NCBI GenBank assembly: GCA_963747235.1
Contig: CAVVEU010000023.1
Location: 1 to 16,007 of the forward strand
Direction: 5' to 3'
Source: an uncultured Candidatus Rokubacteria bacterium
GTDB taxonomy: Bacteria; Methylomirabilota; Methylomirabilia; Rokubacteriales; CSP1-6
DNA length: 16,007 bases
In this document: positions 1 through 16,007 of the stretch, in pieces
Layout of the letters: each line of letters starts with the position of its first letter
Position numbering within the stretch: position 1 is the first letter of the stretch
The notes under the pieces: generated by a model
What the model saw: the letters and a program-made list of their open reading frames with translations, nothing else
The model's database searches: none
What the model was told of the DNA's origin: nothing
Program-made: the position numbers and the translations under genes

Positions 1-39
1 CCGCTCGCCCGCGCTAGGGGCTCGATCCGGCCCGAAGAG

Positions 40-81
40 AACACCCGGGACGCCCTCGCCGACGAGGGCGTCCCGGGTGTT
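40..81 (-). terminator. Intrinsic terminator-like hairpin downstream of the secreted-protein gene
   Basis: Perfect 19-bp inverted repeat AACACCCGGGACGCCCTCG (40-58) / CGAGGGCGTCCCGGGTGTT (63-81) with a 4-nt loop. It lies 7 nt after the TAG at 89-91 and is followed on the minus strand by CTCTTC. Confidence 0.8.
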
Positions 82-88
82 GGATCGA

Positions 89-560
89 CTAGTCGACCTT
101 TATACCGACGCTGGTGGAGGCATTCCCTTCGACCACGGTGCGGATTTCTTTGCCTTGTCGGACCACCACCAGGTGCAGAATCACGGGAGAAAATGGACTC
201 CCGGGGATATTGATCTGCGCTGTCCCGGTGCAATCGGAATTGACGTGATACGGGCCGCTGCCGAACGTCCACTCCTCGGCTGGCGGCTGGCCATTGGCCA
301 CGACGTGGTCCACCTGGCTCAGGTGGCCCTTGCCATCAAAGTGAGTCATGGCTACCCCGCGGAGCGGGAGGGTGACTCCGGGTGCAGCGAGGATTAGACC
401 TTCGATGGCGAATCCGTAATCGCCCTTGAGGGTTTGGTTTGAGCAGGCGCCGTTGTCCGAGCCAGCTTTTGCATAGATGCCCGACATCAGTACACCGCAA
501 CACCACGACCATCACGAGAGCCGCGACCATCGTAATTCGCAAGCCTGACTTCGTGTGCAT
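89..560 (-). CDS. Secreted hypothetical protein (CSNxTLKGxYGF...V.SDCTG type, small beta-rich, probable disulfide); apparent +1 frameshift near 497
   Basis: ATG at 560 with a GGGAG RBS starts a signal-peptide-like MHTKSGLRITMVAALVMVVV. The mature part (GVLMSGIYAKAGSDNGACSNQTLKGDYGF...) is in the neighbouring frame (ORF 89..487), which is closed upstream by TGA at 512-514. Removing one base near 497-498 joins the two. Confidence 0.7.
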
Positions 561-719
561 TGAGGTCTCCCTGTGGACGCGGGCCTTAGCCCATGGAAGG
601 ACATGTCTCGGCATGAGCGATGTGTGGGGGCGCGTAGCAGCGGCGCGACCCTGGCCAAAACTGCGAGAAAAAAGATTGACCTCCTCTTCCGGATAGCGCG
701 TCGAGACAGCGCCTGGGCG

Positions 720-749
720 AGACTAGGCGCCGATACGACAAGGGGTCAA
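720..749 (-). promoter_or_regulatory. Putative sigma70-type promoter for the 89..560 gene
   Basis: Minus strand TTGACC (749-744), 18-nt spacer, TAGTCT (725-720), in the intergenic region. Confidence 0.4.
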
Positions 750-830
750 GCGATCCGTGTGCTTACTGTGTGATTGCTGGCGATACCTACACCGGCCAGG
801 CGAAATTGGCCAGATCACCACGCTCGACCG

Positions 831-2051
831 CTATGTCAGGACGTCGCCGCGCGGGGTGAGCCGCGGCGGCGCCACCACGCGCGGCGGCCGGAACGTCAGC
901 GCGATGGCCACCGCCCCGAGGCCGATCGCGGACGAGCCGATGAACATCCACGCGTAGCTGCCGAGGGTGTCGTACAGGTAGGCGCCGATCCACGGCCCGC
1001 CCGCCATGCCGAGGGTGGCCGCGAGGGACACCGCCCCGAACGCGCTGCCCATGATCCGCTCGCCGAAGTACTCGCGCACGACGATGGCGTAGAGCGGCAT
1101 GACGCCGCCGTAGGCGAAGCCGAACACCAGCGCGAGCGCGTAGAAGCTCCCCAGGCCGCCGGTGAACAGGTAGAGGCTGATCGCGGCCGCCTGCAGCGCG
1201 AGGCCGGCCACGAGCGTTCGCTTCGCCCCGACGCGGTCGGCGAAGATCCCGCAGCCGATCTTCCCGCTGAGCGACGCCAGGCCGGCCACGCTCAGCACCG
1301 TGGCGGCGGCCATCGCGGGCACTCCGCGGTCGATCGCGTGGGTGACCATGTGGAAGATGGGCCCGGAGTGCGCCGCGCAGCACGCGAAGTGGGTGAGCGC
1401 GATGGCGGCGAACTGCGGCGTGCGCACCACCTGCCCGATCGTGAGATCGGGGCCGGCCGCGGCGCCCGGGGCGGCGGCCGCCGTCGACGTCGGCGGGTTG
1501 CGCACGAGGAACGCGACGGGAATGACCACCAGCCACACGAGATCGCCGATGACCCACATCGCGATGCGCCAGTCGTAGCTGGTGATGAGCCAGCGCGAGA
1601 GCGGCGCCATCACCGTCGAGCCGACGCTCAACCCCGCCGAGACGAGGGCGACCGCGAGGCTGCGATGCTCCGTGAACCAGCGCGTCGTGGTCGAGATCAG
1701 CGGCGCGTAGAAGCTCCCGGTGGCCACGCCGACGACCACCCCGTACAGGAGCTGGAACTGGAGGAGCGTGGTCGCCTGGCTCGCCAGGACCATCCCGAGG
1801 CCCAGCAGGCCACCGCCGCACAGGACGACGGCGCGCGTGCCAAACCGGTCGGAGAGCGCGCCCCACATGAACGCGCCGAGGCCCATGCAGAGGAAGTTGA
1901 GCAGCGCGGCCGCCGCGATGCCCGTGCGGGACCACCCCATCGCCGCGGCCATGGGCTGCAGGAAGATGCTGAGCGTGAGCATCGCGCCGAACCCGACGCA
2001 GGTGATGACGATCCCCGCCCCGACGATCACCCAGCCGTAGAAGATCTTCAT
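831..2051 (-). CDS. MFS transporter (OFA/MCT-like, about 12 TM)
   Basis: 406-aa hydrophobic ORF with N-terminal YGWVIV, motif A GALSDRFGTR, a second copy GIFADRVGAKR, and TRWFTEHRSLA. Confidence 0.92.
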   Translation of the reverse strand: MKIFYGWVIVGAGIVITCVGFGAMLTLSIFLQPMAAAMGWSRTGIAAAALLNFLCMGLGAFMWGALSDRFGTRAVVLCGGGLLGLGMVLASQATTLLQFQLLYGVVVGVATGSFYAPLISTTTRWFTEHRSLAVALVSAGLSVGSTVMAPLSRWLITSYDWRIAMWVIGDLVWLVVIPVAFLVRNPPTSTAAAAPGAAAGPDLTIGQVVRTPQFAAIALTHFACCAAHSGPIFHMVTHAIDRGVPAMAAATVLSVAGLASLSGKIGCGIFADRVGAKRTLVAGLALQAAAISLYLFTGGLGSFYALALVFGFAYGGVMPLYAIVVREYFGERIMGSAFGAVSLAATLGMAGGPWIGAYLYDTLGSYAWMFIGSSAIGLGAVAIALTFRPPRVVAPPRLTPRGDVLT

Positions 2052-2055
2052 CGCC

Positions 2056-2418
2056 TCACCCCGCGATGGGCTGCAGGAGCTGGATCATGTTGCCCTCCGG
2101 GTCCTTCAGGGTCGCGATCCGGAGCTGGCCATAGTCCGTCGGACGCTCGACGAACTCCACACCCGCGGCCGCGAGCCGCGTCCAGTCCGCGTCGACGTCG
2201 TCGCTCCCGAGGGCCACCATGTGCCGCGCGGGGTCCAGGTTGCGCCCGTGCACCTCGCTGTGGGTGCCCAGCGCGAGCGTCGGCGCGCCCCGCTCGCCGA
2301 GCACCACGAAGCCCGGCATCTGGATCGCGACCGGCAGGGCCATCAGATCGCGGTAGAACGGCAGCAGCTTGTCCAGGTCCTCGCTCCAGATCGTCGCGCC
2401 GCGCAGGCCCTTGATCAT
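2056..2418 (-). CDS. VOC / glyoxalase-bleomycin resistance family protein
   Basis: 120 aa with FYRDLM, DDVDA..RL.AAGVEF and ATLKDPEGNMIQL motifs; strong GAGGAGG RBS. Confidence 0.9.
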   Translation of the reverse strand: MIKGLRGATIWSEDLDKLLPFYRDLMALPVAIQMPGFVVLGERGAPTLALGTHSEVHGRNLDPARHMVALGSDDVDADWTRLAAAGVEFVERPTDYGQLRIATLKDPEGNMIQLLQPIAG

Positions 2419-2446
2419 CGTCCCCTCCTCCTCGGTGGTGGCTCTG

Positions 2447-5400
2447 CTAGTCAGTCGAACGGGGGGAGGCCAGATCGACAGCCTCGGTGCCCTTTTTCAT
2501 GGGCCGCCGGCGCGACTCCGCGAGCCGCTCGACCGCCACGTAGAACGCCGGCACCAGCAGCACGCCGATCACCGTCACCGCGAGCATCCCGCCCACCACC
2601 GTGGTGCCCATCGAGTTCCGGCTGGCCGCGCCCGCCCCCGTCGCGAACACCAGCGGCAGCGAGCCCAGGATGAAGGCGAAGGACGTCATCAGGATGGGCC
2701 GGAAGCGCAGGCGGGCGGCTTCGCGGGCCGCCTCCTGGATCGGGGCCCCGTGCTCCCGGCGCTCCTTGGCGAACTCCACGATCAGGATGGCGTTCTTGCT
2801 CGCCAGCCCCATGAGGAGCGCGAGGCCGATCTGGGCATACACGTCGTTGGCGAGCCCGCCGAGCCAGAGAGCGCCCAGGGCGCCGAGGACGCCCAGCGGC
2901 ACCGCCAGGAGCACCGCCAGGGGGACGAGCCAGCTCTCGTACTGCGCGGCGAGGACGAGGAACACGAAGAGCGCGGAGAGCGCGAAGACGAATCCCGCCC
3001 GGCTGCCCGCCTCGAGCTCCTGGTAGGCGAGGCCCGTCCACTCATACGACATGCCCGCCGGCATCACACTGCGCGCCACGTCCTGCATGGCCGCGATGGC
3101 CTGACCGGAGCTGGCCCCGGGCGCGGTGTCGCCCGCGATCTCCGCCGTCCGGTACAGGTTGTAGTGGGAGATCGTGTCGGGCCCGGTGATCGGCTTCACC
3201 GTGACGAGCGTGCTCAGCGGCACCATCTGCGCGGGCTGCCCGCTCGTGCCGGGCTGGCTCCGGACATAGAGCCGCGCGACGTCGCTGGGCGAGGCGCGGA
3301 AGCTCGGCTCGGCCTGAAGCTGCACCCGGTACACGCGCCCGAACGCGTTGAAGTCGTTGACGTAGAGCGAGCCCAGGAAGATCTGCAGGCTCGAGAAGAC
3401 GTCCGACAGCGGAATGCCGAGCGCCTTGGCCTTGGCGCGGTCCACCTGCGCGTCGAGCTGCGGCACGCCCGGCCGGAATCCCGTGAAGGTCGCGGCCAGC
3501 TCCGGCCGCTGGCGGGCCGCGTCCATGATCTTGCGCGCGGTCACGTCGAGCTCCTGGAGCGAGCCGCCGGCCACGCTCTGCAGCTCGAACTGAAACCCGC
3601 CGCCCGAGCTGATGCCCCGGATCGGGCGGCGGCGGGAAGACGACGATGGAGGCCTCCTGGATGCTGCCGAGGCGCGCGCGCAGGCGGCCCAGGATCGCGC
3701 CGGCCTGGAGCTCACGCGTCTTCCGCTTCGACCAGGGCGTGAGGCGCGGAAAGAGGGAGGCGACGTTCGGGCCGTTGACGCCGGTGATGAAGCTGCGCCC
3801 GCCGATGGCCACCACGGTCTCGACGCCGGGCGTCTCCAGCAGGATCTTCTCGATCTGACGCACCACCGCGTCGGTGCGCTCGACCGAGGCGGCGTCGGGA
3901 AGCTGGACGTTGACCAGGAGATAGCCCTGGTCCTCGGTGGGCGCGAACCCGGTGGGCACGATGCGGAGCAGGCCGTAACCGGCGGCGCTCAGGAGCAGCA
4001 GCGCTACCACCGCGAGGGCCGATCGCCGGACGATGCGCCGCACGGTCCGATCGTAGCCATTGGTGAGCCGGAGGAAGCCCGCGTCCCAGGTCCGGGCCAG
4101 CCAGCGCTTCCGGGTCGCGCCGGCGGGCCGGAGGAGGAGCGCGCAGAGCGCCGGGGTCAGGGTGAGCGCGTTCAGCGCGGACAGCGCCACCGAGACCGCA
4201 ATGGTCAGCGCGAACTGCCGGTAGAGCTGGCCGGTGATGCCGGGCAGGAAGGCGATGGGGATGAACACCGCCATCAGCACGAGCGCGGTGGCGATGACCG
4301 GGCCCACCACCTCCGCGGTCGCGCGCCGGGCGGCCTCGCGGGCGCCCAGCCCCTCCTCCTCGAGATGCCGCTGGGTGTTCTCCACCACCACGATGGCGTC
4401 GTCCACCACGATCCCGATCGCGAGGACGAGCCCGAAGAGCGTCAGCGTGTTGATCGAGAACCCGAACAGGCTGATCACCGCGAAGGTGCCCACGAGCGAC
4501 ACCGGGATCGTCATGGTCGGGATGAGGGTGGCCCGCCAGTCCTGGAGGAACACGTAGACGGTGAGGACGACGAGGCCGATGGCGATGAGGAGGGTCAGCA
4601 CGACCTCTTCGATCGAGACCCGGACGAACTCGGTCGTGTTGTACGGGCGCGTATGGGTGACGCCGCTCGGAAAGCTGGGCGCGAGCCGGGCCACCGCGGC
4701 CTGCACGCCCTTCGACACGTCGAGGGCATTGGCGCCGGGGAGCTGGAAGATCCCGATGAGCGCCGCCGGCGAGCCGCCGACTCGCCCGAAGGCCCCGTAG
4801 CTCTGGGCGCCCAGCTCCACGCGGGCGACGTCGCGCACGCGGAGCACCGAGCCGTCGGACCGGGTGCGGAGGATGATGTCCTCGAACTCGGCCGGCGTCG
4901 AGAGCCGCCCGCGTGTGGTGACGGTGTACTGGAACTGCTGGCCGGGCAGCGACGGGGGCTGGCCGATCTGCCCGGCGGCGGCCTGCAGGTTCTGCTCCCG
5001 GACCGCATCGGCCACATCGCCCGCGGTGAGCCCGAGCCCGGCGAGCCGGTCGGGGTTCAGCCAGAGCCGCATGCCATAGTCCCGCCCGTTGAACACGGTC
5101 ACCTGCCCCACGCCGGGCACCCGCGCCAGCACGTCCACCACCTGGAGCGTGGCGTAGTTCGCCAGGAAGAGCTCGTCGCGGCTCCCGTCGGGCGAGATCA
5201 AGGCGACGATCTCGACCAGGTCGGGACTCTGCTTGGTGATGGTGAGCCCCTGCCGGGTCACGTCCGCCGGAAGCTTGGCCTGGGCGATGGAGACCCGGTT
5301 CTGCACGTTCACGGCCGCGATGTCGAGGTCCGCGCCGACCTTGAACGTCACGGTGAGCGTCATGGTCCCGTCGCTGCCGCTTCTGGAGGACATGTAGATC

Positions 5401-5627
5401 ATGTCCTCGACGCCGTTGACCTGCTGCTCGATGGGCGTGGCCACCGTCTGCTCCACGACCTCGGCGCTGGCCCCCGGATAGGTGGCGGTCACGACCACCT
5501 GCGGCGGGGTGATCTCGGGGAACATCGCGATCGGCAGGAACGGGATCGCCACCGCGCCGGCCACCACGATGACGATGGCGAGCACGGAGGCGAAGATCGG
5601 GCGGTCGATGAAGAAGTTGACGAACAC
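2447..5627 (-). CDS. RND multidrug efflux permease (HAE1, AcrB/MexF-like); +1 frameshift at about 3624-3626
   Basis: Motifs MFVNFFIDRPIFASV, GLVLAIGIVVDDAIVVVEN, GLASKNAILIVEFAK and RLRFRPILMTSFAF. It is split between ORFs 3042..5627 and 2447..3715. Removing one base from the GGG at 3624-3626 restores VFPPPPIRGISSGGGFQF and a protein of about 1059 aa. Confidence 0.93.
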
Positions 5628-5633
5628 CGGCGG

Positions 5634-6950
5634 TCAGCTTCCGGGCGTTGCCGGGAGCGCCTCCAGGGTCGGCTCCACGCGGATCCCGGACCGGATCTGC
5701 TGGAGGCCCTTGACGACGACGTGCTCGCCGGGCTTCACCCCCTCCTCGACCACCCACAGCGGCCCCACGCGCGGGCCCATCCGGACCGTGCGCGCCTGCA
5801 CCGTCTGGTCCGGGGCCACCACGAAGAGGGATGCCGACCCCTGGCTCTCCTGGATCGCGGCCTGCGGCACGACGAGCGCATCGGGGCGGTCGGCGAGGAG
5901 GATCCGCAGCCGCACGTACTGCCCCGGCTGGAGCATCCGCGCCGGATTCGGGAAGGCGGCGCGCAGGGCGAGGGTCCCGGTGCGGGGATCCACCGCGCGG
6001 TCCACGAAATCGAGCCGGCCGTCGTGGGGGTAGGGGCTGTCGTCGGGCAGCGTCATGGTGATGCCGGAGGAGCCCGGCCGCGCCTGCATCTCCGCGCGGC
6101 GGCGCCCCCACACGGCCAGCGCCTCGCGCTCGCTCACGCTGAAGCTGACGTACATCGGATCGAGCGTGGACACGGTGGCGAGGAGCGTGGCTTCGCCTTT
6201 TCCAACGAAGGCTCCCACCCGGACCTCGGCGCGGCCCATGCGCCCATCCAGCGGCGACTTGACCGACGTGTACCCGAGCTGGAGCCGGGCGGTATCGGCC
6301 GCGGCCTCGTCGGCGCGGATCGAGGCCCGCGCGTTCTCGATGGCCGCCTGGGACGCGGCGAGCGCGGCTCTCGCGTTCTCGAGGGCGGCGCGGTCGGCCT
6401 GCACGGTGGCCTCGAGCGCGGTCATGTTGGTCCGGATCTGGTCGTACTGCTCGCGGGCCACCAGCCCTTGCTGGAGCAGCGTGCGGTAGCGCCCCTCCTG
6501 CGTGACGGCATTCTCGACCTGGGCGAGATCGCGGTCGATATTGGCCTGCGCCTGCCGCACGTCGGCTTCGCGCTGCGTGAGCGCGGCCTCCGCCTGGCGG
6601 AGCTGAGCGGTGTCGCGGGCGACATTGGCCTCGGCCTGGCGGAGGGCGGCCTCGAAGGGGCGCGGATCGATCACGAAGAGCAGATCCCCTGCCTTGACGT
6701 CGGCCCCGTCGGGCGCCACCTGCCGCTCGATGAAGCCCTCGACCCGGGCGCGCACCTCGACGGTCTTCACCGCCTCCGTCTGGCCCACGTACTGGCCGTA
6801 GACCGGGACCGAGCGTTGCGCCACCGCCACCACCGTGACCCCGGGCGGCTTGGGCCCCGCGCTCACCTGGGGCGATCGATCGCAGGCCGCCAGCCCTGGC
6901 AGGACCACGATCAGCGCAACACCGGCGAGCAGACGGACACCAGGCGTCAT
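5634..6950 (-). CDS. RND efflux periplasmic adaptor (MFP) lipoprotein
   Basis: Probable start MTPGVRLLAGVALIVVLPGLAAC (lipobox LAAC). Motifs VEVRARVEG, GDLLFVIDPRPFEA, LGYTSVKSPLDG and VDPRTGT. It ends 6 nt before the permease start. Confidence 0.92.
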   Translation of the reverse strand: MTPGVRLLAGVALIVVLPGLAACDRSPQVSAGPKPPGVTVVAVAQRSVPVYGQYVGQTEAVKTVEVRARVEGFIERQVAPDGADVKAGDLLFVIDPRPFEAALRQAEANVARDTAQLRQAEAALTQREADVRQAQANIDRDLAQVENAVTQEGRYRTLLQQGLVAREQYDQIRTNMTALEATVQADRAALENARAALAASQAAIENARASIRADEAAADTARLQLGYTSVKSPLDGRMGRAEVRVGAFVGKGEATLLATVSTLDPMYVSFSVSEREALAVWGRRRAEMQARPGSSGITMTLPDDSPYPHDGRLDFVDRAVDPRTGTLALRAAFPNPARMLQPGQYVRLRILLADRPDALVVPQAAIQESQGSASLFVVAPDQTVQARTVRMGPRVGPLWVVEEGVKPGEHVVVKGLQQIRSGIRVEPTLEALPATPGS

Positions 6951-7027
6951 GTGCTTTTGATGAGTCCCCCTCGTCAGTGGTTTCCAGTTCGATCGAGCAG
7001 CGACGACCCGGCGCCAACCGCACGGAA

Positions 7028-8402
7028 TCATGGGCTAACGTCTCCCCTCGCGCGCGGATGCAGGACGTCGATCGCCCAGCGCACGTCCAGCCGCTCCCCG
7101 AACCACGGTGCGAGCCCCGTGCGCGCATGAAGCTTGAGGCCCTGCGCGACGTTCTGTGCCCGGATTGCTCCGGCCGGATCGGCGGGCACCGCCGCCGGTA
7201 CCGGTACGTTGGGCAACGGCCGACCATCCGGCCGTCGGAACTGGAGGGTCCCGTCGGGCCCACGCTCGACCTGGTAGCCCTCCTCGTGCACTGCGCGGTG
7301 ATGGCGGCGACAGAGGAGCGCCAGATTCGATAGTTTCGTTGGGCCCCCGTGGGCCCAATGGCGCACGTGATGCCCCTCGGCGATCCGAACAGTGCAGCCC
7401 GGGAAGCGGCAGGTCTTGTCCCGATGCTGCAATGCCCGCCGTAGCGCCGGAGGAATCGTCCGGGTTCGAGCTCCGACTTCCACCACCCGCCCGTCCTCAT
7501 CGTGCCGCATCACCACCCGGCTTGCGTCGCACGCCAGCCGCTGCGACGTTCCCGCGGGAACGTGCGGGCCGCTCTTCCAGCTCCGACTGTCCGGGCTGGG
7601 CCGCATTCGCCAGGACGGCGGCATCCACGTGGACCACCACCTGATAGCGCTCCCCTGTGGCTCCGGGATCGAGCTCGTGATGCAGCGCGGCCTCGGCCAG
7701 CAGGGCCAACGCGTCCGCCTGCTGCTGCGGCCGGGTCGGGGTCTCCGACGCCGGGTCGGTGGCCGGTACGGCGGCCTCGCTGGCGCGGCACCGTTGGTAG
7801 AGCGTTTCGCGGGCGGCGTCCAGGGCCCGCAGGAGTAGTGCGCCCGCCTCCGGCGTCAGCCTCCCACGTAGTACCACGGTGCCGTCCTCATCCTGGTAGA
7901 CGTGCAGGGCGCGGCCCGCGTGCTGCCGCGTGGCCTCACGCGCTTCGGCCTGCTGGTCCAGTCGGCGCCAGCCCCGCACGATGCTCTCCACGTGGACCGC
8001 CGTGCCCGCGCGCCCCACCGCGAGCAGGCGCCCCTCAGTCTCCGGGGTCGCGATGCGGGTCAGGGCGCGCACCTTGGCGTAGGAGAGCTCTCCGCGCGCC
8101 AGCGCCTCCGCCAGGGCCGGCAGCGTCCCGAGGGCGCGGGCTACGCGGACATGCTCGCGGGCGGCGCCGGGGGCGAGTCCGATGCGCCAGGCGAGCCACT
8201 CGGCACAGGAGCGGAAGCCGTTGGCCCAGCCTTCGCGGGCGTCGAACTCGCGGATGAGCGCGAGGAGCCGGGCGGTCGCCGCTTCGAGGTGGGCCGAGAG
8301 CTCGGCGATCTGGTCGCCCAGGCGATCCAGGTCCGCGAGATGCGGCGGCACGGGCTGCGAGGGCTGCAACGGGGCGGGTACTTCCGGTGGGCGTGTCTCC
8401 AT
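7028..8402 (-). CDS. DUF222-domain HNH endonuclease (13E12 repeat-like); +1 frameshift at about 7571-7573
   Basis: N-terminal part: LIREFDAREGW..GFRSCAEWLAWR, GELSYAKVRALTR, ADALALLAE, YQVVVHVD. C-terminal part: RLACDA, RRALQHRDKTCRFPGC, GHHVRHWAHGGPTKLSNLALLCRRHHRAVHE. The two parts are in adjacent frames and join if one base is removed. Confidence 0.88.
7546..7563. repeat. Perfect 18-bp palindrome inside the HNH gene
   Basis: ACGTTCCCGCGGGAACGT equals its own reverse complement and encodes HVPAGT. Confidence 0.85.
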
Positions 8403-8501
8403 GGCGAGTTCCCCACACACACTCAACACACCACGAGGCCCCTGCGAAACTCCGTCAAGCAAAAAATGCGAACGTGCCGGGCCACCGGCCGCAGAAAGAG
8501 C

Positions 8502-8532
8502 ACGGCCGCCCGGGAACCCCCCGGACGGCCGT
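8502..8532 (-). terminator. Terminator-like hairpin downstream of thiolase
   Basis: ACGGCCGCCCGGG (8502-8514) / CCCGGACGGCCGT (8520-8532) form a 13-bp stem with one G-U pair on the minus strand, followed by GCTCTTTCT; about 50 nt after the thiolase stop. Confidence 0.65.
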
Positions 8533-8580
8533 TGAATGTCTCGCGCCAGCCAAGTGCGGGCGCTCAGGCGCAGGCGCCAG

Positions 8581-9726
8581 CTACACGCGCTCGATGATGG
8601 TGGCGATCCCCTGCCCGAAGCCGATGCACATGGTCTGCAGCCCGAAGCGCTTCTTGGTGCGCTCCAGCTCGTGCAGCAGCGTGGTCATCAGCTTGCCGCC
8701 CGAGCAGCCGAGCGGGTGGCCCAGCGCGATCGCGCCGCCGTTGACGTTGACGCGGCTCATGTCGGGGTGCAGCTCGCGCTCCCAGGCCAGGACCACCGCG
8801 GCGAAGGCCTCGTTGATCTCGAACAGGTCGATCTGGTCGAGCTTCATCCCCGCCTTCTTGAGCACCCGCTGGGTGGCCGGGATGGGGCCGGTCAGCATGA
8901 TGGTGGGATCCACGCCGGCCAGCGCGGTGGCCACGATCCGGGCGCGCGGGGTGAGCCCCAGCGCCTTGGCCCGTGTCTCGGACATGATCAGCAGCGCGGC
9001 GGCGCCGTCCGAGATCTGCGAGGAGTTGGCCGCGGTCACCACCCCGTCGGGCTTGAAGGACGGCGCGAGCGCCGCCATCTTCTCCCGGTTCACGGGCACC
9101 CGCACGCCCTCGTCGGTGTCGAACACGCTGCCGTCGGCCAGCGTGAGCGGCGCGATCTCCCGCTTGAAGCGCCCCTCCGCGATGGCCCGCCCCGCCCGCT
9201 CGTGGCTCTGGGCGGCGTACTCGTCGAGCTCCTCGCGCTTGATGCCCCACTGCTCGGCGATCATCTCGGCGGAGAGCCCCTGCGGGATGATGTTGTAGAG
9301 CGCCTGGAGCCGCGGGGAGAGCGGCCCGTCGCCGGGGCCCATGCCGTTCGAGCCCATCGGCACGCGGCTCATGTTCTCCACGCCACCCGCGATCACGCAC
9401 TCGTACTGGCCGGACATCACGCCCATGGCCGCGAAGTTGGCCGCCTGCTGGCCGGAGCCGCACATGCGGTCGAGCGTGGTGCCGCAGACGTCGAGTGGAA
9501 ACCCGGCGATGAGGGCCGCGTTGCGGGCGATGTTGAACCCCTGCTCGCCCACCTGGTCCACGCAGCCCATCACCACGTCCTCGACCTCGCTCGGGTCGAT
9601 CTTCACGCGCGCCACCAGGGCCTTGAGCGTGTCGGCCAGGAGGTCGTCCGGACGATAGCCCGCGAGCTTGCCGTTCTTCCGGCCGACGGCGGTACGGACC
9701 GCGCCGACGATCACCGCGTTCTGCAT
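8581..9726 (-). CDS. Thiolase (acetyl-CoA C-acyltransferase)
   Basis: 381 aa with catalytic motifs DRMCGSG, EINEAF, NVNGGAIALGHPLG and MCIGFGQG; AGGAG RBS. Confidence 0.95.
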   Translation of the reverse strand: MQNAVIVGAVRTAVGRKNGKLAGYRPDDLLADTLKALVARVKIDPSEVEDVVMGCVDQVGEQGFNIARNAALIAGFPLDVCGTTLDRMCGSGQQAANFAAMGVMSGQYECVIAGGVENMSRVPMGSNGMGPGDGPLSPRLQALYNIIPQGLSAEMIAEQWGIKREELDEYAAQSHERAGRAIAEGRFKREIAPLTLADGSVFDTDEGVRVPVNREKMAALAPSFKPDGVVTAANSSQISDGAAALLIMSETRAKALGLTPRARIVATALAGVDPTIMLTGPIPATQRVLKKAGMKLDQIDLFEINEAFAAVVLAWERELHPDMSRVNVNGGAIALGHPLGCSGGKLMTTLLHELERTKKRFGLQTMCIGFGQGIATIIERV

Positions 9727-9748
9727 GGCTATCTCCTAGTCGAAGGGT

Positions 9749-10666
9749 TCATGTTGACGATGTTGACGTGCGACGCTTGACCAGATCGGCGAGCTTGCAG
9801 AAGGCGCAGATCGCGCCGGTGGTCACCTGCCCGCAGGAGGTGCACTCGAGGAGCTCGACGGTCTCGATCTTCTCGAAGGCCGGGCGGGCCTTCTCGAGGA
9901 ACCCGAACAGGAAGTTGTGCTTGGAGCCGGGCGAGGCTTCCTCGAGCCGATCCAGCACCTGCTTGTGCGCGATCGAGGTCGCGCCCTTGGCGAACGGGCA
10001 CTCCTCCACGATGTAATCGATGCCGCGCAGGAAGGCGAAGGCGGCGGTCTCCAGCTCGGACAGGCGGTAGAGCGGCTTCACGCGGCGGACCAGCTTCGGA
10101 TGGGTCGAGGCCAGCGCGGGCGACTGCCGCGGCAGCGCGTCGGTCTGCCAGTGCATGACCGAGCCGAAGAGCGTGGCGGCCTCGTCGTCCAGGTTGTGGC
10201 CGGTGGCCACCACCGGGTAGCCGTGCTGGAGCGCGGCCCGGTTCATCAGGTACCGCTTGGAGAGGCCGCAGGCCGAGCAGGTCGGGCGCCGCGTGGCCTG
10301 CTGCACCACCGGGATCGGCGCGCCCACCGTATCCGCCACCCGCTCGATGTGCAGCGTCAGGCCGCGGGCGGCCGCGAAGGCTTCACACTTGGCCTTGGAC
10401 TCCTTCGAATAGTCGAAGATGCCCAGGTCGAGATAGAGGCCGGCGGTCTGGTAGCCGTCCTCGATCAGCACGTCCCAGAGGGCGAGCGAGTCCTTGCCGC
10501 CCGAGACGGCGACCATGATCTTCTCGTCGCGGGTGAACATGTGGTGCCGGTGCACCGCCTCCGCGACCTGCTTGCGGAAGAACTCGAGGAAGTGCGGCGA
10601 GCAGAAGGCCGCGTTGTGGCGCCGCAGCTCGAGCGCGGCCGCCCCCCCGCACTTGCGGCACTTCAT
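9749..10666 (-). CDS. ttuA: TtuA/Ncs6-family tRNA 2-thiolation enzyme (PP-loop ATP pyrophosphatase)
   Basis: N-terminal CRKC..CSPH zinc finger, SGGKDS PP-loop, CSAC, GHNLDD, EECP and C-terminal CTSC..CAFC; adjacent to a ubiquitin-like sulfur carrier. Confidence 0.88.
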   Translation of the reverse strand: MKCRKCGGAAALELRRHNAAFCSPHFLEFFRKQVAEAVHRHHMFTRDEKIMVAVSGGKDSLALWDVLIEDGYQTAGLYLDLGIFDYSKESKAKCEAFAAARGLTLHIERVADTVGAPIPVVQQATRRPTCSACGLSKRYLMNRAALQHGYPVVATGHNLDDEAATLFGSVMHWQTDALPRQSPALASTHPKLVRRVKPLYRLSELETAAFAFLRGIDYIVEECPFAKGATSIAHKQVLDRLEEASPGSKHNFLFGFLEKARPAFEKIETVELLECTSCGQVTTGAICAFCKLADLVKRRTSTSST

Positions 10667-10872
10667 GGCGTCCCCGCGCTGCCGCCCGACATGACCGGGC
10701 GCACCTCGACCACGTCGTCGCCGCCCACCACGGCGTCCCCGGTCAGGAGCTCGTTGCCGCGGATGACGAGCACGGTGCTGGGCAGGATGTCGAGCTCGAC
10801 GAGGAGCTCCTTGACCCGGCGCTTGCCGTCCACCTCGATCTCCTTGCGGGGATTGCGCAGGATGACCTTCAC
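10663..10872 (-). CDS. ttuB: TtuB-like MoaD/ThiS ubiquitin-fold sulfur carrier with a 5-aa extension after GG
   Basis: GTG start at 10872 overlaps the dinB stop (GTGA). Protein MKVILRNPRKEIEVDGKRRVKELLVELDI...VEVRPVMSGG-SAGTP (69 aa). Its stop overlaps the ttuA ATG (ATGA). Confidence 0.85.
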   Translation of the reverse strand: MKVILRNPRKEIEVDGKRRVKELLVELDILPSTVLVIRGNELLTGDAVVGGDDVVEVRPVMSGGSAGTP

Positions 10873-11408
10873 GAGCGGGGGAACCCCTGCGCGGCCTTCA
10901 CCGCGCGGAGCTGCTCGAGGTGATCGGCCTCGTGGCGAATGTGGAGCAGCCACCACTGCGCCAGGTCCATCTCGCCCAGCGTGAAGTGCCGCCACTTGAG
11001 CCCGCGCGGATCCACCGCGGCCAGCCGCTCGATGGACTGGCGGCTGCGCTCCCGGATCGCCTTCAGATCGGCGAGCAGCCGGTCCAGCGCGTGGCCCCGC
11101 TCCGGGTAGACCACCTCCGGCGCCTTCGCGGGGCCGGGAGGGGGCGCCGGAACCGGCGCGAAACTCTTCAGCTCGGAAGGAAACGACGGCAGGGGCTGCG
11201 GCGCGTCCTTGAAGAGCTTGGAGGTCAGCTTCCCGGTGCCCACCTCGGCCAGGGTCAGGTGATGGAGGATCTCGCCCACCGACCACTCCTGCTCATCCGG
11301 GCGCCAATCCGCCTGGGTCTGGCTGAGCCCTTCCGTCTCCTTCAGGAGCTCGGAGCGGACACTCTGCAGATCGTTCCACAACGCTTCGACGGGGACCGGC
11401 CAGGCCAT
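10869..11408 (-). CDS. DinB/YfiT family protein
   Basis: ATG at 11408 with GGAGGA RBS; WSVGEILHHL and HIRHEADHLEQL metal-binding His motifs; 179 aa. Confidence 0.88.
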   Translation of the reverse strand: MAWPVPVEALWNDLQSVRSELLKETEGLSQTQADWRPDEQEWSVGEILHHLTLAEVGTGKLTSKLFKDAPQPLPSFPSELKSFAPVPAPPPGPAKAPEVVYPERGHALDRLLADLKAIRERSRQSIERLAAVDPRGLKWRHFTLGEMDLAQWWLLHIRHEADHLEQLRAVKAAQGFPRS

Positions 11409-11442
11409 CACGTTCCTCCGGCCCACATGATACAACCGGATC

Positions 11443-12018
11443 ATGAGCGAGCCCACTGGTACTCCGGCGGCCGGTTCGGCCTGGTCCCGCACGCCCTGGC
11501 GCCGGACCTCGACCCGGCCGGTCTACACCAACCAGTGGATCTCCGTCCGGGAGGACGTGGTCACGCTGCCGGACGGCCGCAGCACGCTCTACGGGGTGGT
11601 GGAATGCAGCGAGTGCGTCGGGATTCTCCCCTTCCTCGACGTGAACACGGTCCTCCTGGTGGGGCAGTACCGCTACGTGGCGGGCGACTTCTTCTGGGAG
11701 ATCCCCACCGGCGGCCAGCACGCCGGCGAGACATCGGCCGAGGCCGCGCAACGCGAGCTGGCCGAGGAGGCGGGGTACGAGGCCGGGCGCCTGGTCGAGC
11801 TGGGCGACTTCCATACCTCGAAGAGCATCATGCGCGAGGTCGCTCACCTCTACGTGGCCCATGACCTGCGCCCAGCCTCACGCGCGGCGGACCCCACCGA
11901 GTTCATCGAGCGGCGCGCGTTCCCGTTCGCCGAGGTGCTCGCCATGGTGGAGCGCGGCGAGATCAAGGACGCGATGACGATCATCGCGGTGCTGCGCGTG
12001 GCGCGAAAGCGCGGGTAG
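11443..12018 (+). CDS. NUDIX hydrolase (ADP-ribose pyrophosphatase-like)
   Basis: Nudix box GGQHAGETSAEAAQRELAEEAGY, plus LLVGQYRY, WEIPTG and GEIKDAMT. Confidence 0.92.
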   Translation: MSEPTGTPAAGSAWSRTPWRRTSTRPVYTNQWISVREDVVTLPDGRSTLYGVVECSECVGILPFLDVNTVLLVGQYRYVAGDFFWEIPTGGQHAGETSAEAAQRELAEEAGYEAGRLVELGDFHTSKSIMREVAHLYVAHDLRPASRAADPTEFIERRAFPFAEVLAMVERGEIKDAMTIIAVLRVARKRG

Positions 12019-12022
12019 GCGC

Positions 12023-13114
12023 GTGGCCTCTGCGCTCGAGCACGTTGCCTGGGAGCGGTGCCTGGTCGAACCCCGCCCGGACCAGGCCCTGGAATCCTAC
12101 GCCCGGCGGAGGTGGGGGATACCCAGCCCGGCGATCCGCTACTTCGTGCCCGTCCCATGGATGGCCCGAGCGCTGATCGATCTACACCCCGAGTTAGGGC
12201 TCCTGATGCGCCTCGACCAGGCGGTGGCGGATCTCGTGACGCTGGTCGTCAGTCAGGAGAACTCGTGTCGGTTCTGCTACGCAGCTGTGCGGGCGATGCT
12301 GTGGGTTCAGGGAATGAGCACTGGGCGAATCCAGCGCGTGGAGCAGGACCTGTCGCGAGCGGATCTCTCGCCGCGGACCCGGGCCGCCATCACCTTCGGG
12401 CGGAGCCAGTCGCGCTCCGGTCCGCCGGCGGCGCGCGCCGCTCGGGAAGCGCTTCACGGCGCGGGCTTCGGCGCCGACGAGATGAAGGAGATCGCGTTCA
12501 CGGTGGCCATCACGGACTTCAGCAACCGCGCCCACACGATCCCCGCGATCCCCTCGCGCCCGGTTGAGCGGATCCCAGATCAGCTCCACATGCGGCTGCT
12601 CCGGCCCCTGGTCAACCGGATTCTCAAGAAGCATCGCTACCGTGGCCAGGCGGCGCTGCTGGATCGCGTGCCGGCGTATCCCTACGTCCGGCTCGTGCAG
12701 GCCTACGAGGGCTCTCCTATCGCGCCGACGCTGGCGCGCACGCTTGAGGAGATGTGGGCCTCCCCTCACCTCACGCGACGGTGCAAGCTCCTGATGCTCG
12801 CCGTCATCGCCCGGGGGCTGGCGTGCGAGGTGTGCGCGCTGGAGGTGGGCGAAGCCCTGCAGCGGGAAGGCCTGAAGGAGACGGCGCTCACGCAGGTCCT
12901 GACCCATCTCGACGCCCCCGAGCTGGACCCCGTCGAGCGTCTACTGGTGCCCTTCGCTCGAGAGACGATCTGGTTCGAGCCGGCGCCGATGCAGCGCCGC
13001 GCCCGTGCCCTGCGCGAGCGCCTCTCGAGCCCACAGATCCTCGAGGCGATCGGGGTCGCGGCCCTGGCCAACGGGCTCTGCCGGATGGGCGCCATGGTGC
13101 TGGATCACCCATGA
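12023..13114 (+). CDS. Tandem AhpD/carboxymuconolactone-decarboxylase-fold protein with two CxxC motifs
   Basis: 363 aa with two repeated helical modules, LVVSQENSCRFC...EMKEIAFTVAITDFSNR and LAVIARGLACEVC...QILEAIGVAALANGLCR, typical of AhpD-like domains. Confidence 0.75.
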   Translation: MASALEHVAWERCLVEPRPDQALESYARRRWGIPSPAIRYFVPVPWMARALIDLHPELGLLMRLDQAVADLVTLVVSQENSCRFCYAAVRAMLWVQGMSTGRIQRVEQDLSRADLSPRTRAAITFGRSQSRSGPPAARAAREALHGAGFGADEMKEIAFTVAITDFSNRAHTIPAIPSRPVERIPDQLHMRLLRPLVNRILKKHRYRGQAALLDRVPAYPYVRLVQAYEGSPIAPTLARTLEEMWASPHLTRRCKLLMLAVIARGLACEVCALEVGEALQREGLKETALTQVLTHLDAPELDPVERLLVPFARETIWFEPAPMQRRARALRERLSSPQILEAIGVAALANGLCRMGAMVLDHP

Positions 13115-13902
13115 CGCCGACCGTCGTCGTGGCCGCCCTGCTGGTGCTCCTGGCGGTTCTCGTCGGCACGCTCTATCGCCAGCGGCGACGGACCGAGAGC
13201 CTCCAGGCGCAGCTCGACGCGGCCGCCGCCGAGCTCCAGCATCTTCAGGACGCGTGCTCCCGGCTGGCGCCCGCCGGGGTCGTGCAGCGGCTCATCGCGG
13301 ATGGCGTGACCGCGGGCACCCAGGCCGCCGCCGAGCGGAAGGTGGTGACCGCCCTCTTCGCCGACCTCGTGGGCTATACCGCGATGAGCGAGCGGCTGGA
13401 ACCGGCCGTCCTCGCGCGCGTGCTGAACGGCTACTTCCAGCGCATGAGCGACGCCATCCACGAGCACCGCGGCCACGTCTCCACCTTCCTCGGTGACGGC
13501 ATCCTGGCCTACTTCGGCGCGCTCCAGCCGAACCCGTGGCAGTGCAACGACGCCGTACGGGCCGCGCTGGCCATGCGGGCGGCGATGCGCGAGTACAACG
13601 TCGAGCTCGCGCGCGAGGGGCTACCCCCGCTGGCCGTGGGGATCGGCATTCACCGCGGCCCGGGGCTGGCGGGCCTGGTGGGCTCCCGCGAGCGGATGGA
13701 GTACGCGTTTGTGGGTCGCACCGTGAACCTGGCCGCGCGCGTCCAGGCGCTCACGCGCACCCATCAGGTGGACATCCTCATCACGGAGGCGCTCCGCCCC
13801 GAGCTCGACACGCGCTTCGTGCTGGCGTCCATGCCCGCGGAGCCGGTGAAGGGTATTGCCGAGCCGGTGGTGACCTACGCGGTGCGGGAAGCACTCGGCT
13901 AG
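13111..13902 (+). CDS. Class III adenylate/guanylate cyclase-family protein with a single N-terminal TM and a coiled coil
   Basis: ATGA overlap with the upstream gene. N-terminal VVVAALLVLLAVLVGTLY anchor, then LFADLVGYT, FLGDG, GIGIHRG, TVNLAARVQ and VKG; 263 aa. Confidence 0.9.
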   Translation: MTPTVVVAALLVLLAVLVGTLYRQRRRTESLQAQLDAAAAELQHLQDACSRLAPAGVVQRLIADGVTAGTQAAAERKVVTALFADLVGYTAMSERLEPAVLARVLNGYFQRMSDAIHEHRGHVSTFLGDGILAYFGALQPNPWQCNDAVRAALAMRAAMREYNVELAREGLPPLAVGIGIHRGPGLAGLVGSRERMEYAFVGRTVNLAARVQALTRTHQVDILITEALRPELDTRFVLASMPAEPVKGIAEPVVTYAVREALG

Positions 13903-13956
13903 GCTGCCACCCCCTGGGCAACGGGTCCGCGCAGGAGCCCGGAGACCGGCTCGTGG

Positions 13957-14065
13957 CTCAGGACTTCCCGAGGAGGTACATCTCGCCGCTCGGGGCGGGC
14001 AGGCCGCCCCGTCCCCGAGGCGTCCACGCTGAACACCCCCGCCGAGACGGGCGCGTTGTTCCCCG
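13957..14065 (-). pseudogene. Degenerate second copy of the rskA 3' end with an internal deletion of about 71 nt
   Basis: 13957-14008 matches 15184-15235 (4 mismatches in 52 nt) and 14009-14065 matches 15307-15363 (4 in 57). It encodes GNNAPVSAGVFSVDASGT // GGLPAPSGEMYLLGKS*. Confidence 0.9.
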
Positions 14066-14088
14066 TTACTCTGGGCGATGGACTCGTC

Positions 14089-14209
14089 GTTCATCGAGCG
14101 GCGCGCGTTCCCCTTCGCCGAGGCGCTCGCCATGGTGGAGCGCGGCGAGATCAAGGACGCGATGACCATCCTCGCGGTGCTGCGCGCGGCGCGGCGCGGC
14201 GGAGGCTAG
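14089..14209 (+). pseudogene. Second, divergent copy of the NUDIX gene 3' end
   Basis: 14089-14193 matches 11901-12005 with 5 mismatches in 105 nt. It encodes FIERRAFPFAEALAMVERGEIKDAMTILAVLRAARRGGG*, against ...AEVLA...TIIAVLRVARKRG* in the intact gene. Confidence 0.92.
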
Positions 14210-14258
14210 CCAGCGGTCACGCCGACGCGGCCACCCGGAGCACCCCTGGTCTCGCTCT

Positions 14259-15155
14259 TCACATCCCGGCTACCCGGAAATCATCCAGAGTGGGCCGGAC
14301 GTGAATATCCGTAAGGTCGTACCTGGGCACGCGTCCGTAGAAGGATGCCCACTGCGAAAACGTACTTGGTGGGCCGACTATGTAGTCGCACGCCGCCAAG
14401 GCGTACAGGTCTTGAATCACCGAACCATTGCTCGCACATGTCGGTTGCCGAAAGTGATCCAAGGCCTGTTGCGAGTCGGAACAGACGAGAACCCCTGTAC
14501 GCTTGTTGCCAAACAGCGTGCGGACGTGCTCGACCGCTGCCGCGTATTGTTCAATCGCATAAAAGTATCTCCCATGGATGAATTGTCTGTAGTCGCCATG
14601 GCGAATGTGCAGGCCAATCAGCACGTCTACTCGGTCGCGTGTGCGCGCCGTCAACTGCGCAACGCGCTCGGCGTCGTCTGAGCGCGGTCGGAAATAGTGT
14701 CGCACCGTATCCGCATGTTTCCTGAAATTGGTGTTATCGCGCACAAGCGGTCCTTGAAAAACGATGAGCCCGGGAGCACGCACTCTTTCGCGGAACGCGT
14801 CCGAATCCAGACTGACTACGCCCGCGCGGGTGACGAGAGTTGACTCGTACCCCGACTCGATATGCTGAATGTATCTGCCCTGCAATGCTTTGGTCCGCCC
14901 GCGCGCGAGTGAATCGGCCAAACGCAGACTCCAGCGCGCCACCCGGGCGCGGCGCGCCGGCGTTGGTGCCAGCAAGGATCGACGAGCAGGAAAGCGACAG
15001 AAGAGATCCTGCGCGGTCGTCTCAAACGAGTCCGCATAGGCTCCAAAGAGCAAGTGTGCGACGGAGGTGTCATGCTCCGCCGCACACGCGATCAACGCAC
15101 CGAACATGAAGAGCTGGTTGCCCAGTTGATTTGCCTGCCCCGCAATGACAAACAC
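14259..15155 (-). CDS. Alpha-1,2-fucosyltransferase-like glycosyltransferase (GT11)
   Basis: Probable GTG start at 15155 (MFVIAGQANQLGNQLFMF). GT11 motifs LGNQLF, IGLHIRHGDY, VCSD and DLYALAACDYIVGPPSTFSQWASF. GC is visibly lower than in the flanks. The longer 519-aa ORF start overlaps rskA and is unlikely. Confidence 0.85.
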   Translation of the reverse strand: MFVIAGQANQLGNQLFMFGALIACAAEHDTSVAHLLFGAYADSFETTAQDLFCRFPARRSLLAPTPARRARVARWSLRLADSLARGRTKALQGRYIQHIESGYESTLVTRAGVVSLDSDAFRERVRAPGLIVFQGPLVRDNTNFRKHADTVRHYFRPRSDDAERVAQLTARTRDRVDVLIGLHIRHGDYRQFIHGRYFYAIEQYAAAVEHVRTLFGNKRTGVLVCSDSQQALDHFRQPTCASNGSVIQDLYALAACDYIVGPPSTFSQWASFYGRVPRYDLTDIHVRPTLDDFRVAGM

Positions 15156-15184
15156 GATACGGTTCCGTACGCAGGTGTTCCGTC

Positions 15185-15946
15185 TCAGGATTTGCCGAGG
15201 AGGTACATCGCGCCGCTCGGCGCGGGCAGGCCGCCGGCGGGCTCGAGCGTCACCGCGAACGCGTTGACGGTCGCCACGCCGGGCAGCGGCCGCACCGAAA
15301 GGCTCCCCGTCCCCGAGGCGTCCACGCTGAACACGCCGGCCGAGACGGGCGCGTTGGTGCCCGCGATGGCCCAGAGCTGATACGCCTTGCCCGCCGGCGC
15401 CTCGGGCAGCCCCGCGGCGACGAAGACGCCGCCGGCCCTTGCGTGCCACATCATGTGGCCGCGCGCGGTCGGCGCGGGCGCCTGGCCGGCGAGCGCGACC
15501 ATCTGGGTGGCCGGGTCGCGCAGGATCGTGATCACCGTCTGCTGGCTTCGCAGCTCCGCCTTGAGCTGCTCGGCGTCGCGCGCCAGGGCGTCGAGCCGCT
15601 TCTCGTAGGTGGACGAGATCGACCAGCCGACCACGATCGCGACGAGTCCGGTGGCCATGGCTCCGCTCAGCACCACCGGCCAGATGGCGCGGCGAGCACG
15701 CGGCAGCGGGCGCTCCGGCGGGCGGGCCGCCGCGATGCGCTCCATGAGCGCGGCCTTCACCGCGGGCGGAGGCGTCTCCGGCGCCGCGGCGGCCAGGTCC
15801 GCGAGAGTCCCCTCGCACTCGCGGAGCGCGGCCACCGCCTCGGGGTCGCCCGCGCGCAGGAGCGTCTCGAAGCGCGCGCGGTCCCCGACCTCGAGCCCTC
15901 CGAGCGCGTACGCCGCCGCCAGCTCGCCGATCTCTTCGCGGTTCAT
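15185..15946 (-). CDS. rskA: Anti-sigma factor, RskA (anti-sigma-K) family
   Basis: ELAAAYALGGL N-terminal anti-sigma domain, PPPAVKAALMERI, one TM, and the RskA C-terminal motifs GKAYQLWAI, PVSAGVF and FAVTLEPAGG..PSG. Confidence 0.88.
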   Translation of the reverse strand: MNREEIGELAAAYALGGLEVGDRARFETLLRAGDPEAVAALRECEGTLADLAAAAPETPPPAVKAALMERIAAARPPERPLPRARRAIWPVVLSGAMATGLVAIVVGWSISSTYEKRLDALARDAEQLKAELRSQQTVITILRDPATQMVALAGQAPAPTARGHMMWHARAGGVFVAAGLPEAPAGKAYQLWAIAGTNAPVSAGVFSVDASGTGSLSVRPLPGVATVNAFAVTLEPAGGLPAPSGAMYLLGKS

Positions 15947-16007
15947 GTGCGCGTGATGAGCGTCGAGGTCTCGGACCCGGCCCCCGCGGACGACATGACC
16001 ACTACTA

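Follow-up and report, generated by a model that had tools for sequence, protein, structure and literature searches.

A doubled NUDIX–rskA junction in an uncultured Rokubacteria genome resembles a scar of ordinary gene exchange

The locus described here raises the question of how two neighbouring core genes, a NUDIX hydrolase gene and the anti-sigma-K factor gene rskA, came to possess a second, truncated 3′ end each, so that two different inserts lie between one pair of intact genes. A first-pass annotation read the arrangement as a segment from a related strain that had been added beside the resident cargo, and proposed that gene 3′ ends serve as attachment sites for stacking cassettes without an integrase. 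The first of these ideas agrees well with the structure of the locus and with its relatives; the second does not.

Structure of the doubled locus

The window, that is the whole stretch of DNA analysed (16 kb; 16,007 nt), is an entire contig (C23), which had gone unremarked in the first-pass annotation. The contig is short, ends 60 nt past the start of rskA and breaks directly beside the stacked structure. It belongs to a MAG-like assembly of 5.57 Mb in 42 contigs, with 88% completeness and 4.9% contamination, in which sigK, the expected partner of rskA, was not found. Frameshifted genes for AcrB (in the window) and DprA (on contig C8) hint at indel errors. Twenty public sequencing runs share sampled words with the window, all as contigs, and the best run matches 0.38 of the words.

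Read along the plus strand, three rightward genes (NUDIX, CMD/AhpD-like and cyclase) face a leftward rskA stub; beyond a 23-nt filler, a rightward NUDIX stub faces two leftward genes, the GT11-like gene and the intact rskA. The left core gene encodes an intact NUDIX hydrolase of 191 amino acids (11443–12018, plus strand; PF00293, E = 7.5e-15), whose orthologues across 100 related loci show 73–92% amino acid identity. Insert 1 begins only 4 nt past the NUDIX stop codon with a CMD/AhpD-like gene of 363 codons (12023–13114, plus strand; PF02627, E = 2.2e-10). Its stop is overlapped by the start of the second gene of this insert, which encodes a class III adenylate/guanylate cyclase of 263 amino acids (13111–13902, plus strand; PF00211, E = 3.3e-21). 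Insert 2 consists of a single GT11/NodZ-like glycosyltransferase gene (14259–15155, minus strand; PF01531/PF05830), 298 amino acids long if counted from the GTG at which the public gene call begins; it shares the strand of rskA and follows it at a distance of 29 nt. Its GC content is 0.57–0.63, compared with about 0.70 nearby. The right core gene is the intact rskA of 253 amino acids (15185–15946, minus strand), assigned by PF10099 (E = 1.2e-22) and by its orthologues. Pfam detects NUDIX, CMD, cyclase, GT11/NodZ and RskA domains and no others in the NUDIX–rskA interval, and no integrase, excisionase or transposase domain among the ORFs of the window. The window contains no tRNA and no Rfam match, and promoter and terminator scans of it returned nothing relevant.

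The duplicated ends were delimited by repeat searches and alignment. The 3′ end of the intact NUDIX gene (copy N1, 11901–12005, plus strand) recurs at 14089–14193 as 105 nt of 95% identity. Together with a tail of its own and a TAG stop, this second copy makes up the NUDIX stub (N2, 14089–14209, plus strand), which lies in an ORF spanning 14078–14209. Relative to the intact gene, the stub carries two silent changes and three replacements (V>A, I>L and V>A); the reading frame of the stub runs on uninterrupted to its own TAG at 14207–14209, just as the first-pass annotation had it, and its tail resembles the genus consensus. The rskA duplication covers the last ~180 nt of the gene (copy R2, 15184–15363, minus strand), of which ~110–111 nt are kept in a stub that runs inward from the stop codon (R1, 13958–14065, minus strand; also recovered as tblastn pieces). 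Two pairs of segments align, 15184–15235 with 13957–14008 (52 nt, 92%) and 15305–15363 with 14007–14065 (59 nt, 93%). The spacings of the two pairs, 1227 and 1298, are 71 nt apart, so that the stub lacks an equivalent of 15236–15304, which R2 retains. This internal deletion at 14007/14008 shifts the reading frame of the stub and probably represents later decay by slippage. A recount of the 8 differences between the rskA stub and the intact gene again finds 6 of them synonymous. No further copies of either repeat exist elsewhere in the 5.57-Mb assembly, tblastn searches included.

The two stubs meet in permuted order, the rskA end (to 14065) preceding the NUDIX end (from 14089). Since this is the opposite of the order at empty sites, a relic of an empty site is rejected. 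The 23 nt between them (14066–14088) align with neither gene and bring together sequences that lie apart in the parental arrangement. The filler contains an inverted 8-mer of the adjoining rskA sequence, which might suggest a fold-back or an inversion, but 58 of 1000 shuffles reach the same score and the candidate was rejected. The duplicated ends and the gene order stand as originally described, with repeats at 92–95% identity; the 71-nt deletion and the filler are additions to that description.

The interval in relatives and the source of the stubs

One hundred related loci were examined, 20 from genomes and 80 from metagenomes, and 84 of them could be measured. In these 84, NUDIX and rskA are convergent neighbours, and the variable cargo anticipated by the first-pass annotation is present: 48 are empty, the two genes being at most 60 nt apart, and the other 36 contain inserts of various kinds. 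The NUDIX–rskA gap measures 61–200 nt in 8 loci, 201–700 nt in 14 and 701–1500 nt in 4; AhpD plus cyclase occupies it in 4, remnants of AhpD or cyclase in 2, and other inserts over 1.5 kb in 4. An ABC ATPase gene and pseudopilin-like genes are among the other inserts. Inserts abut the stop codons closely, and in one locus (L038) the start of the ABC ATPase gene even overlaps with the stop of rskA. Within this genus, foreign genes have an integrase-free hotspot in the NUDIX–rskA interval. The contigs of several relatives break within about 230 nt past NUDIX.

Insert 1 has unstacked counterparts. An AhpD–cyclase block lies between NUDIX and rskA, with no repeats, in four related loci (L042, L068, L077 and L084), where the AhpD-like protein shows 79–88% and the cyclase 91–92% amino acid identity. 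L068 and L077 have the simple order of NUDIX, AhpD and cyclase facing rskA, at 88–89% nucleotide identity to insert 1, a level close to that of the flanks. L042 and L084 carry a composite insert, in which AhpD and cyclase are accompanied by a further ~0.5 kb, and do so without stubs. A second NUDIX or rskA end was found in 0 of the 20 genome loci and 0 of the 80 metagenome loci.

The GT11-like gene was detected in none of 20 same-genus genomes, none of 36 same-family genomes and none of the 100 related loci. Among 60 relatives, it is matched only at 38% and 30% identity, by two genomes from another family, and species-representative genomes contain no relative above 41%. Close GT11 proteins do occur at 98%, 84% and 82–83% identity. 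The 84% homologue is labelled Methylomirabilota, and those at 82–83% lie downstream of another gene, a different context that for one at 82% is judged by its N-terminal extension. Loci carrying insert 1 have no match to insert 2, and no repeat family is common to the two inserts.

The divergence of the stubs bears on whether they are decayed copies of the resident genes or pieces of other alleles. Between the two NUDIX copies identity is 95%, and the 3′ end of the intact gene reaches 96.2% with six loci from other lineages. The best matches of the rskA stub lie in other lineages (96.1% and 94.9%), as against 92–93% with the resident copy. All 13 differences between stubs and genes fall on positions that are variable among orthologues; in 12 cases the base in the stub is found in a functional orthologue, where random substitution would predict 26% (binomial P ~1e-6, a value that is only indicative because it takes every difference for a random change in a stub and counts related orthologues as independent). 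This points to diverged working alleles rather than to decay after duplication, and the stubs resemble fragments of alleles that had diverged and were once functional, as had been proposed. Per-segment identities to about 60 loci, computed over only 216 nt of stub, show no clear mosaic switch in NUDIX or rskA. A search with the translated ORF of the NUDIX stub for full-length NUDIX proteins that end alike gave no exact match, the best reaching 88–92%, and a donor-type unstacked allele (a full NUDIX facing GT11 and rskA) was not found among the relatives searched.

Origin of the stacked arrangement

The origin preferred here, with a probability of about 0.6, is a one-off addition of a second allele to the integrase-free hotspot by means of one homologous and one illegitimate join. 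The locus would then consist of two hotspot alleles in head-to-tail order, one bearing the AhpD-like and cyclase genes and the other the low-GC GT11-like glycosyltransferase. DNA from a related lineage, spanning a NUDIX 3′ end, a different insert and an rskA 3′ end, would have been added to the resident locus in a single event instead of replacing it. It is the head-to-tail topology that indicates addition rather than a swap, and on this point the first-pass annotation is upheld. The event would combine one RecA-type crossover in a shared gene with one illegitimate end-join, of which the filler at 14066–14088 would be the trace. Two routes may be envisaged: a fragment circularised by end-joining could have entered by a single crossover, or a linear fragment could have been incorporated by homology-facilitated illegitimate recombination (HFIR). 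Both routes give exactly the same product, and the final structure does not separate them. We infer a foreign origin for one of the two blocks, together with this order of events. AhpD–cyclase is slightly favoured as the resident block, because its divergence from relatives is about that of the flanks while GT11 is a low-GC singleton. Homologues of Ku, ComEC and DprA are encoded in the genome and lend weak support to additive uptake; ComEC and DprA are also matched in 10–11 of 14 control genomes and are too widespread to weigh much.

The diverged direct repeats of 105 nt and ~110 nt could in principle resolve the locus to either single allele. It is conceivable, if rather doubtful, that a natural two-step ‘pop-in/pop-out’ allele exchange at integrase-free hotspots has been caught here halfway, with the repeats allowing slow resolution. 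If this were true, duplicated stubs of flanking core genes could be searched for as a signature, to estimate the rate of illegitimate-assisted uptake into hotspots in uncultured soil bacteria.

Other origins have to be weighed against one-off addition. A local tandem duplication from 11901 in NUDIX to 15363 in rskA, followed by replacement of one insert through a double crossover or by differential loss from a composite, would with these end-points yield exactly the observed topology, and composite inserts are known in L042 and L084. It is nevertheless unlikely, as the two inserts have no sequence in common, the divergence of the stubs from the intact genes is on a par with that of alleles from other lineages, and their 12 orthologue states in 13 are not those of random decay. 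A duplication old enough for 5–8% divergence should moreover be common to relatives, where stubs are found in 0 of 100 loci; more steps are needed, and perfect tandem repeats as long as 3.4 kb are unstable. Marginally less probable still is an artefact of assembly or binning, by which two single-allele strains were merged in one contig. The MAG-like assembly with its contamination, the short contig that stops just past rskA, the absence of sigK, the breaks after NUDIX in contigs of relatives and the indel hints from AcrB and DprA all agree with such an error. Strain-switch chimeras, however, join at shared sequence, whereas a unique filler here separates truncated genes in permuted order. The 71-nt deletion is absent from the intact rskA of the same contig, and an assembler does not invent such sequence; nor do the stubs occur anywhere else in the assembly.

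Two further explanations invoke a dedicated system. Recurrent integrase-free stacking, in which the NUDIX and rskA 3′ ends act as attachment sites, was the mechanism put forward by the first-pass annotation, and the highly variable, recombinase-free hotspot with inserts set against stop codons (as in L038) fits it. It now appears highly improbable, given that no second NUDIX or rskA end turned up in any of the 100 related loci and that the composite inserts of L042 and L084 arose without stubs, while stub end-points unique to this locus and a non-templated filler are hallmarks of a sporadic illegitimate event rather than of a defined site. The attL and attR sites of elements that integrate into gene ends are direct repeats of the gene 3′ end, and the 105-nt imperfect repeats flanking 2.1 kb of insert are similar in appearance. 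A site-specific integrative element at the NUDIX 3′ end, bearing a replacement 3′ end and having later lost its integrase, is even so the least credible of these origins: recombinase domains and tRNAs are absent from the window, AhpD–cyclase occupies the same place without repeats in four relatives, and the repeat-bounded insertion recurs in 0 of 20 genome and 0 of 80 metagenome loci. Part of the other core gene would also have travelled within such an ‘element’, a sign of capture from a homologous locus.

Relation to known forms of gene exchange

Tandem arrays of integrase-bearing elements at tRNA genes or gene 3′ ends carry partial repeats of their target. As in those arrays, direct repeats of a gene 3′ end separate successive inserted blocks at the present locus. 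Unlike them, the locus has no integrase, tRNA or defined core site, and its repeats are unique to this genome.

Arrays of orphan 3′ ends and immunity genes were reportedly described by Jackson et al. in 2009. At T6SS effector–immunity, Rhs and CDI loci they are attributed to ‘C-terminal displacement’ in the study by Kirchberger et al. (2017, PMC5361080), whose authors propose an HFIR-like mechanism that is much rarer than plain replacement. In those arrays an incoming allele likewise comes to lie beside the resident one and displaced gene ends are kept as scars; here both stubs are of this kind. The arrays concern polymorphic toxin and immunity genes, and retention of the old immunity gene is selected. 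In contrast, the flanks here are housekeeping and regulatory genes, the inserts encode unrelated enzymes, there is a single layer and no selective reason for retention is evident.

Half of horizontal-transfer hotspots lack recognisable mobile elements, and their turnover is modelled as a double crossover in the flanking core genes, according to Oliveira, Touchon, Cury & Rocha (2017, PMC5635113). The NUDIX–rskA interval is like the hotspots so described, in that the same two core genes enclose highly variable content with no integrase or transposase. It differs from the replacement model outlined there in its additive outcome, both alleles having been kept.

The closest parallels come from experiments. 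HFIR is said to have been described by de Vries & Wackernagel in 2002 and by Prudhomme et al. in 2002. In E. coli, as set out by Amarir-Bouhram, Goin & Petit (2011, PMC3240628), linear DNA forms circles that enter the chromosome through a single crossover, producing 109–950-bp duplications of the homologous segment; HFIR is rarer, and its junctions usually show 3–10 bp of microhomology. By these accounts, crossover of a circularised fragment and HFIR are both already known from experiments. The present locus shares with such Campbell-type and HFIR events the pairing of a homologous event with an illegitimate join, the independence from a dedicated recombinase and the partial duplication of the homologous segment (about 105–180 nt here). 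It departs from those laboratory events, which used engineered DNA, in having arisen naturally in an uncultured bacterium and in involving the duplication of two flanking genes. Its 23-nt filler, set against the usual microhomology, counts against a join of the HFIR type.

The locus appears to be a scar that ordinary gene exchange left behind rather than a mobile element of a new kind. As a single instance it illustrates a known mechanism and adds no new one. Its value is that it displays the additive, rarer outcome clearly and in nature, with a seam that is readable as one illegitimate join, in an organism from an uncultured soil lineage where genetics is not possible. Gene-end stubs of this sort can flag such events in metagenome assemblies, and are not to be taken for the attachment sites of a new mobile element.

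Duplicated gene ends and the junction between them

The window carries an intact NUDIX gene (11443-12018, + strand), followed on the same strand by genes for a CMD/AhpD-like protein (12023-13114) and a class III cyclase (13111-13902), which together form insert 1. A GT11/NodZ-like glycosyltransferase gene (14259-15155, insert 2) and rskA (15185-15946) lie on the - strand; all five are assigned by Pfam. The region of the glycosyltransferase has a GC content of 0.57-0.63, versus ~0.70 in its surroundings. The 3′ end of NUDIX occurs twice (11901-12005 and 14089-14193; 105 nt, 95% identity), and that of rskA is duplicated in two pieces, 15184-15235 with 13957-14008 (92% identity) and 15305-15363 with 14007-14065 (93%). 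Repeat search and pairwise alignments thus bear out the duplicated gene ends, or stubs, claimed in the first-pass annotation. The two rskA repeat pairs are spaced by 1227 and 1298 nt, so the rskA stub is missing 71 nt that correspond to 15236-15304, a deletion absent from that earlier description. A 23-nt filler (14066-14088), with homology to neither gene, parts the two stubs. The order at the junction is rskA end, filler, NUDIX end, permuted relative to empty sites, where the NUDIX end comes first. Further copies of the stubs were found neither by tblastn nor by blastn in the whole assembly, and scans of the window for tRNAs, Rfam families and recombinase domains (Pfam) all came back empty. 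An inverted 8-mer in the filler was considered as a signal and dropped as not significant, its score being reached by 58 of 1000 shuffles.

The window makes up the entire contig C23 (16,007 bp). The source assembly (G000) is MAG-like, with 42 contigs, 5.57 Mb, 88% completeness and 4.9% contamination, and both this character and the shortness of the contig would fit an assembly artefact. So would the contig break beside rskA, whose start lies only 60 nt from the end (15947-16007 beyond rskA), and the signs of indel errors. An AcrB-type RND pump gene (2447-5627, - strand) is in two reading frames split near 3620-3715, with AcrB profile positions 1-660 in ORF 3042-5627 and 659-1020 in ORF 2447-3715; it is either a pseudogene or the result of an assembly indel error. 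The DprA homologue on contig C8 of the same assembly (615833-616430) is split into two abutting Pfam matches in different frames, a second apparent frameshift that is consistent with indel errors. Strain-switch chimeras, however, join at shared sequence and cannot make a unique 23-nt filler between permuted truncated genes, nor a 71-nt deletion in just one copy. An artefact is therefore considered improbable. Among public sequencing runs, the richest holds 0.38 of the sampled words. The sigK gene, which precedes rskA in relatives (seen in the related locus L039), is missing from the whole assembly, where the top match is 33% identical.

Elsewhere in the window, the pump gene is preceded upstream by a gene for a membrane-fusion protein (5634-7031), and a DUF222-domain ORF (7497-8462, - strand, E 3.8e-19) sits between the efflux genes and a thiolase gene. 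The left contig end (1-800) is at lower GC, 0.59-0.64, and holds a ~42-nt near-perfect palindrome (40-81, 95% self-reverse match) that may be a terminator-like hairpin or be connected with the contig break.

Origin of the truncated copies

The 3′ end of the intact NUDIX gene shares 95% identity with its stub but 96.2% with six loci of other lineages, and the rskA stub pieces likewise find their best matches in other lineages (96.1% and 94.9%, versus 92% and 93% for the intact copy). The duplicates are thus as distant from one another as alleles of different species. Stubs and genes differ at 13 of 216 aligned nt. Two of the five NUDIX differences are synonymous, the rest being V>A, I>L and V>A; in rskA, six of eight are synonymous, with A>E and T>N in addition. 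All 13 sites vary among orthologues, and at 12 of them the stub base occurs in functional orthologues, as the majority state at about half. A random substitution would be expected to match an orthologue base 26% of the time, which gives a binomial P of ~1e-6 that is indicative only, the orthologues being related. The NUDIX stub still ends in the C-terminal tail typical of the genus, with a stop codon of its own. In the intact NUDIX the tail is derived, is shorter by one codon and abuts the AhpD start.

Judged by these comparisons, the stubs appear to be fragments of diverged, once-working alleles that were little altered after capture; the shared base states, the tail and the stop codon agree with the once-functional origin originally suggested. 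Since capture, just a single unique substitution has arisen, along with the loss of the 71 nt. This speaks against a local duplication that is old and has since decayed. Such a duplication should also be common to relatives, yet none of the 100 related loci carries a stub.

The NUDIX-rskA interval in relatives

NUDIX orthologues were sought in 60 relatives, and 20 loci were taken for comparison, of which 14 belong to the same genus and the remaining 6 to other genera in the family; weaker hits and genome G003, whose contig stops within NUDIX, were left out. Metagenomes scanned with the NUDIX protein contributed 80 more loci at 73-92% amino acid identity, none at the same-species level; several of the loci are near-duplicates of each other, so that locus counts are non-independent. 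The relatives' tallies for NUDIX orthologues and for GT11 take in the unpublished genome G029, on which no claim depends.

Both gene ends are present in 84 of the 100 loci, and in all 84 NUDIX and rskA are convergent neighbours. The interval is empty (gap ≤60 nt) in 48 of these loci, spans 61-200 nt in 8, 201-700 nt in 14 and 701-1500 nt in 4, and holds AhpD plus cyclase in 4 (L042, L068, L077, L084), only AhpD or cyclase remnants in 2 (L071, L076) and other inserts >1.5 kb in 4. This range of contents upholds the earlier expectation that cargo between the two genes varies among relatives. The sole member of the 201-700-nt class that was read (L041) contains a small ORF whose start resembles a signal peptide, and L040, of the >1.5-kb class, carries pseudopilin-like genes. 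In the 701-1500-nt class, the insert of L038 (3484-4586; G014-type loci) is an ORF resembling ABC-transporter ATPases, encoded on the same strand as rskA, with a GC content of 0.587 and an ATG that overlaps the rskA stop codon; L062 and L063 have inserts of equal length. The L038 lineage is a second case of a low-GC single gene directly downstream of rskA.

The other 16 loci are unmeasurable, mostly owing to contigs that stop soon after NUDIX; L053 and L065 extend >2.9 kb downstream of NUDIX without rskA. In L043, L050, L079, L082, L088, L096 and L138, contigs stop 28-229 nt past the NUDIX stop. This suggests that metagenome assemblies frequently break in the hotspot, the interval between the two convergent core genes, as differences between strains would lead one to expect.

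Insert 1 occurs unstacked in L068 and L077, which read NUDIX, AhpD, cyclase and convergent rskA, with the cyclase and rskA stops only 11 nt apart. Both are 88-89% identical to insert 1 at the nucleotide level, about equal to the flanking genes, so the left block of the window represents a real allele that is widespread. In L071, all that is left of the cyclase gene is its final 86 nt (2296-2382), placed immediately behind NUDIX and ahead of ~0.5 kb and rskA; this locus resembles an AhpD-cyclase allele reduced by deletion. L042 and L084 are composite, with AhpD and cyclase plus a further ~0.5 kb, without stubs. The start of the ~0.5 kb beside rskA in L042 (1706-2262, genome G015) resembles that of the ~0.5-kb insert of genome G011 (L041 3479-4004), so that the insert of L042 would have been put together from separate pieces with no gene-end stubs left between them.

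The GT11-like gene of insert 2 was found in none of 20 same-genus genomes, 36 same-family genomes or the 100 related NUDIX-rskA loci (20 genome and 80 metagenome). Of 24 other genomes in the order, 2 have a homologue, at 38% and 30% identity. Species-representative genomes hold no relative above 41% identity. Its close relatives (98%, 84% and 82-83% identity) are all single proteins from metagenomes, and an 82% homologue lies in another context, since its N-terminal extension is unlike rskA.

Possible routes to an added allele

The head-to-tail, permuted order with both inserts kept indicates that a second allele was added instead of replacing the first, as initially claimed. A second NUDIX or rskA end was seen in 0 of 20 genome loci and 0 of 80 metagenome loci; stacking is therefore not recurrent at NUDIX-rskA, and the accompanying idea that gene ends serve as attachment sites of a stacking system finds no support here. 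The permuted order is what a head-to-tail fusion of two segments would produce, each running from within NUDIX to within rskA. End-joining could circularise a fragment that a single crossover would then integrate, as in the first-pass model. Alternatively, a linear fragment could be anchored by homology in one gene while its other end is joined illegitimately, that is, by homology-facilitated illegitimate recombination (HFIR). Both routes need one homologous crossover and one illegitimate join and give exactly the same product, so the final structure cannot separate them, and the route through a circular intermediate is no better and no worse than the linear one. Experiments document both. In an E. 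coli study (PMC3240628), linear DNA in most cases forms circles that integrate through a single crossover and leave the homologous segment duplicated over 109-950 bp, and true HFIR is rarer, with a usual microhomology of 3-10 bp. PMC5361080 proposes an HFIR-like process for Vibrio T6SS orphan immunity arrays and displaced Rhs 3′ ends.

Segment-wise identities to relatives reveal no clear mosaic boundary in the locus. AhpD-cyclase is slightly favoured as the resident block because its divergence from relatives is flank-like, whereas GT11 is a low-GC singleton. The source genome encodes Ku, ComEC and DprA homologues, which lend weak support, since ComEC and DprA are also matched in 10-11 of 14 control genomes.

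Integrase, tRNA and recurrence are all absent, which places the locus outside every recombinase-based family. It is like the MGE-free hotspots turned over by recombination in flanking core genes, as portrayed in PMC5635113, but shows the rarer additive outcome and not replacement. In how it works, it resembles the laboratory single-crossover and HFIR products of PMC3240628 and the orphan-end arrays at toxin loci of PMC5361080.

Follow-up and report, generated by a model that had tools for sequence, protein, structure and literature searches.

Bacterial class III nucleotidyl cyclases are generally seen as one-chain devices in which a sensor is fused to the catalytic domain, and gene pairs consisting of a cyclase plus an effector are a known layout. 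Within this class, whose members are characteristically homodimers with shared active sites, Lys combined with Asp or Thr at the two base-specifying positions denotes ATP as substrate, while Glu combined with Cys or Gly denotes GTP. AhpD peroxidases proper (the M. tuberculosis type) carry a proton-relay His four residues past the second Cys, and we know of no cyclase partner for the AhpD-core, or "peroxidase-related", family. Sestrin2 binds leucine in its C-lobe. Sestrins are described, in the available parts of two accounts, as keeping the redox Cys in one lobe and as sensors that bind a signalling complex (PMC4674687; PMC11429811), and a DDYDY motif in the electronegative, GATOR2-binding hinge is named there as defining them (PMC11429811). 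The same available text lists two fused double-AhpD bacterial analogues of sestrins, E. coli YciW and a CMD protein of a Candidatus Rokubacteria bacterium, the halves of the latter being said to "closely resemble each other" (PMC11429811). Pycsar effectors, as far as the available part of the source goes, consist of a cyclic-nucleotide-binding domain joined to a transmembrane (TM) or TIR part (PMC11224242).

The window, by which we mean the whole 16,007-nt stretch of a Candidatus Rokubacteria contig analysed here, contains a two-gene unit, A and B, that resembles each of these systems in part (Table 1). The gene earlier called on the record for this contig is 302 aa long and thus shorter than the 363-aa A, whose GTG starts 4 nt past the stop codon of a NUDIX gene. 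Most homologs among the 120 matches listed are 362–365 aa long at 99–100% coverage, which supports the longer start. The ATGA overlap of the two genes reported in the earlier note was found at the junction as described, and so was their joint behavior as one cargo block: a 105-nt direct repeat, with copies 95% identical, brackets the pair, and NUDIX residues 152–191 are matched twice at locus L001 (tblastn). Window positions 13958–14009 and 14007–14065 match the RskA 3' region of genome G015 (blastn against locus L031). The site is empty in 7 of 15 loci of same-genus genomes, where the NUDIX and RskA genes are convergent with a gap of at most ∼40 nt, and in another genome of the genus (G002) the A–B pair is present at a different locus. 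No sigma-70-like promoters or intrinsic terminators were found in 11300–14400. A "GT" open reading frame at 14259–15818 was rejected as mostly spurious by GC3 analysis and a second Pfam scan, as it overlaps RskA in another frame.

Table 1. Features of the A–B locus (positions in the window; aa, residues of the encoded protein).
Feature	Position	Strand	Description or basis
Intact NUDIX gene	11443-12018	+	Pfam NUDIX, 55.6 bits
Direct repeat copy 1 (3' end of intact NUDIX gene)	11901-12005	+	Repeat search, 105 nt
Gene A	12023-13114	+	GTG start, TGA stop at 13112-13114, 363 aa; tandem AhpD/CMD-fold (sestrin-like), cytoplasmic
N-lobe of A, aa 1-187	12023-12583	+	Conserved redox-type lobe; structure and sequence matches
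Invariant CxxC of A, C82-R83-F84-C85	12266-12277	+	C82, R83 and C85 in 102/102 family members
C-lobe of A, aa 188-363	12584-13111	+	Degenerate AhpD module; structure matches
Second CxxC of A, C268-E-V-C271	12824-12835	+	Not conserved; C268 in 93/102, C271 in 46/102
Start/stop overlap of A and B, ATGA	13111-13114	+	Read from sequence; ATG of B at 13111, stop of A ends at 13114
Gene B	13111-13902	+	ATG start, 263 aa; single-TM class III nucleotidyl cyclase
TM anchor of B, aa 5-21, then RQRRR	13123-13173	+	Hydrophobic run within helix 2-50
Helical linker of B with hinge, aa 23-63	13177-13299	+	AF2: helix to 50, break 51-54, helix 55-63
Linker Cys49 of B, in LQDACSR	13255-13257	+	Translation
Catalytic domain of B, aa 75-261	13333-13893	+	Pfam and AF2 model
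Remnant copy of RskA gene 3' end, 3' of cyclase	13958-14065	.	blastn vs L031
Direct repeat copy 2 (orphan NUDIX 3' end)	14089-14193	+	95% identical to 11901-12005

Consistent adjacency of the two genes across taxa had been set beforehand as the test on which the proposal hung. The pair passed it: at 72 of the 80 genome loci, the next gene 3' of A is a cyclase ortholog. Only two of the eight misses are true exceptions, the others being contig ends (five) and a fragment of A (one). Distant A members (31–42% identical) gave the same picture, with the cyclase directly 3' in 52 of 80 metagenome loci, or 52 of the 62 that were informative; 18 loci were cut by contig ends and 10 are true exceptions. 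The two sets together comprise 160 loci, 124 of which have the same orthologous cyclase next after A; leaving aside those cut at A, the figure is 124 of 137. The two genes also agree fully in their occurrence: of 61 related genomes, full-length A is present in four, and it is these four and no others that carry cyclase orthologs (E≤1.8e-83), the next best cyclase match in this set (2.4e-44) covering the catalytic domain alone. The start/stop overlap is likewise kept, being 4 nt in 53 of 73 genome-set pairs, with the genes abutting in 8 more (61 of 73 in total); in the metagenome pairs (n = 52) the cyclase starts 3 nt before the end of the A stop codon in 20, 6 nt before it in 21, and abuts in 3 (44 of 52). 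No third conserved gene recurs across 83 loci, the largest other cluster being a short-chain dehydrogenase found at 9 loci. The A–B pair is inherited as a tightly coupled unit in many soil bacteria. That two unrelated genes simply travel together by chance can hardly be credited: the genome of the window is rich in cyclases (29 PF00211 matches, 28 above the cut-off), so that any one adjacency might be accidental, but an orthologous one follows A in most uncut loci down to ∼31% identity of A, and the codon overlap and exact co-occurrence are conserved. A functional unit of the two proteins is well supported. The pairwise identities of A and B also correlate (r 0.85), a value that is uninformative on contact because it is expected for any two co-inherited genes.

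Gene A matches the Pfam CMD family (PF02627) at 40.8 bits (cut-off 23), and Pfam identified no domain beyond CMD; the protein has no cyclic-nucleotide-binding, GAF, TM, or TIR part. In its AF2 model (pLDDT 94.8, pTM 0.94), both lobes adopt the all-helical AhpD fold. The best whole-length structural match is human Sestrin2 (5dj4_B; Z 22.3, rmsd 3.1 Å, 271 residues) over model residues 18–363, which bears out the sestrin-like tandem AhpD fold proposed in the earlier note. As in Sestrin2 (PDB 5dj4, 5t0n, 5cuf), two AhpD-like helical lobes lie in one chain with pseudo-two-fold symmetry. However, identity in the structural alignment is 8% and sequence homology is not detectable; a phmmer search of A against all solved chains (E≤1) returned AhpD-type proteins only and no sestrins. 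The translation of A lacks the DDYDY hinge motif, and where sestrins bind GATOR2, A is paired with a cyclase. The resemblance may be no more than a result of fusing an AhpD homodimer, as it does for the in-silico fused dimer described in the available part of PMC11429811.

Taken separately, the N-lobe resembles the AhpD-core proteins (TIGR01926; PDB 3c1l, 2prr, 2pfx, 2oyo) by both sequence and structure. Modelled residues 10–187 match the AhpD-type chains 2oyo, 6k40, 6ohi (Bmp8), 3c1l, and 2prr at Z 16.4–17.0, and the lobe aligns to 3c1l CxxC on CxxC (phmmer, 8.6e-8). In contrast to AhpD-core proteins, which are single lobes of ∼180 aa, A has two lobes in one chain, and it scores 58.8 bits on TIGR01926 (peroxidase-related enzyme), under the curated cut-off of 81.8. 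Also unlike them, it has no His four residues past its CxxC: position 89 is V in 28, Q in 14, T in 8, and I in 4 sequences of one set (n = 63), and T in 12, Q in 8, N in 8, F in 4, and V in 2 of a second (n = 38). A one-lobe CMD paralog in the same genome carries CAHCTQLH. One-lobe CMD paralogs flagged with an internal TGA were considered as candidates for selenocysteine, and this was rejected for locus L002, where the TGA is a stop codon that had been read through.

The C-lobe is a degenerate AhpD module of the same fold: in the model, residues 229–361 match P. aeruginosa AhpD (7xw1, Z 17.3) and residues 153–363 match 2ijc (Z 17.2). Aligned with one another, the halves of A match CxxC on CxxC (BLASTP E 4e-4) and share 24% over 58 aa, whereas those of the Rokubacteria CMD protein are said to be closely alike (PMC11429811, available part). 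That protein and YciW are prokaryotic two-lobe chains like A, one of them from the candidate phylum of the window, but no link to a cyclase is given for them in the available portion of PMC11429811. The description of A as two AhpD/CMD modules each with a CxxC stands for the window protein and does not extend to the family, of which only 46 of 102 members retain the second CxxC. C82, R83, C85, E156, R169, R313, Q324, N350, and R354 are invariant (102 of 102), a sign of strong constraint at one site, and the redox-type lobe carries a Cys-Arg-x-Cys without the His of true AhpD peroxidases. The family of these ∼360-aa proteins, counted as representatives at 50% clustering, has 579 members at E≤1e-3, and a stricter limit of E≤1e-30 leaves 192. 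Members bear only generic CMD-family or AhpD-family database labels; ESM Atlas likewise gave generic CMD clusters only. Four longer members (P0216, P0165, P0107, and P0137) have CMD or no domain, and a search for longer family members found no fused A–cyclase protein, which is weak evidence.

Gene B matches Pfam Guanylate_cyc (PF00211) at 76.1 bits (cut-off 21.9), and its best solved relative (2e-32 over residues 66–258) is 2w01, which we take to be Cya2 of Synechocystis, a homodimeric cyclase with a Glu/Gly specificity pair. The monomer model (AF2, pLDDT 87.3) and Pfam agree with the earlier note in showing a TM helix, a helix, a hinge, and a catalytic domain, with no further domain found. 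The TM anchor is the least conserved part (mean pairwise identity 31%), and Pro54 in the hinge is invariant (102 of 102 cyclases). The metal-binding Asp residues (D85 and D129) and the transition-state R210 are present in all 102 and N206 in 100, each aligning to the matching residue of 2w01 and 1wc0. Because the metal Asp and transition-state Asn/Arg are kept, B looks like an active class III cyclase, and one without a sensor of its own. It shares with other class III cyclases, including 2w01, the catalytic domain, these conserved residues, and the helix plus hinge before the domain, but differs from the sensor-fused members in that no sensor lies on the chain and control is proposed to come from a coupled, separate protein.

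The base-specifying positions of B are T125 and A199, where alignments place E and G in 2w01 and K in the engineered 6fht. The window cyclase thus lacks the canonical substrate Lys, which makes its presumed activity less certain, and its pair fits neither the Lys + Asp/Thr combination for ATP nor the Glu + Cys/Gly combination for GTP. Across the 102 module cyclases, the first position is T in 48, K in 26, S in 13, E in 8, A in 4, and H in 3, with seven changes on the module tree; Thr/Ala is the pair of the window clade, and Lys or Glu stands first in sister clades. In the window clade the purine-specifying Lys has given way to Thr or Ser, and the product there may be neither cAMP nor cGMP but another cyclic nucleotide.

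We propose that A is a trans-acting sensor subunit of cyclase B and that the two form a self-contained cyclic-nucleotide signalling module, a reading in which our confidence is evenly balanced; that A binds B, which way the signal runs, and what the signal is are all inferred. Translational coupling would keep A and B in a fixed proportion. B would be held in the membrane by its one TM helix, with a helical linker leading to the catalytic domain and regulation supplied by A in trans. A would bind the dimeric cyclase on the cytoplasmic portion of the latter, either at the linker and hinge or at the catalytic domains, and the CxxC pocket of A would be oxidised or reduced, or else filled by a small ligand or metal. 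Such a change of state would alter the contact with the cyclase and hence its output. The whole-length match to Sestrin2 provides a precedent for this fold as a sensor. A more specific version, which we offer only tentatively and rate below the general one, is that the module is a prokaryotic counterpart of sestrin signalling, in which a protein of two fused AhpD lobes would detect a redox or small-molecule signal in its invariant Cys-Arg-x-Cys pocket and so gate a sensor-less membrane cyclase in trans, with the Thr/Ser clade perhaps making another cyclic nucleotide.

The direction of signalling could also be the reverse, with a cyclase that is constitutive or otherwise regulated acting upstream and A serving as a thiol oxidoreductase effector switched by the cyclic nucleotide, perhaps bound in its C-lobe. 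The absence of a sensor on B would suit such an arrangement, which already exists as a layout in cyclase-plus-effector pairs, and the invariant Arg313, Gln324, Asn350, and Arg354 of the C-lobe could hold a phosphate. However, A lacks any receptor domain of a known kind, cyclic-nucleotide-binding and GAF domains included, and its invariant residues stay unchanged while the base-specifying residue of the cyclase switches among K, E, T/S, A, and H. This constancy fits a protein that acts upstream of the nucleotide and is not its reader. The coupled order, A and then the cyclase, is moreover the opposite of the Pycsar order described in the available part of PMC11224242, and we consider the reverse direction unlikely.

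The cysteines of the pair bear on how A might act. The earlier note had pointed to a Cys in the cyclase linker, and Cys49 is indeed present in window B, but this feature is not general: position 49 is Cys in 52 of 102 cyclases and Phe in the other 50, and the linker Cys arose once on the tree. No Cys follows the TM helix in 9 of 63 and 18 of 38 partner cyclases, and yet the N-lobe CxxC of A is kept even in these pairs. With the linker Cys and the second CxxC both variable, and with 27 of 101 cyclases lacking any Cys on the cytoplasmic side, the mechanism common to these pairs cannot be a thiol-disulfide relay that runs from A to the cyclase. Of the 100 column pairs ranked highest by inter-protein mutual information with APC (102 A–B pairs, Neff 70; phylogeny uncorrected), 63 fell in the linker of the cyclase, in columns that are gappy or clade-defining (49, 52, and 69–72), so the putative covariation of the linker with A is a lead only.

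About one in six distant A-family members adjoin other genes instead of a cyclase. At five exceptional loci the A-like gene is preceded by an aldehyde dehydrogenase gene and followed by one for a 310-aa secreted protein, one A-like gene (at L164) adjoins a Redoxin/AhpC-TSA gene, and one other adjoins a PNP_UDP_1 phosphorylase. Because some members have such neighbors, the A-type fold is not reserved for partners of cyclases, and A itself could be an enzyme. The two proteins might share a pathway without touching, A being an AhpD-type thiol enzyme that detoxifies or reduces some compound while the cyclase signals the same stress, or A keeping the thiols of the cyclase reduced. Membership in the AhpD/CMD superfamily with an invariant CxxC would suit this, as would the redoxin and aldehyde dehydrogenase neighbors and the co-occurrence of C49 and C145 in 44 of 63 window-clade cyclases. 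Upkeep of thiols is not general, however, since the cyclases without a Cys past the TM helix have partners that keep the CxxC; the proton-relay His is missing from A, though a one-lobe paralog has it in its CAHCTQLH; and strict co-occurrence with codon overlap exceeds what loose sharing of a pathway usually gives. We regard such an arrangement as improbable, to about the same degree as the reverse direction, and prefer A as a sensor subunit.

Several traits recall Pycsar, including a two-gene unit, a small sensor-less cyclase of the class III type, an accessory distribution, and matches of the cyclase to PycC models. The pair could be an anti-phage module of this kind with a new effector, in which the cyclase is switched on by infection and A, in response to the nucleotide that the cyclase makes, becomes an enzyme that arrests growth. 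Its patchy occurrence (4 of 61 related genomes), its insertion at a gene junction left unoccupied in relatives, its position at another locus in G002, and the non-canonical specificity residues of the cyclase would all be in keeping with defence. However, the score of the best PycC model (PADLOC, 80.1 bits) is about equal to that of the generic Pfam model and does not discriminate between them. A differs from Pycsar effectors in having no cyclic-nucleotide-binding, TM, or TIR part, it matches no PADLOC model, and no third conserved gene accompanies the pair. Pfam scans of the window identified the neighbors of the pair as housekeeping or efflux genes, with no defence genes among them; no plasmid copy was found in PLSDB (tblastn, E≤1e-20); and, unlike fast-moving defence genes, the module has a tree that largely tracks class-level taxonomy, the Alphaproteobacteria forming one clade (support 99). 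A role in phage defence is therefore distinctly less probable than either alternative above.

The A–B pairing suggests a so far undescribed mode of turning a cyclase on or off, as we found no description of an AhpD-type protein paired with a cyclase in the literature outside subscription journals. B has been pared down to an anchor, a linker, and a catalytic domain, and it travels with one particular soluble protein. If A is its sensor, A would be a regulatory subunit dedicated to a bacterial class III cyclase and encoded by a gene of its own, and cyclic-nucleotide signalling would gain a new input logic. Such a role would also be the first function known for a large uncharacterised family and would extend the fused-AhpD fold as a signalling sensor to bacteria, with a bearing on the origin of sestrins. 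The question is directly testable, as the pair is only 1.9 kb long, Lys, Glu, and Thr/Ser versions of it exist in nature, and the cultured strain Bradyrhizobium erythrophlei GAS478 carries it at locus L035, with A and B each 74% identical to the window proteins.

The pair consists of gene A, for a tandem AhpD/CMD-fold protein, and gene B, for a single-TM class III cyclase, joined at an ATGA junction in which the start of B lies inside the last sense codon of A and its TGA stop. The window is a complete contig of 16,007 nt (70% G+C) from a metagenome-assembled genome of 5.57 Mb, which homologs with a named host assign to Candidatus Methylomirabilota / Rokubacteria. Around the pair in the window lie genes with housekeeping or efflux roles (an MFS transporter, an RND pump and its fusion protein, a thiolase, TtuA, and a ThiS-like gene). 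The gene call recorded on the contig for A is only 302 aa long (P0012, coverage 83%). Because most homologs among the 120 matches listed are 362–365 aa long (coverage 99–100%), the longer, 363-aa start is supported; the N-terminus is also conserved in the family (W10 in 98 of 102 members), and the deposited start is probably too far downstream (stretch concerned, window 12023–12205). By Pfam, A matches CMD (40.8 bits, cut-off 23) and B matches Guanylate_cyc (76.1 bits, cut-off 21.9), with no further domains in either.

Features of the gene pair and of the adjoining insertion site (window positions)
Feature	Position (nt)	Strand	Remarks
Gene A	12023–13114	+	GTG start, 363 aa
Gene B	13111–13902	+	ATG start, 263 aa
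RskA 3' end remnant	13958–14065		3' of the pair
NUDIX 3' end copy	14089–14193		Orphan, 105 nt, 95% identical to 11901–12005
Lower-G+C segment	14203–15184		~1 kb, between the NUDIX-end copy and intact RskA; G+C 0.63–0.65 in 1-kb windows vs ~0.70 elsewhere

A scan of one genome per species, for which 49 diverse A proteins were aligned as the query, gave 275 confirmed relatives; in 72 of the best 80 an orthologous cyclase lay directly downstream of A (by tblastn). Five of the eight misses had a contig edge inside or just past A (L047, L058, L086, L088, and L111) and one (L095) held a fragment of A only, which left two loci with other downstream genes: a PNP_UDP_1 phosphorylase in L106 and an ORF without a Pfam match in L104. 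In six of the 72 paired loci A or B was in two frames (frameshifts or long-read errors). Hosts among these best 80 loci included Methylomirabilota, Alpha-, Beta- and Gammaproteobacteria, Myxococcota or "delta proteobacteria", Verrucomicrobiia, Binatia, and Eisenbacteria, by names taken from bin labels that are possibly unreliable (one row is labeled Klebsiella). A metagenome scan with 16 distant members as the query gave A proteins mostly 31–42% identical to that of the window; among the best 80 of 398 loci, the cyclase was directly downstream in 52, 18 were cut, and 10 had at least 400 nt downstream without a cyclase. Of 73 genome pairs, 53 had a 4-nt overlap between the start of B and the stop of A, and in 8 the start abutted the stop; in the metagenome set, the start lay within 7 nt of the end of the stop in 41 of 52 pairs and abutted it in 3.

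The same association was found when the window's genome was taken together with 60 relatives (one of them, the unpublished G029, counting only as pair-less). Full-length A was present in four of the 61 genomes (the window's own G000 and its relatives G015, G002, and G059), full-length cyclase orthologs (E ≤ 1.8e-83) occurred in exactly those four, and the two genes were adjacent in all four; the next best cyclase match (2.4e-44) covered the catalytic domain only. When all ORFs of 83 loci were compared with one another, no further gene recurred beside the pair. The largest other cluster was a short-chain dehydrogenase (9 of 83 loci), and next came luciferase-like monooxygenases, amidohydrolases, and acyl-CoA synthetases; these families are all common. 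The pair is obligate and translationally coupled and has no third partner, and a pairing by chance is scarcely credible. The coupled pair described in the earlier note was confirmed by junction, adjacency, and co-occurrence, and its homologs, which inconsistent adjacency would have spoken against, are consistently neighbors in genomes, metagenomes, and relatives alike.

The 10 metagenome exceptions include a cyclase-less side branch of the two-lobe family. Five loci (L160, L172, L177, L181, and L194) carry downstream of A a conserved 310-aa protein (P0273) that begins like a signal peptide and has no Pfam match, with an aldehyde dehydrogenase upstream of A in all three tested (L172, L181, and L194); L164 has a Redoxin/AhpC-TSA protein downstream, so that the two-lobe protein occupies at least once the usual place of AhpD, beside a peroxiredoxin-like gene. 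The cyclase-less loci imply that the two-lobe family is somewhat wider than the cyclase-linked module. The genome locus L106 also has a SurE 5'-nucleotidase gene upstream of A, so that here genes of nucleotide metabolism replace the cyclase as the surroundings of A.

The two halves of A align with one another (E 4e-4), CxxC on CxxC, and its AF2 model is confident (pLDDT 94.8, pTM 0.94). By VIA-align, the N-lobe (residues 10–187) resembles "peroxidase-related" AhpD-core chains and the debrominase Bmp8 (Z 16.4–17.0), and the C-lobe (residues 229–361) resembles Pseudomonas aeruginosa AhpD (Z 17.3). AhpD-type enzymes carry a His four residues after the second Cys. The A family has V/Q/T/I or T/Q/N/F/V there, and a one-lobe paralog in the same genome reads CAHCTQLH; because this His is missing and TIGR01926 scores below its cut-off (58.8 vs 81.8 bits), A is not a canonical AhpD. 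Thirteen residues are invariant in all 102 family members (C82, R83, C85, G97, G148, E156, R169, P195, L296, R313, Q324, N350, and R354). Of the CxxC that the earlier note saw in each module, that of the N-lobe is conserved throughout, but the second is not general, with C268 in 93 and C271 in only 46 of 102. One lobe holds a conserved Cys-Arg-x-Cys site, and the other is a degenerate module with invariant polar residues of its own.

The top VIA-align match of the full chain (residues 18–363) was human Sestrin2 (Z 22.3, rmsd 3.1 Å over 271 residues, 8% identity); by Foldseek alone, one-lobe AhpD proteins led the ranking, and Sestrin2 came at rank 18–24 with a poor global rmsd. The sestrin-like double AhpD fold proposed in the earlier note is therefore correct as to shape. 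A is nevertheless not a sestrin, because a sequence search of solved structures with A gave no sestrin and A lacks the DDYDY hinge, a defining sestrin feature according to a 2024 review (PMC11429811). The same review describes an artificially fused AhpD dimer as resembling Sestrin2, and the modeled likeness of A may thus come simply from fusing a homodimer. In its passages on fused AhpD proteins of bacteria, which it counts among the structural analogs of sestrin, the example from Candidatus Rokubacteria has no accession and no link to a cyclase. Databases label the A family "CMD family protein" or "AhpD family alkylhydroperoxidase" and nothing more specific. In open full-text literature, no description of a cyclase coupled to an AhpD/CMD protein was found, and the pairing appears to be undescribed. 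Relative to known cyclic-nucleotide signaling, A would be a candidate new, separately encoded partner for a cyclase.

The AF2 monomer of B (pLDDT 87.3) comprises a helix (residues 2–50), a break (51–54), a short helix (55–63), and the catalytic domain (75–261). Because a hydrophobic stretch (5–21) is followed by RQRRR, the remainder should be cytoplasmic by the positive-inside rule. The metal-binding D85 and D129 and the transition-state R210 are present in all 102 module cyclases and N206 in 100, and invariance extends to P54 in the hinge, W143, and T215; judged from these sequences, the cyclase has intact catalytic residues and no sensor. In 89% of sequence pairs, conservation is higher for B than for A, with mean identities of 58% and 49%. 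The window's genome has 29 class III cyclase domain matches, 28 of them over the cut-off and most in open frames of 450–1300 aa, an unusually large complement.

Adenylate and guanylate cyclases are distinguished by the residues at two base-specifying positions. Because B has T125 at the first (opposite E of 2w01 and K of 6fht in the alignment) and A199 at the second (aligned with G), it fits neither the adenylate nor the guanylate pattern. The first position is T in 48 of the 102 module cyclases, K in 26, S in 13, E in 8, A in 4, and H in 3. On a tree built after leaving out the base-specifying columns, 34 rows form a K/E half and 68 a T/S/A/H half, with seven changes in all, and thus the module has Lys, Glu, and Thr/Ser versions. 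That the invariant residues of A stay fixed while the base-specifying residue switches argues mildly against the reverse direction, in which A would be a receptor reading the cyclic nucleotide, and we regard that direction as improbable.

The linker Cys to which the earlier note drew attention (position 49) is present in 52 of 102 cyclases but is F in the other 50, with one change on the tree, and so is not general. C49 and C145 co-occur (both Cys in 44 of 63 cyclases), and no Cys follows the TM helix in 9 of 63 and 18 of 38 cyclases of the two sets. Because many partner cyclases are without cysteine, the mechanism common to all pairs cannot consist in passing a disulfide to the cyclase; it must lie in a change in the conformation or binding of A. 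In the window's clade, C49 and C145 may together provide a further layer. The trans-acting sensor proposed in the earlier note is partly supported, in that the two-gene unit is real and widespread, with gating as a predicted step. A is a soluble protein with two lobes and a single invariant CxxC site, and very probably acts with B in one cyclic-nucleotide pathway. A would be the input subunit of the cyclase, binding the cytoplasmic part of the cyclase dimer, and the state of its CxxC pocket would set cyclase output, a reading that we consider evenly poised as a whole. That A and B merely share a pathway, or that A serves thiol upkeep, without gating, is unlikely, and a Pycsar-like defense role is decidedly so.

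In seven of 15 same-genus loci, the NUDIX and RskA anti-sigma genes converge with a gap of at most ~40 nt. Because three further same-genus loci bear other inserts of ~0.5–1.1 kb at this junction (L115 in G014, L118 in G011, and L121 in G016), insertions seem to recur at this spot. The A–B pair occupies it only in G000 and G015; in G002 the pair is on another contig, flanked by a luciferase-like monooxygenase and a dehydrogenase. The order in the window is NUDIX end, A–B, RskA remnant, NUDIX-end copy, another insert, and RskA. Since the remnant is followed by the NUDIX-end copy, the junction has been doubled in tandem (13958–14202, with 11901–12005 and 15185–15360), with a different insert in each copy. 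This order resembles the trace that a circularized homologous fragment would leave on integrating by a single crossover, though it could be an assembly artifact of two strain variants. A long ORF (14259–15818, − strand) has weak NodZ/GT11 fucosyltransferase matches at aa 386–493. Its GC3 is low and it runs across RskA in a different frame, and it probably represents a gene fragment within a second insert.

No plasmid copy of the pair was found in PLSDB (tblastn, E ≤ 1e-20). On the module tree, the Alphaproteobacteria are united in a single clade (support 99), as are Myxococcota and Binatia in another (support 100), and the Methylomirabilota rows are spread over at least three positions within the proteobacterial radiation, by Eisenbacteria, Verrucomicrobiia, and "delta proteobacterium" bins. 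From this mostly class-level tree with scattered Methylomirabilota, inheritance appears to be largely vertical with some transfer between phyla. Elsewhere in the window, an AcrB-type RND pump gene lies in two overlapping frames (2447–3715 and 3042–5627, both −) corresponding to Pfam ACR_tran positions 1–660 and 659–1020, a frameshift reflecting a pseudogene or an assembly error. A DUF222 region (7051–8336) is 72.6% identical in DNA to positions 9697–10968 of L033 from G059, whose genome belongs to the same order but to a different family; this stretch directly adjoins the A–B pair in G059 and lies 3.5 kb from it in the window.
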